From contig OZ252149.1 of assembly GCA_965248755.1 (NCBI GenBank), positions 1,760,001-1,824,000 on the forward strand: a stretch of 64,000 bases of DNA, given 5' to 3'. This DNA comes from Candidatus Latescibacterota bacterium. Its GTDB lineage: Bacteria; Latescibacterota; CBDEFO01. Below the pieces are notes generated by a model, which saw nothing but the letters and a program-made list of their open reading frames with translations, was not told the DNA's origin and made no database searches. Shown piece by piece: positions 1 to 64,000 of this stretch (its first letter is position 1; each line of letters begins with the position of its first letter). The translations under genes and the position numbers were made by a program.

Positions 1-183
1 AGGACCCCTTAGACTTTTCACGTATCCCCCCCTCCTTAACAGCGTCAGGAGCTGAACGAGGTACTGTTCGGGGATATTCTGCCTTCGGGCTATGTCGGCA
101 CCTTGGACTTGTCCTTGACCGTAGTTAATAGCCAGATCGAATATCGCCCTTACACCGTAATCTGTCTTGGCTGAAAGTCTCAT
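1..183 (-). CDS. Rrf2-family transcriptional regulator (CymR/IscR-like), runs off the window edge
   Basis: Not in the ORF track. Manual translation from ATG at 183 gives MRLSAKTDYGVRAIFDLAINYGQGQVQGADIARRQNIPEQYLVQLLTLLRRGGYVKSLRGP, a classic Rrf2 N-terminus. The start overlaps the NIL gene stop (ATGA). Confidence 0.9.
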   Translation of the reverse strand, partial: MRLSAKTDYGVRAIFDLAINYGQGQVQGADIARRQNIPEQYLVQLLTLLRRGGYVKSLRGP

Positions 184-437
184 TCGACCACACTCTTTTC
201 TATAGGTTCTACAAGCACCCCGATCTTTTTGAGGTAAGACGCCGCTTTTTCGATCTCATCGTATTCCCCTATCATCTCCAGAGCGACAAGCCCCAATTCA
301 TCTGAGACACTGGCTGTCCTTATGTTCGTCACAATCTTGAATTTGTGACCGATCTCATGTATTATCGGCTTTTTTATCAGTTCACTTGAGAAGGTGAGAT
401 AGAACCTTCGGTTTATCTCCTCCGACATCTTCATCAT
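180..437 (-). CDS. NIL-domain protein
   Basis: 85 aa with PIIHEIGHKFKIVTNIRTA...GLVALE, a stand-alone NIL fold typical of sulfur-assimilation clusters. Confidence 0.8.
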   Translation of the reverse strand: MMKMSEEINRRFYLTFSSELIKKPIIHEIGHKFKIVTNIRTASVSDELGLVALEMIGEYDEIEKAASYLKKIGVLVEPIEKSVVE

Positions 438-832
438 CTCCTTTTGACCACAGAAACGGAGGTCTCCCTGGCCACTTTGGGATCTGCGGTATACTTCCTT
501 TTGCCCCTGTGGTTTAGTTTTTGGCTCTTGCAGCCAACCCCGATAGATTCAATCGGGGTTCCTCCGGCGATCGCCGGGACTATAGAGATGCTGTCTCCGG
601 AGTTTAGGGTGGTATCCTTCCCGTTCAAGAACCTTATGTCCTCATCGTTGACATAGACGTTGATAAAGCGTCTTATCTCCCCGCTCTCGTCTACGAGTCT
701 TTCCTTTATACCCTCAAATTGTGACTCCAAATGGTCAATAGCCTCAATCACGGTCGAAGCGTTTACCTCGACGCTAGGCTGATTATCTGTCAATCTCCTC
801 AAGGGAGTAGGTACCCTGACTGTAATGCTCAT
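434..832 (-). CDS. MoaD/ThiS-family sulfur carrier (CysO-like) with C-terminal extension
   Basis: VRVPTPLRRLT...RRFINVYVNDEDIRFL...SIVPAIAGG followed by about 41 extra residues. Strong RBS (AAGGAGG) upstream. Confidence 0.88.
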   Translation of the reverse strand: MSITVRVPTPLRRLTDNQPSVEVNASTVIEAIDHLESQFEGIKERLVDESGEIRRFINVYVNDEDIRFLNGKDTTLNSGDSISIVPAIAGGTPIESIGVGCKSQKLNHRGKRKYTADPKVARETSVSVVKRR

Positions 833-898
833 TTTCAACCCTCCTTATGTTAGACATGCTTGGATTCCCGAAAGGCAAAAAGGCACACACTGCACTAT

Positions 899-1357
899 TC
901 ACACGGCCTCCAGACCCACCTCCTCAAAGGTTCTCTCTTTTTCGTTCCACGCAAAGCACTTTGCATCCTGTACTTTTCCCTTCGTTACAGATATTACAAT
1001 ATAGAACGCTCCTCCGTATGCAGGCTCGTCGAAGAACAGGGCCCTTTGGGTGTCTTCCTGGGAAAAATAAGCTCCCCCATCGGGGTGAGAATGATAGAAA
1101 CCTTTGATCTCTTGACCCTTTTCTTCGGCCTCGGTAATGATTTTGTACTGTTCTTCGGGATCTATAAAGTATGCTATCCTGGCGTCTCTTGGGTGCTTAA
1201 CGGGGTCTTCTTCGTGCAGTCTATTCTGGATATTTGTACATCGGTGGACGTAAAGATCTGACGATCCGGTTATTATGCCACAGCACTCGTAGGGGTATTC
1301 TTCTACAGAGTGCTGGGACATCTTTTCTAAATTTTCCTTATCTATTCTGATCGGCAT
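899..1357 (-). CDS. JAB/MPN+ (M67) metallopeptidase, Mec/CysO-cysteine peptidase-like
   Basis: EEYPYECCG...YHSHPDGGAYFSQED JAMM motif; adjacent to the sulfur carrier and cysteine synthase. Confidence 0.88.
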   Translation of the reverse strand: MPIRIDKENLEKMSQHSVEEYPYECCGIITGSSDLYVHRCTNIQNRLHEEDPVKHPRDARIAYFIDPEEQYKIITEAEEKGQEIKGFYHSHPDGGAYFSQEDTQRALFFDEPAYGGAFYIVISVTKGKVQDAKCFAWNEKERTFEEVGLEAV

Positions 1358-2309
1358 TGTGTTTGCCAAAGTCCCACACCTTCGTGCTCAGGTATTTATC
1401 GCCTCCGTCTGGAAAGACTGTTACTATTACACCATCATCTATCCTGCTCGCCACGTCTAAAGCGACCTTCAAGGCGGCTCCTGAGGATTGACCTACCATT
1501 ACACCCTCGATCCTTGCAAGCTTCCTGGTCATTTCATACGCATCTTCGGTTTTGATCTGGATCTTTTCATCAAAGACGCTCTCATCGTAGATGCCCGGAA
1601 CAATGTTAGCATCCATATTCTTCAAGCCCTCGATTCCGTGAAATTCCTCCGGCTCGACAGCTATCACCCGGATGTCTTTATTGTATTGCTTTAACCTTCT
1701 CCCCGTCCCGACGATCGTTCCACTTGTTCCAATCGTTGCAATGAAGCAAGTTAACTCACCTTTGGTCTGTTCCCATATTTCAGGGCCAGTGGTGTCGTAG
1801 TGTGCCTTCCAGTTGGAATCGTTGTTATATTGATCGGGCTTGAAGTATAGATCTTTATTCTGCTCATAGATCCTTTGACATTCGATTTGAGCTCCGTCCG
1901 AGCCCTCCATCGCATCGGTGAAGACCATCTCTGCGCGGAAAGTTTCGAGCGTGAGCTTCCTCTCCCTGGAGACGCTTTGCGGCATCACGAGTTTCACACG
2001 GTAGCCCTTGACGACGCCGATAACAGCGTAGGCGATACCCGTGTTTCCGGATGTGGAATCTATGATAGTCTTATCTTTGGTAAGTTCGCCGGATTTTTCT
2101 CCGTCCTCGATCATCCTTAAAGCGGGACGATCTTTCACAGATCCGCCCGGGTTGAACATCTCAAGCTTGGCATAGACCCGGACGCCTTTTTTCAAGCCGT
2201 CCGCTTTACACGGAGTAGTCGCACTACTATGTAGCTTTCTTATCCTGAGGAGCGGAGTTTTACCGATCTGGGACAGTATATCGGAACCTATCGTCTCTAA
2301 TCTGTTCAA
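1338..2309 (-). CDS. cysM: PLP-dependent cysteine synthase (CysM-like)
   Basis: IGKTPL, NPGGSVKDR (PLP lysine), STSGNTG, GTSGT, FPDGGDKYLS. Confidence 0.85.
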   Translation of the reverse strand: MNRLETIGSDILSQIGKTPLLRIRKLHSSATTPCKADGLKKGVRVYAKLEMFNPGGSVKDRPALRMIEDGEKSGELTKDKTIIDSTSGNTGIAYAVIGVVKGYRVKLVMPQSVSRERKLTLETFRAEMVFTDAMEGSDGAQIECQRIYEQNKDLYFKPDQYNNDSNWKAHYDTTGPEIWEQTKGELTCFIATIGTSGTIVGTGRRLKQYNKDIRVIAVEPEEFHGIEGLKNMDANIVPGIYDESVFDEKIQIKTEDAYEMTRKLARIEGVMVGQSSGAALKVALDVASRIDDGVIVTVFPDGGDKYLSTKVWDFGKHNADQNR

Positions 2310-2320
2310 ATCTACCTGTG

Positions 2321-3559
2321 TTAAACTATGTAGTTATCGTCCACTAACTTGTCAAATTCGTCCAGAGTCGGTCCCATTATCTTGGCGCTGCCTATCTTAT
2401 CCATTACAACTTCTTGAGTCTTCAGCCCATTGCCAGTGATAGCAATTACGATAGACTCATCTTTCGGGATTATGCCCTGATCTATCAGCTTCTTGGTCGC
2501 ATAGACCGTCGTGCCCCCGGCAGGTTCGGTGAATATGCCTTCCGTTCTGGCTAAGAGCTTGATACCTTCGACGATCTCGTCGTCGGTAGCCGATTCTGCC
2601 CATCCTCTGCTATCTCTTACGGCTTTGAGAACATAGAAACCGTCTGCTGGATTTCCTATGGCGATCGATTTGGCGATAGTATGAGGTTTGACAGGCTCGA
2701 TTAAGTCTGCTCCCTTCTTGATGGCTGTGACCACAGGGCAACATCCGTCCGCCTGAGCCGAATAGACCTTCGTTCCGACATCTTCAACAAGACCCAGGTT
2801 ACACAGTTCACCGAAACCCTTCATAACCTTGGGCAGGATGGTTCCTCCAGCAGTCGGGATAACGATATGTTTAGGTAGTTTCCAACCGAACTGTTCGGCT
2901 ATCTCAAAGCCGTAAGTCTTGGCGCCTTCTGTGTAGTAGGGTCTCATATTTATATTGACAAATGCCCAGCCATATTTATCTGCTATCTCGCTGCAGAGAC
3001 GGTTCACTTCGTCATAGTTACCTTTCACAGCTATAAGGTTGGGATCGTATATCAAAGAGCCCACGACCTTTCCTTGTTCCAGGTCCGCGGGGATGAATAT
3101 GTATCTTTTGAGCCCTGCTTTTGCAGCGCCAGCTGAGACAGCGTTTGCAAGGTTTCCGGTGGAGGCGCAGGAGACGGTGTCGAATCCGAATTCGATGGCT
3201 TTGGTGATGGCTACCGAGACGACCCTGTCTTTGTATGAGAACGTCGGATGGCTCACAGAATCGTCCTTGATGTATAGCTCCTCGACGCCCAGCTCCTCAG
3301 CCAGCTGATCTGCCTTCAAAAAGGGCGTAAATCCCGAATGGAGTCCCAACTTCGTCTCACCCTCTACCGGAAGCAGTTCCCGATAGCGCCACAGATTTCT
3401 GGGCCTACCCTCGATAGCCCCTCTGGTCATGCTCTCCTTCACTTTCTCATAGTCGTAATCGACCTCTAAAGGCCCAAAGCATAACTCACATACATGCAGA
3501 GGCTCTGTCGGATATTCTTTGTTGCACTCCCTGCACCTCAATCCCTTGACGCAGCTCAT
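2321..3559 (-). CDS. thrC: Threonine synthase-family PLP enzyme with N-terminal Zn ribbon
   Basis: CREC...CELCFGPL, PTFSYKDR, CASTGNLA, IAIGNPADG, TGNGLK. Exact substrate uncertain given the operon context. Confidence 0.8.
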   Translation of the reverse strand: MSCVKGLRCRECNKEYPTEPLHVCELCFGPLEVDYDYEKVKESMTRGAIEGRPRNLWRYRELLPVEGETKLGLHSGFTPFLKADQLAEELGVEELYIKDDSVSHPTFSYKDRVVSVAITKAIEFGFDTVSCASTGNLANAVSAGAAKAGLKRYIFIPADLEQGKVVGSLIYDPNLIAVKGNYDEVNRLCSEIADKYGWAFVNINMRPYYTEGAKTYGFEIAEQFGWKLPKHIVIPTAGGTILPKVMKGFGELCNLGLVEDVGTKVYSAQADGCCPVVTAIKKGADLIEPVKPHTIAKSIAIGNPADGFYVLKAVRDSRGWAESATDDEIVEGIKLLARTEGIFTEPAGGTTVYATKKLIDQGIIPKDESIVIAITGNGLKTQEVVMDKIGSAKIMGPTLDEFDKLVDDNYIV

Positions 3560-3623
3560 CTTGGTACTTCTCCTATCTATCTACCCGAATAGAGCTTACA
3601 GTTCGACACTATCCAGAGATATC

Positions 3624-3651
3624 AAAAAACCCCTTCAAGATGAGAAGGGGC
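3624..3651 (-). terminator. Intrinsic terminator (expression platform of the SAM riboswitch)
   Basis: Minus strand GCCCCTTC-TCATCTT-GAAGGGGT-TTTTT. Its 5' arm TTCTCATCTT is complementary to the 3' strand of riboswitch P1 (AAGATGAGAA), giving an antiterminator alternative. Confidence 0.85.
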
Positions 3652-3685
3652 TCTACCGGGCGGACTATATTCAGATTATATCCCT

Positions 3686-3806
3686 TTCTCATCTTTCCCT
3701 ACAAAGGGTAGGAATTGGCACCTTCTCACAGGGCAAGCTTAAAGCTCTCCTTGCGGGGGTTGCCAAGGCTTCCATGGGCCAGCCCCTCAGCCTTTCTGGA
3801 TGAGAA
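3686..3806 (-). ncRNA. SAM-I (S-box) riboswitch
   Basis: Minus strand TTCTCATCCAGAAAGGCTGAGGGGCTGGCCCATGGAAGCCTTGGCAACC...GGTGCCAATTCC...GAAAGATGAGAA matches the S-box consensus; lies upstream of a sulfur amino-acid operon. Confidence 0.93.
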
Positions 3807-3819
3807 TACAACTAAATTG

Positions 3820-3848
3820 AATATAAGCGGAATACCTAATACTGTCAA
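3820..3848 (-). promoter_or_regulatory. sigma70-type promoter for the riboswitch/thrC operon
   Basis: TTGACA-N17-TATATT on the minus strand just upstream of the riboswitch. Confidence 0.8.
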
Positions 3849-3980
3849 GCACTTTTTCCCGTCTCAATTCCCCTGCACCTCAGTATTGTTGATGGAGATA
3901 ATCAACAATCTCAACAATAGTACTAATACAAATTTTATACAAAAATGTCAAGAATTATTTTAGCGCAACTGCGAGCCTAA

Positions 3981-4229
3981 CCCGATTAATTCATAAACTT
4001 GATGGAAGTCATTGCGTGGAGCAAAGCGGTCCCCGATTGAGTCTATCGGGGAAGCAATCTCAAGGTTTTATAGTAGTCTCCTATGTCAGCCGGAGAGTAT
4101 TACATCTACCACAGAATCCAGATTGCTTCGCCTTCGGCTCGCAATGACACCGAAGATGGTTAAACAGCATAACTATAATATAATACAATCCCTTAATTAA
4201 TACACGGCCTTTTTTGTAAATTATTCGGG
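3981..4229. mobile_element. MITE copy 1 (non-autonomous, about 250 bp)
   Basis: Imperfect terminal inverted repeats CCCGATTAATTCATAAA / TTTGTAAATTATTCGGG; 4-bp direct repeat CTAA at 3977-3980 and 4230-4233; closely similar inverted copy at 36491-36719. Confidence 0.85.
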
Positions 4230-5627
4230 CTAAAGGCCCTTTACAATCTCCTTAAAGATATTTCCTCTATCCTGAAAGTTTCTGAACATATCGTAACTTG
4301 CACACGCAGGAGAAAGCAGGACAGATTCCCCCTTTTCTGCCCGTTTGTGGGCTACAAGGACAGCATCCTTAAGAGATTGGCAGAAGATGAGGGGAAGGTC
4401 TCTATTTTCCCTTTGGACACTCTGAACTATCTGTTGGGCTGCATCGCCTATTAATAATAAGACCTTTACCCTCTTTGAGATAACCTTTGCCAATCCTTCA
4501 AACGGGATTCCCTTGTCGTATCCCCCGGCTATGAGAAGGACGGGCCGCTCGATTGACTTCAACGCGGTGACTGTCCGCTCTGGTGTGGTGGCTATAGAGT
4601 CGTTGTAGTACTCCACGCCATTCGCGCTCCTTACGAATTCCAGGCGATGTTCAACTCCTTCAAATTTCCCGAGGACGCGAGCAACAGTCCCGACATCCAC
4701 GCCAAAAGACAGAGCCACCCCGACAGCGGCCAGCGCGTTTTGCAGATTATGAACTCCGGGGACCTTCAATTCATCATACCTGCATATTTCAAGTTCTTCT
4801 CTATCTATCCTTGCCCTTATAAAGTTATCTTTGACGTACACACCCCTTCCAAGGGCTCTTTCCACACTGAAGAACAGAACGTCTCCAGGGCAGCAATCTT
4901 CCCACTTTCTTAAAGTATCGTCGTCATAATTTAAGAGAGTAATGTCGCCTTCAGTTTGATTTAGCACTATTGATCTTTTTGCCTCAATATACGCCTCCAT
5001 AGTTCTGTGCCAATCTATGTGATTCGTAGATATATTAGTGACCACGGATAGATGAGGGCTCAAGGCTATTGCTCTAAGTCTTTCCAACTGAAAGCTGGAA
5101 AGTTCAAGCACAACAGGCGTATTCCTGCCTATACTCTCCATCTGTTCAAGGAGGCTCTCTCCTATATTCCCTCCTACCAATGTGCCTGGGTCCCACTCTT
5201 TTAGAATCTTCCCTATCATACTTGTAGTGGTCGTCTTGCCGCTTGTCCCCGTCACACCGATTATGCGGCCGCTGCACCCTTTGAAAAAGAGGTTCATCTC
5301 AGTCTCCAAGGATGCGCCGCTTTTCTGGGCGATCTCGAGGTACTCAGAGTCCTTTGGGACGGCGGGATTGACTATTACAAAGTCTACACCTTTGAAATCT
5401 ACCGCCTGATGTCCCCCTAACTTCCACTCGATAGGCAGTCCCTTCAGGGCATCTACCGACTCTTTTAACTGAGTTTCGTCCTTCAAGTCGGTTACCGTGA
5501 CCTTAGCTCCCTTTCCCACAAGGTATTTAACCACCCCTAAACCTCCCCCAAATAATCCTAACCCCATAACAGTGGCACTTTTTCCCTTGAAATCTGGTAT
5601 ATTCAGAGAAGGACGATCTCTTTGCAA
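4230..5627 (-). CDS. murD: UDP-N-acetylmuramoyl-L-alanine--D-glutamate ligase
   Basis: GLGLFGGG, GVTGTSGKTTT, LELSSFQL, EHRLE, NDSIAT, LLSPACASYDMFRNFQDRG. Start moved to the TTG after a GGAGAG RBS. Confidence 0.95.
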   Translation of the reverse strand: MQRDRPSLNIPDFKGKSATVMGLGLFGGGLGVVKYLVGKGAKVTVTDLKDETQLKESVDALKGLPIEWKLGGHQAVDFKGVDFVIVNPAVPKDSEYLEIAQKSGASLETEMNLFFKGCSGRIIGVTGTSGKTTTTSMIGKILKEWDPGTLVGGNIGESLLEQMESIGRNTPVVLELSSFQLERLRAIALSPHLSVVTNISTNHIDWHRTMEAYIEAKRSIVLNQTEGDITLLNYDDDTLRKWEDCCPGDVLFFSVERALGRGVYVKDNFIRARIDREELEICRYDELKVPGVHNLQNALAAVGVALSFGVDVGTVARVLGKFEGVEHRLEFVRSANGVEYYNDSIATTPERTVTALKSIERPVLLIAGGYDKGIPFEGLAKVISKRVKVLLLIGDAAQQIVQSVQRENRDLPLIFCQSLKDAVLVAHKRAEKGESVLLSPACASYDMFRNFQDRGNIFKEIVKGL

Positions 5628-5876
5628 TCGTAGCTCTCCAGTTACAGATGTGAATATAGCAGCTTTTTTACAGCAGATGGAAAGACTACAACAAATATAA
5701 CAAATATCTGGCATCTAGCCAAACGTAAAGACACTCAAAATATAAAGAAAGAATTGCTTTTTGCATCCTTCATTAGTATATTAAGCTGCTTGGTATATTA
5801 AATGGAGATACTTACTATTGCGAAGGCGGGATTGTGGTTATTATCCCCTTAACGACAAAGTCGAGGGGAAATACGA

Positions 5877-6503
5877 ATGGATGAGGCAGTCCGCAAGGTT
5901 ACCGCATTTATAACACGGAAAAGAGATGGAGTAAAAGAGCTACTCGTATTTAAACATCCCACCGCAGGTATCCAGATCCCGGCAGGAACGGTTTCAGAAG
6001 GCGAAGATCTTGAAGTTGCCCTGAGGAGAGAGGTCTGCGAAGAAACTGGTCTAAAGAGCGTAGAAACCCAGGAATACCTGGGATGTCTTGAAAATGAACT
6101 GGAGGAAGCCGAAAGAGTAGTAGCCAGGACTACTTATGTCTATATCGAACCGGACTTAAACGCAATTCCTTACAGGCAAAAGTTGCCCAGGGGTCTTACG
6201 GTAAAGTGCAATTCTGTACATGAAGATTTCACGCAAATCTCATACACAGAATATTACAATTCTCCTGATATCAAGTATATCCTCCATGACTATACAGGAT
6301 GGGTTCCCAGTGAAAACCTGAGTGCTCAGAAGACGAGATATTTTTATCATCTAACAACGCTGGAAGAAACTGAAGATGAGTGGGAAGTGAAAGGCGATCC
6401 AGGCCATATTTTTAAGCCGCACTGGACGCCGCTCTCGCCAAAGCCTCAATTAGTGGAAAATCAAGATAAGCGGCTGGATTTTGTCTGGGAGAAGATTAGC
6501 TAA
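5877..6503 (+). CDS. NUDIX hydrolase with internal insertion domain
   Basis: Nudix box GTVSEGEDLEVALRREVCEETG. Confidence 0.85.
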   Translation: MDEAVRKVTAFITRKRDGVKELLVFKHPTAGIQIPAGTVSEGEDLEVALRREVCEETGLKSVETQEYLGCLENELEEAERVVARTTYVYIEPDLNAIPYRQKLPRGLTVKCNSVHEDFTQISYTEYYNSPDIKYILHDYTGWVPSENLSAQKTRYFYHLTTLEETEDEWEVKGDPGHIFKPHWTPLSPKPQLVENQDKRLDFVWEKIS

Positions 6504-6602
6504 ATTTCATTTTCTGGGATTATGCACCTTCAGTTCTTTCGTGCAGCCGAGTCTCTTCAAATTAATAAATTGAATTAAGCATCATTAACCAACGAAATAG
6601 AA

Positions 6603-7322
6603 ATGGAACTGCCCCTTTTCCCATTAAACGCAGTCCTGTTCCCGGGGATGAAATTGTCCCTGCACATCTTTGAGGAGAGGTACAAGCTTATGATAGACAG
6701 ATGCCTGGAAGGGGACAGGATTTTCGGAATTTCGCTCATAAAACTCGGCAGCGAGGTGGGGGACCCCGCCGTTCCGTACTCTGTGGGGACCACGGCCCAA
6801 ATTGTTCACGTGGAGAGGCTGGACGAGGGGCAGATGGACATTCTGACGAATGGAGGCCAACGCTTTGAAATATTGGACATGATTCAGGAGAGACCATATC
6901 TTGTGGGACGGGTTCAACTCCTTGTGGACGAACCGTCAGATGCCCTGAAGACAGAGCATCTTGCCGACAGCGTCAGGGGTCTTTTCAAGAATTACCTAAC
7001 TTATCTGATGAAGGTGATCGATGTTCCCCTAAAACAGCAATTATTCTTTCTTCTGGACATTAAGGGTAATCTGGCAGATGAGCTTCAGTTCCCTCTCGAC
7101 TCTACGGCATTGTCTCATCTGGTGGGATCCGGGCTTCAGGTAATACCCCAGGAGAAACAGCAGTTGCTAGAAGCGGTTTCCACTGAATCCATGCTCCAGA
7201 TGGAGCAGGCGATCTTAGAGCGCGAGAACAAGAGGCTTGAAGCTATTCTGTCTCAAAGGCGCAAATCCGAAAAGGAAATTTTGGACAAACTGTTAGGATC
7301 CGAGTACTTCTCGCGGAGTTGA
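6603..7322 (+). CDS. LON peptidase substrate-binding domain protein
   Basis: ELPLFPLNAVLFPG...LHIFEERYKLMI...VGTTAQI N-terminal Lon domain; no AAA+ or protease part. Confidence 0.88.
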   Translation: MELPLFPLNAVLFPGMKLSLHIFEERYKLMIDRCLEGDRIFGISLIKLGSEVGDPAVPYSVGTTAQIVHVERLDEGQMDILTNGGQRFEILDMIQERPYLVGRVQLLVDEPSDALKTEHLADSVRGLFKNYLTYLMKVIDVPLKQQLFFLLDIKGNLADELQFPLDSTALSHLVGSGLQVIPQEKQQLLEAVSTESMLQMEQAILERENKRLEAILSQRRKSEKEILDKLLGSEYFSRS

Positions 7323-7343
7323 TGTAAAGGACACTGGTACGAA

Positions 7344-7793
7344 ATGGGATATCACATAAACGAACGGACTTTAAGAAAATGGGCGCATGAACACTTATCT
7401 GTAGAACCCGCCAAAAATGGAGTCGTCAGCTTCTCATTCAAATACGAGGGGAGCACGTGTTCGTCGGGAGGGATCGAGATAGATTCTCGTATCGTAATCG
7501 TACTGGAGAAGGACAAAGACAAATATATCATAAAGGACGCCGATATAGAAGTGTCTTTTGAGGACGACGGGATGCAAAGGACGTGCAGTTTTCAGGAGAA
7601 CGGCCCAGATTTTTTGATAAAAAACATCAGCGTCACAAAAATTGTGGGTCAGAATTTGGAGGATGTTCTACAGAGCGATGAAAGCTGCAATCCCGCCGGG
7701 TGCTTTTGCAGCCCTGCCAACGTGATGCACAAGTGGTACATCGCCTTAAATACGATAGACTACTATCTCAAGAACCCTGAATCCAATCGCTAA
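7344..7793 (+). CDS. Hypothetical Cys-rich protein
   Basis: 149-aa ORF with RBS (AAGGA); motifs GSTCS, RTCS, CNPAGCFC, HKW. Confidence 0.65.
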   Translation: MGYHINERTLRKWAHEHLSVEPAKNGVVSFSFKYEGSTCSSGGIEIDSRIVIVLEKDKDKYIIKDADIEVSFEDDGMQRTCSFQENGPDFLIKNISVTKIVGQNLEDVLQSDESCNPAGCFCSPANVMHKWYIALNTIDYYLKNPESNR

Positions 7794-7802
7794 AAGAAAA
7801 TT

Positions 7803-8840
7803 CTATTTCTTGATCCCTTCCAGCCTTCTCAGATATATAGGGTTGAAGTATATCCAGGGCTTCCCATCCAGTGTCGCTTCGGCCCGATAGACCCCGGGCG
7901 AGTCAGCGCTCAAGATAAAGTTGTCATCTTCAGTTTTGTGGATCCTTCTTCCGTCCCTATAAAAAGTTATCCCACAAGGGCGCGGCAGGATGACCTCTAA
8001 CTCTACCTCTGGGTTCCACTCCACCTTATCGCCCATTATAGCTGAACCGTCGGCGATGCGGAAAATAGAGCCTTCCGCAGGGCTCAGCAGGTCGTAGCCT
8101 ATGAAACAGTGTCCGTCCGCGAGCGCGTTTAAGATGAGCTGAGCGTCTTTTTCAGAATCTCCGGAGAACCTTTCAGGGACAAGGACGCGGGTCCGCAGAG
8201 TTCCGAACGCCCATTCGTAGGGGAAAACGACCATTTTTCTACTGAGTATCGTCCTCTTGGCGTGGATGTCGAGTCCTCCGATGGCGACAACTTTTGACTT
8301 TTGGCAGAGCCTATCCCATAAAGCTATGGTTTCCGGAGGAGGACCGCTTATCTTGGAGCAAGGGTCCTCGATAAAATCTCTCCACTTATAGAATCTAAAG
8401 TCTGACACCCAGTCGAACATATACGACCAGAGCTCTATTCCGGTGAATGAATCGGGCTGCCAGCTTTCCCAGTGGTACTGCTTTTTCCTGAAGTAGGGAC
8501 GGTATCTGCCGTGAGGGTGGGCTATGAAGCTAAGTCCTCCGTTTTCTCCTATATCTTTAAGTATCTGTGCAGGGCAAGTCTTCCAATCTATCTCTCCGCT
8601 TACTCCCACAGCCAGACAGTGTTGTTTGTGATGAGAGACCTCTTCTCCGACCAGCACAAGCAGGTCGTCGTGCCAGCCTTCGTATCCCTCCCTTCTGGCT
8701 TTGAGCGTGTTGTGGTCGGTCAATACGATAAAATCCAAATCTGCATTCTGAGCCGCACAGATGATCTCCTCCAAAGTCCCGCTCCCGTCAGAGTAAACAG
8801 AATGGATGTGTATAGCTCCTTTGTACTCAGTGTATCCTAT
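7803..8840 (-). CDS. PHP-domain metallohydrolase (CehA/McbA-like)
   Basis: The frame extends upstream of the ORF-track start to include EYKGAIHIHSVYSDG; then LTDHN, GEE, IAHP, GGLDIH. Probable non-canonical ATA start at 8840. Confidence 0.82.
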   Translation of the reverse strand: MGYTEYKGAIHIHSVYSDGSGTLEEIICAAQNADLDFIVLTDHNTLKARREGYEGWHDDLLVLVGEEVSHHKQHCLAVGVSGEIDWKTCPAQILKDIGENGGLSFIAHPHGRYRPYFRKKQYHWESWQPDSFTGIELWSYMFDWVSDFRFYKWRDFIEDPCSKISGPPPETIALWDRLCQKSKVVAIGGLDIHAKRTILSRKMVVFPYEWAFGTLRTRVLVPERFSGDSEKDAQLILNALADGHCFIGYDLLSPAEGSIFRIADGSAIMGDKVEWNPEVELEVILPRPCGITFYRDGRRIHKTEDDNFILSADSPGVYRAEATLDGKPWIYFNPIYLRRLEGIKK

Positions 8841-8896
8841 TAGGTTCCTCCGTCTCTATACTCATATATCCAATGTTCTTGAATCCTTGCGTCTTT

Positions 8897-8989
8897 CTAT
8901 TTCAGTCTCTTTGCAAATTTTTTCTCCAGAACCCATCCAACTGTAAAGATCGCTAAACCTATAAGGGAGAGGATTAATTCCTGCCACAT
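8897..8989 (-). CDS. Putative 30-aa single-pass membrane peptide
   Basis: GAGGA RBS then MWQELILSLIGLAIFTVGWVLEKKFAKRLK*: a hydrophobic stretch followed by a basic tail. Confidence 0.45.
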   Translation of the reverse strand: MWQELILSLIGLAIFTVGWVLEKKFAKRLK

Positions 8990-9134
8990 CGTAAGTTCCT
9001 CGCGTATCCCCTCTATAACGGCGAATCCGACTTCAAATATGCCCAGGATTTGGAGTATCTTTGCTACTATTATCATCGAATTTCAAACTCCCTGTATTAT
9101 TAGAGTGGAGTTTCACGGTTTGCTATTACGATGG

Positions 9135-9902
9135 TCAGGGACCGACGCAGGCGGTGACACCTCCATCGACGCGGATCTCGGTGCCGTTGACGTAGCTGCT
9201 CTGGACAGAAGCGAGGAATGTGACCACAGCGGCAACCTCTTCAGGTTTCCCCATGCGTTTCATAGGCAGGCTCGATTCGAACCTTTTGCGCGCATCGGGT
9301 TGGGAGAACATCGGAGACCATATACTGGTTTCAATAGGACCGGGGTTGACACAGTTGACAGTGATGCACTTGGAGATGAGAATCTTTGAGATGCCTTTGG
9401 AATAGTTGCTGACAGCTGAATTGACTGCACCCACAGGCAGAAACTCAGCACCTGGCTCAACATTAGCAACCCCCGTAATGTTGATGATTCGTCCCCATCC
9501 TGTGCCCTCCATCAGGGGTAAACTGGCGTGCACAAGGCGGATGACAGCCATCAGTTTGGTGTCTATGGCGGCTTTCCACAGATCGTCGGTGAGTTTGTCA
9601 AAGGGAGTGGGAACGAAGATATTGGCGTTGTTGACAAGGATATCGAGCCTCCCGAATCTGTCCTTGATAGCACCCGCGATTCTATCAGCGCTGCCTGGGT
9701 CAGTCAGATCTGCGGGTATGGCAAGTGCCTCTACGCCGTAAGTGCTGGCTACTTCGGCGCGTGTTTCTTCAAGGGCGTCGGCGCTACGTGCGACCATAGC
9801 TATGTGCACACCCTCAAAGGCCAGAGAATTGGCAATGGCGCGGCCGATGCCTCGACTGGAGCCTGTGACAAGGGCAATTTTGTCTCTGAGACCGAGTTCC
9901 AC
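9135..9902 (-). CDS. Short-chain dehydrogenase/reductase (SDR)
   Basis: TGSSRGIG, LVNNA, VNPGPIET, VDGG. The catalytic YxxxK is atypical (VGAVN). Confidence 0.9.
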   Translation of the reverse strand: MELGLRDKIALVTGSSRGIGRAIANSLAFEGVHIAMVARSADALEETRAEVASTYGVEALAIPADLTDPGSADRIAGAIKDRFGRLDILVNNANIFVPTPFDKLTDDLWKAAIDTKLMAVIRLVHASLPLMEGTGWGRIINITGVANVEPGAEFLPVGAVNSAVSNYSKGISKILISKCITVNCVNPGPIETSIWSPMFSQPDARKRFESSLPMKRMGKPEEVAAVVTFLASVQSSYVNGTEIRVDGGVTACVGP

Positions 9903-10247
9903 AGCTTTTCTCCTTTGTATCTGGAGTTCAATTAAAAAGGGTTAGCCTCTCTGCAGAGCTGCTGCCGCCGCATATGTCCGCCAGAATTGAGTCCATCCTT
10001 ACCCAGTTACGTCCCGAAGCGGAAGAAAGCATGACCGCATTTGATATTCTCATTCCCCATTAACCTACTCATCTGGTGACCCTTAAACTCCTAGCAAAAC
10101 GGGTAAAAGCGCTCCAGATGACGTGACTTTACGACGCCCTGAATCCCTGCAAGTTGGCCTCGAAGGTAGAAGTAATAACCACATATACGCTCGGCTTGAA
10201 ATCGGAAGAATCAGGAAATGAAAATCAGGGCACGGTTTCGCACCAGA

Positions 10248-11198
10248 TCACTCCTCCCATGCACCTATCGCGGTAAACTTATCGACCCTCTGTTTTATTA
10301 GTTCATCCGGAGGTATCTGCTCTAATTGGCTGAAAGTCGCTAGCACTGCTGACTTTAACCTTGAGGCAGCTTCGTCATAGTCCCTGTGCGCTCCGCCTAA
10401 AGGCTCCGGTATGATCTCATCTATGATGCCTAATTTGAGCAGGTCTCCCGGTGTCAATTTAAGGGCCTCTGCAGCCTCTTCCTTCTTTTCTCTGTCCCTC
10501 CACAGGATGGTGGAACAGGACTCAGGAGCTATGACGGAATACCAGGTGTGCTCCATCATCAAGATCTTGTCTCCGACGCCGATCCCCAACGCCCCGCCGC
10601 TTGCGCCTTCTCCCACGATGGCTATTACTATTGGAACTGGCAGGTGGGACATCTCGAAGATATTTCTGGCTATAGCCTCGGCCTGTCCCCTCTCTTCGGC
10701 GTTGACTCCAGGGTAGGCCCCCTGGGTGTCTATCAAGGACAATACAGGACGGTGGAACTTAGCGGCAAGTTTCATCAACCTTAAGGCCTTCCTGTAGCCC
10801 TCAGGATGCGGCATTCCGAAGTTGCGATAGAGGTTATCCTTTGTATCTTTACCCTTTTGATGCCCAATGATGAGTATTTTCTTTCCCTCAACTTTAGCGA
10901 TGCCCCCGACCATAGCGTGGTCATCAGAGTAGAACCTGTCGCCGTGGAGTGCTATAAAGTCCGTCGCAATCCGTTCTATATAGTCGAGCGTATGAGGCCT
11001 TTGAGGATGCCGCGCCAGCTGAACCTTCTGCCATCTGCTAAGATTAGAATAGACCTCTTCCTTGAGCTTCCTGGCCTTCTCCTCAAGCCTACTCAACTCC
11101 TCCGCCATATCTATATCCTCAGCCTCAGCGTGAGCCTTTATATCCTGGATTTTCTGTTCTAATTCGGCTATGGGTTTTTCAAAGTCCAAAATATACAT
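10248..11198 (-). CDS. accA: Acetyl-CoA carboxylase carboxyltransferase alpha subunit
   Basis: [47 protein letters not shown]. Confidence 0.97.
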
Positions 11199-11575
11199 AA
11201 TAGAAACTACCCCTTTGATTTATCCTACTCCTTTCCAACCGTGGTCTTTCTACTCTCCTAATAGATTCAAATATACCTAATTCTGGAGCGACAGTCAAGA
11301 ACATATCCATTTTCGCCTCTTGAGAATCTTATCTCTATAGAAATGGATTCCCCCGGAAGATTCCACCTTTGAGGGTCCCTTCCTTTTGGGAAAACCAAGG
11401 TTCCAGATGGCAAAGTGATTTTCAAGCTTGACTTTTGTTCGGTTATTTATCTTATTTATCAGACAAAAGATGCCACGCTGTCGGGGGTACCGAAAGCTTT
11501 TTGGGGTAAATCTGTTTTATCCGGTCTGATGTTGTCAGCATGCCACTGTAGAACGCGTTAAAAAAGGGTGTTGGA

Positions 11576-12526
11576 TTGATGTCCTTCGCACAGAGGATGT
11601 TTGAGAGACGCATATGGAATTGGTTAAATATAGACCTTGTTATTATATTCCTTGCAACGACCTGTATATCCTGTGGGAAAACCAAAAAGGTGATCCCGTC
11701 GTTTGAAGGGAGGAGAGCATACGATCTTTTAGTGAAGCAGTGCGATTTTGGTCCCAGGAATCCGGGATCGGAAGGACACGAATCCGCAAAGGAATTCCTC
11801 TTGGAGGAGCTGAAGCGCTGGGCGCCCATAGTCTCGGAGCAGAAGTTTGAGTACTCCGATGAAAAATCAAAAACACGAATAAACCTCTCCAATATCATAG
11901 CTTCTTTTTATCCTAAAAACAAAAAAAGGGCGCTTCTTTGCGCTCATTGGGACACAAGACCCTTCGCAGATAAGGACAGTAATCCCCAGAACAGGGACAA
12001 GCCGATCATCGGAGCAAACGATGGAGCCTCCGGAGTGGCGGTCCTACTTGAAATTGGACGGCTCATATCCCAGGTTGAGCCCCCAAGAGGAATAGATATT
12101 GTGTTCTTCGACGGAGAGGACTTCGGCAAGAAGGAGGATCTCTCGGACTATTTCCTCGGATCACAATATTTTGCTCTCTCAAAACAAGGCAAATATAAAC
12201 CGGAATTCGGAGTGCTCTTAGATATGGTAGGAGATGCGGATTTAAACATACATCCTGAAAAGTATTCCCTAAATCACTTTCCTAAAATTGTGGAAAAAGT
12301 GTGGAAAGCGGCGTTCGACGTGGGATCGCATCAGTTTAAAGAAGAAGCAAAAAAATATATCCGAGACGACCATCTTCCGCTGATAGACGCGGGAATACCC
12401 TGCATAGATGTGATAGACTTCGATTATCCTTACTGGCACACGCTTGAGGACACGCCGGACAAATGCAGTCCAGAAAGCCTGCAAGCTGTGGGCAATGTCG
12501 TAATGAAACTCATCTACACCGACTAA
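11576..12526 (+). CDS. M28-family peptidase / glutaminyl cyclase-like lipoprotein
   Basis: AHWDTRP, GANDGASGV, FFDGED, LLDM, DDHLP, WHT; lipobox-like ISC. Start codon uncertain. Confidence 0.88.
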   Translation: MMSFAQRMFERRIWNWLNIDLVIIFLATTCISCGKTKKVIPSFEGRRAYDLLVKQCDFGPRNPGSEGHESAKEFLLEELKRWAPIVSEQKFEYSDEKSKTRINLSNIIASFYPKNKKRALLCAHWDTRPFADKDSNPQNRDKPIIGANDGASGVAVLLEIGRLISQVEPPRGIDIVFFDGEDFGKKEDLSDYFLGSQYFALSKQGKYKPEFGVLLDMVGDADLNIHPEKYSLNHFPKIVEKVWKAAFDVGSHQFKEEAKKYIRDDHLPLIDAGIPCIDVIDFDYPYWHTLEDTPDKCSPESLQAVGNVVMKLIYTD

Positions 12527-12574
12527 AATAGTAAACAGCAATCTCAACGACTGGGAGGCAGTGGCCCTCTCTAC

Positions 12575-13567
12575 TTATTTAGTCTGCCCTCCGTATAATC
12601 CGGCCATCTTCTGAGCTATTCTCCCCATTTCCTCTCTGAGTTCAGGGGGTTCCAAAACCTCTGCCTCATCTCCAAAACCGAGTATCCAGAAGCTTATCTC
12701 CCTTGCGCCTCTGACTTTGGCTCTGTAAATTGCAGATCCGTCGGGGAGTCGCTCTACGCTTCGATTCGGACCTTCAGCCCTCTCTTGTGCCAGTGGAATA
12801 ACTCTGGGAGAGAATCTGACCACCACTTCGACTTCTTCCCCATCTCCCACAAATACGTCCCACGAATTGGCCAGGAAATCCCCTAAGGAGAAATCCTCCG
12901 ACATGTCGAAACCGACTGTTGTTCTTCTTACCCATTCAAATCGGTTCAACCTGAAGATCTCCGTTCTTTCATCCTTATGATCGTGCGCCGCCAGATACCA
13001 GGAATGTCGGCGGAAGAAGAGAGCATAAGGGTTCAATCGGCGCTCTATGGGCTCATCTCTGGAGACCGAGCGGTACGAAGCCATGATCGAGGTCTTACTG
13101 TATATAGATTTTTCCATTCTGTCGAACATGATGCCCAATTTTTTGCTTTCGGAATTATCCGCTCCTGTATGAGGTACTGTAGAGGTCCTCTCGACAACCT
13201 CCTCTAAGTCCCTTCTGACAGGAACTGTGAGAGTTTCGTCGATCTTCGAAAGTGCCGATTTGACCTGACTGGAAAAAGGCTGAATCTTCTGTGGGGGAGC
13301 GGCCGAAGCCGTCAAGTGTAAAGCTATCGCCTCCTCCACAGAAAGTCCAATGGTCGGGAGCGAAAATGAAGAAAGAAGTTTCCAACCGTCTCTGTCGCTG
13401 TAGATGGGCGCTCCCAGTCGGGAAAGAGACATCAAATTTCTGTAAATGGTCCGCCGAGTTGTATCAAACTTTAAAGCTAAACCGGACACCTTGACGCCGC
13501 GAGTAGTGCTCAGGCATAAGAGTATCTTCCAAATCCTTTCTGCCTTTAAATCATCGCGCGTCAGCAT
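12575..13567 (-). CDS. HTH-WYL-WCX transcriptional regulator (YafY/PafBC-like)
   Basis: N-terminal HTH (TTRRTIYRN), SWYLAA, FRLNRF, WILGFGDEAEVLEPPELR. Confidence 0.92.
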   Translation of the reverse strand: MLTRDDLKAERIWKILLCLSTTRGVKVSGLALKFDTTRRTIYRNLMSLSRLGAPIYSDRDGWKLLSSFSLPTIGLSVEEAIALHLTASAAPPQKIQPFSSQVKSALSKIDETLTVPVRRDLEEVVERTSTVPHTGADNSESKKLGIMFDRMEKSIYSKTSIMASYRSVSRDEPIERRLNPYALFFRRHSWYLAAHDHKDERTEIFRLNRFEWVRRTTVGFDMSEDFSLGDFLANSWDVFVGDGEEVEVVVRFSPRVIPLAQERAEGPNRSVERLPDGSAIYRAKVRGAREISFWILGFGDEAEVLEPPELREEMGRIAQKMAGLYGGQTK

Positions 13568-13718
13568 AGTTTATTCACCTCCAAGTTTCCCACATCTTTC
13601 CTGATTGTTCCGCTTAAACTTTAAGATTTACTGCTTTCTTTATAAGCTCTGTTCCGATCTGGCCATTAAGAATTCGTTTCCTCTTGTTACACAGGAGGAA
13701 CTATCTGTTATATCATGT

Positions 13719-15080
13719 TTAATTGTCCTGCCCCGTCACCTTTATTATAGCTTTGTATATAATGTCCAGCATTCCCTCCAGATTTTCCAGGTCTATCGAA
13801 AGAGGAGGCATTATGACTATGATGTTTCCCAAAGGCCGAATCAAGAGTCCGTCATTTTTTGCCTCCTGGCAGACCTTTACACCTATTTTCTCCTCCGGGG
13901 GATAGGGATCTTTTGTGCCCTTGTCCAAGACAAGTTCTATTCCGGCGACAAATCCGCACTGCCTTACGTCCCCCACATAGGCTAATCTCTTGAAATCTTC
14001 GAGTCTTTCTTTCAGCAGATATATCTTTTCGGGGAGCTTATCCAGAGTTCCCTCTTTTTCAAAGACGCCCAGATTAGCTAGCGCGGCGGCACAGCTGAGC
14101 TGATTTCCCGTGTAAGTGTGACCGTGAAAGAAAGTTCTAAGCTCAGAGTACTCTCCAAGAAAAGCTTCATATATTTCCTGGGTCGTCAAAGTTGCAGCCA
14201 GCGGGAGATAGCCCCCCGTGATCCCCTTGCCTAAACATATAATATCGGGAGACGGACACTCACACTGGCAGGCGAACATCGTCCCTGTCCTTCCGAAACC
14301 GGTGGCTACCTCGTCTGCAATCAGAAGGATGCTATGCTGCTTGCACAACTCCCACACACGGCTCAAATAGCCTTGAGGAGCGACAATTACGCCTCCGGCC
14401 ATCTGAACTAAAGGCTCTATGATCAACCCGGCAATTTCGTCAGAACGATCTTTTAGGATCTCTTCAAGTTCGGATAGACACCCAAGATTACATTCATCCT
14501 CACACAGTTTGCACCTGTAGCAATACGGAGAAGGGGCACAAAAAGAATCAAAAAGGAGGTCTTTATATGCGGTGCGGAAGGTGTGAATCCCTCCGACGCT
14601 TACAGCCCCTGTTGTGTCGCCGTGATAGGCGTAGTTTAAATGAACAAACTTCGTCTTGGACGGTCTCGGATCGTCTCTCCTTTGACGCCAGTATTGAAAG
14701 GCAATCTTTAAAGCTATCTCAACAGCGGTGGAACCGTTATCAGAGTAGAACACCTTTCTCAAGCTTACGGGAGCTATCGCTATCAACTTTTCTGCAAGCT
14801 CTACTGCAGGAACATTAGATTGACCCAAAAGAGTCGAATGGGAGATCTTTTCAATCTGATCCCTTATCGCCTCATCTATCTCTCTTTTCTTGTGGCCGTG
14901 AACGTTGCACCACATCGATGATACACCGTCTATGTATCTCTTCCCATTTGTGTCTTCTAAGAAGACACCGTCTCCTCTTTTTATTATCAGCGGAGCTTCG
15001 TCATGATAGTCCTTCATCTGGGTGAAGGGATGCCAGATATATTCTTTATCTTTCGATTCGAGACTTTCTGAGTAATTCAA
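13719..15080 (-). CDS. bioA: Adenosylmethionine-8-amino-7-oxononanoate aminotransferase
   Basis: IWHPFTQM, DGVSSMW, SDNGSTAVE, YHGDT, DEVATGFGRTG, GKGITGGYLP, HGHTYTGN, RPLGN. Confidence 0.95.
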   Translation of the reverse strand: MNYSESLESKDKEYIWHPFTQMKDYHDEAPLIIKRGDGVFLEDTNGKRYIDGVSSMWCNVHGHKKREIDEAIRDQIEKISHSTLLGQSNVPAVELAEKLIAIAPVSLRKVFYSDNGSTAVEIALKIAFQYWRQRRDDPRPSKTKFVHLNYAYHGDTTGAVSVGGIHTFRTAYKDLLFDSFCAPSPYCYRCKLCEDECNLGCLSELEEILKDRSDEIAGLIIEPLVQMAGGVIVAPQGYLSRVWELCKQHSILLIADEVATGFGRTGTMFACQCECPSPDIICLGKGITGGYLPLAATLTTQEIYEAFLGEYSELRTFFHGHTYTGNQLSCAAALANLGVFEKEGTLDKLPEKIYLLKERLEDFKRLAYVGDVRQCGFVAGIELVLDKGTKDPYPPEEKIGVKVCQEAKNDGLLIRPLGNIIVIMPPLSIDLENLEGMLDIIYKAIIKVTGQDN

Positions 15081-15160
15081 GGAGATATCCTCATTGCAAC
15101 TTGGATTTCCCAAGATAAAAATCCTTGACTACGAGATAAAGTTTGTTATCTTTAACAGCT

Positions 15161-16183
15161 ATGGAAAAGAGCCATATTGACATCCCCGCTTTCAGCTCCA
15201 ATGAGCGTGGGATAATCCACAAAGTACTTGATGCCTTAAGAGCAACAGGAGACGACCAACTGGAACTGGAGCACGCCATAGAGAGCCAGGCAGATCAACT
15301 TAAGGACATCGGCGCTCTTATTTCTCACTACCCCTCCCTTTTCAAGCGCCAAAAGTTAGGTCATCGCCAGCGCGATGTTTCTTCGCTGATCCAGACGATA
15401 TCAAAGGCAACGCTCTTCACCGTAGATATGATACTTCCTATGCGAGCTATCGCCGGACAGACATACCTTATGTCTCGCATTAATTTTTTCCGCCTGTTGC
15501 GCTACGTCGCCAATGAGGCGCTGTCCGACCGCGACGGCTTTTCCGCTATTGACAGAGACATCGAGGCGCTGATCGGCGAGAACATCTACGCAAAAGTAAC
15601 CGAGGATCTTCTGATAGCCATCGTCTGTGACAGTGAGCTGGAGCTCAGCATCTCCCAAAAGGGAACCAAGGCTTTGATCCACATCTGGGAAGACCGCTCT
15701 GCGTTACACCTGCAGGAGTTCTTCCCCCTCCTCAAGGCGACCTGGGAGGCCAGACGCAAAATTATGGTCCAATTTGGCACGCTGACAGGAACAGCCGAAA
15801 TATTCTCTTTATTGAGAGAAGGATGTGACCCTCACTTTATCGAATACTTCTCCAAGACCGACTGCACAGAGGATGAGACCGACGCCTTCCGGGAGTTCCT
15901 CCTGGGTGTCTCGACAGAGGACCTGGGAGCCCTAAAGGACAAGATGCGAACTGTCAACCGTAAGGCCATCGGCGTTGAGGATATCGAAGAACTGTCGGAT
16001 CTCTCCCTGCACGCTCATGAGTCGGCTGACTTTGCCACGCAATTATACATGTTCTTCGTCAAACGTCACCTTGAAGCGCTGGCGCGCCGCGTGGGCAGCC
16101 TGCCAGGCCCAAAGAGAACGGCGGAGGAGTATGTGATGGTCTACTTCCTGGAAAAATCCGATCCTGAGGAGTTTCCAGCTTGA
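15161..16183 (+). CDS. Hypothetical all-alpha protein
   Basis: Long ORF with natural composition; C-terminal RRVGSLPGPKRTAEEY; no family recognised. Confidence 0.7.
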   Translation: MEKSHIDIPAFSSNERGIIHKVLDALRATGDDQLELEHAIESQADQLKDIGALISHYPSLFKRQKLGHRQRDVSSLIQTISKATLFTVDMILPMRAIAGQTYLMSRINFFRLLRYVANEALSDRDGFSAIDRDIEALIGENIYAKVTEDLLIAIVCDSELELSISQKGTKALIHIWEDRSALHLQEFFPLLKATWEARRKIMVQFGTLTGTAEIFSLLREGCDPHFIEYFSKTDCTEDETDAFREFLLGVSTEDLGALKDKMRTVNRKAIGVEDIEELSDLSLHAHESADFATQLYMFFVKRHLEALARRVGSLPGPKRTAEEYVMVYFLEKSDPEEFPA

Positions 16184-16376
16184 CTCCTTCGTGCACTGTC
16201 AGAGCAACTTACCGTATATTCATATTGATATGGAGAATATAGACAAACTTAAACCTAAGGCGAGATTTCGTATTGTCAAGGACTTTTTGCCAATAAGTTT
16301 AGACGGAGTGGGCGTCTCAACTTCTAATCGAAGATAAATTTCAATATATCCTCTCATAATGATGGAGTAGATCATA

Positions 16377-16817
16377 ATGTTATATCAGCTTTGTCTTACG
16401 CTCCATATACTATCTGTAATAGCCTGGGCAGGAACACTGTTGGGACAAGGTTTTATATTTTCCCTATCGTCAGGAGAGTCGGGGGAAAACAGGAGCTATC
16501 TACTATCCGTTCAGCGCAAACTCTACCTATCTTTACAGATGCCGGCAGCCGCGCTATCTTTAGTGCTGGGAATTGCACTTATCTTAATACGCCACTACAA
16601 TCCGTTCACTAATCACTGGCTTTTGACTAAACTTCTGTTAGTAGTACTTTTGATAATAATAGATGTATACACCTCAAGAAAGATCAAGAAACTTCAAGGG
16701 GCTGTAGAAAGTGGAGCAAGCCTTTCTGTCCCTTCAGGATTCATCATCGCCGCCGTGACCGTTCTTTCGATAGGCATTATCTATGTGATAAAATTCAAAG
16801 TCACCCTGGCGATGTGA
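16377..16817 (+). CDS. CopD/HemJ-like membrane protein
   Basis: LHILSVIAWAG, WLLTKLLLV, four hydrophobic segments. Confidence 0.65.
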   Translation: MLYQLCLTLHILSVIAWAGTLLGQGFIFSLSSGESGENRSYLLSVQRKLYLSLQMPAAALSLVLGIALILIRHYNPFTNHWLLTKLLLVVLLIIIDVYTSRKIKKLQGAVESGASLSVPSGFIIAAVTVLSIGIIYVIKFKVTLAM

Positions 16818-16927
16818 GCCGGGACTACTTTTCACGGATTAAGTTTAGGATCGACAATGGGGAGACTCAATCCGGAAACTAACAGTTCCTGCAAGTAGAG
16901 GGTGTATTTGAAGGAGGTTAGAAAGAA

Positions 16928-19396
16928 ATGTTGGAAAAGACGGACTTTGAAGAGGTTTCAATAGAAAAGATCAGGTGGAGATGCAACCCCGACGATCTTA
17001 ACATGGAGACTACAGACGATCTGACAGCGTGCGTGGATATACTTGGTCAGGAAAGGGCTGTCAAAGCCATCAAATTAGGTCTGGACATAAAAAGTTCAGG
17101 ATACAATATATTCGCGACCGGGGCTTCAGGGACAGGCAGAGCCACCTCCGTGTATAGACTCCTGAAAGGGAAGGAAAAAGACCGCATACCTCCCAGCGAC
17201 AAATGCTACGTCAACAACTTCAAAAACCCCGACATGCCCAGGGTGATCAAGCTCCCCGCCGGAGGGGGAAGTCAGTTCAGAAAAGATATGGACGACCTGA
17301 TCCAATCCCTAAGGACCAACATCCCTCAGATACTTGAAAGCGAAGACCATCAGGACAGGAAAAAGGAAATCATAGAACATCTGAGAGACCAAGAAAAGAA
17401 GATGGTCAGAGAGTTTGAAAATAAAGTCAACCAGCAGAACTTCTCGCTCGTTCAGGACCAGCTCGGTCCCTACACAAGGCCCGATATCGTCCCTGTGATC
17501 GGCGGGAACACCTTAAGCTTTGACCAGCTCGAAAAGACAGCAGATAAAGGGGAATTTTCAAAATCTGACCTTGACGCCTTAAAGGAAAAATACCACAGCC
17601 TGTCTGCAGAACTTGAGAACATATTCAAGGAGACCAGAAACATAGAAAAGACGATCAAAGAAGAGATCGCATCGGTGGACAACGAAGCTGTTATGCCCTC
17701 GGTCGAGCACTCCATATCTGAAATTTCGGAGAAGTACAAAGATGAAAAGATAGATGAGTATCTCGACGAGGTCAGCAAAAGCATCATCGAAGACCTGGAC
17801 AGATTCAGGGAAAAGTACGACGCTAAGCAGTCTGCACCTGCCATCCCCGGTCTTGCGATCCCCCAGCAAAAAGATGAATTCTTGGAGTATAAGGTAAACG
17901 TCGCGGTCGACAACTCCCACACAGAGGGCGCGCCTATTATCACGGAGAATTCTCCCTCCTACAAGAATCTGTTCGGCACCATCGAAAATGTCTTCGATAG
18001 ATCTGGTCAGTGGAGAACCGACTTCACCAAGATCAAAGCTGGCTCCTACATACGGGCTGACGGGGGTTACCTCATACTCAACGCCCTGGACGTGCTGATA
18101 GAACCCGGGAGTTGGCTGACCCTCAAAAGAGCTATTAAGAATAAGAAGGTTGAGATCCAGACGTACGATCCTGTCCACTTTTTCACTGCATCTGCCCTAA
18201 AGCCCGAAGCCATAGACGTGGATGTAAAGGTCATAATGATAGGAGACTCGTTCATCTACTATCTCTTGTACCACCAGGACGACGATTTCAAAAAGATCTT
18301 CAAAGTCAGAGCCGACTTCGACTCGGTTATGAACAAAGACCAGGCCAGCATACTCCAGTACGCCTGCTTCATCCGCAAGATATGCGACGAGGAGAATCTA
18401 AGAGCCTTTGACAAGACAAGCGTGGCCGTCGTCGTAGAATACGGAGTCAAGATGGCGGGAAGACAGAACAAGATGTCCTCCAGATTCAACAACTTAGCGG
18501 ACGTGATAAAAGAAGCCGACTACTGGGCAGGACAGGACGGCGCGGACTGTGTAAGTGAAAGACACGTGGACAAAGCCATAAAGGAACAAATAGAGAGGGT
18601 CAGCCTCATTGAGGACAAATTGAAGGAGAGGATAGACGAAGGGACCATAATGATAGATACAGAGGGCACAAAGGTCGGACAGGTCAACGGACTTGCGGTC
18701 TACAGCTTTGCAGAGCACTCCTTCGGAAAACCCACAAGGATCACCACCGAGACGTCTCTTGGAAGATCAGGCATAATCAACATAGACAGAGAAGCGGACC
18801 TTTCGGGCAAGACTCACGATAAGGGCGTCCTCATAATCGGCGGGTACCTGAGAGGCAAGTACGCACAGGAGATGCCGCTAACGATGAGCGCAAGCCTCTG
18901 TTTCGAGCAGTCGTACAGCGAAATTGACGGAGACAGCGCATCGTCCACCGAGATCTATGCTATCCTCTCCAGCCTCGCAGGACTGCCGCTAAGGCAGGAT
19001 CTTGCGGTTACAGGCTCGGTCAATCAGAAAGGTGAAATCCAACCCATAGGAGGCGTCAACCAGAAGATAGAAGGCTTCTTCGATGTGTGCAGAACTAGGG
19101 GCCTTACCGGAACGCAGGGCGTGATAATCCCCTATTTGAACATCCCCGACCTTATGCTCAGGAAAGATGTCGTCAAAGCTGTTTCTGAAAGAAAGTTCCA
19201 TATCTACCCAGTAAAGACCATTGACCAAGGGGTAGAAATTCTCACTGGAGTCGAAGTCGGGGAGAAGAGAAAAGACGGCGCTTACCCGGAGGGAACAGTC
19301 AACTTCCTGGTAGATCAACGTTTAAGAGAGTTGACCGAAAAATTGAAGGACTTTGGGTCAGAGAATGGAGAAATACCGAAAAAGGATAAGAAATAG
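16928..19396 (+). CDS. Lon-family protease, LonC/AAA_32 type
   Basis: GQERAV, degenerate Walker A GASGTGR, GQVNGL, FEQSY, DGDSASS (catalytic Ser), GGVNQKIEGF (catalytic Lys). Confidence 0.92.
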   Translation: MLEKTDFEEVSIEKIRWRCNPDDLNMETTDDLTACVDILGQERAVKAIKLGLDIKSSGYNIFATGASGTGRATSVYRLLKGKEKDRIPPSDKCYVNNFKNPDMPRVIKLPAGGGSQFRKDMDDLIQSLRTNIPQILESEDHQDRKKEIIEHLRDQEKKMVREFENKVNQQNFSLVQDQLGPYTRPDIVPVIGGNTLSFDQLEKTADKGEFSKSDLDALKEKYHSLSAELENIFKETRNIEKTIKEEIASVDNEAVMPSVEHSISEISEKYKDEKIDEYLDEVSKSIIEDLDRFREKYDAKQSAPAIPGLAIPQQKDEFLEYKVNVAVDNSHTEGAPIITENSPSYKNLFGTIENVFDRSGQWRTDFTKIKAGSYIRADGGYLILNALDVLIEPGSWLTLKRAIKNKKVEIQTYDPVHFFTASALKPEAIDVDVKVIMIGDSFIYYLLYHQDDDFKKIFKVRADFDSVMNKDQASILQYACFIRKICDEENLRAFDKTSVAVVVEYGVKMAGRQNKMSSRFNNLADVIKEADYWAGQDGADCVSERHVDKAIKEQIERVSLIEDKLKERIDEGTIMIDTEGTKVGQVNGLAVYSFAEHSFGKPTRITTETSLGRSGIINIDREADLSGKTHDKGVLIIGGYLRGKYAQEMPLTMSASLCFEQSYSEIDGDSASSTEIYAILSSLAGLPLRQDLAVTGSVNQKGEIQPIGGVNQKIEGFFDVCRTRGLTGTQGVIIPYLNIPDLMLRKDVVKAVSERKFHIYPVKTIDQGVEILTGVEVGEKRKDGAYPEGTVNFLVDQRLRELTEKLKDFGSENGEIPKKDKK

Positions 19397-19423
19397 TGCT
19401 TAATCATCGCAAAGAATCGTCTG

Positions 19424-20494
19424 GTGCTCAATGAAACGGAGACTAATATGTCCAGACCAGAGGTATATGTGCTCAAGCGCAACATTCAAGATCCGGTGAG
19501 GGACGGGTACTTTGAAGATATGGCAAAAGAGATGCTAAGAGCCCTGGATGTAAGCCCCGGTGGTCGACTGGTGATGATGAAGCCGAACGTAACTGGAGGA
19601 AGCCCCAGGGAGAGCGGTATAGTGACCCATCCTGCTTTTGTCGGTGGGATAGCCGACTACTTTGTTGATACAAAGGGCATCAAATGTGAAGATATACTAG
19701 TCGCTGAGGCCCTAGACGTGCGGACTTTGCAGGAGAAAGAGCGCTATTGGGGCAGGAGCGGCTATAGCCAGATGGCAAAGGAGAAAAATCTCCATCTCAT
19801 CGATCTTTGTGACTACGGCAACGTGAGAGTGCGACCAGAGGGTACAGTGCTGAGGAACGACATCGGTATATCCCGCTGGGCAAAATCAGAGGACGTCTTC
19901 TACATGAACGTCCCCAAGTTCAAAACTCACAACTTAAGCATCATCACACTGTGCGGCAAGAATCAGCAGGGAGTGATGATCCCTGCGTGCGACCGACACC
20001 TCTGCTGGGATGCCAGTAAAATAGCTTTCCAAGAGCAACGGATAGAGCGAAAGAACCAGGAGAACCACAACAGATGGCAAACCACTATAGCTCATCTGCA
20101 TTGGGACCTTTACTTGGCCCTCCAACCGGACTTCAACATGATAGAGGGAGTCGTAGGAAGAGATGGCAACGCCTTTTATCTTGGCAGAAACTTTACCTGC
20201 GGACTCGTCATAGCAGGATACGATATGCCGTCTGTAGACCTTGTCGGAGGGTATCTTATGGGATTTGATGTGAGCAAACTGATCTATCTGAAGATCGGCA
20301 TGGAAAGAGGAATCGTTCCCGAGAGCCTGGACGATGTTGAAGTTCTGGAGATAAAGGGCAAGAAAGTCGTACAGTGCGATGACCTAAATTCTCTTATCTG
20401 CAACCCCCGCTTTGAGGTCTACAGAGAGATTCCCGAGGATCTGTCCAAAAAAGACCTGTTCGACTACTATGACCCAAACGCTCAGGCAGCGTAG
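19424..20494 (+). CDS. DUF362-family protein
   Basis: MKPN...THP, NVPKFKTH, TLCGKN, EGVVGRDG. Confidence 0.8.
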   Translation: MLNETETNMSRPEVYVLKRNIQDPVRDGYFEDMAKEMLRALDVSPGGRLVMMKPNVTGGSPRESGIVTHPAFVGGIADYFVDTKGIKCEDILVAEALDVRTLQEKERYWGRSGYSQMAKEKNLHLIDLCDYGNVRVRPEGTVLRNDIGISRWAKSEDVFYMNVPKFKTHNLSIITLCGKNQQGVMIPACDRHLCWDASKIAFQEQRIERKNQENHNRWQTTIAHLHWDLYLALQPDFNMIEGVVGRDGNAFYLGRNFTCGLVIAGYDMPSVDLVGGYLMGFDVSKLIYLKIGMERGIVPESLDDVEVLEIKGKKVVQCDDLNSLICNPRFEVYREIPEDLSKKDLFDYYDPNAQAA

Positions 20495-20682
20495 TGCAGC
20501 TAAAAACTTCTATAGTCTGCCGGAATAATGTATCCTATCCCCATGCTGCAGACGGAAATCGAGAAGATCGCAATCCCTTGCTCTTAGATCGATATTTTCT
20601 TATATTTCCAGATTCAACAACTCCAGAGGAATCAGCGCTTTCTCCGAAAAGACAGCATAAACAGTTGAAAGGAAATGAGGTT

Positions 20683-21117
20683 ATGAAACGTATCGTAAGG
20701 CTGTGCGGGATTGCCTCTGTCTTGTTCTCAAGCTTATCCTGGGCACAAGCCGACGTCCAAGATGATACATCTTCAACCGAGGCGGATTCCATCTATATAG
20801 AGCGCGCTCTGATATGTGAGGGCGTCAAGGACAGAGAACCCGTAGAGCCTGACTCCGTTTTCGGAGCGAGTGTGGGAAGACTCTACTTCTTCACAGAGGT
20901 CATGAGTACAAAGAAGATGACTTATGTAGAGCACGTATGGCACTACAAGGATGAGGAGGTATTCAGGATAAGACTCTACGTAAAATCCCAAAGGTGGAGA
21001 ACGTGGAGCAGCAAAGCTATTCCCAGAAAGTGGACAGGGGAGTGGAGGACGGAGGTCCTGTCTGAGGACGAAAAGATATTGAAAGAGCTGGCGTTTAGAA
21101 TTGACGAATCGGAATGA
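20683..21117 (+). CDS. DUF2914-domain exported protein
   Basis: Signal peptide MKRIVRL...SWA; REPV, LYFFTEV, HVW, WRTWSSK, GEWRTEV. Confidence 0.8.
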   Translation: MKRIVRLCGIASVLFSSLSWAQADVQDDTSSTEADSIYIERALICEGVKDREPVEPDSVFGASVGRLYFFTEVMSTKKMTYVEHVWHYKDEEVFRIRLYVKSQRWRTWSSKAIPRKWTGEWRTEVLSEDEKILKELAFRIDESE

Positions 21118-21131
21118 GGAGGTCGTCATTT

Positions 21132-22088
21132 ATGGACATTGAAGGGGCGAAAACCTTTTTGCGGGAAAACGACAACTTTATAGTCTCCACTCACCTGAAC
21201 GCAGACGGAGACGCTATCGCATCGGTCTTGGCGTTTAGGATCATCCTGAAGAAAATGGAAAAAGACTTCAGGATAATCCTGCACGATGAACGTACTGACG
21301 ATAAGTACGACTTTCTTCCGGGATTTGGGGAGATAGAAAGTTTCAAAGAGGGAATATTAGCTGGAACGAAGGCGCAGAATGTCATTCTTCTGGATAGTGC
21401 AAACCTGGAGAGGGCGGGGAGGGTGGCAGAACTTTTAGATGAAAACGGATCTATTTTGAACATAGATCACCACGAGAGCAATACGGAATATGGGACATTA
21501 AACCTGATTGAAGCCGATGCAAGTTCAACAGTTCAGATAATATACCTGATCGCGGCGGAGTTGGGGATGGAGTTTGGCGAGAGGCTTGCCTCGTGCATAT
21601 ACACAGGCATAATGTTTGACACGGGCAGGTTTATGTTCTCCAATACCTCGGAAGAGGCCTTGAACATCTGCGCCCAGATGGTAAGAAACGGCGCGAAACC
21701 CAATCTTATTGCGGACGCTGTCTATGGGAAGAGGTCCTTTGAGTCTGTGGTGATGTTAGGCAAGGCCTTGAATTCGCTGGACGTACATTTAGACGGCAGG
21801 GTATGTTCCATAATGCTGAGAAACGGGGATTACAGACTGAACGAAGATGCGGATCAATTTGTGGACTACGCAGTCTCTATAGAAGGTGTAGAAGTCGCGC
21901 TCTTCTTGAAAGAATACGAACAGAGCAGATTCAGAGTCAGCTTGAGGTCGAGCGATAAGGTAAATGTCAGCCAGATCGCCAAAGAATTCGGTGGAGGAGG
22001 ACATCCTAACGCGGCGGGATGTCAGATAGACGGAATGCCGGGAGATGTTAAAACCCGTCTTTTAGAGGCGATCAAAGACCGCCTCTAA
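21132..22088 (+). CDS. nrnA: DHH/DHHA1 phosphoesterase (NrnA-like)
   Basis: HLNADGDA, NIDHH, DTGRF, SLRS, GGGGHPNAAG. Confidence 0.88.
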   Translation: MDIEGAKTFLRENDNFIVSTHLNADGDAIASVLAFRIILKKMEKDFRIILHDERTDDKYDFLPGFGEIESFKEGILAGTKAQNVILLDSANLERAGRVAELLDENGSILNIDHHESNTEYGTLNLIEADASSTVQIIYLIAAELGMEFGERLASCIYTGIMFDTGRFMFSNTSEEALNICAQMVRNGAKPNLIADAVYGKRSFESVVMLGKALNSLDVHLDGRVCSIMLRNGDYRLNEDADQFVDYAVSIEGVEVALFLKEYEQSRFRVSLRSSDKVNVSQIAKEFGGGGHPNAAGCQIDGMPGDVKTRLLEAIKDRL

Positions 22089-22193
22089 AACAAGTAGACC
22101 TGTCCCCGATTGAATCTATCGGGGGTTCAACCCGAAGCAATCTCGCTTAGACTGCTTTTCCTCAAAGCTGTTAGGCTCTATGTAGAGGATTAT

Positions 22194-22871
22194 GTGCTCA
22201 AGGCTATTATCTTCGACTATGACGGAATCATCGTGGACAGTGAGGTTATTCACTTAAAGATGTTTCAGAGGGTCTTAGACCAGGAGGGTATTATACTTAG
22301 TGAAAAGGACTACTTCGCTAAGTATCTTGCAATGGATGACAGAGGATGTTTCTGCGCTGTGCTGCAAGATAATAGGAGAAGAGTGGATGAGGCTGTGATA
22401 GAGGATCTAATCGCCCGGAAGTCCCGTTACTTCAACGAATTTATAAAAGACCATCTTACAGCCTTCCCCGGTGCGGTCACCTTTATCAAGAAGGTGTCCA
22501 AGAGGTTCCCTTTAGCGATTGCCTCAGGAAGCAGAAAAGGCGAGATAGAATTTGGCTTAAACAAATTGCGGCTAAGAGACGAGTTCGACCAGGTGGTGGG
22601 CGCAGAGGACGTGAAAAACGGAAAACCGGATCCTGAGTCCTTTCTTAAAGCCCAGGAACTCCTCAGGGAAAAGCAATGTGCGCTTGAAGCCTGGGAGTGC
22701 TTAGTTGTAGAGGACTCCATTCATGGAGTCCAGGCTGCAAAGGAAGCAGGTATGAAGTGTTTGGCTGTGACGAATTCGTATCCTGCGGAGAAACTCGCTT
22801 CAGCAGACCTGGTGATTGAGGGCCTTGAGGACTGCGATTTACATCAGATAGAAAGGATATTCGAACGATAA
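22194..22871 (+). CDS. HAD-family phosphatase
   Basis: IIFDYDG, ASGS, KPDPE, VEDS. GTG start after GAGGA. Confidence 0.88.
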   Translation: MLKAIIFDYDGIIVDSEVIHLKMFQRVLDQEGIILSEKDYFAKYLAMDDRGCFCAVLQDNRRRVDEAVIEDLIARKSRYFNEFIKDHLTAFPGAVTFIKKVSKRFPLAIASGSRKGEIEFGLNKLRLRDEFDQVVGAEDVKNGKPDPESFLKAQELLREKQCALEAWECLVVEDSIHGVQAAKEAGMKCLAVTNSYPAEKLASADLVIEGLEDCDLHQIERIFER

Positions 22872-22920
22872 CACACGCAACCTGTGAGCGGAAAGCTGAA
22901 GTTTGTAATTGCCTGCAATT

Positions 22921-22960
22921 AAAGGAGCCACCTGGATATTTTTGTAAGATGGCTCCTTTT
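22921..22960. terminator. Probable bidirectional terminator between the HAD gene and glnA
   Basis: AAAGGAGCCA...TGGCTCCTTTT inverted repeat between convergent genes. Confidence 0.65.
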
Positions 22961-23004
22961 GTTTCGGTAGGCACCTCAAATTAGAAACGTCAGATACAAC
23001 GTTC

Positions 23005-24420
23005 TTACATATCGAAGTAAAGATAAAACTCATAGGGATGAGGTCGCAGGCGGACAGCATCTACCTCCCTTTCCATCTTGTAATCTATCCACGTCTCTAT
23101 CAGATCCTCCGTAAACACGTCACCCTTCAAAAGGAACTCGTGGTCATCTTCGAGGGCCTTAAGTACAGCATCCAGAGATCCAGGAGTTGAGGGGACTTTT
23201 GCCAACTCTTCAGGTGGAAGGTCGTAAATGTCCTTATCCAGAGGTTCACCCGGATCTATCCTGTTCTGGATCCCGTCCAATCCAGCCATAAGCATCGCGG
23301 CCAGAGCCAAATAGGGGTTGCAGCTCGGATCGGGAGGTCTATATTCTATTCTCTTGGTCCTTTCGCTCTTGGAATAGGTGGGGATCCTCACGCACGCGCT
23401 CCTGTTTCTCTGAGAATAGGCTAAATTTATTGGAGCCTCGTAGCCCGGCACCAACCTCCTGTAAGAGTTGGTAGTCGGAGCACAAAAAGCCAACATGGCG
23501 GGAGAATGCCTCAAAAGCCCGCCGATGTAAAAAAGGGCCGTCTGGCTCAACATCGCATAGCCTGAAGGATCAAAGAACAGGTTCTTTTCGTCCTTCCAGA
23601 TGCTCTGATGAACGTGCATCCCCGAACCGTTGTCCATAAATATCGGTTTCGGCATGAAAGTCGCCGTCATGTTGTGCCTTTTTGCCACGTTCTTGACCAC
23701 ATATTTCAGGGTCATAACCTGATCCGACATCTTGGTCAAAGGGGCGAATCTCATGTCGAACTCGCCCTGGCCTGCTGTGCCCACCTCATGGTGATGCACC
23801 TCTATCCCAATCCCCAGGTCCATCATTGTTAAGGCTATCTCAGAGCGTAGGTCCTGAAGCGAATCCATAGGAGATACTGGGAAGTAACCCTCCTTGTGCC
23901 TCATCTTATGTCCTAAATTCGGGTTCTCTTCTCGTCCTGAATTCCACGCACCCTCATCGGAATCCAGGAAATAGTACCCGCTGTTCGCGGTCTGATCGAA
24001 CCTTACGTCATTAAGTATGTACATCTCAGGCTCAGGACCCCAATAACTCGCGTCTCCTATGCCTGTAGACCCAAGATAATCCTCCGCCTTTTGAGCCACA
24101 TATCGAGCGTCCCTTGAGTACGACTCCCCCGTCACAGGGTCCATTACGTTACAGATCAAAGTCAACGTCGGATAGGAACAAAAAGGGTCCACAACCGCCG
24201 TGTCAGGATCGGGAACCAACAGCATGTCACTTTCCTGAATCCCCTGAAACCCTCTTATGCTCGAGCCGTCAAAGCCAGAACCCTCTTTGAATATATCTTC
24301 CGTCAGTTCCTGCACAGGAATAGTATAATGCTGCATAAGTCCCGGAAGATCCGTAAACTTTAAATCGACGAACTTGATGTCCTTTTCCTTACAAAGGTCC
24401 AGAACCTCTTTTGGAGTCAT
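23005..24420 (-). CDS. glnA: Glutamine synthetase type I
   Basis: [46 protein letters not shown] (adenylylation-site Tyr). ATG after GGAGG. Confidence 0.97.
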
Positions 24421-24559
24421 GCTACACCTCCCTCTGAAATGATTAATAGTGAATGGATTGACATATTGCCTACAGAACAAAGGAATTAGAAGTTAGTGGT
24501 GACGACAGGCGGAGCTATTCCAACTTTACCTTGGAGAGCGACCCCTTTACCACTGACGC

Positions 24560-25245
24560 TTTAAAATCCACACCCAACAAATAATCTACAGAACCAAAAC
24601 CCTGCTGGATCCTCCTCATTGTGACCTCTGAAGACCTAGTCACAATCCCTGCGGGTGCACCTACGTTTTTGCCCTCGTGGCTATCTCTAAAATCGCAGCC
24701 TCACGATCCTCAGACCATTCAGAGACACCCACATACCAAGCAAGATCGTGAGGCCCTATAAGCCCACATCCACCCCCTCAACTGACAGTATCTCACGAAC
24801 TCTCTTTACAGCCTCAATATGCTCGATCATGATCACATCCAGAATTTCGATTCTTGCATCCTCAAAATAGTTCTCCAAAAGAGCAACCCGTCCAGTCTCT
24901 ACGGATCCAGACCTCTCTGGTGGAAACTTCATCACCCACTCCGGCTCTGCAGGGCTTGTTCACCATAGGAGGACGATTCCCATAGCCCCTGCATCCAGCG
25001 GCCTTTTATCAGTTCTGGATCGTTCCACGCAATACGCGCCATGGCAACAGCATCGGTGGTTGTCATGGCCTGAAAAGAACCAGCTACCGTTTCAAGTCCT
25101 GCCGGACCGTGCTCAGTGTCCACTACGAGCCAATCGAACCCCATATGAGCCATTTACTCAGCCCAGCCGATGAAGCTATGTGCAGCAGATCCCGACAGAT
25201 GGCTTTCCCGAATCAGGCTTCTCTCTAAGTTTATGCTTCAACCTT
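24560..25245 (-). pseudogene. Decayed HpcH/HpaI aldolase
   Basis: Fragments MGFDWLVVDTEHGP, ARIAWNDP, IMIEHIEAV..REILSVEGVD, GPHDLA lie in different frames, separated by frameshifts and stops. Confidence 0.8.
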
Positions 25246-25406
25246 ATTGGAATCTCGATTGAAGATAAACCAGAGGCAGAATCTAATAATTATTACCTAT
25301 TGCGAATAATTACCAACAAATATATGAAGAGCAGCTTTCCTTGTCAAGGATAATTTTGAAAAACAGTTCATAGCCAGAAAAGTCGAAAAAGCTAAGTCAA
25401 GCTATT

Positions 25407-26369
25407 CTATGCCTCATACAGGTGGGATACGTACTCAGCATAGCCGTTGCAAAGCAGAGTCGGGAGTCTTTCGCCGGTGTCTATGATCCGTTCGGAAGCC
25501 TGCGACCAGCGAGGATGTGGCACATTGGGATTGACGTTGGCAACAAAATCGTACTCCCTTGGCGCTAAAGTATTCCAGAAGGTCGGTGGACGCCTATCTG
25601 TAAATTCGATCAGCACGATGGACTTGATACTCTTAAACCCGTACTTCCAGGGCACGATCAGGCGAATAGGTGCACCGTGTTGCTTGGGCAGTTCGTGACC
25701 GTATATCCCTGTAACCAGGATCGTCAGTTCGTTAGTCGCTTCGGCCATGGTCAAGCTCTCAAAGTAGGGCCAGGGATACCAGCGCTGATTTTCTTGCCCC
25801 GGCGCCTGATCTGGCTTGAGGAACGTGAGCATGCGCACGTACCTGGCCGAAGAGAACGGCTGCACCATATCTATGAGAGCCTTGAAGGGAAAGCCTATCC
25901 ACGGGACAGCCATAGCCCACGCCTCCACACATCGGAAGCGGTAGAGTCGCTCCTCCATCGGCATCAGGCGCATCAGATCTTCCACATCATAGATCTTGGG
26001 ATTATCAACAAGCCCCGCCACTTCTATCTCCCAAGGGCGCGTCTGGAATCTACCCACCATCTTCCAGACTCTCTCCTTTCTGTCAGTGAACTCGTAGAAG
26101 TTGTTGTAGCGCGCCGCCACCGATTCCTCGGTAATAGGGCGATCCAATGTAAAAGCTGTATTCCGAGTCGCTTCAATAGGGCGCAGTTTCTCCTTCTGTG
26201 TCACTTCCTTATTTCCCTTTGTCTCAAGACATCCTGAAAGGAGCCCGAACGCCCCCAGACCGGTGAATCCCATAGCCTTCAGAAAGCTCCGACGGTCTTG
26301 GTAGACAGCCTCCGGAGTGGCCTCCCGCTCGGGAATCTCCCATCCTTTGCGTATTCGTATGGAAAACAT
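25407..26369 (-). CDS. msrP: Protein-methionine-sulfoxide reductase catalytic subunit
   Basis: Tat motif DRRSFLK, YNNFYEF, RFRCVEAW, HGAPIRL, PWKYGFKSIK, NVNPNVPHPRWSQASER. Confidence 0.93.
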   Translation of the reverse strand: MFSIRIRKGWEIPEREATPEAVYQDRRSFLKAMGFTGLGAFGLLSGCLETKGNKEVTQKEKLRPIEATRNTAFTLDRPITEESVAARYNNFYEFTDRKERVWKMVGRFQTRPWEIEVAGLVDNPKIYDVEDLMRLMPMEERLYRFRCVEAWAMAVPWIGFPFKALIDMVQPFSSARYVRMLTFLKPDQAPGQENQRWYPWPYFESLTMAEATNELTILVTGIYGHELPKQHGAPIRLIVPWKYGFKSIKSIVLIEFTDRRPPTFWNTLAPREYDFVANVNPNVPHPRWSQASERIIDTGERLPTLLCNGYAEYVSHLYEA

Positions 26370-26410
26370 TATTTTTCCTTCAGATCTATAGCTCAGGTCA
26401 TAACCTTGAT

Positions 26411-27481
26411 CTACACAGATTCAGTGTCTAACCCCAAACTTGAAGCCGCCTCAGATATCATACCCCAAGTCCTGTCCTCTATAAAGATACCCTCCCTCAA
26501 CCTCTTCTCCTGAGTCCTGAACTCTGGCTCGCCTGGAACTAATATCTCGTCCACACCCGCCTCTCTCTCAGCCGATTTGACATGATCCCTGAGCGCGTCT
26601 ACCTGCTCTTTGAACTCATCTATCGGTATGAAGTTTTCGATCCTGATGGCGATCAAAAAGGTTGCGTTCCCGGTTCTACCTATTCCTCCCACACCTGTGC
26701 ATCCCGCGCCGGTCAGCGCCCCAGAAAGGATATCCACTATTAATCCTAACCCGAATCCCTTATAGCCTACAACGCCTCCAAACGAAAGGAGAGCACCCCC
26801 GTCGTAGAAACTATTGGGGTCTATGGTCGCATTTCCCTCGGAGTCGATTATCCAGCCCTTCGGGAGCTCATGACCTCTGTTCCTGTAAACCCTGATCTTA
26901 CCCTCAGCCACAACACTGGTGGTCATATCCAAAACGATCGGATTACCCGACCCCGTAGGGATGGCAAAGGAGATGGGGTTGGTTGACAGTCTCCTCTCTT
27001 TCCCCCCCCAGGGGGCTGTGGTCTGACCCTCACCGTGAGAGTTGGCGCAGACGAAACCTATCATGTCGCTTTTCGCTGCGATCTCGGGATAGGCTCCGAT
27101 CCTGCCTATGTGGTTGGAGTTGATAATTCCCACAGATGCGATGCCGGACTTCTCCGCCATCTCCATAGCCTTCTCCATAGCTGCCTTGGCGATGACGTGT
27201 CCGAAGCCCCAATTCCCGCTGAGAATAGCCGTCGAGCCCAACTCCCTGACGACCTCGATCTTCGCCCCGGGAAAGGCATTGCCCTCCTGAACTTCCGTCA
27301 CGTATTGAGGAATCCTTATAACCCCGTGCGAATCGTGACCCATAAGATTGGCTAAAACCAGGAAATCCGTCAGCGTCTCGGCCTCATCCTTAGGCGAACC
27401 GACTGCCTGGAATATGTCCCTGCTTATCCTTCTCAACTGATCAGCCGTAAACGTAGGCACGTTAAATCTCCCTAATATCAC
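26411..27481 (-). CDS. Ldh_2 (malate/L-lactate/ComC-like) oxidoreductase
   Basis: GHDSHG, NHIGRIG, STNP, LDMTTS, YKGFGL, PGEPE. Confidence 0.9.
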   Translation of the reverse strand: MILGRFNVPTFTADQLRRISRDIFQAVGSPKDEAETLTDFLVLANLMGHDSHGVIRIPQYVTEVQEGNAFPGAKIEVVRELGSTAILSGNWGFGHVIAKAAMEKAMEMAEKSGIASVGIINSNHIGRIGAYPEIAAKSDMIGFVCANSHGEGQTTAPWGGKERRLSTNPISFAIPTGSGNPIVLDMTTSVVAEGKIRVYRNRGHELPKGWIIDSEGNATIDPNSFYDGGALLSFGGVVGYKGFGLGLIVDILSGALTGAGCTGVGGIGRTGNATFLIAIRIENFIPIDEFKEQVDALRDHVKSAEREAGVDEILVPGEPEFRTQEKRLREGIFIEDRTWGMISEAASSLGLDTESV

Positions 27482-27500
27482 GATATACCAACATTTTGGA

Positions 27501-28754
27501 TTATTGCTTTTCCCTGTCCCCTAAGAGCGCCTTTGCTCTCTCTCTGGATTTCTCCAGAAGCGACGTCCCTCTATCCATCATAAAATCCGAAAGCCACAAC
27601 TCATCTTTGAAATTCTCAGCAGTATGATCTGATCCCAAAAAGTCTCCGCCCGGAGCCACAGCATCCATAACATCTAAAGATATCTTTTCCACATCTATAC
27701 CTCTTCTCATTCTCCTTGTAAAAGAGGCTATTTCGTCTGCCAATGCGATCAACTCAAGCGACCCAGTTAGCCCAGATTCCAAGACTGGCGTGCAGCAGAC
27801 CATATCGGCTCCGCTCAGTCCCGCCCAGAGACAGGATGACCAGAATTCCAGTACGGTGCGTTCGTCCAAAGCAGACGAATCGCTTCCGCCGGCAGCCACA
27901 AGTACGGGCAAATCGAGTCTCTTGGCCATCTGCACAAATCCCGAAGAAAGCAGAAGTGGCTCAGGCCCCCAGTAGGACAATAGACATGAAGACATGTCCA
28001 TAACCGACGGAAGTATTCCGATTACGAATGGAGAGCCCTCACGCTTCAACTGAGATACCACAAGACCGCTTAAACACTCCGCTAAAGCCACAGTCAACGT
28101 CCCTGCCAGGGTCACGGGGGCGTTCGACCCGCATATCGGGCTCGAGGCGTAGACCATCGGAACACTGTTACCGGCAGCCCACAGGACCTTCTCAAGTCCT
28201 TTTTGCGTATGAACAAAGGGAGAGGCCGGCTCGGCAAACAGAATCACTCCCCTGCCCCCTGTTACATCTGATATAACATCGACATCATCTACATTAAAAA
28301 GGAGGGGCTTTCGAGTATTGTCAGCTAGCTTCCTTACATCTGAAAGTCCCCCCACGCTCACAACAAAATCTATATTTTCGAGCCTATCTGCTACAATCGC
28401 TCCTTTTAATATATCTTCTTGTCTAACGGGTCTTTTCTCTTTTGTATATATATCCATGATATTAGCACAGTCCGTCCCCACACCAAAATATACGTCTTTA
28501 TTCCCTAATATAAGAGAACAATTACCATCTTTATCGTATAATTTGATCTTCCTGGGAGCAGATTCTATGGCCCTTTCAACCACATGCCCTGGAATCCTCA
28601 CTCTCATTTGGCCACAGGCTGACGCACCTGCTGATTTTAGAAGTTCCGCCGATTCCCCCTCGCACACATCCACTCCCGTCTTCTCCAACACCTCAAGCGC
28701 CGCTGAGTATATCCTCTCCGCATCGCGCTTTGACAAGACCGTATTTAACGTCAA
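27501..28754 (-). CDS. MttB-superfamily methyltransferase (non-pyrrolysine, divergent)
   Basis: LEVLEKTGV, AIESAP, GSNAPVTLAGTL, LESGLTGSLELIALADEI, PGGDFLGSDHT; no in-frame TAG. Confidence 0.8.
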   Translation of the reverse strand: MTLNTVLSKRDAERIYSAALEVLEKTGVDVCEGESAELLKSAGASACGQMRVRIPGHVVERAIESAPRKIKLYDKDGNCSLILGNKDVYFGVGTDCANIMDIYTKEKRPVRQEDILKGAIVADRLENIDFVVSVGGLSDVRKLADNTRKPLLFNVDDVDVISDVTGGRGVILFAEPASPFVHTQKGLEKVLWAAGNSVPMVYASSPICGSNAPVTLAGTLTVALAECLSGLVVSQLKREGSPFVIGILPSVMDMSSCLLSYWGPEPLLLSSGFVQMAKRLDLPVLVAAGGSDSSALDERTVLEFWSSCLWAGLSGADMVCCTPVLESGLTGSLELIALADEIASFTRRMRRGIDVEKISLDVMDAVAPGGDFLGSDHTAENFKDELWLSDFMMDRGTSLLEKSRERAKALLGDREKQ

Positions 28755-29134
28755 ATACCTGATCCCGGTTCTAATTATCTTCGTTCGTCCACCATTAGAA
28801 AGCCAAAGAGAATTTAGTATAGCGGTAAAGCTAAGTCAAGGAATTTTTCGTCACATCGGGCGTTCTTGCGCTCAGTCGAAATCTTAAAACAGGGACAAGA
28901 ACCAACAGCTTTTAAGATCGGATTATCCGAACTGTATTCCAAACTGAAACAAAAGATAGTTTACATTTTCCAACATATCTGTCACAATTGCACAGATTCT
29001 CTGATATGATCTAACCCTTAAATTCTATAACTCTATCACACAAAACCACTTTCCCGGGTCATTCAATTCTCAGCTGTAAGCCAACAGAGATGATCGAATA
29101 GTAATTGAATAGCCCTGTCCTTTTCAGAAATACC

Positions 29135-29163
29135 TTGACAATGATAGGGGTTTCTCTTATCTT
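29135..29163 (+). promoter_or_regulatory. sigma70-type promoter for parAB
   Basis: TTGACA-N17-TATCTT. Confidence 0.6.
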
Positions 29164-29221
29164 CACACAGAAATTATCAGCGGCACAGCGGCGACCTCAA
29201 TAACGTCGGCTTAACTCGTGC

Positions 29222-29992
29222 GTGTGGAAAGATAAAGTGGGAAGGATAATATGCATAGCTAACCAGAAAGGCGGAGTTGGTAAGACTACCACAGCAATTA
29301 ATCTAGCGGCCTGTCTTGCAGTCGCTGAGAAGAAGACCCTCCTTGTGGACTTAGACCCGCAGGCAAACGCCACAAGCGGCTGTGGGATAGACCCCGACAC
29401 AGTAAACAGAAGCATCTACGAAGTCCTTATAGATGAAACGCCACTATCGGAGATTATCAGAGGCCACGACATCCCTTTCCTCTTTATAGCTCCTTCACAC
29501 ATCAGCCTCACAGGAGCACAGGTCGAGATGGTCAACGCCAGCAGGACAACTCTCCAAAAGACGCTGCAAGACGTAAGGGACGACTATGCATACATAATAA
29601 TAGACCTTCCACCCTCTCTCGGTATATTGACGCTCAACGGACTTACAGCCGCGGACTCTGTCCTTATCCCTCTCCAGTGTGAGTACTACGCTTTAGAGGG
29701 TCTGGCCAAACTGCTTGAGACCATCGAGCTCGTCCAAAAGCACCTGAATAGAAAGCTCCAAGTGGAAGGAGTCCTCCTGACAATGTACGACTCACGGCTG
29801 AATCTCTCCCGACAGGTGGAACAGGAGGTCAGGAACCACTTCAAGGACAAGATTTACAAGACTGTTATAGACAGAAATGTGAGACTCGGAGAGGCGCCCA
29901 GCTTCGGAAAGCCTATAATACTCTACAGCATCGACTCCTCAGGCGCAAAGAACTATATAAGTTTGGCAAAAGAGATATTGAACAATGAATAG
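29222..29992 (+). CDS. parA: Chromosome partitioning ATPase ParA/Soj
   Basis: [42 protein letters not shown]. Confidence 0.96.
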
Positions 29993-30851
29993 AAAAGCTC
30001 TCGGAAGAGGCATAGGAGCCCTTATCCCCGAAATTGTAGAAGGAATTCCAGAGGTCAAGGGCAAAGATATAGCTAATTTGAAGGTGTCCCAGATCAGCCC
30101 GAATCCCTATCAACCCCGCGCAGACTTCGATCCCCAGGGTTTAGAGGAACTGAAAGAGTCCATACTCAAAAGGGGGGTCATCCAGCCCATCGTTGTAAGG
30201 CCCTTCGGGCAGGGCTATCAGTTGATAATGGGAGAAAGGAGGCTGAGAGCCACTCAAGATGCGGGGATAGATACCATCCCTGCCATCGTAGTAGAAGTCG
30301 CCCCTTTTGAAGATATGATGGAACTTTCGCTAATAGAGAATATACAGAGAGAGGATCTCAATCCAGTCGAAGAGGCTAAGGCATATCGGGCACTGATGCA
30401 GCAGTGCAACCTGACGCAGGAGGAGGTCTCAAGAAAGGTAGGAAAGGACCGATCCACAGTAGCAAATCTGCTTCGGCTCTTACGTCTTCCTATGGAAATC
30501 CAGGAAGCTATCTTGAGCGGCCAACTTTCGATGGGTCACGCAAGGGCAATCCTCTCCTTAAGCGACGAAGATGACCAGATCGAGCTGTTCCGAAAGACTA
30601 TTAAAGAAGAACTATCTGTCAGAAAAGTCGAACAGCTTTCCAAAGCCTGGTCGTCCGGGGCAAGGATTAAGAGGTTAAGACAAAGAAGGACCAAAGACCC
30701 CTTCCTCGTCTCCATTGAAGAGGAACTCCAAAGGCTAATCGGCACAGCCGTCAGAATATCCAAAAGGGGCAAAAAGGGAAAGATAGAGATCGAATTCTAT
30801 GGGGATAAGGATCTTGAAAGGGTTGTAGAGAAAATAAGAGGAGAAGCCTGA
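29985..30851 (+). CDS. parB: Chromosome partitioning protein ParB/Spo0J
   Basis: [33 protein letters not shown]. Confidence 0.96.
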
Positions 30852-31111
30852 AGAACCGTTAAATACAGGGTCGAGGTTACCTTTCCTCTGTATTCTTTGA
30901 ACTCATGGGCAACCTTACTTATTGCTTCTGAAATGTCGCCCACCGTGTAGTGTTCATTGAATCCCCTGGTAATCATGTGATTTTATCATGTTATTTAAGG
31001 CCTCCTCCGTGGCGCGACACATTCCCTCTGGATATATGTAACCTGTCAACTGCTAGGAATTCTGCCAGGGCTTCAGGCCTTCGACCGTACTGTCACCTTC
31101 AGACATCTTAT

Positions 31112-32737
31112 CCCCCATTCGCCATATTAGACCCGAAAAATGGTTGTCAAAGTCGCCAGAACATGTTATATTACAATAAATAAGACTCATAAATGGCGGA
31201 TAAATATTGATCATCCAGAGGGTGAAAGAATGAAAGTAGGTTTTGATGGAGGAATAAAGCTTGAATTTCATGGTGCAAAGGTGACATCAAACGGTGGACT
31301 TCTTGCGTATCGTGACCTTGATTACGCACTGGGATTATTTGATTCGGTATCAGCGGTTTTTACCGATAAACGCACAGGCCGTAATATCCAACATGATATA
31401 TCTACTCTCCTGCGTCAATCGATATACAGCCGTCTTGCAGGATATGAAGATGTAAATGACGCCGAGCGATTATCCGTTGATCCCGTCATGCGAGCGATTA
31501 CCGGAAAGAAGGACAAAGGCAGGCAAGCTGCCAGCTCCAACACGATAGGACGTTTTGAAACTGATATACTGACTCAGCATGACAATCTCAGAAACTTGTC
31601 AGATATCAATGGCAAGTGGGTTCAAAAAGCGATGAGTAAAACACAGCATCAACGAATCATTCTGGACATGGACAGTTCGGAGAGTCCGGTACATGGCCAG
31701 CAGGAAGGATCAGCTTACAACGGTCATTTCGGATGTACCTGTTTTCATCCAGTGTTCTGCTTCAATCAGTTCGGGGATTGTGAAGGAGTCCTACTTCGCT
31801 CTGGTAATGTTCACAGTGCTGATCGTTGGAAGGAAGTTCTGGAACCGATCGTCAAGAGATACGAGAGCAAGAAGAATAGGAAATACTTTCGAGGCGATGC
31901 TGCATTCGCAAAGCCTGAGATTTATGATTATCTGGAGGGAAACGGCTATTTGTATGCCATTCGGCTTCCCGCAAATGAGATACTCTATGAAAAGATACGA
32001 TACCTGCTGACTCGGCCAGTTGGACGACCGCCGAGGAAACCGATTGTATCGTTATATGAATTTCAATATAAAGCGGCCAGTTGGGATCAATCGAGGCGAG
32101 TGGTCGCCAAGGTTGAATGGCACCAAGGGGAGTTATTCCCAAGAGTGGGATTTATCGTGACCAACATGAGCGCCAAGCCAGAAGGCGTGGTACACTTCTA
32201 CAATGGCCGTGGCAGAGCTGAGCAGTGGATTAAGGAGGGCAAGTATGCTCTGAACTGGACCCGACTCTCATGCAAGCGTTTCGTCTCCAATCAGGTGAGG
32301 CTCTGGCTGTTTGTTCTGGCTTACAACTTGGGCAACTTCCTGCGACGTTTTGTTCTTCCGAAGAAAATCAAACACTGGTCACTACGCAGCCTCCTCGTGA
32401 AATTTATCAAAATCGGAGCGAAGATTGTCAGACACAGCGGATATATTACGTTTCAAATGGCTGAGGTTGGGATAGACAAGAGGTTATTTGCCGAAATATT
32501 ATCCCGGATTGAACGATTGCGATGTTATTCTGTTTAAACTGCCACATTTTTTTGTGAGTCGATGGAGAGGTGTCTCTAATTGGAGGATTTAAACACAAAG
32601 AAAGTGATAATTCAGAGGAAAATACTATTTTAATTGAAAAAAGTACTTGTTGAAAAATGTAAAAGTGGTAATATTAATTCAGAAACAAGAATGTATCGAA
32701 ATATAATCCCTCATGAATGTGATATGGGGAATGTCGG
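31112..32737 (+). mobile_element. IS1380-family insertion sequence
   Basis: Imperfect terminal IRs CCCCCATTCGCCATAT (31112) and ATATGGGGAATGTCGG (32722-32737) enclose the transposase; no target duplication seen. Confidence 0.88.
31140..32537 (+). CDS. IS1380-family DDE transposase
   Basis: TSNGGLL, AGYEDVNDA, LDMDSS, FRGDAAF, YNGRGRAEQWIKEGK, AYNLGN. True start is probably about 31200-31230. Confidence 0.95.
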   Translation: MVVKVARTCYITINKTHKWRINIDHPEGERMKVGFDGGIKLEFHGAKVTSNGGLLAYRDLDYALGLFDSVSAVFTDKRTGRNIQHDISTLLRQSIYSRLAGYEDVNDAERLSVDPVMRAITGKKDKGRQAASSNTIGRFETDILTQHDNLRNLSDINGKWVQKAMSKTQHQRIILDMDSSESPVHGQQEGSAYNGHFGCTCFHPVFCFNQFGDCEGVLLRSGNVHSADRWKEVLEPIVKRYESKKNRKYFRGDAAFAKPEIYDYLEGNGYLYAIRLPANEILYEKIRYLLTRPVGRPPRKPIVSLYEFQYKAASWDQSRRVVAKVEWHQGELFPRVGFIVTNMSAKPEGVVHFYNGRGRAEQWIKEGKYALNWTRLSCKRFVSNQVRLWLFVLAYNLGNFLRRFVLPKKIKHWSLRSLLVKFIKIGAKIVRHSGYITFQMAEVGIDKRLFAEILSRIERLRCYSV

Positions 32738-32900
32738 TCAACATCTCACTGCTGCCTCCCCCGTACTTGAATATCACCTCATTGGGCTGATACTCCTTCT
32801 GCTGGCATACGCTCAGCACCAGCTTTGCCTCATCCACTGAGAGTTCCCCGAACATGGGGATCCTTCTTATCATGTTCAGCACTTTGAAGTCGGTTGCCAT
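32738..32900 (-). pseudogene. Cyclic-nucleotide-binding domain gene truncated by IS1380
   Basis: AAGGAGG RBS, then MATDFKVLNMIRRIPMFGELS...YQPNEVIFKYG..SSEML, which runs into the IS end. Confidence 0.75.
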
Positions 32901-33290
32901 GTCTTATCCTCCTTCACGTAACGGAAGGCTCTTCTCCCAAAACAGTAACGTGAACCCCAAAACATCAAAACTGGACAGATGGCTTAGCAAGTTTTTAGAA
33001 TCATGCAAGAGCTCAAAATGAGTCTCCACGGGGGCTGTTATGTCAAATAAACCTTCTATCTTTACAGATGTACATTAGAAATAAGTTGTCTTGCACCACT
33101 CGATTTGGTAGAATAGGTATGCCCACCAACAGAAAGGTAAGACTGTCAAGTCGGGTAGTCTGTGCAACCAACGCGAAAAACTTGCTTTACTTGTCCAATT
33201 ACGTGCTCAGAAAAACGGGTTCAGTTCATTCCCGCTCTTCCATTCCTATCGCCAAACTTTTTGTCTAAAATGTCCTGCACGATCATAAGT

Positions 33291-33896
33291 TTAATTTCTA
33301 TCCTGTCTCACTAAAAAAAAGTAACTTATGTGGACTTTTAAGGCGGAGGCGATCTTACGTAAAGTAGAAATTGAAGCTGAACTGTCTCCCAATTCGATCT
33401 TGGATATTAGGCTTAGCGATAGCCCTGTCCTGTTTGCCAACTGCTTGATCGTTAACCCTTTTTCCTGCCTTAAAGCTCGAATCCTTTGTCCTATCTCTGA
33501 TGCTAACTTTTCGTCAGGATCAATTTCCAGGCCCCTCTCAGCCAGAGCCTTTTGAATAACATCTAAAAGTTCTGGCATCCTGAATGGTTTCGTAATGTAA
33601 TCAGTAACGCCCAGCTTCATCGTGGTGACAGCCGATTCCGTACTCGGGTAACCCGTCACTACGATTACAGACACATCCGAGTCGAACTTCCTTATGTCTA
33701 CAAGGAGATCATCACCTGTTATTGCGGGCATTTTTAGATCCAGAAGTACCACGTGATGCATCCCACTTTTAAGTTTGTCCATCGCCCTTTTGGGATCAGT
33801 GACACTTTCAACATCAAAACCCTCTTGAGTAAGGTAATGACTAAGCGAATCGCTAAATTCTTTGTCGTCGTCAATTATCAGTGTTTTAATCTTCAT
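33291..33896 (-). CDS. Response regulator with C-terminal XRE HTH
   Basis: IIDDD, LLDLKMP, TKPF; IGQRIRALRQEKGLTIKQLA...SKIE. Confidence 0.9.
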   Translation of the reverse strand: MKIKTLIIDDDKEFSDSLSHYLTQEGFDVESVTDPKRAMDKLKSGMHHVVLLDLKMPAITGDDLLVDIRKFDSDVSVIVVTGYPSTESAVTTMKLGVTDYITKPFRMPELLDVIQKALAERGLEIDPDEKLASEIGQRIRALRQEKGLTIKQLANRTGLSLSLISKIELGDSSASISTLRKIASALKVHISYFFLVRQDRN

Positions 33897-34104
33897 CTTA
33901 GCTTTAGTTCAATTCATGCTGAAGTTTTTGTCAGCACATCTTCAAGTTCTGACAGTTTAAAGGTTTTGTACAGTATCGCGTAAAAGCCTATTCCCCTTGC
34001 CGCTGTCCTCTTAGTAAAAAGCAATTAGGATCAAGCACTTGTCGATAAAAAGTTTCAACTATTGTTTTATGATATGACGTGAACCCCAAACTGGACAGGG
34101 TCTT

Positions 34105-34243
34105 AATATACGACGATGCCGACTCTTTGTCAACCTTTTTCAAATCATAACATATATATTCTACAATTATTTAGTATGAATAAACTATTCTATAAATACT
34201 ATATAAAAAGAAAGCCCGCCATTTCTGACGGACTGTGTGTTTG
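34105..34243 (-). repeat. Terminator + AT-rich + sigma70 promoter module, copy 1
   Basis: Shares ATTCTATAAATACTATATAAAAAGAAAGCCYGCCATTTCTGACG with 46339-46486; minus-strand hairpin plus U-tract, then TTGACA-N17-TATATT. Confidence 0.7.
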
Positions 34244-34288
34244 AGTATCGCCGACTCTTTTACATTTAGAGACTCTTTACCTACAGGA

Positions 34289-36424
34289 TCATTCACTCGT
34301 TCCCATTATCACCTCGCGTAATGTCTTGCTCAGTTCTTCGACCTTATATGGTTTGGCAACAAAACTGCTGAAACCATATTGCCTGAAATTGGCTAATACC
34401 GGATCGTTAGAATAACCGCTCGATACAATGGCCTTAACCTCAGGGTCTATTTCAAGCAGCTTCCTGATGGCTTCTTTTCCCCCGATACCGCCAGGCACAG
34501 TTAAATCCATAATAACTGCATCAAAGGGCTGTCCTGATTTCTGGGCCTGCTTGTAAAGCTTGATAGCTGCGGCGCCATCTTCGGCAAACTGTGCCTCATA
34601 TCCAAAATGAGTCAGTATCTGGCTGAGGGACTCTCTGATGTCTTCCTCATCGTCCATGATCAAAATCTTGCCCTTGCCGGCAAGGGGTTTTTCCTCTACA
34701 TCTTCCTTTATCTGGATTTCTTTTGAGGTAGCGGGGAGATAGATATGGAAGGTGGTTCTAACTCCCAACTCGGATTCTACACTTATGTACCCATCGTGGT
34801 TCGTAACTATGGAATAGGAAGTCGTAAGACCAAGGCCGCTGCCCTCCTGTTTAGTCGTGAAAAAGGGATCGAATATCTTATCAAGATGCTCCTGGGCTAT
34901 ACCGATCCCCTGATCTGCAACGCATGTTTTTATGTATTTTCCCTCCTGCAAAGGGAGAGCGCCTTTTGCTCCTACGGTAACATTTTCAGCACGCATCTTA
35001 ATTGTCCCGCCGTGGGGCATTGCCTGGTCAGCGTTGATAATCAAATTGTTGATGACCTGACTTATCTGTCCTTCATCAACTTCAACCGCCAAAAGACCGT
35101 CAGGGAAGGAGAATTCGCACTTAACATTGGAGCCTCTCAAGGCAAAGCCGACTGAATCTTTTATTAATTCTGAGATAGAGATCGTCTCCTTAATCGGCGC
35201 TCCGCCGCTGGAAAAGGTGAGCAATTGCTGGGTCAAGTCCTTTGCCTTTATGGACACTTTCTCTATCGTAGTCAATACCTCAGAGATTTCATCTTCCGAT
35301 TTTGCATACTTTGCAAGGGAGACATTGACCAAAATCGTAGCTAGAACATTATTAAAGTCGTGTGCAATTCCCGCTGCTACGTGTCCTAAAACATTGAGCC
35401 TTTCCATCCGGACTATCTGCTCTTGCGCCTCCTGCAATTTTCGATAGGAGTGATCTAAATCCAGGCTCATCCGGCTCAGTTCCTGATTGGCTCTCTGCAC
35501 AAGAGTAAAAATGTCCTGCCTGGAGCCTATGTCTCGACCTAAAATCTGAGCTATCTCCTCAACTTTTTCTGTGGCCTTTGAAGTTATCTCCTTTAGGTCG
35601 TCTTCGGACATCTTGAATCTATCTTTTAGCTTTTCTATCTTATCGAAGGATCCAACTGTCCAGATCTTTCCGGAACAGGCATTGGATACGTTATCAGCCA
35701 AAGCGACCAAAGAGGTCATAAGCTGTTCCCGTCCGTTCTTCTTTGTATCTAAATCTGGCGGGGTGTGATGCAGCCAGGCAACTCCGATCAGATGATCGGG
35801 CAGTCTCCACTTTTCCATAATCCACTTCCCCACCAGACCGTGGTCAACTCCGATTGTGCGCCTTTCCGCCTCAGGAGAGTCGATTCTCTCCTTGATAGAT
35901 AGTTCGAGCGCACACCCAAATCTGTCAGGGACCTGCACATCCAGAATTAGTTTCCCTATATCGTGAAGCAAACCGGCTACGAACACTTCATCGGAAAAGT
36001 CGAAACAGAGCCTTTCTGCTATGTCCTGGGATAAAACAGCGCAGGACAAGGAGTGTCGCCAGAACTCCTTGATGTCTAACTTGGAGTTTTCCAGCGATTC
36101 CAAAGTGTCTATCAAAGAGATGCTCAACACGATGCTCTTGAGCTTATTAAATCCCAGGGTAACTATGGCATCTTTAACTGTGGATACGGCTTTGGGCCTT
36201 CCGTAGTGAGCGGAGTTGGCAACCATGAGAACTTTAGCTGTCAGAGATGGATCCTGTTCCACAAGTTCTGCGACATCCTGGATGCTGGACCTCTCATCGA
36301 GCACCCTGTTCATTATCTCCACCACCACCGAAGGCAGTGTGGGAAGACCATCCAGTTTCTCTATGGCTTCTTTTATCTTTACCCTGTCAGAATCCCTTGA
36401 ATTGACCATCCTTTTATCGCCCAA
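34289..36424 (-). CDS. HDOD-domain hybrid histidine kinase with receiver
   Basis: HDOD (LPTLP, DPSL, FWRHS, LLHDIGK, DH), H-box IAHDFNN, FDPFFTTK..GSGLGL, C-terminal REC. Confidence 0.92.
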   Translation of the reverse strand: MGDKRMVNSRDSDRVKIKEAIEKLDGLPTLPSVVVEIMNRVLDERSSIQDVAELVEQDPSLTAKVLMVANSAHYGRPKAVSTVKDAIVTLGFNKLKSIVLSISLIDTLESLENSKLDIKEFWRHSLSCAVLSQDIAERLCFDFSDEVFVAGLLHDIGKLILDVQVPDRFGCALELSIKERIDSPEAERRTIGVDHGLVGKWIMEKWRLPDHLIGVAWLHHTPPDLDTKKNGREQLMTSLVALADNVSNACSGKIWTVGSFDKIEKLKDRFKMSEDDLKEITSKATEKVEEIAQILGRDIGSRQDIFTLVQRANQELSRMSLDLDHSYRKLQEAQEQIVRMERLNVLGHVAAGIAHDFNNVLATILVNVSLAKYAKSEDEISEVLTTIEKVSIKAKDLTQQLLTFSSGGAPIKETISISELIKDSVGFALRGSNVKCEFSFPDGLLAVEVDEGQISQVINNLIINADQAMPHGGTIKMRAENVTVGAKGALPLQEGKYIKTCVADQGIGIAQEHLDKIFDPFFTTKQEGSGLGLTTSYSIVTNHDGYISVESELGVRTTFHIYLPATSKEIQIKEDVEEKPLAGKGKILIMDDEEDIRESLSQILTHFGYEAQFAEDGAAAIKLYKQAQKSGQPFDAVIMDLTVPGGIGGKEAIRKLLEIDPEVKAIVSSGYSNDPVLANFRQYGFSSFVAKPYKVEELSKTLREVIMGTSE

Positions 36425-36490
36425 GATTTACGCCAGCCAGGGTAGGTAGGAAGTCCTGTACACTGTCTGCCCTTTTTTTCTCCTTATTAG

Positions 36491-36719
36491 CCTGAATAAT
36501 TCACAAAAAACGCCGTGCATTAATTAAGGGATTGTATTATATTATAGTTATGTCGTTTAACCGCCTTCGGTGTCATTGCGAGCCGAAGGCGAAGCAATCT
36601 CGATTCTGTGGTAGATGTAATACTCTCCGGCTCTCATAAGGAGACCACTATAAAACCTTGAGATTGCTTCGTCGCTTTGCTCCTCGCAATGACTCCAGCA
36701 AGTTTATGAATTAATCGGA
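36491..36719. mobile_element. MITE copy 2 (inverted relative to copy 1)
   Basis: Flanked by TTAG direct repeats (36487-36490, 36720-36723); reverse complement of 3981-4229 but lacking the ~20-nt hairpin insert. Confidence 0.85.
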
Positions 36720-37757
36720 TTAGTACCCTTCAAGGGGTAAGGATATGGTTTTCTTCTCATCGGCTGCGCGGAACACAGCCTCTGTGAACTCCATGTACTT
36801 CAATCCATCGTAAAATGAGGGCCACACAGGCTTTCCATCTCTGATCGCGGCGATGAAATCGGCCTCGACCTTTCTTAGCCCTTCTTCGGGGATGGGTATC
36901 GTCGAAACTTCCTCTTGATCGGATTTTGCTCCGAATATCTGACAGTTGGAAAGATCATAGATCAAAGTCCCGTCAGAGCCGTAGACCTCTACCTTCTCGT
37001 CAGGCCTCGACATCCCGCTGAAGTGGTATTCGATCAAGGCTCCGTTTTCCATCTCGCCTACAACGGCCACGCTGTCGGGTCTATCGACCTTTCTCATCTG
37101 GTTTGAACCTTCAACCCTTCTGTGGGTTATGAAATGCTTTGCCACGGCGGCTACGCTCTTACAATGACCGAACCAACTGTGTATCTTCTCTGCGTACATG
37201 CCCACATCGAGCGTGTTTAAGCCTGATATCTCATCCATCTGTCTCCAGTGGAGCGGCTTGTCCGGATCGGCGTACGCCGAATTCATCGACGTAACCACTA
37301 TATTGTAGGGTTTTCCGACGAATCCCGCATCGACTAACTCCTTCATCTTAGCGTCTCCCGCATTGTCCCCTGGGTCCGCTGGACAGAGCATCGTCACGCG
37401 GTCTGATTCTAACGATCTTTTGTACATCCTCAACGCTTCTTCGACGTTCATGGCCATTCTGGCCTGACAGAAGACGTGCTTGTTCGCGTCTAATGCTGCT
37501 ATTGTAGCCTCGCAGTGCAGATAGGGCGGAGTTGCAATTATCACGGCGTCCAGATCGTCCATCGCGATAATGTCTCTCCAATCTGTCACCGCCCTTGGGA
37601 TGTTCAGCTCCCGGGCCGTCGTCTCAACTTTTTCCTTTGTCCTGTTGCAGACGGCGATGACCTCCACGCCCTCAATTTGCTTTAAGGCGGGAAAGTGTCT
37701 TCTCTTGAATATGCCTCCAGCTCCGATAACTCCTATCTTGATAGTGTTCTGATTCAT
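36720..37757 (-). CDS. Gfo/Idh/MocA-family oxidoreductase
   Basis: IGVIGAGG, IATPPYLH, HVFCQARMA, YGSDG. Confidence 0.88.
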   Translation of the reverse strand: MNQNTIKIGVIGAGGIFKRRHFPALKQIEGVEVIAVCNRTKEKVETTARELNIPRAVTDWRDIIAMDDLDAVIIATPPYLHCEATIAALDANKHVFCQARMAMNVEEALRMYKRSLESDRVTMLCPADPGDNAGDAKMKELVDAGFVGKPYNIVVTSMNSAYADPDKPLHWRQMDEISGLNTLDVGMYAEKIHSWFGHCKSVAAVAKHFITHRRVEGSNQMRKVDRPDSVAVVGEMENGALIEYHFSGMSRPDEKVEVYGSDGTLIYDLSNCQIFGAKSDQEEVSTIPIPEEGLRKVEADFIAAIRDGKPVWPSFYDGLKYMEFTEAVFRAADEKKTISLPLEGY

Positions 37758-37830
37758 TTTTCTCCCTGTGATCTATGAGAGCACTTAAAGCCCTCGTAAG
37801 ACTATCTCGTTTTGTTGCAGAGACGCTCAT

Positions 37831-37901
37831 ATAGGGGTGAACCCATGTGTTCGCCAATTTACCTAACTTTTTTCGGGCAGACACACGAGTCTGCCCCTAC
37901 A
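37831..37901. repeat. REP-like palindromic doublet
   Basis: ATAGGGGTGAACCCATGTGTTCGCC...GGGCAGACACACGAGTCTGCCCCTAC; a related half-unit lies at 48693-48716. Confidence 0.7.
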
Positions 37902-37937
37902 GATCTGTCTGTACGTTTCCCAATTCTAAAAGGACCG

Positions 37938-38258
37938 TCAGCCGTTTTGCATGTCAGCTACGAGTTTCTTGAATTCTTCGCGCAGTTGGGGCGTAATCAC
38001 AGCGTCTCGAGACGGAAGGCGTGAATGGCCGGCTTTAAGCCCTGCGGCTTCCATCGCCGGACGTACAAAGACCCCTTCGCCGCCGGTTTGGGATGCGAAC
38101 TCGCCTCTAAGCTTTTTCCATGGGATCTCGAAACGATCGAGTTCTGCCTGTGCTTCTTCGTACTTTCTTTCCTTTAGATAGTCTATCACGCGCCAGTAAG
38201 GTTCGGGACAGAAGTTAGGAGTGTGGCTTATGTAGGTCCGAACGCCAAGGATACAGGC
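37938..38258 (-). pseudogene. C-terminal remnant of a DHDPS/DapA-family protein
   Basis: ACILGVRTYISHTPNFCPE...RPAMEAAGLKAGHSRLP; the N-terminal two thirds are missing. Confidence 0.6.
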
Positions 38259-38731
38259 TTATCGGAGCTGGACTCAGAAGCTTTGTCCAGGTCTTTCTGC
38301 TTCTTAAGCTCCTTTTGGGCTTCTTGAAGCTTCTTTCTGAGGAGCCTATTTTCAGCTTGAAGATCCCTTTCCTTAAGACCCTGTTCTACGACTCTGCCCA
38401 TATCTATGAGCCTGAAAGGCTTTGTCACATAGGCGTAGACCCCGAGCTTTGTCGCATCAGCTGTGGACTCTGCGCTGGGATAGCCGGTCATGATTATTAA
38501 TACAACTTGCGGATCTTTGTTCACAAGCAGCTTCGTAAGCTCTATGCCGTTCATTCCGGGCATTCGAAAATCTATAAGTCCTACGTCGAATTTGGTATCT
38601 TGAGCTTGCTTATACGCCTCAAATCCACTTTCGGCCAGAGTAATGTCGTACCCCTCACCTTCGAAATATTTGAACAACATATCGCGCATATAGACTTCGT
38701 CGTCGACTATCAGGATAGATTTCCGGCTCAT
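38228..38731 (-). CDS. Response regulator receiver protein with coiled-coil tail
   Basis: ILIVDDE, IDFRMPGMNG, MTGY, TKPF. Confidence 0.88.
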   Translation of the reverse strand: MSRKSILIVDDEVYMRDMLFKYFEGEGYDITLAESGFEAYKQAQDTKFDVGLIDFRMPGMNGIELTKLLVNKDPQVVLIIMTGYPSAESTADATKLGVYAYVTKPFRLIDMGRVVEQGLKERDLQAENRLLRKKLQEAQKELKKQKDLDKASESSSDKPVSLAFGPT

Positions 38732-38919
38732 GGCAACTGCCTTTCTATTACGTGACGATATTGGGTACTTTGCCTTATTTTCTCGTCAAGAACCAGGAGT
38801 CAACTTTGAAGGATTTTACTTGCTTTTTTATGAACAGTTATTAAATTTATAGATGACAGGTTAAGGATTGTTGCACAGAAGGGACATCAAGCCATTCTGT
38901 TAAAAGAAGGAGGGAAGCT

Positions 38920-39138
38920 ATGTTCATGTATATCGCACAGTTTTTCATGGCCTTGGGAGTAGTGAGCTTTCTCATAGGCCTTTTGACTTCCATAAACGTC
39001 CTTCCGGTGTTCCTGTATACCGTCACGCCGGCGGGATTTTTGAACTTCACAAAGGCTGTTAGCCTGGTTGCAATCTCTTTTTTGCTACTGGAATTTTTGA
39101 GGAGAGCCAATAGCAAGGATAACGGATCAGATGCCTGA
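38920..39138 (+). CDS. Small two-TM membrane protein
   Basis: Strong RBS AAGGAGG, two hydrophobic segments, VTPAGFL. Confidence 0.65.
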   Translation: MFMYIAQFFMALGVVSFLIGLLTSINVLPVFLYTVTPAGFLNFTKAVSLVAISFLLLEFLRRANSKDNGSDA

Positions 39139-39989
39139 ATTTGACCGTTGGAAATATAAGAAGCGGATGCAGATAATAACTTACCTAATAATCGCCATCG
39201 TCTGCGCTATTTTAAGCTACGTTATCGGAGCATTCCTCTAGTGAATAGAACGATTATCCGACCCGAAACTATCCACGATCCAATTTGTACCCCAGAGCGT
39301 TACCGGGACGCATTTGGCTCTGACTTCTCCAGCTGAACGCTGCCTACAACATGGGTATTTCTCCATACCCGTTATCTCTGCTTGCATGTGAACCTGCATC
39401 AAGCTTGCGGGATGCTACCACTGGCAATGCCCACCATAGCAGGTATGAAGGAAACGGACAGCGTCCGAAAGTCAATTTATCTTAGTTGTGCTGAGGTCGT
39501 CAGGGTTAAAGAGTTCATTTCCGAAGTTTCAAATCCACATAAAGATAACCATAGAGAGATTCCATGTCAAGAACGAAAATTCTGTTTTGAACTGAATTAC
39601 GCATGCCGTTGGATAAGTCTTCTATCCGGTAAAACCTCCCCCCATACTATCTCTTGAGGCGTAATTCGAGTCTTTTCCCAAATGTTGGTAGTTAGCTTTA
39701 TGGACAATCTGTCCGTACAGCAGGGTACCTGACCACCTCTTACGCAGCTCAAAATTGTTTCTCCGCAGCGAGAGGACTTTTCATGTCCCAAATATCGCCA
39801 CATACCAACAAATTGTTAATGTGCCAAGTGCAGTGTTTCAACTGCGTTACCAAACACAAAGACGCTCTCAAAAACCCTTAGACATCGACGCAATTGTATG
39901 GAGAACTTTAAGGTTCTGCCACCCCCTAATGCAGCTATTCGTAATAGTACTCGAGCTTTTTATATTACTAGAATCTATTACATCTAAGA

Positions 39990-40853
39990 TTAGAGTAATT
40001 CATTTTTGGGCTGAAATCGAGCGAGTAACTCATCTTCACTCACAGTTTCCTCTCTTTGACTCAGATAAGTTGGGTTACCATGATTAAGATGATCAGATAT
40101 AGCACTAGCTATCTGATCTATCAAACTCGAACAATGATGGATATCAAGGCTATGCTCCCTCGCCCATGAGGCGTGTTGCTTGCAAAAACACCCCTTTTCA
40201 TCATCTATACTTCTAATACTGAGCTCTGCCCAGGTAAGATGGCTAAGAGATTTAATATCAGCTGGATGAACAGCGTATGTTTGTTGCACTGGAAACTTCC
40301 GACCACAATAAGCGCAGGTTACACAACTAACATCATAAGCTGCATCTAAGAAGAATCGTCGAGAGATTACTCCTGTTTTGTCTTCCCCCCTACCTACAGC
40401 TGCCAGTGCCATCTCTTTGTTGTGCTGTTTGGTACGCTCTTCGGTTCGACGCTTCAGCTCCTGGTTAAGTGAAGCAGACTCTTCATACTGCACGAGTGCC
40501 TGCCGCACCGTCAGCAGTATCTCCTCATTGTCAAAAGGTTTGGTTAAGAGCCGGTAGACCGCACCCTTGTTAATCACCTCTATGGCTACTTCCCTGTCCG
40601 CGAATCCAGTCAGGAGAATCCTAATGGTACCAGGATATTTCTCTCGTACAAGAGCTAAAAACTCAGCTCCTGACATCCCAGGCATCTTATAGTCCGATAT
40701 TACTAAGGCAACCTCGGTGGTCTCCATCTTCTGGAGCCCCTCCTCACCACTGGTCGCCATCAGAACCTCAAGCGGCTCCCTGTAAAAGAGACGTTGTAGA
40801 GAATTCAGTATGTTGGGTTCGTCGTCCACGCAAAGTACTGTATGGCGAGTCAT
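39990..40853 (-). CDS. Response regulator with unusual Cys/His-rich C-terminal domain
   Basis: LCVDDE, ISDYKMPG, LTGF, TKPF, then CVTCAYC...CFCKQH. Confidence 0.8.
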   Translation of the reverse strand: MTRHTVLCVDDEPNILNSLQRLFYREPLEVLMATSGEEGLQKMETTEVALVISDYKMPGMSGAEFLALVREKYPGTIRILLTGFADREVAIEVINKGAVYRLLTKPFDNEEILLTVRQALVQYEESASLNQELKRRTEERTKQHNKEMALAAVGRGEDKTGVISRRFFLDAAYDVSCVTCAYCGRKFPVQQTYAVHPADIKSLSHLTWAELSIRSIDDEKGCFCKQHASWAREHSLDIHHCSSLIDQIASAISDHLNHGNPTYLSQREETVSEDELLARFQPKNELL

Positions 40854-40935
40854 GGTGTTGCTCCTTCCTGAAAGGCATGGGTCGTGGAATGGGTGTCCGT
40901 TCTTACTTCTATCATTCCTCCAACTATCATCTGCA

Positions 40936-41037
40936 CTAGTTCTTGGATGTTTTTACAGGCGTTCTATTAAGTATAACCCCAAGTAGCAGCGGCACATTGA
41001 TTTCATCGTCTACACAGAGAACGGTCTTCTTATTCAT
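40936..41037 (-). pseudogene. Truncated receiver-domain remnant
   Basis: GGAG RBS, MNKKTVLCVDDEINV, then diverges and stops after 33 aa. Confidence 0.55.
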
Positions 41038-42643
41038 CGCTTATCTCCTCAATCGGCAGCCGAATCGTGAACGTTGTCCCCTTCCCCACCTCGCTTTCTA
41101 CCTCAATTGTACCTTTGTGCTTCTGAATGATACCGTGCGAAATGGACAGCCCAAGACCTGTCCCTTCGCCCACTTGCTTGGTTGTGAAAAAGGGATCAAA
41201 GAGATTGGGGATGATCTCCGGTAGAATCCCAACACCTGTGTCCGAAATCCGAATGACAATGTGGGTATCCGTTGCTTCGGTCTCGATTTGAATCTCCCCA
41301 TGCTCTCGAATCGCCTGGGCTGCGTTCACCAGCAGATTCATAAACACCTGGTTGAGCTGCGCCGGATAGCAGTGGATTGGAGGGATCTTACCCAGCTGCT
41401 TGTGGACCTCGCACTTATACTTGAGTTCGTTCCAGATCACCTTCAGCGTCGACTCGATCCCCTCGTTGATGTCTGCCTCCTTCACGTCCGCCTCATCTAC
41501 CCTGGCAAAATTCCTCAGCCCCTCCACGATCTCCTTCACTCGCTGTGTCCCCTCAACGGACTCCGAAAGGATCTGATCAACGTCCTCCAGAAGGTAATCT
41601 AGATCCTCCTCCTGGCGAATCTCCTCGATCCGATCCAGCGTCTCCTGCTGATCGGTGCCATTTCCGGCCTGCACGGCCTCTGCCAGGATATTGTACTTGA
41701 TCAGGAGCTGCTTGAATATCTCAACATATTCCGTCAGGGTCCCCAGGTTGCTCATCACGTACCCCACAGGATTGTTGATCTCGTGAGCCACACCTGCCGC
41801 AAGCAGACCGAGGCCAGCCATCTTCTCGGATTGCACCAACTGGGCCTGATTCTGCTTGAGCTGTTGATTTACCTCCTCCAACTCCTCCGTGCGCTCCTTC
41901 ACCCGTTCTTCCAGACTATCGCGAGCTTCTTGCAGGGCCATGTCCCGCTCTTGGATATGTATCAACATCTCGTTGAACGATTCAATGAGGAGTCCCACCT
42001 CGTCCTGGCTGTGCTTCGTCGCCCGGACCGAATAGTTCTTCTCGAGCGAAACGACTCTCGCCGTCTGCGCCAATTGCAAAATCGGTTTGGAGACCACTTG
42101 TTGAAGTTTTGACGACAGCAGGAAGGCCAGAAAGGAGGACGCCAACATGACGATGGCACCGATGGCTACATACCTCTTTAAGCGAGAGTACAGCTCTTGC
42201 ATGTCAGCCTGGATGTAAACCGTGCCGATCTTCTCGTCCTTGAGAATGGTCCGTTGAAACAGAACCAGATGATCGTCTCCGAAATAGTGGCCGTCTTCTC
42301 GAAGTCCGGGCGGCGAGAAGCCCTTGTTCACCTCACCCCGATGGTACTTGGCGAACACCCTCCCGTCCTTCGCGTAAATACAGGCGGAGACGATGTGTTG
42401 CTCGGCGCTCAGCGCCGCCAGTATCTCCTTTGCGGCCCTCTGATCGTCGAAGGATAGGGCAGCCGTGCTATTGGCACCGATGATTTCTGCCAGTATCGAG
42501 AGCTCGCGCACCATAGCACGCCGAAATGTGATCAGATCGTACGCAACAAACGCTATGACAGCCAAAAGCAACGCGACGATACTGGTCAGCATGATAACCA
42601 TCGTTAGTTTTCGATTGATGGACAGATCTCGAAAGGTGGGCAT
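41030..42643 (-). CDS. Membrane sensor histidine kinase (CHASE8-like periplasmic domain, HAMP)
   Basis: Two TMs, AALSFDD..AA.E.L..L periplasmic motif, HAMP DEVGLL..FN.M, H-box VAHEINNP, GTGLGLS. Confidence 0.9.
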   Translation of the reverse strand: MPTFRDLSINRKLTMVIMLTSIVALLLAVIAFVAYDLITFRRAMVRELSILAEIIGANSTAALSFDDQRAAKEILAALSAEQHIVSACIYAKDGRVFAKYHRGEVNKGFSPPGLREDGHYFGDDHLVLFQRTILKDEKIGTVYIQADMQELYSRLKRYVAIGAIVMLASSFLAFLLSSKLQQVVSKPILQLAQTARVVSLEKNYSVRATKHSQDEVGLLIESFNEMLIHIQERDMALQEARDSLEERVKERTEELEEVNQQLKQNQAQLVQSEKMAGLGLLAAGVAHEINNPVGYVMSNLGTLTEYVEIFKQLLIKYNILAEAVQAGNGTDQQETLDRIEEIRQEEDLDYLLEDVDQILSESVEGTQRVKEIVEGLRNFARVDEADVKEADINEGIESTLKVIWNELKYKCEVHKQLGKIPPIHCYPAQLNQVFMNLLVNAAQAIREHGEIQIETEATDTHIVIRISDTGVGILPEIIPNLFDPFFTTKQVGEGTGLGLSISHGIIQKHKGTIEVESEVGKGTTFTIRLPIEEISDE

Positions 42644-42705
42644 ATGACTCTCCCTGAGGCTTGTTCTTAACGACAGTTTCGTCGGTTTCTCAAGTCGCAA
42701 TCAGA

Positions 42706-43329
42706 TCATGGTTTTGGCCAAATTCCAGTGACGACTTTCGCAAGGTCCAGGAGCCTCGAGCTGATCCTCAGTGTGGCTCGCTTTGCGGCCTCTACGTTGA
42801 TTTCAAAACGAACCTTGTTCTTTTTTGTTGTAAAATTGATGATCCCTCCGCGTTGAGCAAAACGTTTCATTTCGCCGACCGTTAAGACACTCGAATCTTT
42901 GAGGGTCTCTACGATCTTTTCCAGAAGCCTTTCCTCCGACGTGCTGATGAAGAGGATATGGCAGTCGTCCAGATCCTGACCCTTCTCGAATTTCTTGATT
43001 CGCTTGATCACCAGTCTCCTGTTATTGAGGATTTTATCCTTGACGGTCTGCTCGAGAATGTCGCCAAACGGATCCTCACCGAGAACGGCGAAGATTATGG
43101 GGTCGCTGGCATCCGCGAACGCCTCGGCTGGCCACTCAACGAACTTCACAAAGTTGTACAGAAAAGCTGCCTTGATCTGATACTCGCGGGACAACCTGGA
43201 TTCCGCGTGGGCGTGCGGCGTGTTAACTAACATCGCGCATGCAGCAACCAAGACGATTAGGCATAGAATCTTGCTGACTATAAGACACCCCTTACGAGAG
43301 CAGTTCATCTTTAGAAAGTCCATTGCCAT
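42706..43329 (-). CDS. YfiR/HmsC-family (DUF4154) periplasmic protein
   Basis: EYQIKAAFLYNFVKFVEWP, CHILFI, GGIINF, VRFEIN, ISSRLL.LA. Confidence 0.9.
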   Translation of the reverse strand: MAMDFLKMNCSRKGCLIVSKILCLIVLVAACAMLVNTPHAHAESRLSREYQIKAAFLYNFVKFVEWPAEAFADASDPIIFAVLGEDPFGDILEQTVKDKILNNRRLVIKRIKKFEKGQDLDDCHILFISTSEERLLEKIVETLKDSSVLTVGEMKRFAQRGGIINFTTKKNKVRFEINVEAAKRATLRISSRLLDLAKVVTGIWPKP

Positions 43330-44363
43330 CCAATATTACTCAATCGCCAGTCGGTCTCAAGCTGGGGTCCGTCTAATGATTGGTAAAGAGGCAAACCGCC
43401 TACGATTGAGAATCGAAATCCCTTCAATGTGCCTTTTGGTACGTAATAACTGAGACCGAGCAAAAGATCGATGCGCTTTCCGCCCCGTCTATCAGGGTCG
43501 GCGGTCGGGACCATTCTGGGGTTCAAATCAGGATCGGCTCCGTGGATATTCCCCCATATCTTCCCATCGATCTGAACGGATGAACTGAGCCAGTCAGCCC
43601 ACCCGTAGACCCCCCAGGAATTCAGGTAATAACGATTCCCCAATCTATAATGGTTGCTGTTCTTGCCAAGACCGATCCTGGCCATCGTATGAGCCCCCCA
43701 AGCCCACTTTTCGGTCTGGCCGACGTATGTGATGCCAGACTTCAGGGCAAACGTGCCGGAACCCAACTGCATAGGATATGGCAGCTTCTGGTCCGGGCCG
43801 GCCGGTGTGTTGCCCTTCTCGTTGATAGAGCCGGTAGGAAGCCGCAGTGATGGCAAGAAAATAAAACGATGCGGGTCACGCTCGTAGAAGGCGTAGTGCC
43901 CCATCACTTCCACGTCGCCGATCCCCTTCGACTCTGTTGTGAACCGGGCGCCCATACGGTTGACATGATCCATCGACAGGCGTTTGTCGGGGAACATGGC
44001 CATCAGCGTAAGATTGTCTGTTACCCCGTACATGACATTGATCATCTGCATTTCCATACTCATGTTGATCGGGGCAACCATGAAGTCTTGAAGGACATCG
44101 TTTTCGCTCTTTCTATTGGTCCCGTCTCGATTTCCACCCATGCCCATGAACATGTATTTATAGCCGATCATCCATTCGCCTGCCAGATGGATATGGGTCC
44201 CCAAGACGTTTCTTAGAACGACATCCATGTCTATCAGTTCCTCAGGACTAAGCTCTGTTAGATCGTCCGGACGTCCCTGGTCCGGTTTGCGGTCGTCTGC
44301 CCAACCGACTGTCGTCACCGACGCGAGCAACAGGGCAAAGATGACGCTCCTGACGACGGTCAA
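43311..44363 (-). CDS. Met/His-rich outer-membrane beta-barrel ('transporter')
   Basis: Signal peptide, HIHLAGEWMIGYKYMFMGM, GIGD, LPTGS, LPYPMQLGSG, C-terminal GWQWTF. Start uncertain; the upstream in-frame part is a degenerate receiver. Confidence 0.75.
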   Translation of the reverse strand: MTVVRSVIFALLLASVTTVGWADDRKPDQGRPDDLTELSPEELIDMDVVLRNVLGTHIHLAGEWMIGYKYMFMGMGGNRDGTNRKSENDVLQDFMVAPINMSMEMQMINVMYGVTDNLTLMAMFPDKRLSMDHVNRMGARFTTESKGIGDVEVMGHYAFYERDPHRFIFLPSLRLPTGSINEKGNTPAGPDQKLPYPMQLGSGTFALKSGITYVGQTEKWAWGAHTMARIGLGKNSNHYRLGNRYYLNSWGVYGWADWLSSSVQIDGKIWGNIHGADPDLNPRMVPTADPDRRGGKRIDLLLGLSYYVPKGTLKGFRFSIVGGLPLYQSLDGPQLETDWRLSNIGWQWTF

Positions 44364-44526
44364 ACTCCGCTTAGGGTAGAGGCGCTCCGAAAGGGCCACG
44401 CGGAGCTCCTCCTCTCCATCCCTGGCGGTGAGGACGCGATAAAACAGGAGGCGAAGCAGGCGGCACAGGGCCACAACCATCCCTTTCCCGTCCTCCACAC
44501 ACAAGAGTCTCTTCTGTTCGTCTGCG

Positions 44527-44943
44527 TTATTGGGTCGCATAGCTTTCGCTCCAACCTGCACTCTTGCCCAGTCCCTTGACGCTGGCTAACCTTGACACTT
44601 TCTCCACCAGATCCTTGTCCTTGAACGGCTTTTCTAAGATGTCGTCGGCCCCGGCTTCAAGGGCTTCCCTCAGGTGTTCCCGAGGCATAGCTAAGACGAT
44701 CAGAACCTTAATATCCTGTAAACACTCCATGCTTCAGACGAATTTGAGGACCTCGAGTCCACTCAGGCCGGGCATTTTGAGATCCAGTGTTATGACAACA
44801 GGTGAAAAGTCCCCAGCAGAGCTCCCATAAAGAACCCATCCGATGCGATCATCGTTTCAAATCCAGCTTTCGTAGCACACGCTGAATCGCGTTTGTCATA
44901 GAAGGATCATCCTCGCCCTCCATCCAGCGGATAACCGTACCAT
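44527..44943 (-). pseudogene. Frameshifted and stopped response-regulator receiver
   Basis: Fragments AGFETMIASDGF, TLDLKMPGLSGLEVLKFV*, EALEAGADDILEKPF. Confidence 0.7.
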
Positions 44944-44980
44944 CTGATCTCCTTATAAGCATTTATAAAATCCATAGGGT

Positions 44981-46216
44981 TCAAAGCATTCTCTCGATGC
45001 TGCGTTCGACTATAGCTTGGGCGGATGACAGCCAATCTTCGGAAAGACCAAATCGAGACCAGCTTTCGGAATTTGCACTGGGAGAACAGAAATTCCCACT
45101 TGCCCCGATCTCAAACTGGTGCACCAGAACATCGGCCACGTGCACCGCAGCAACGACTTCATGTTCTTCATCGCACAGGTGCGGTGTATGGTGCCACTGG
45201 ATGGAGTTCACTAAAAAAGATGGAAGGCTCCACCACTCCGCCAGATAGGCACCAATCTCCGTGTGTGTGGTTCCCATCACCTCCTGCTCCGCTTGCTGCA
45301 GCAACACCTTTTTCTGATGGGCAATGCCAATAGCCTTCTCGAATTGGTCGTGGAGGTATTGGTCCTCCACCAGCTTCCCCAGATCGTGCAGCAACCCCGC
45401 GGTAAATGCCCTGTTAGCTATATTTTGATCCATAGATGCTTCTTCAACGGTTAGCTTTGCAACGGTCCCACAGCTGATCGAATGTATCCAGAACGCCTTG
45501 CGGTTGAAGCCCCGTACCTCTGGTGCCTCGGATGAAAGCGACTCAAATACCGACATCGAAAGCACCAGAGCTTCGACTATCTGCATCCCCAGAACCACCA
45601 TGGCCTTCTTCACGGTATCTACCTGATACATCTGACCGAAGAAGGCGGAGTTGGCACAGCGCAGGAGCCTGGCCGAGATCGACGGGTCGCGCTGGATCAC
45701 CTCCACGATCCGGTCTGGGGACTCGCTGGACGAATCCTCTAAAATCTCCTTGATCTCCAAATAGATCTGCGGCATCGTGGGTAGAGATGGGTAGGAGTTG
45801 ATGATCTGCTGGAGCCGCTGGCTCTTCTGCTTCTGCTTCTCGGATTGGTTCAGGGCGTTCTGAATAATCCCTTTTATATCCTCCTCCTCCCACGGTTTGG
45901 ACAGAATCTGATGCACGTGCTCCTCGGACAGGGCCTGCGTCACCGTCTTCTGATCCGCATATCCGCTCAGAATAATCCGCACGATATACGGATAGAGGTC
46001 TTTCACCTGCTTCAGGAACGCCATGCCGTCCATACCGGGCATCCGCAGGTCCGAGACCACCAGGTCCACCTGATTCTCCTTCAGAATCTCCAGCCCATTG
46101 GCGCCGCTGTCCGCAAAGATCAGATTCCAGTCCTCCTTGCGAAGCAGGCGCCGAAGCGAGGTTAGTATGCTCTGCTCATCGTCCACGAAGAGTATGGTCT
46201 TACTTTCATCGGCCAT
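44981..46216 (-). CDS. Receiver-HDOD signalling protein
   Basis: ILFVDDE, SDLRMPGMDG; HDOD LPTMP, DPSI, FWIHS, GLLHDLGK, WHH. Confidence 0.92.
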   Translation of the reverse strand: MADESKTILFVDDEQSILTSLRRLLRKEDWNLIFADSGANGLEILKENQVDLVVSDLRMPGMDGMAFLKQVKDLYPYIVRIILSGYADQKTVTQALSEEHVHQILSKPWEEEDIKGIIQNALNQSEKQKQKSQRLQQIINSYPSLPTMPQIYLEIKEILEDSSSESPDRIVEVIQRDPSISARLLRCANSAFFGQMYQVDTVKKAMVVLGMQIVEALVLSMSVFESLSSEAPEVRGFNRKAFWIHSISCGTVAKLTVEEASMDQNIANRAFTAGLLHDLGKLVEDQYLHDQFEKAIGIAHQKKVLLQQAEQEVMGTTHTEIGAYLAEWWSLPSFLVNSIQWHHTPHLCDEEHEVVAAVHVADVLVHQFEIGASGNFCSPSANSESWSRFGLSEDWLSSAQAIVERSIERML

Positions 46217-46338
46217 CGCTTGATCCTCCGATCCACTTCCATCCCATGGGCTCTGGATCAACTCTCCAGCCTCCAGCTATGTTCTGCACGTTCCCCTATC
46301 CATATTCCCTTACTGATATGACTATTATTTCTTTATCT

Positions 46339-46486
46339 AATATACGTATCATGTTTTTCCTGTCAACCATTTTGTAATCATCAACATATATATACTACAA
46401 TATAAGATAAATGATATAGTATTCATAAACAATTCTATAAATACTATATAAAAAGAAAGCCTGCCATTTCTGACGTACTGTTTGTT
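46339..46486 (-). repeat. Terminator + AT-rich + sigma70 promoter module, copy 2
   Basis: Homologous to 34105-34243; TTGACA-N16-TATATT on the minus strand upstream of the REC-HDOD operon. Confidence 0.7.
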
Positions 46487-46768
46487 CGGGGACGACTGTC
46501 GGGCTGTGCGTAGGTCTGATAGCGCACAACCTTCTAAAAGAGAAACCCACATTTGGCAATATGCCCCTAAATCATTTGTTTATCTTTCATAGCCGATTCC
46601 TTTGCATCAAAGGGTGAAGACCGGTCAATCCACACTTGCCCACCAGAAATTTTCCTCGCCAGCAGCAGAGAGGATTGTTTTGTGCCCGATATGGCTACAG
46701 AGCTACTAATAGTCAGTGTGGCGATTGCAGTTTTTCCACTACATTGCCTAAAGTTTTCAAACTTTTCC

Positions 46769-46797
46769 TTGACAAACCCTGAGATCGTTGGTATATT
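46769..46797 (+). promoter_or_regulatory. sigma70-type promoter for glnK-amt
   Basis: TTGACA-N17-TATATT. Confidence 0.7.
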
Positions 46798-46837
46798 AAC
46801 TGATAATTATTCTAAAAGAAGTAATAATTATCAATAA

Positions 46838-47209
<372 letters not shown>

Positions 47210-47255
47210 AAGATAGATCGGGTTGGACCGATTCTTGAGAAAGGAGAGTGTATCT

Positions 47256-48656
47256 ATGAATCCAAAGACGTTGAAATGGACATATATGCTTGGTTGTCTG
47301 GCCGTAATGCTCCTTCTGATTCCCGTTGCAGCAGGAGGGGCAGATCCGAGCGGTGAGGCGACCTTTACGGACAACATTGAGGGGTTGAAAACCTCGATAA
47401 ACTTTACGTGGACGCTTGTAGCTGCATTTTTAGTGTTCTTCATGCAGGCCGGCTTTGCCTTTTTAGGGGCGGGATTAATCCGTGCAAAAAGCACGCTGAA
47501 TTACCTGACCAAAAGCTACATGGATTTTTCTGCAGGGGCCATCTCGTATTGGGCTTTAGGGTTTGCCCTGATGTTCGGAGGGTCGGAGGCGTACTCCGGG
47601 CTTGGCTATGGAAACCGATTCTTCGGCATGAGCGGTTTCTTTTTAGTAGGCGAGTCATACGATGTAAGTACCCTTATGTTCTGGCTATTTCAGATGGTCT
47701 TCGCTGCCACGGCTGCTACCATAGTCGCAGGAGCGGTAGCTGAAAGGTTAAAGTTTCAGGCTTATCTCATTTACAGCTTCGTGATATGCGCCGTAATCTA
47801 CCCGATCTACGGCCACTGGGTGTGGGGAGGCGGATGGCTCTCAGATCTTTCCTCCTTCTTAACATTTCTACCAGAAGGAACGGGAGCACTGGACTTTGCA
47901 GGTTCCTCCGTCGTTCATGCTGTGGGAGGATTAGTAGCGTTAGCAGGAGCCAAGGCCGTCGGTCCCCGGATTGGCAAATATAACGAAGACGGTACCCCGA
48001 ATGCCATACCGGGGCATAATATGGTATATGTGATCGCAGGGACGTTCATACTCTTTTTCGGATGGTTCGGCTTTAACGCGGGGAGCACTTTAGCTGCCAC
48101 CGATCTCAGAATATCTGTCATCGCCGTCAATACGTTCCTGGCCGGATCAGTAGGGGCGACAGTGGTCATATATTTCACGTACATCAGAACCAGAAAAGCG
48201 GACATACTCTTGGCCTGCAACGGGGCCTTGGCCGGACTTGTGGCTATCACAGCACCGTGCGCGTGGGTAGCACCCTGGGCAGCAGTAGTGATAGGGGCTA
48301 TAGCCGGGCTGTTGATGATGGCAAGCGTCCATTTTGTGGAGTACAAGCTGAAAGTAGATGACCCTGTGGGAGCCATCTCAGTCCACGGTACGAACGGACT
48401 CTGGGGAATCTTGGCCGTGGGGATATTCGCCGATGGAACCTACGGCGGCGTCAAGGGAGTCATAATGGGCGAGTGGGGACAACTTATCGCTCAGATCATA
48501 ACCTGCATCACCGTAACTGCCTGGGCGCTGATCACGGGATTTGCTCTCTTTCTCATACTCAAACACACCATTGGGATCAGAGTCTCTCCGGAGGAGGAGC
48601 TACAGGGATTAGATGTCCACGAGCACGGCATCGAGTGCTATCCTGCGGCGACATAG
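47256..48656 (+). CDS. amtB: Ammonium transporter
   Basis: FMQAGFA, FQMVFA, GAVAER, WVWGGGW, DFAGSSVVH, GWFGFN, DDPVGAISVH. Confidence 0.96.
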   Translation: MNPKTLKWTYMLGCLAVMLLLIPVAAGGADPSGEATFTDNIEGLKTSINFTWTLVAAFLVFFMQAGFAFLGAGLIRAKSTLNYLTKSYMDFSAGAISYWALGFALMFGGSEAYSGLGYGNRFFGMSGFFLVGESYDVSTLMFWLFQMVFAATAATIVAGAVAERLKFQAYLIYSFVICAVIYPIYGHWVWGGGWLSDLSSFLTFLPEGTGALDFAGSSVVHAVGGLVALAGAKAVGPRIGKYNEDGTPNAIPGHNMVYVIAGTFILFFGWFGFNAGSTLAATDLRISVIAVNTFLAGSVGATVVIYFTYIRTRKADILLACNGALAGLVAITAPCAWVAPWAAVVIGAIAGLLMMASVHFVEYKLKVDDPVGAISVHGTNGLWGILAVGIFADGTYGGVKGVIMGEWGQLIAQIITCITVTAWALITGFALFLILKHTIGIRVSPEEELQGLDVHEHGIECYPAAT

Positions 48657-48748
48657 AATTTCACACGGACAAAACGAAGGAGTCAGAAATTAGGGCAGAC
48701 ACAAAGAGTCTGCCCCTTCATTCCACTACCAAACGGGAGGGACCTCTA

Positions 48749-49765
48749 ATGTCATACAATTTCTGGAAGACAGCACAGCTTTTTGCGATATCGCTATCTG
48801 TAATAATCCTCTTTTCAACGTCCGAAGCAGGGGAGGATGAAGCTTTTCAAATCAGCGGATTCGTAGATGCAAGCTATTTTGTAGATAGCAATGACGAAAA
48901 CAGCTTCTTCGGTCTGGATCAGGCCGAGGTGGATGTGACAAAATCGTTTCAGGACAGAGCCAGCCTCAGGGCAGATATAGACTATACTAACGACGGAGAA
49001 GGTGGGTTTTCTGCCGATTTGGAACAGGGCTATCTTTCGGTCTCCGCCGACTGGGGCGACGGAGTGAACTTTACGTTCGGCAAATTCAACATCCCTATGG
49101 GCTTTGAATTGCTCGACGCTGTAGATATGTATCAGTTCTCACATTCACTGCTCTTCAACTATGCCATTCCGACAAACGTCACAGGCCTGATGATCTCTCC
49201 AACCATCTCTGACAAGCTGGATCTGTCGTTATATGTCGTAAACGGTTGGGACGTCAACAACGACAACAACAAGGACAAAACCTTCGGCGGACGCCTGGGC
49301 ATAACGCCTAAAGAGGGCGTAAACTTCGGACTTTCGGGGATCATCGGAGCTGAGAAGAACGACAACGGTGACGACCTTCGCTCCGTGTTCGATCTGGACA
49401 TTACCATTACTACCGTGGAGAACTTAACGTTGGGTGGTGAGTTCAATATCGGAAGCGAGGAAATAGGAGACGAAAGCGGAAACTGGACAGGCGTAATGGT
49501 GATGGCTCACTACTACTACAGCGATTGGGCTGGCATAACGGGCAGGTTCGATCTTCTGGACGATGACGACGGCCTTCGGCTACCGGAGGGGATAAGCCAG
49601 CAGAGGATCTCCATCACAGTAGCTCCGACCTTTACTGTTGCGGATGGAGCCGGAATCCTCCTGGAATACCGTTTCGACAAATCGGACGAGGAGGTATTCG
49701 TCGAAGAAGATGGGAAAACAGATAATAACAGCACTATAGCTCTGGAGTTTACGTACGCATTCTGA
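48749..49765 (+). CDS. Outer-membrane beta-barrel porin (BBP2/DUF1597-like)
   Basis: Signal peptide, ISGFVDASY, GKFNIPMGFE, SHSLLF, VNGWD, EYRFD, C-terminal YAF. Confidence 0.8.
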   Translation: MSYNFWKTAQLFAISLSVIILFSTSEAGEDEAFQISGFVDASYFVDSNDENSFFGLDQAEVDVTKSFQDRASLRADIDYTNDGEGGFSADLEQGYLSVSADWGDGVNFTFGKFNIPMGFELLDAVDMYQFSHSLLFNYAIPTNVTGLMISPTISDKLDLSLYVVNGWDVNNDNNKDKTFGGRLGITPKEGVNFGLSGIIGAEKNDNGDDLRSVFDLDITITTVENLTLGGEFNIGSEEIGDESGNWTGVMVMAHYYYSDWAGITGRFDLLDDDDGLRLPEGISQQRISITVAPTFTVADGAGILLEYRFDKSDEEVFVEEDGKTDNNSTIALEFTYAF

Positions 49766-50595
49766 GCGTGGCAGGCTTATAAACAAATGGGGGGTCTAAG
49801 CTTGTAATCGGTGCTAAGTAAAGGAGGAATGAACGCCATACAGGGAGCACATAATCAAATTCGTCCTGAGCTCTCACGATACAGCCTGTAGCTTCCCCCC
49901 ATTTTCACTTTCTGCTCTGTCTGCTCTTTAATTTCATCTTCCACTCCACGGCTGAAATCAGGATCATCACAGCCGCAAAGAAGGATACAACAAATAGATC
50001 GCTGTTCATCCATCCTAGAATGTCCATCGGTCTTCCCTTTCTTCCCCCCCTCCCTATTCGCCCCCACTTACTCTTTCTACCTTCTAAGACGATTTATCGG
50101 CGCTTGAGTTTCATATTGGAGCTGTGATTTTGCCGGCGTTACGAGTTACGACCAAGATCCCTACACTTATCTATCGTCCTCAAAGGTTGCAAGGCGTAAA
50201 AGATGAAGTTGTAGAACATAGCTACTTCTACTCCAGCGTCTTTTAAGCTTTCAAGTGCTCTTGTGAGTTTATCTTCACCGCGACAGAATAGAGGCCTGGG
50301 CTTATGAGCAAGAAAAGGGTGGATATGTGGTAGCTTAAGGCCAAGAAGATTCGTTGATCCCCACCGTCCCAGCGATGGTATCCAACGCCTTTCCCTTTTC
50401 CATTTAAAGTTGCGCTCATCTTCCTATTTCACATTGAAATGTCCCCCAGCCTGCATTTTAAAATGGAGATGCAGGCTGTAATATTATTACTTACCTCCAC
50501 CAGCATCACGATTACACAAGTATAAGCACTGATCAATAAGAAATAGTCCCTTTTTTTCTGCTTCAAAAGCTGGCCGAAGAAATCTCCACACCTTT

Positions 50596-50611
50596 TGGCA
50601 TAAAACTTGCA
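50596..50611 (+). promoter_or_regulatory. sigma54 (-24/-12) promoter
   Basis: TGGCATAAAACTTGCA (GG-N10-GC) about 100 nt upstream of the DUF5069 gene. Confidence 0.7.
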
Positions 50612-50706
50612 CTACATACTAGCAGGTATCGAGGTAATGCATTCTATATTAATAAGATCGAAGGTTAAATTCAAACTTTCAACATTCACTACAGGAGGCA
50701 CATCAG

Positions 50707-51168
50707 ATGGACTTAACCAAACAGTATCCCAGGAGTCCTTACGAGAAGTTGGGACCTTACATATTCTTGGCCCGCACCCTGGACAAAAGCCGGGCGTACA
50801 ATGCGGCGACGTTGGGAGAGTATACATACAATTGTTCTAACGATGTCATAGTGTTCAAGTTTTTGGGAATTAACCACGAAGAGTTTGCCGAAGCTGCAAA
50901 GGAGAGAAAAGCAGACGAGGAGATGCTCTCGTGGGTCGATGAGAACGCTGAAAATAAGCACTCCTCGGAAGAGATTGAGGCTTTCAACAAAAAGTTTCAG
51001 GACAGAAAGCCTGACACTCCGGAAAAACAGGAATATTTTAACGAACTGCTTATGGACCTAGCTCCGGGGCGGACTGATATTAAGACGTGGTTCGATCTTA
51101 TAGATGCCGATGAGGGACGCAATGTGGTACGGTCAGATTGCCCTTTTCGATCTTCGGTAGCAGCTTGA
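50707..51168 (+). CDS. DUF5069-family protein, copy 1
   Basis: DLTKQYPRSP, LARTLDKSRA, LGEYTYNC, TWFDLIDADEGR. Confidence 0.8.
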   Translation: MDLTKQYPRSPYEKLGPYIFLARTLDKSRAYNAATLGEYTYNCSNDVIVFKFLGINHEEFAEAAKERKADEEMLSWVDENAENKHSSEEIEAFNKKFQDRKPDTPEKQEYFNELLMDLAPGRTDIKTWFDLIDADEGRNVVRSDCPFRSSVAA

Positions 51169-51489
51169 GCGAAATAACCGCCTTCTGAGACGGTGTTAAA
51201 CGCCGGCGCTTCAGGTTCGTTGAGAGTCTAACTCTTGGCGATTGTTGCTCTCATGATCTCTTTTTAGTCTGCTAAACGCTGGGCCTTAGATAACTAATCT
51301 TTTGTGATTACCAATTCTTTGAAGATCGTTCCAAAAAAGCTCGAAGTAATACCATATGTTCCTGGCTTAACCTGTATTTGGCATTTTCGGGTAATTTTTA
51401 CATGGTAACTATTTCACAGGGCCTTTACATATCTGCTAACAATAATATCTTATTGATGACGACCGCTAAAGGTAGAAAGGCATCAGATA

Positions 51490-51867
51490 ATGGAGTCTAC
51501 GATGATGCAGGGTTTAATGGGACATGCGTTGTGGGTAAAAATCTGGATGGGCTGGATGATGGTGATAAACCTAATGCCTTTTCTTTTTCTGCGCCACAGG
51601 GAAGCCCGGTGGACTCTGGCTGCCTTCGTTGCTAGCTTCATCAGCATGAACCTCCTGGCCGAGATGAACGGCTTCAACCGACTGCTCGGAATTGCCCATA
51701 TTATTTGGTGGACTCCCCTTGTCATCTATCTGTTCCGGCGCCGTAAAGAGCTGGACTATAACACCTTGTTCAGCAGGTTGGTCATAGTGCTGCTCATCAC
51801 CAACACGGCTTCCCTGGTCATTGACTATGTGGACGTTATCCGTTTTGTGATAGGAGACCGAAGCTGA
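51490..51867 (+). CDS. Hypothetical four-TM membrane protein
   Basis: WVKIWMGW, RLLGIAHIIWWTPL, SLVIDYVDV. Confidence 0.75.
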   Translation: MESTMMQGLMGHALWVKIWMGWMMVINLMPFLFLRHREARWTLAAFVASFISMNLLAEMNGFNRLLGIAHIIWWTPLVIYLFRRRKELDYNTLFSRLVIVLLITNTASLVIDYVDVIRFVIGDRS

Positions 51868-52050
51868 GAGATTCGTTAGGGTCGTGAAGTTTTTTCTTTG
51901 ATAGTAGCGACTCATAACCGTCCTGATCAATCAATAGGACTAAACTCCCTGCTACCACATGTATTACAACATTTAGCATTATCTTAATTATTTAGTCGAA
52001 GCGAAGATTGCTGAGGGTCTCAAGCTGCTGGCTGGTGACGCGGATCCCGG

Positions 52051-52133
52051 TTTTGCTTCCCCGAGGCGTATCGCAAGGTATTCGTGCCACCAACGGTTTG
52101 GAGCGCTTCAATCGGGAATTGGCGACGCACCGA
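52051..52133 (+). pseudogene. IS256-family transposase remnant
   Basis: FCFPEAYRK / IRATNGLERFNREL / RRT across frameshifts, resembling the IS256 catalytic-Glu motif. Confidence 0.65.
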
Positions 52134-52229
52134 TCCATGAAAGTTGCAATCAGGAGTAATTTATCTTATATTCTTGATTGAAGGATAAAGTCACACTTTC
52201 AACATTCATTCAGTACGGGGGCAAATTAG

Positions 52230-52649
52230 ATGGATTTAACTAAAGAATATCCCAGGAGCTCTTATGAGAAGTTAGGACCTTACATATTTTTAGTCCGTAC
52301 GCTCGACAAATGTCGGGCGCACCATGCGGGGAAGTTAGGAGAGTATAAGTACAACTGTCCTTTAGACATAATATTATTCGAATTTCTGGGAATTGACCAC
52401 GAGGAGTTTGCCGAAGCTGCAAAGGAGAGAAAAACAGACGAGGAGATGCTCTCGTGGGTCGATGAGAACGCTGAAAATAAGCACTCCTCGGAAGAGATTG
52501 AGGCCTTCAACAAAAAGTTTCAGGACAGAAGGCCGGATACCCCAGAAAAGCAGGAATATTTCAACGAACGTGTTGCGGAACTCGCTCCAGGGCGGACCGA
52601 TATTGAGACCTGGTTCGATCTTCTGGACACCGATGAAGGACGCATATAG
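52230..52649 (+). CDS. DUF5069-family protein, copy 2
   Basis: Close paralog of 50707-51168 with a near-identical central block. Confidence 0.82.
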   Translation: MDLTKEYPRSSYEKLGPYIFLVRTLDKCRAHHAGKLGEYKYNCPLDIILFEFLGIDHEEFAEAAKERKTDEEMLSWVDENAENKHSSEEIEAFNKKFQDRRPDTPEKQEYFNERVAELAPGRTDIETWFDLLDTDEGRI

Positions 52650-52865
52650 GTAGTCGCCAGTAAGAGAGACATTCGGTCTAGTTAGACAGTATATAGCTCA
52701 ACCCTGACCATTCTTCCTGAAAAGGGAGAGTTCCTCACTTTGCAGGCGATGCCATTGCCTGCTCTTACCTTTTCTCATTGCGAGGGTTTCTTGCCCCGAC
52801 CTCGAACCAGATGCGAAGCAGAACCAATCTCAACGGGTGAGATGGTCCACCTTTCTACGAATGTA

Positions 52866-54065
52866 TCAGGCATCAGGAGGTCCAATCTCCTGATTCGGAA
52901 AAAGCTTCTGTAGCAAGCCGTTCAGACTGTCTGAGCGGGCATACATAAGCTGATAGTGACCGGGCACTAATCTTTTAGCTATCTCTATGACTTCTCTGCT
53001 GGTGGGATCGGGAGAGAGCACAACAAGTGTATCTTGATGGGAATCTGAGGCCTTAAAGGGGATGACCTTCTTCTGGGTAGACTTTAGTTTTAACTCGTCG
53101 CCGCCGATCTTCATGATTCTCTTTATAAATTCCAGTCTGTCCTTGTCGATCTTCTCGTTTTGAAGCTCCATTCCCTCCACATTTCCCACCCTGGCAAGCT
53201 CTCCGAACACCGCGTGATGGTCAACCCCCATCTCCTCTACGAGTATAGTGCCTATTCTGCGATTCTGTCCATCGCGCACCTGCATTAAGACGGCTTTTTT
53301 TAGGATCTCTTTATCTATGACGTCCTTCTTTAGAAGAGCTTGAGTTAGACCGACCCCGAGCCTTTTCAGTCTCTCCTTTTCTTTTTCCTCCAAAGATGAG
53401 GATTCACCTGTGCGGCTCATCTTGCGTCTCTCTATTTCCGATCTTCTATCTACGTCTGAACGTCCATCTTGCATGTCCCCAGTAAGGGGAAGATCAGATA
53501 TTCTCCTATCCATTTTTCTTCTGTCAATTTCTGATCTCTTCTCTGACTTGCGGCGTTCTTTTTCCGGATCCCAGACCTCTCTTTCTCTTCTCCTCATCAT
53601 AAGCTGTTCCTGCTTGATCCTGTTCTGTTCTTTTTTTTCGCCTATGCCGTTGAATATAAGCTTTATCCCCAGAAGGGCCAAGAACCCGGCGCCGCCTCTA
53701 ACTAAATCCATCCAGTCTACCGAAATTTTGCTGATTGTGAACTGCGGTTGGTAAATCAGCCCAAAATTGATCAAGATAATACAGCCGATGCCTAACATTC
53801 CCAAAAACTCCAGAAAGACGTATTTTCCCACGTTTGCCCTGTTTAGAAAACCTATTATAAAGGCCAGGAACACGGCTGCGAATATTCCTCCTATGATGGC
53901 GGGCTTAAGCTGATACTGAACAAGCACCACACCGCAGGCAGCGATGATGAATAGGACAAAGCTATTGGCAAAGTAGCTCTCAGGGGATGAATGGTACGTT
54001 CTTCTGCGTTTTTCTTCCTCTATGCGAGACTCTATATGTCCGGCTATATCATCGGACCGATTCAT
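52866..54065 (-). CDS. Membrane protein with Arg-rich repeats and MshEN/GspE-N-like domain
   Basis: Four TMs; ERR/DRR repeats; RLGVGLTQALLKKDVI..ILKKAVLMQ..RRIGTILVEE; IPF..LVVLSPDP. Confidence 0.7.
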   Translation of the reverse strand: MNRSDDIAGHIESRIEEEKRRRTYHSSPESYFANSFVLFIIAACGVVLVQYQLKPAIIGGIFAAVFLAFIIGFLNRANVGKYVFLEFLGMLGIGCIILINFGLIYQPQFTISKISVDWMDLVRGGAGFLALLGIKLIFNGIGEKKEQNRIKQEQLMMRRREREVWDPEKERRKSEKRSEIDRRKMDRRISDLPLTGDMQDGRSDVDRRSEIERRKMSRTGESSSLEEKEKERLKRLGVGLTQALLKKDVIDKEILKKAVLMQVRDGQNRRIGTILVEEMGVDHHAVFGELARVGNVEGMELQNEKIDKDRLEFIKRIMKIGGDELKLKSTQKKVIPFKASDSHQDTLVVLSPDPTSREVIEIAKRLVPGHYQLMYARSDSLNGLLQKLFPNQEIGPPDA

Positions 54066-54160
54066 TTTAGGACTCCAATCTGTAAATTAGAAATTATCCT
54101 AATATATATCATTTATTTACACTTGTCAAATATAAAGTTTGTCATCTTCAAATTCTACCC

Positions 54161-54189
54161 TTGACATTCGTTAATAATTTTCATATATT
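54161..54189 (+). promoter_or_regulatory. sigma70-type promoter (back-to-back with a minus-strand promoter at about 54101-54129)
   Basis: TTGACA-N17-TATATT on each strand. Confidence 0.75.
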
Positions 54190-54194
54190 AAGTT

Positions 54195-54295
54195 CTGCTG
54201 CGAAAGTGGTCCAAGGAGCGTTGGGGAACGCTCCTTGGACAAGGTAGCTGCTCAGGGCTGTTTAAGACCTCGCGTCTTCAAACAGCCCTGTTTTT
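54195..54295 (+). ncRNA. Putative orphan structured small RNA
   Basis: Perfect 14-bp hairpin 54209-54240 followed by a terminator at 54253-54295, directly after a consensus promoter; no credible ORF. Confidence 0.55.
54253..54295 (+). terminator. Intrinsic terminator
   Basis: CAGGGCTGTTT-AAGAC-loop-GTCTT-C-AAACAGCCCTG-TTTTT. Confidence 0.8.
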
Positions 54296-54647
54296 GCTTT
54301 CCCAGTATATTCCTTAATAGTATAACCTAATTGATGAGTGCCACGATGTCGTGGCACTTAACACCTAATCTATAGTATAGCCTACTCTTCCTGTAATTGC
54401 TGTGGTTTCTATCACTTAAAGATAGATTTTCTGTTCGACCATGCACAAAGCCCTTGCAAACACATGAGTTTTACTATATCTTCATAAGCAGGAAGCCGAT
54501 CCTATCTTATGTATCATTGCGCTCCAATCCAGAAGTAGCGATGGACGAACGTTTAAGTCAAAACTACAGTCTTTAGGAGGAGTTTCTTGGACTTCTGTAA
54601 GGTTTTACGTCTTGAGCATTACGGCCAACTTTTAAGAGGTGACCTAC

Positions 54648-56249
54648 ATGGCTGACAATATAGACCTTCAAAAGATGGTAGAGAGGTTGAACCAGGTCGG
54701 GATCGCCCTCTCTGGCGAACGGAATCTGAACAGGCTTTTGGAAATGATCGTGGATAATGCGAGGGACTTTACGAACGCGGATGGGGGAACCCTCTACCTG
54801 GTTCAGGATAAGGACCTTAAGTTCGAGATTCTTCAGAACGGCACTCTAAACACGAGGATGGGAGGCACAAGCGGACAGGAGATAACCTGGCCGCCTGTGC
54901 CCCTTTACATAGAAGGAAAACCCAACGAGTCGCACGTCTCTGCGAATGTGGCAAACACAGGTGAAGCGGTTAATATTCCGGACGTCTACGAAGCGAAAGG
55001 ATTCGATTTTACAGGGACGAGGAATTTTGACGAGAGCTCCGGCTACAGGTCTAAGTCGATGCTCGTTATGCCTATGAGGAATCATGAGGACGACATAATT
55101 GGAGTGCTTCAACTCCTCAACGCAAAGAACCCCGATACAGAGGAACTTATTCCCTTTTCAAGTGACCTTGAGGATTTAATTTCGTCGTTGGCTTCCCAGG
55201 CGGCTGTGGCGATTACCAACGCAGAGCTTATCCAAGAACTGATGAACCTCTTTGATGCCTTTATAAGATCTATCGCGATGGCTATAGATGAAAAATCAGC
55301 CTATACCGCAGGGCACATAAGCAGGGTCGCTGAGTTGACGATGGCGATAGCCCAAAGGGTAAACGATGTTAAAGATGGACCTTATCAAAATGTTCACTTT
55401 ACCCCCGATCAGATGAACGAGCTAAGGGTCGCGGCGTGGATGCACGACGTAGGCAAGATCACAACGCCTGAGTATGTTGTGGATAAGGCTACCAAGCTTG
55501 CGACTATATTCGACAGGGTGGAGATGGTTAAGACGCGCTATGAGATTCTCAAGCGGGATTTGGAAATTAAGGCCCTAAAGACAAAGCTGGATCTTGTGTT
55601 GAAGGGTAAGAAAGATCCTGATGAACTCAAAAAGAGCGGGCGAGATTTGAAAAAGAGACTGAAGGAGACACAAGAGGAGATAGATTTTATCTTAGAATGC
55701 AATATGGGTGCTGAGTTTATGGAGGAAGAGAATATCCAGAAGCTTGAGACTATCGCAAAGAAGACTTACAAATCTAATGGAAAGAGGGAGCATCTCCTTA
55801 CAGAGGACGAATTGCACAACCTTTCGATAAGGGGCTTTGGGACTCTGACGGATGAGGAGAGGAAAGTTATCGAAAATCACGCCCTGGTGAGCATTAAGAT
55901 GCTCTCCCAACTCCCGTTCCCCAAAAAGCTGAAGAACGTTACCGAATACGCGGGAGGACACCACGAGCGTTTAGACGGGACAGGCTATCCTTTAGGACTT
56001 ACAGCAGAACAGCTCCCGCTCGAGGCTCGGATTATAGCAGTAGCAGATGTCTTCGAAGCGCTAACAGCCGGGGACAGACCGTACAAAAAGGCCAAGAAGC
56101 TCTCCGAGGCCATGCGTATTATCGGGTTTATGGTCAAGGACAATCACATCGATAAGGATGTGGTCGAGCTCTCCTTGAAAGAACATGTCTTTCAGGAGTA
56201 CGCAAAAAACGAAATGGATCCGAGTCAGGTGGATGACATAGAGGTATAG
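54648..56249 (+). CDS. GAF + HD-GYP phosphodiesterase
   Basis: GAF (ADGGTLY, YRSKSML..PM, GVLQL.N), YTAGH, WMHDVGK, HHERLDGTGYP, ADVFEALT..RPYK. Confidence 0.92.
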   Translation: MADNIDLQKMVERLNQVGIALSGERNLNRLLEMIVDNARDFTNADGGTLYLVQDKDLKFEILQNGTLNTRMGGTSGQEITWPPVPLYIEGKPNESHVSANVANTGEAVNIPDVYEAKGFDFTGTRNFDESSGYRSKSMLVMPMRNHEDDIIGVLQLLNAKNPDTEELIPFSSDLEDLISSLASQAAVAITNAELIQELMNLFDAFIRSIAMAIDEKSAYTAGHISRVAELTMAIAQRVNDVKDGPYQNVHFTPDQMNELRVAAWMHDVGKITTPEYVVDKATKLATIFDRVEMVKTRYEILKRDLEIKALKTKLDLVLKGKKDPDELKKSGRDLKKRLKETQEEIDFILECNMGAEFMEEENIQKLETIAKKTYKSNGKREHLLTEDELHNLSIRGFGTLTDEERKVIENHALVSIKMLSQLPFPKKLKNVTEYAGGHHERLDGTGYPLGLTAEQLPLEARIIAVADVFEALTAGDRPYKKAKKLSEAMRIIGFMVKDNHIDKDVVELSLKEHVFQEYAKNEMDPSQVDDIEV

Positions 56250-56379
56250 TTTTTCAGATCAAGTTACGGGCCCTCCAAAAGAAACTGACAACAATGTCTG
56301 TTCTACCGAAGAACGTTCTGTGGAATAAGAGATTGAAAATACGATAGATGATAGGGATACTCTTGAACGATAGCTCATA

Positions 56380-59300
56380 ATGTCCATACTCGATACATTC
56401 GTCGCCCTGAGCATCAATACCACCGGCCTGAACCCGCAGGAATCTGAGATCATAGAGATAGGAGCCGTAAAGGTTGAATCAAGCGAGATTGAGGACAAGT
56501 TCAGCCATCTCGTCTCTTCCTCCGGTCCCCGATCCAATCTATCGGGGATTCCCCCAGAGACAGCCCGCGCGATAGACGATGCCGAATTTGTAATCCTGGA
56601 CGTGGAGACGACAGGACTGGACGCCTATTCAGGTGATAGGATATGTGAAATAGGCGCGATTAAACTGCACAAGGATCAGGAGATCGATCAGTTTGGGATG
56701 TTGATCGATCCAGGAAGGCCTATCTCTCAAGAGGCTTTTGATGCAAACCAGATCACCCCCGACATGTTGAAAGATGCTCCTTCAATTGAGCGCGTACTTC
56801 CTGATTTCCTCAAATTTATTGATGATTGTGTCATCGTCGCCTATAACTCCGATTTCGACATGAGCTTTCTCCAGTCTGAACTAAAGCTCTCAGGATATGA
56901 GGCTCTGAACAATACTGTAATAGACTTAATGGCGTTAGCCAAACGTCTTATGCCTCAGACCGGGCGTACTCCGCTTTGGAAAGTAGCCCGGAGCCTGGGT
57001 ATTCCCGCTGAAAATCTGCACCGCGCTCTGCCCGACGCAGAGGTCACTCTGAAGGTATTTCTCCATTTCCTTTCAGTCCTTAAAGCCGACGGGACCAAGA
57101 CAGTAGAGGACATTACATTGGCACTTAATCCACCGTCGGATTTCGAAAGGGATGTGAAGAGGAAGAGCCGTCTGACAGGTATATCCTACGACGATATTAA
57201 AGACGCTCCCCCTCTCAGTGAAGTTCTGGACGACCTCAAGCTCTTTGCAGACGAGCTTCCCATAGTCTCCCACAACGCTCGATTTGTGATGTCCTTCCTC
57301 GACAAGTACAGGTTCGACTGCAGGTTCGACCAGCCGTTCTACGACAGCCTCGAAATTTCAAAGGCTCTCCTCCCCACGGTTACCGATCACAGACTCCCTA
57401 CCCTCGTGCAATTCTTCGGATTAGATTCGGAAGGATCTAAAAGGGCGTTGGACAACGCTGAAGTAACTGCCTCTGTCTTTATGGGTCTTGTAGATAAACT
57501 CAAGGACATGGAATTCGAGATAGTAAAAAAGATGCTGCAGATGATCGCGGGCACGGACTCCAGTCTTAAAGAGATCTTCTCCGAATCCCTCAACAGATCC
57601 GCCAAAGATGTCCTTTCAAGAGCCATAACTACCGAGGGAAGACGTGCAGATCGGAAGGGGGATGCAGAGGATTTGAAAGTGCTTTTCAATATCGGAGGAA
57701 TCTCGACAGATAGAGGTTCACTTGAGGCAGACCTAGATCTCGATCCCCTCGATTCTGAAAATGTCGAAGAGATCTTCAAGGAGGACGGTCCCCTTTCTCA
57801 AGCGATAGAAGGCTACGAAAGGAGAGATCAGCAGGTGGAGATGTCTCAAGCTGTAGCTGACGCCCTTAATGACTCTTCGTTCCTGGCCGCCGAGTCAGGA
57901 ACAGGCACCGGCAAGTCCATGGCTTATCTGATTCCCGCCATCTTCTGGGCAGTATCCAACGGAAAAAGAGTCGTAGTCTCCACAAACACCAAGAACCTGC
58001 AGGAACAACTCTTCTACAAAGACCTCCCTCTCCTGGAGAGAATCCTGGACGTCCCTTTCAGATATTGCCTCTTAAAGGGGAGGTCCAACTACATCTGTCT
58101 AAACAGATGGTACAAAGCCCTCGACCGCATAGAATCTTCGTTTACAGACTACGAGAGGAAAGCCGCTCTGCCCTTAATCCTGTGGGCTGAAGAGACCGAA
58201 ACCGGCGATATAAGTCAAAACACCGCCTTCCAGGCCTGGAGATTCCCTACTCTCTGGAACAAAATCTGCTCCGACGGCGCTTTCTGCAAGGCACAGACGT
58301 GCAGATTCGGCAGGAGATGCTTCGCCACAAATATAAGGAGAGAAGCCCTCAGATCCCACGTTGTAGTGGTCAATCACTCCCTGCTATTCTCCGATATGGT
58401 CTCCGAGAACGCTGTCCTTTCCGAATACGAAGACGTGATATTCGACGAAGCGCACAATGTCGAGAAGGTTGCAACTCAATATCTGGGACGAGAACTCGAT
58501 ATATGGAGGGTCAGGAACCTCTGCGACAGGTTCTATCACAAGGAAAAGAACGAAACAGGCATGATGGTCTCTTTAAGGGACGGACTCAGAACTGCTGACC
58601 TCCAGGATCAGGAACTGAGAGCCTACGATTTCAAAATAGACCGCATAATCGAGGCGACCGCATCCTTCCGGAAGACGGCGCAGGACATCTTTAAAGATAT
58701 GGCGCAAAAGATAGGGGACGAAAGTGGAACAGACGCTTATACCGAGAAGATAAGATACAAAAAGGCGTATAACATCTTTGAGCTCTTGCAAGAGGAGTTA
58801 GACGGATTTGCGGATTCGGGTTACTTTCTGAAGTCAGAAATATCGCAGCTCCTAAACTGGCTCAAAGAGCTACCCGGTGACTCCTTCCCTGCACAGGAGG
58901 AACTCACGCAGGAGTCAGAGGGCCAGAGAGCCGAGATAAACGAGATATTGGACGACTTAGACTTCCTCTTAAAAGCCGAAGACGAAGCTTTTGTCTATTG
59001 GCTTGAACTCCCCAACAAAAAGGATAGTTTCGATGTTAAGATGTGCGCTGCACCGCTCGATATAGCCTCTCACCTCAAGGATCGGCTCTACAAAGGACTC
59101 AATACAGCCATCTTCACCTCAGCCACGATAGCCATACGGGGCAAGTTCAAATATTTTTTGGAGCGATTGGGAATAGACAAGATGGAGGAAGATCGAGTTA
59201 AGACCTTCTGTGTCAGTTCTCCCTTCGACTACGACCGTCAGACACTCGTCTGCATACCCTCATTTTTGCCATCCCCTAAAGAATCCTCTCTGTATCAGGA

Positions 59301-59874
59301 GAGAACATCACTACTTTTGCGAGATCTCTTCACAAAGGCCAAAAGAGGAGCACTGGTCCTCTTCACGTCCTACGGGATGCTCAACAAGATGTACAACGAG
59401 CTTAAAGACCCCTTGGAAGCAGAGGGCATACGCCTCTTAGGACAGGGCATTTCGGGTGCCCGCTCCAACATCACAGAACGATTCAAAGAGGACAAAAGCT
59501 CTGTCCTTTTGGGAACGGACAGCTTCTGGGAGGGAATAGATGTTCCGGGAGAAGCTCTACAGATTTTGGTGCTTACCAGGCTCCCCTTCGCCGTCCCCAC
59601 AGAACCCATTGTAGAAGCTCATATAGAGGAGTTTGAGAAAAAGGGCAAAGACCCGTTCAGATATTACTCTATACCCGAAGCAGCTATAAGATTCCGACAG
59701 GGATTCGGAAGGCTCATCAGGAATAAAGACGACAAAGGGGTTATAGTTATCCTCGACAACAGAGTGATAAAGACCTGGTACGGCAGAGTTTTTTTGGATC
59801 TACTCCCCACAAAATACAGGGTATTCGGCTCGCAGAAGGATATGGTAGAAAAGGTGTGTGAATGGTTCGGCTAA
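56380..59874 (+). CDS. dinG: Exonuclease-DinG-family helicase with nested double DEDDh domain
   Basis: GTGTGKS, LKGRSNYIC, Fe-S-type Cys cluster, NHSLL, FDEAH, TSAT, SFWEGID, QGFGRLIR; two DnaQ-like domains at the N-terminus. Confidence 0.92.
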   Translation: MSILDTFVALSINTTGLNPQESEIIEIGAVKVESSEIEDKFSHLVSSSGPRSNLSGIPPETARAIDDAEFVILDVETTGLDAYSGDRICEIGAIKLHKDQEIDQFGMLIDPGRPISQEAFDANQITPDMLKDAPSIERVLPDFLKFIDDCVIVAYNSDFDMSFLQSELKLSGYEALNNTVIDLMALAKRLMPQTGRTPLWKVARSLGIPAENLHRALPDAEVTLKVFLHFLSVLKADGTKTVEDITLALNPPSDFERDVKRKSRLTGISYDDIKDAPPLSEVLDDLKLFADELPIVSHNARFVMSFLDKYRFDCRFDQPFYDSLEISKALLPTVTDHRLPTLVQFFGLDSEGSKRALDNAEVTASVFMGLVDKLKDMEFEIVKKMLQMIAGTDSSLKEIFSESLNRSAKDVLSRAITTEGRRADRKGDAEDLKVLFNIGGISTDRGSLEADLDLDPLDSENVEEIFKEDGPLSQAIEGYERRDQQVEMSQAVADALNDSSFLAAESGTGTGKSMAYLIPAIFWAVSNGKRVVVSTNTKNLQEQLFYKDLPLLERILDVPFRYCLLKGRSNYICLNRWYKALDRIESSFTDYERKAALPLILWAEETETGDISQNTAFQAWRFPTLWNKICSDGAFCKAQTCRFGRRCFATNIRREALRSHVVVVNHSLLFSDMVSENAVLSEYEDVIFDEAHNVEKVATQYLGRELDIWRVRNLCDRFYHKEKNETGMMVSLRDGLRTADLQDQELRAYDFKIDRIIEATASFRKTAQDIFKDMAQKIGDESGTDAYTEKIRYKKAYNIFELLQEELDGFADSGYFLKSEISQLLNWLKELPGDSFPAQEELTQESEGQRAEINEILDDLDFLLKAEDEAFVYWLELPNKKDSFDVKMCAAPLDIASHLKDRLYKGLNTAIFTSATIAIRGKFKYFLERLGIDKMEEDRVKTFCVSSPFDYDRQTLVCIPSFLPSPKESSLYQERTSLLLRDLFTKAKRGALVLFTSYGMLNKMYNELKDPLEAEGIRLLGQGISGARSNITERFKEDKSSVLLGTDSFWEGIDVPGEALQILVLTRLPFAVPTEPIVEAHIEEFEKKGKDPFRYYSIPEAAIRFRQGFGRLIRNKDDKGVIVILDNRVIKTWYGRVFLDLLPTKYRVFGSQKDMVEKVCEWFG

Positions 59875-59902
59875 GCTCGTAACTGAAAAAGGCTCTTTAC
59901 AT

Positions 59903-59986
59903 TAGTAGCACTATTCTATACTCACGAACGGTTTCCAGTCTAGCTATCGTCTGGGGCCGAAGCCCTCTACGTTGTCCAGTACCTCT
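59903..59986 (-). repeat. Degenerate copy of the comEA-like 3' end
   Basis: Aligns with 61043-61126 (TAGTAGCACTATT...GGGGCCGAAGCCCTC). Confidence 0.7.
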
Positions 59987-60114
59987 GCTACAAGAAATTA
60001 CACAGTGTCGTCTGGACTGTGACATAAGTTGTTACAATTAGGTCTTAAATTTCTCAGTTGATACCCAATTAGCGAAATCGAGGTTAGACAATCTGCTACA
60101 GAGGGGGGGTAACA

Positions 60115-60807
60115 ATGACAAAGAGAATTCTTGTTACTGCAATTATTTGTACTTTCATTATCCTGTCACTCGGTACCAGCTACGCCCAGGGATGGTCGTT
60201 TGGCGTAAATGGTGGTATTGCAAAACTAGTAGGCTCTGGAACCGAATTTTGGAATCCGGGATTTTCTGTTGGAAGTAATATCTTTTATCCTGTATCCCCT
60301 GATATTTCATTAGGAGGACGTATTGGTTATGTTAGGTTTACTCCAGATGAAACTGAATTAATAAAATCAGTTTCACCAATTGCTCCATCAATTGCATTGG
60401 ACATCTCTGGTAACGCAACTTTTTTTGAAATTGTTCCATCGATTAGAATATCACCTTCAATTGAAGAAAACCGAGAAGTCAATCTATTTGCTCAAATAGG
60501 ATTAGGCTTCTTTCTGATGAATCTTGACGCGACAGCAAAAACTTCAGCTATAGGCTTAACATATTATGAGTTTATTAAAGATTCAGAAAATAGACTTGGT
60601 CTGAGCTTGGGTGGAGGGCTTACTATGGGGAGGAAGGGAAGTGCACGTTTTGAAATTCTTTCATTATATCATATTACATTTATGGAGAATCAGTTTTTAG
60701 TGGGTGAAAGAACTCAATATTTCTCAGTAAATTTTGGTGTAGTATTTGATCTAGGACAGAAATCCAGAGCTAAAGAGATGGACAGAATGAAGCAGCAACC
60801 ATCGTAG
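60115..60807 (+). CDS. Outer-membrane beta-barrel protein (OmpA-like barrel), AT-rich
   Basis: Signal peptide ..SYA|Q and alternating beta-strands; the frame continues after TAG to 61011. Confidence 0.7.
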   Translation: MTKRILVTAIICTFIILSLGTSYAQGWSFGVNGGIAKLVGSGTEFWNPGFSVGSNIFYPVSPDISLGGRIGYVRFTPDETELIKSVSPIAPSIALDISGNATFFEIVPSIRISPSIEENREVNLFAQIGLGFFLMNLDATAKTSAIGLTYYEFIKDSENRLGLSLGGGLTMGRKGSARFEILSLYHITFMENQFLVGERTQYFSVNFGVVFDLGQKSRAKEMDRMKQQPS

Positions 60808-61050
60808 ACTCTGATTACAAAACCAACTCTTCAGGTTACTGATAAGATTCAACAGGTGCTAAGGATAGGGACACCTAAAGACGCAATAAGGGAGGTTTTA
60901 GGCGAACCTACTAAAATTCAAAAGTTTGGCCCGTGGGAATATTGGTACTACTCAGATTACAAGAAAATTGAATTTAAAGATGATACAGTTACCAGATGGG
61001 AAGGATTTTAGATAATAGCAATAGATTTACGCGTGTGCTACATAGTAGCA

Positions 61051-61230
61051 CTATTGTGTACTCACCACCGGTTTCAGCTTTTCTATCGTCTTGGGGCCGA
61101 AGCCCTCCACCTTATCCAGATCCTCTACGGATTTGAAGGTCCCGTTTCTCTCTCTGAACTTTATTATCCTCTCGGCAACTTTCGGTCCGATGTTCGGCAA
61201 CCTCTGGAGTTCCTCAAAGTTGGCACTATT
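61051..61230 (-). pseudogene. ComEA-like helix-hairpin-helix remnant
   Basis: ANFEELQRLPNIGPKVAERII.FRE.NG.FKSVEDL.KV.G.G.KT; N-terminus absent. Confidence 0.75.
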
Positions 61231-61302
61231 CTGCGACAAGACCATCAATCCTAAAACGCTATTAAACAACTATTGTACTGCTTCCCAGGAAAGCGACACC
61301 AA

Positions 61303-62166
61303 TTAAGCAACCTGGGGTAGTAGATAAAATTGTTTTCTCCACTCTTTTGGGGTCTTATATCCCAGGGATGAATGAAGCCTGTTCTTGTTGTAATTATCGA
61401 TCCACTGAGATATGATCTTCTCAGCCTGTTCAAAGGATTCAAACTTGTGAAGCCAAACACACTCTTGCTTGAGGGTCCTGAAAAAACGCTCTACAACACC
61501 GTTCCAATCGGGTTTACCACTTGGTATGTATTCCTGACGAATTCCCCAATATTCGGTACTGGCCAAATAGGCCCGAGCCAAAAAGATGGAACCATTGTCA
61601 GAGCGCAAAGTGAGACCCTGGGGGACAGCCTCCTTGGAAGTGTATCGAGAGATCACGGCCCGATCCAGGGCATCTGTGGCCTCCAGTGCCCTCCCTTTTC
61701 GACTAAAACGATACCCAGGAACCTCCCGGCTTCCGTTGTCCACCACCGCAATAAGAGGACACCAACCATCTTTTCCACAGTAAATCTTTGTCAAGTCACT
61801 CGACCACAAACTGTCGGGACTATCCACCACAGAACGCTTCTGGGCAACCTGTGGCCCCTTTCTCCCGGGACGATTCCACAGCTTACACTGCCACCCCTTA
61901 AGCTTCATTATCCTATGAACCTTCTTAACGTTGACACATTCCCCTTCCTTGAAACGAAGATGCGCCCAAACCCGCCTGTGACCAAATGCCTCTTCTTGGT
62001 CCAGTATCCCTCGAATACGAAAAGCAAGCTCCTCATCTATCACAGGCTCTTTAACAGAAGAACTGACACCTCTATCCCTAAACCTATACAGAGTCGAACG
62101 ATGCAAACCCAAAGCCAAAGCTACCACCTTGCGGGAATAGCCTCGACCCAAAAACCGCCCACTCAA
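61303..62166 (-). CDS. IS3 OrfB (DDE integrase core)
   Basis: WSSDLT, LRSDNGS, NGVVERFFRTLKQE, YN..RLHSSLGY.TP. Confidence 0.93.
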   Translation of the reverse strand: MSGRFLGRGYSRKVVALALGLHRSTLYRFRDRGVSSSVKEPVIDEELAFRIRGILDQEEAFGHRRVWAHLRFKEGECVNVKKVHRIMKLKGWQCKLWNRPGRKGPQVAQKRSVVDSPDSLWSSDLTKIYCGKDGWCPLIAVVDNGSREVPGYRFSRKGRALEATDALDRAVISRYTSKEAVPQGLTLRSDNGSIFLARAYLASTEYWGIRQEYIPSGKPDWNGVVERFFRTLKQECVWLHKFESFEQAEKIISQWIDNYNKNRLHSSLGYKTPKEWRKQFYLLPQVA

Positions 62167-62492
62167 GGCAACCGCTTCGTTTTTTTTAGACGGGCTACCT
62201 CTTCGAGTATCTCCAACTGGAGCGTCAACTGCCCTACCTTGCGCTCCAACCGGCTAACCTCTCGCTCCTTCGGATCCTTGCGACCACGCCGAGACTTCAG
62301 ACTCTCCTGGCCCCCTTCTAAGAAACTATCACGCCAAGCATACGCCTGCGACTGGCTAATTCCATTCTTACGACACACCTCAGATAGATCTGCTCCTCTC
62401 AAAAGAGCCAACACAATCTCTCCCTTACGGGTCGCCGTCCAGCGCTTACCATCTTTCACTTCGGGGCTCGACACCTTGACCTCCCTTCTCAA
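62163..62492 (-). CDS. IS3 OrfA (HTH)
   Basis: RWTATRKGEIVL..CRKNGIS...W...LERKVGQL. An A8 run at 62180-62187 (minus strand) is a likely -1 frameshift site. Confidence 0.88.
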   Translation of the reverse strand: MRREVKVSSPEVKDGKRWTATRKGEIVLALLRGADLSEVCRKNGISQSQAYAWRDSFLEGGQESLKSRRGRKDPKEREVSRLERKVGQLTLQLEILEEVARLKKTKRLP

Positions 62493-62659
62493 ACCCCAAT
62501 TTGCGAAATATTTGTCGCTCTGTCAAGGGGAGCGGTATGCTATATACATAATACGACCCTGATCTACTTGACTTCCCCTCTTTTATGCATTCTTGTAGAG
62601 TTACATGGCACAATAGAGCCTTTGCCAGGAAATGCACACTATTTGGTCACCAGCAGTAA

Positions 62660-63976
62660 CTATGTTACAAAGTCTGTATAGGCAAGACTTCTCCATTCAG
62701 GTATCTCTATTGCAGGATCAACAATAAACTTTTCAATAGTTAGTGTTCTCTTCCTTTCTCCGATTTCATCTCTGATATTCCTTGCATAGTCGTGGGCGTC
62801 ATCAAAGATCATTCTATATTGGGCAAATAGGTGCACCAGTTCCTGGGCAAAGTTTAGGGGCAACCCGATAAAATGACTCATAAAACAGACACCTTTTGCA
62901 GCATCACCAACACCTGCGTGGTGGAGACCTCCCCTGGCTAATGTAAAGTTTTGCTCTGAATATGTTGGTTTTATCTCATAACAATAACTGAAATCTGTTG
63001 CTATGATTCCCTGGTCTCCTCTGGTCACATATAATGTTAGATCTCCTCTTTTGATTAATCCCAGGCTGCCGATTCCACCCCAGAGCTCTTTTCCTGTCAG
63101 TTCCTTAATCTCTGAATCGTCTACTGCAATAATATGACAGGCCGGTACTATACTATTCTTAATAAAGTCAGCATTCTTCTTGATTGCAGGCTCTGTAAAT
63201 GCTCCTGCTCTTATGAAATCGGGATGACTGAACAGATTATGCCCTTCTCTGAGAAGAGAATCGTCGTATATGGTATCTAATGCAACTATCGACAAATCTG
63301 GGGGGAAATTTGCTGGCGAAAGGACTTCTTGCAATTGCCTGTTGGTTGGCCTATATCCATCAGGTTCTGGGCTGAGAACCACCCTGCCTACTCCACCCTC
63401 AATTTCGACAATAGAATTAATGGTAACACAATGGCCGTGGGGTTTTATCATTAAACTTCTATTTAGGCCTTCTGTTACTACACCGAATCGAGAATAATAA
63501 TCTTCTAATCCGTTTATTTCAGAGTCTATGCCGACATAAAACACCTGTATTTCTCTGAGTGAACTAAGCGCTCTTTCCTTATCTTTTTCTTCATTTTCAT
63601 CAGCGGGTGCGTACCTATCTAAAGAATATATAATTAAGTCAAGAAATGCCCTCTGGGCAATCGCTGCACTTCCTCCACAACCTCCATACCCACACTTTAT
63701 TACGTCAAGATGGACTGCTTTTAGGTTTGCGCCTGTAGGAGGTTGTTTTCCATAGTACTTTAAGGGAAGTCTGTTCTGAGTGGCGAACCAGTCTGGATCG
63801 TTCCCTACATCCTCCGGGGCTTCAACCACGCCATAGTATTCTTCTCCCTTCTGATGGAATACAAAGATTGCGCCTGAAGGGAGACCTTCTCCCGAGCGAT
63901 ATTGGGGATCACTGAACCTACAGATATTGTCGTGGAAATGTGTTCCAATATTGGCTATTGAACCAGAAGGAGTCAT
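62660..63976 (-). CDS. Divergent PfkB/ribokinase-like protein, possibly 5'-partial
   Basis: GGSAA, VTRGDQG, AGVGDA resemble PfkB signatures; AT-rich; the frame is open to the window end. Confidence 0.5.
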   Translation of the reverse strand: MTPSGSIANIGTHFHDNICRFSDPQYRSGEGLPSGAIFVFHQKGEEYYGVVEAPEDVGNDPDWFATQNRLPLKYYGKQPPTGANLKAVHLDVIKCGYGGCGGSAAIAQRAFLDLIIYSLDRYAPADENEEKDKERALSSLREIQVFYVGIDSEINGLEDYYSRFGVVTEGLNRSLMIKPHGHCVTINSIVEIEGGVGRVVLSPEPDGYRPTNRQLQEVLSPANFPPDLSIVALDTIYDDSLLREGHNLFSHPDFIRAGAFTEPAIKKNADFIKNSIVPACHIIAVDDSEIKELTGKELWGGIGSLGLIKRGDLTLYVTRGDQGIIATDFSYCYEIKPTYSEQNFTLARGGLHHAGVGDAAKGVCFMSHFIGLPLNFAQELVHLFAQYRMIFDDAHDYARNIRDEIGERKRTLTIEKFIVDPAIEIPEWRSLAYTDFVT

Positions 63977-64000
63977 TAACCTTGGTGATTCAATAACTGC

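Follow-up and report, generated by a model that had tools for sequence, protein, structure and literature searches.

An ExoDinG-type helicase of Candidatus Latescibacterota was found to carry two DEDDh exonuclease domains, one nested inside the other. The inner domain, inserted in frame into the resident exonuclease domain of DinG at its cap helix, derives from an Exo-WYL-family gene and dates to the ancestor of the genus, and the resident domain, as read from its sequence, has lost all five catalytic residues and retained its core. We regard the protein as probably an ExoDinG that had its nuclease supplanted from within, with the inner domain cutting, the outer domain serving as a spacer, and the whole working like other ExoDinGs. 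In the window (the whole 64,000-nucleotide stretch analysed), the gene is one open frame of 1164 aa on the forward strand (56380..59874). The N-half of the outer (host) domain (aa 1-63, 56380..56568) contains strands 1-3 and the start of the cap helix, and includes an in-frame copy of a 21-nt hairpin repeat (CCCCGAT-N7-ATCGGGG; aa 50-56, 56527..56547, no strand assigned). It is followed by the inner exonuclease (aa 64-246, 56569..57117), the tail of the insert (aa 247-264, 57118..57171), the C-half of the outer domain (aa 265-375, 57172..57504), a helical bundle with a linker to the motor (aa 376-470, 57505..57789; model helices 379-389, 397-415 and, at low confidence, 414-435), and the DinG/XPD-type SF2 helicase (57790..59874), which contains the Walker A motif GTGTGKS, a DEAH box and the FeS cysteines C573, C636, C641 and C647.

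The true nesting claimed in the original prediction was recovered as a partial-full-partial pattern of Pfam RNase_T matches in one frame, namely aa 14-46 to profile positions 7-42 (E 1.4e-5, fragment scanned alone), aa 71-227 to 1-164 (E 2.7e-36) and aa 264-367 to 55-164 (E 1e-10). On a comparison profile built from 28 single-exonuclease DinG orthologues, aa 1-47 corresponded to positions 1-47, aa 69-246 to 6-178, and aa 263-419 to 56-211. The protein matched TIGR01407 with 611 bits, above the cut-off of 547.7, and NF005981 with 766 bits, below its cut-off of 789. A DinG-type SF2 helicase is present, bearing the Walker A and DEAH motifs and the C-terminal motor domain, and the split outer domain forms the N-terminal DEDDh fold at the canonical position; the five catalytic residues are missing from this canonical-position domain and are supplied by the nested one. 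The four FeS cysteines were invariant across 30 sequences.

The catalytic residues were as originally claimed: all five are intact in the inner domain (D74, E76, D160, H214 and D219), and S11, N13, V303, K354 and N359 replace D-E-D-H-D in the outer domain. The outer scaffold was likewise kept, with 40 of 45 conserved non-catalytic positions retained compared with 0 of 5 catalytic ones (Fisher p 1e-4). The outer domain is 45-50% identical to intact orthologues and falls among DinG exonucleases (SH-aLRT 95). In comparison with the orthologue L008, aa 1-63 align to residues 1-57 with 54% identity and one 6-residue gap, and the C-half resumes at position 56 with 39% identity. An outer N-half had been proposed at aa 1-46; it is present, but extends to R63, and what looked like a gap from aa 47 onwards is a mobile hairpin read in frame, the 6 extra codons coinciding with the repeat at 56527-56547. 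The loop bearing it has 11 residues, compared with 5 in all 40 of the 48 orthologues that were readable by pattern. The repeat was found in 237 copies in this genome (G000), against 0.04 expected, in 268 copies in the second species of the genus (G001) and once in one other genome, and was absent from 38 of the 41 genomes searched. The region had a folding z of -1.7, an uninformative value, and a pLDDT below 50 at aa 49-61.

The insert is a 201-codon copy of a stand-alone Exo-WYL-family gene that lies outside the window, on the reverse strand next to obgE (G000:C1:2371503-2372072). The two share 72% nucleotide identity and 66% amino acid identity, gapless over donor codons 4-186 (65-66% end to end), with dS about 1.07 and dN about 0.21. 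In quick trees, the inner domain and the donor formed one clade (SH-aLRT 95), and monophyly of the inner and outer domains was rejected (p-AU 0.0003), which supports the separate origins of the two domains that had been predicted. The nearest database relatives of the inner domain were mostly Exo-WYL proteins, the best of them 46-52% identical, and a profile made from 30 Exo-WYL proteins scored it at 269 bits, which places it as an exonuclease of that clade. DEDDh-WYL exonucleases (PF00929 + PF13280), present in Latescibacterota, Omnitrophota and others, are the source family of the insert, but the WYL domain was not carried into it: the ExoDinG protein gave no PF13280 match and has only linker remnants, the genome's one WYL match lies elsewhere, and the donor gene, having lost WYL too, is WYL-less in both species. 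A literature search found no paper on this family.

Both ends of the insert were readable. The host domain is broken at R63, in the helix after strand 3 that is equivalent to the 3'-end cap helix of S. aureus DinG. At the other end, aa 251-260 represent donor linker copied beyond the present stop of the donor (19 of 30 nt match the donor past the stop), and the four codons that follow resemble the donor's own start. The tail aligns to the Exo-WYL linker and is modelled as one helix (254-266), which would complete the host cap helix. The idea that host codons had been duplicated as a target site at the 3' junction was rejected (3 of 9 nt). The hairpin was also rejected as the agent of the insertion; no copy is present at the donor locus (0 in L035 and L036), and it was therefore counted as a separate event.

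A tentative scenario, which we think doubtful, is that the insert came as a self-contained gene circle, an in-frame transplant of one homologue into another on the DinG motor. The donor would have been released by looping out at two short CTGAA repeats that lie 603 bp from each other, and the circle would have integrated through a single crossover where the host cap helix offers a CCG microhomology, so that the donor's first codons ended up at the end of the insert and rebuilt the helix they broke. A free exonuclease would thereby have moved to the DinG motor and become a tethered nuclease without the ATPase contact of the host domain, and the donor gene would have become dispensable after the transfer. 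A literature search found nothing on bacterial circle-mediated in-frame duplication. If true, this would be a documented in-frame enzyme transplant with donor, host and junctions all readable.

The original prediction had regarded the ends of the inner domain as PolC-like, and PolC profiles and structures do score high on this domain. Descent from the exonuclease within the PolC PHP domain was rejected, as the domain groups with the stand-alone paralogue, 65-66% identical and present in the same genomes, apart from 12 PolC-type rows placed elsewhere in the tree. PolC matches were at most 44% identical, and the single PF07733 polymerase gene of this genome is a 1157-aa DnaE-type frame with no RNase_T match. 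An assembly chimera was ruled out by the second species and by junctions on contigs of three studies. In G001 the same nesting occurs at 95% identity over residues 1-1163, and all 4 members of the 90% protein cluster carry it. In run X1, which may be the source of this genome, one contig spans the entire nested region. In X4 and X5, from two other studies, the 5' junction is spanned by contigs 56363-56651 and 56100-56651, and the 3' junction by separate contigs 56653-58100 and 56625-58100; X9 covered only pieces of the nested region. One contig joint, at 56307-56526 in X4 and X5, is unexplained and would fit a chimera. It has 24 letters on its short side and dispersed repeats at both ends; these repeats likely explain it, although the two were found side by side elsewhere in G000 in 0 cases. 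Taken together, a PolC source or a chimeric nesting is extremely improbable.

Models of the protein placed these domains in an ExoDinG framework. The full model aligned with S. aureus DinG (8zef) over 859 of 887 residues from residue 1 (Z 34.6, rmsd 4.8), and the inner domain model aligned with E. coli epsilon (2gui) over 164 residues (Z 24.8, rmsd 1.1); the structure searches matched the inner domain. The full RNase_T match, the D-E-D-H-D set and the modelled epsilon-like fold place the inner domain among DEDDh exonucleases. Alignment A2 placed all relatives on the inner domain and A3 placed them on the outer one, and both resulting models folded both domains with the DEDDh order of strands and helices; the outer N-half formed strands at 6-14, 24-33 and 36-44. 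The AlphaFold model suggests that the ExoDinG layout is kept: the resident domain is predicted to fold around the insertion and to sit on the helicase as in S. aureus DinG, and the inserted domain to loop out, with a disordered linker on one side and a helix on the other. Because pTM was only 0.60-0.67, the position of the inner domain is not fixed by the models.

The protein was compared with known systems. ExoDinGs such as those of S. aureus (PDB 8zef/9ii8; PMC12345164, PMC3270479), B. subtilis (PMC12525004) and L. monocytogenes (PMC12774634) likewise join an N-terminal DEDDh 3'-5' exonuclease fold, a helical bundle and a DinG-type SF2 motor in one chain, but here the canonical-position domain is dead and split, with a second, foreign DEDDh domain in its cap helix, and four FeS cysteines are present that the S. 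aureus enzyme lacks. pExoDinGs, such as that of Caulobacter vibrioides, also have an incomplete exonuclease-fold domain ahead of an FeS helicase, but their topology is reduced and DEDDy-like, with a single helix separating strand 3 from strand 4, and they lack an active nuclease (PMC11981726). Here, the nuclease centre is incomplete in the outer domain only, which is a recent ExoDinG-type dead DEDDh domain with an intact one nested in it; three model helices (254-266, 270-273 and 279-290), rather than one, precede strand 295-297. HABAS-in-HABAS insertions in RNA polymerase beta' Si3 similarly place a domain inside a homologous domain, but HABAS are small, non-catalytic and ancient (PMC11515920), whereas in our case an enzyme domain was inserted, host catalysis was lost and the donor gene is still present. 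Tandem proteins with at least two DEDDh domains per chain (P0123, P0136, P0140, P0145, P0152, P0156, P0165 and P0245) are arranged head to tail, not nested, and 0 are DinG.

The nested gene was found in 2 of 168 Latescibacterota genomes, and two species are known. One full-length match, P0002, stood among the best 150 listed in a representative search covering 1.84 billion proteins; P0002 was also the only one among 120 listed of 4411 in a search of 5.8 billion proteins, and a second search of that size gave no nested match among 120 listed of 401. In contig scans, 1 of 9 loci was nested (in a same-genus genome) in one scan and 0 of 11 in the other, and a nesting screen of 390 proteins flagged only the 4 cluster members. 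All these searches were biased to relatives of this sequence, and independent nestings in distant DEDDh proteins may exist. As originally supposed, we found no description in print: recursive insertion and pseudo-ExoDinG are known separately, and a nested or doubled exonuclease was not found in a literature search whose coverage left out most subscription papers. Domain insertions are common, but the donor is seldom still in the genome and the host is seldom a homologue of the insert. Cases in which an enzyme domain can be traced as having been supplanted from inside by a relative are rare, and this gene is one of them. The donor, the host, the two junctions and the way the displaced parts decayed are all readable, which makes the gene a compact natural experiment on enzyme-domain swaps. 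Its reach is limited to one genus of uncultured bacteria, with no new chemistry and with a nuclease activity that is predicted.

By analogy with other ExoDinGs, the protein would combine a 5'-3' FeS helicase with a metal-dependent 3'-5' exonuclease, the putative substrates of which are the ends of single-stranded DNA or RNA found at forks, R-loops or lesions. In S. aureus DinG, the cap helix holds the 3' base and nuclease and helicase cooperate (PMC12345164), and coupling of the two activities and ATP inhibition of the nuclease have been described for ExoDinG (PMC3270479, PMC12345164). The protein bears on the question of whether such coupling and inhibition need a docked exonuclease or whether a tether is enough. 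The 201 codons entered the host helix in the genus ancestor; the inner domain would now do the cutting, and the outer domain would be a passive structural spacer, the removal of which would cost a docking surface on the helicase. An earlier proposal that the outer domain is a DNA-binding platform was unsupported. A selected nucleic-acid-binding platform feeding the inner active site is consistent with the replacement of acidic catalytic residues by neutral or basic ones and with the retention of H298, the equivalent of the DNA-contacting H90 of S. aureus DinG, and a DinG review proposes such a role, without testing it, for pExoDinG (PMC11981726). The two species, however, differ in the outer domain by 10 amino-acid-changing and 4 silent changes, close to neutral, with a ratio of 0.79 compared with 0.16 in the helicase part (p 0.018), in which motifs and FeS cysteines are intact; the outer cap helix is interrupted, and G001 keeps 38 of 45 conserved positions compared with 40 of 45 here. 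We consider such a platform unlikely.

The fusion may instead be merely tolerated, DinG needing only its helicase, and the inner domain either keeping its donor job untied to the motor or vanishing; we give this reading a minor but appreciable share of the probability. Sister lineages repeatedly lose exonuclease residues, and recent selection on the inner domain has weak statistics: the 9 non-silent and 6 silent differences between species cannot be told apart from neutral change (p 0.13) or from the pattern in the outer domain (p 0.70), and the long-term insert-donor ratio of 0.2 includes the donor branch. The donor of G001 is also intact (190 aa), which gives that species an exonuclease besides the inner domain. 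Against mere tolerance, the five catalytic residues and the frame of the inner domain survived a synonymous divergence near 1, in contrast to the outer domain, which lost 5 of 5, and decay in G000 hit the donor, not the insert. The donor in G000 is a pseudogene, its first catalytic motif being interrupted by a stop at codon 16, and differs from that of G001 by 28 non-silent and 16 silent changes (ratio 0.51 versus 0.14-0.23 in three control genes, p 0.005). As G000 has only two DEDDh loci, the ExoDinG gene and the donor pseudogene, the nested copy is the only intact DEDDh domain of that genome. Codons identical between insert and donor were denser in the 5' third of the insert (33/45 versus 33/71, p 0.007; 37/46 in G001), a window picked by eye, with a 3' block likewise poor in silent change; this third may have undergone gene conversion by the donor.

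The original prediction that the insertion displaced catalysis was unproven, and the order of events can be read in two ways, each of which we place a little short of an even chance. The resident exonuclease may already have been weak or dead, a tolerant landing site in which the insertion restored a nuclease to DinG. In the helicase sister clade (SH-aLRT 97), 0 of 29 rows have the canonical D-E-D-H-D (17 are D-E-E-H-D and 12 have lost more), the outer motif HNARFV shares its R with HxGRFE of that clade, and V303 is encoded by GTG, which a single substitution separates from a Glu codon, compared with two for an Asp codon. The outer domain is nevertheless more canonical than the sister clade (40/45 versus 29-36 conserved positions) and retains its 45-50% identity to intact orthologues, D-to-E may remain active, and the trees are quick ones. 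Alternatively, an active 3'-end pocket was broken, either by the insertion or by the hairpin that lies six codons ahead of it, and the catalytic codons then drifted. The break does lie in the helix whose counterpart in S. aureus DinG grips the 3' base (PMC12345164), and a count made by hand gives 8-9 changes over the 15 nt of the five codons, about what neutral drift would give since the copy (half of dS 1.07). This count fits an earlier death equally well, and decay free of insertion is common, catalytic residues having been lost in 15 of 48 single-domain relatives. Rescue of a weakened domain is compatible with our preferred reading of replacement from within, and departs from the original prediction in causal order.

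ExoDinG orthologues are single-copy across the phylum, which points to a housekeeping gene. The DinG exonuclease was observed to decay repeatedly across the phylum. A promoter scan gave 1 site compared with 1.2 expected. As regards CasDinG of type IV CRISPR systems, PADLOC typeIV_DinG models match the motor, and the neighbours seen beside the gene are a GAF/HD-domain gene, an unassigned ORF and a transposase.

The nested ExoDinG gene (56380-59874, + strand) is a single open frame of 1164 aa, in which a catalytically equipped DEDDh domain lies within a dead one on DinG, as claimed in the original prediction. RNase_T (Pfam) matched the protein three times in nested order (aa 14-46 to profile positions 7-42, aa 71-227 to 1-164, and aa 264-367 to 55-164), and a profile of 28 single-exonuclease DinG orthologues reproduced this nesting at higher scores (61, 116, and 147 bits). 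The catalytic positions are occupied by D74, E76, D160, H214, and D219 in the inner domain and by S11, N13, V303, K354, and N359 in the outer domain, and a DinG motor makes up the remainder of the protein, with Walker A and DEAH motifs and four FeS cysteines that are invariant. GC content was level over both junctions. The second species of the genus (G001) carries the identical architecture at 95% identity, and all four members of the 90% cluster are nested with the same ten residues. Misassembly was checked in sequencing runs with matching contigs: one contig covers the whole stretch in run X1, which may be the source of the genome of the window (G000), in X4 and X5, which belong to two other studies, each junction is spanned by separate contigs, and X9 covers the stretch partially. 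A contig joint from 56307 to 56526 was observed in X4 and X5, with a short side of 24 letters and dispersed repeats at both ends. The nested architecture is real, given the second genome and the contigs of other studies.

The nesting is rare and confined to one genus. The outer C-half was matched in 84 of the 168 genomes of the phylum (0 of 76 in one family), and two matches within one 1166-codon frame were found in G000 and G001 only; the remaining outer-C-half frames are at most 1045 codons long, several of them ending at contig ends. The donor-type domain occurs in 12 of the 168 genomes and within a DinG frame again in these two only. Searching for homologs with the same nesting yielded G001 and the 90% cluster, with no other nested protein among the database matches listed, and tandem DEDDh domains were present in 8 of 390 fetched proteins.

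We found that the inner domain, whose ends were originally described as PolC-like by eye, is instead related to a stand-alone exonuclease. In a 69-row tree, it was grouped with a donor gene of the Exo-WYL family (SH-aLRT 95), amid stand-alone exonucleases, and the 12 PolC-type rows were placed apart. The outer domain was located among DinG exonucleases (95), and a clade of inner and outer domains was rejected (p-AU 0.0003), which supports that the two domains are of different origin. The donor overlaps the end of obgE near dnaA in both species (L035, G000:C1:2371503-2372072, - strand; L036, G001:C8:483283-483852, + strand). Donor and insert align gap-free from donor codon 4 (72% nt, 66% aa, dS ~1.07, dN ~0.21), whereas dS between the two species is ~0.03-0.15, which makes the copy several times as old as the species split. 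Relatives of the donor have a WYL domain at the C-terminus (3 of 4 scanned phylum loci and most of the top database matches), and the donor is cut off before this domain in both species. The match to the insert extends 10 codons beyond the donor's present stop (19/30 nt) and this read-through aligns with the Exo-WYL linker, indicating that the donor was longer at the time of copying. The G001 donor is an intact gene of 190 aa, and that of G000 has a nonsense codon at position 16, inside the first catalytic motif, which is absent in G001. The two differ by 28 non-silent and 16 silent changes (ratio 0.51, p 0.005; the ratios of three control genes are 0.14-0.23), with 11 derived in G000, 5 in G001, and 11 assigned to neither. 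DEDDh matches in G000 comprised the nested gene and the broken donor locus only; the nested copy is therefore the sole intact one. The stand-alone DEDDh-WYL family itself is widespread (loci L066, L067, and L069; database proteins P0124-P0128 and P0275-P0390), and our literature search found no paper on it.

Comparison with the orthologue L008 located the break point. The N-half aligned through R63 with a single 6-residue gap (aa 1-63 to 1-57), and the C-half picked up at S263/R264 (L008 56-57), so that the arginine of the conserved helix after strand 3 is present at both junctions and the insert comprises 201 codons, A64-R264. CTGAA repeats flank the donor 603 bp (201 codons) apart in G001, the upstream copy being TGAA in G000. 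Nested codons 261-263 agree with donor codons 1-3 at 6/9 nt (5/9 with the G000 donor), compared with 3-4/9 for the colinear donor sequence and 3/9 for a target duplication, and the background for at least 6/9 is 1.4%. This sequence pattern tentatively points to insertion via a looped-out gene circle and one crossover, which would leave the donor start at the end of the insert; we rate this somewhat below an even chance, as the pattern of nine letters was picked by eye and the family profile also aligns the residues of codons 261-263 colinearly.

The six extra residues before the cap helix are an event distinct from the domain insertion. Codons 50-56 are a copy (56527-56547) of a genus-wide 21-nt hairpin found genome-wide in G000 (237 copies versus 0.04 expected) and G001 (268 copies), with one copy in 1 of 39 other genomes. 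Filled and empty hairpin sites differ in length mostly by 19-21 nt, and the loop has 5 residues in all 40 readable orthologues (of 48, read by pattern) versus 11 in the nested gene. Between G000 and G001, as well as among copies of an IS3-like element (15 filled, 56 empty), the hairpin was gained and lost, and 72 of the 237 copies lie within frames of at least 150 codons, some of them spurious. A second dispersed palindromic repeat, which we take to be a GTAG-type REP, is located upstream of the gene (56283-56312; ~20-30 copies by pattern).

Displacement of catalysis by the insertion, as originally inferred, is one of two possible orders of events. The insertion interrupts the cap helix, the first helix after strand 3, which in S. 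aureus DinG grips the 3'-terminal base (PMC12345164), and the five catalytic codons need 8-9 changes by hand count, compatible with drift since copying. On the other hand, in a set of 48 DinG loci that lack the nesting (28 best matches and 20 chosen from 82 rows, covering three families), the catalytic set was D-E-D-H-D in 14, D-E-E-H-D in 19, and further lost in 15, and the helicase of the nested genes forms a sister group (97) to a clade of 29 rows, none of them canonical, showing that catalytic loss needs no insertion here. Death of the outer exonuclease before the insertion and its death afterwards are about equally probable. Across the phylum, the DinG exonuclease decays repeatedly without insertion (L009-L018, L023, L029, L030, and L080-L099), and in a large clade HxGRFE and HKAL replace HNAxFD and HRAL.

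The outer scaffold is retained and in frame as predicted: of the 45 positions that 14 intact orthologues conserve, it keeps 40, but none of the five catalytic ones (p 1e-4); degenerate non-nested domains keep 17-32 of the 45. Between G000 and G001, the outer domain has 10 non-silent and 4 silent changes (ratio 0.79), the inner domain 9 and 6 (0.45), and the helicase ~38 and 67 (0.16), the only significant contrast being outer versus helicase (p 0.018; inner versus helicase 0.09, inner versus neutral 0.13). These results indicate that the outer core was held long-term and is weakly constrained now, and that the case for selection on the inner domain lies in the long-term record. Two AlphaFold2 runs with opposite alignments gave the DEDDh element order in both domains (mean pLDDT 84.7 and 81.5; pTM 0.60 and 0.67), with aa 49-61 modelled as a disordered linker and a single helix (254-266) in which the donor tail and the host cap helix are joined. 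The modelled inner domain matches epsilon (Z 24.8, rmsd 1.1), and the whole model aligns with S. aureus DinG from residue 1 onward (859/887 residues, Z 34.6, rmsd 4.8), which suggests that the outer domain takes its canonical place on the helicase.

By analogy with other DinGs, the nested protein is probably the same machine, in which the tethered foreign domain would cut and the old domain would stay as a spacer. That the fusion is a tolerated passenger appears unlikely, and the binding platform originally proposed for the outer domain is less likely still. The gene neighbours (a GAF/HD-domain gene, an unassigned ORF, and a transposase) are functionally uninformative. According to PMC12345164, S. 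aureus DinG combines 3'-5' exonuclease with 5'-3' helicase activity; crosslink resistance requires the two activities, and high ATP inhibits both. Helicase activity was not found in PMC3270479. Two further papers report R-loop removal by B. subtilis DinG (PMC12525004) and degradation of unprocessed rRNA by Listeria DinG (PMC12774634). A DinG review distinguishes ten subgroups, including ExoDinG and pExoDinG, and its passages and section 2 contain neither 'tandem' nor 'two exonuclease' (PMC11981726). Intradomain insertions are described as widespread (PMC12328240), and HABAS domains are a described case of recursive insertion into a homologous domain (PMC11515920). Our literature search yielded no publication describing one DEDDh domain nested in another, in line with the original prediction, and the novelty of the nested ExoDinG, in one genus, is evolutionary more than functional.

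Several other loci were observed. A two-ORF transposase, IS3-like by eye (61303-62492, - strand; ~70 genome copies), is missing from the corresponding G001 site, where a different 345-aa ORF lies downstream of dinG. Two similar small paralogous genes (50707-51168, 153 aa, and 52230-52649, 139 aa; + strand) lie close together, also in G001. Database proteins P0123 and P0140 include a 1045-aa protein in which GIY-YIG and UVR domains accompany three DEDDh domains in tandem, and a PolC that has its exonuclease domain twice in tandem. The phylum also has a second type of stand-alone DEDDh protein (L070-L074 and L077), with an N-terminal extension of ~90 aa preceding the exonuclease. The single DnaE-type polymerase gene (L078, G000:C1:717821-718591) has PHP metal motifs that look intact by eye, so that a DEDDh protein may not be required for proofreading.
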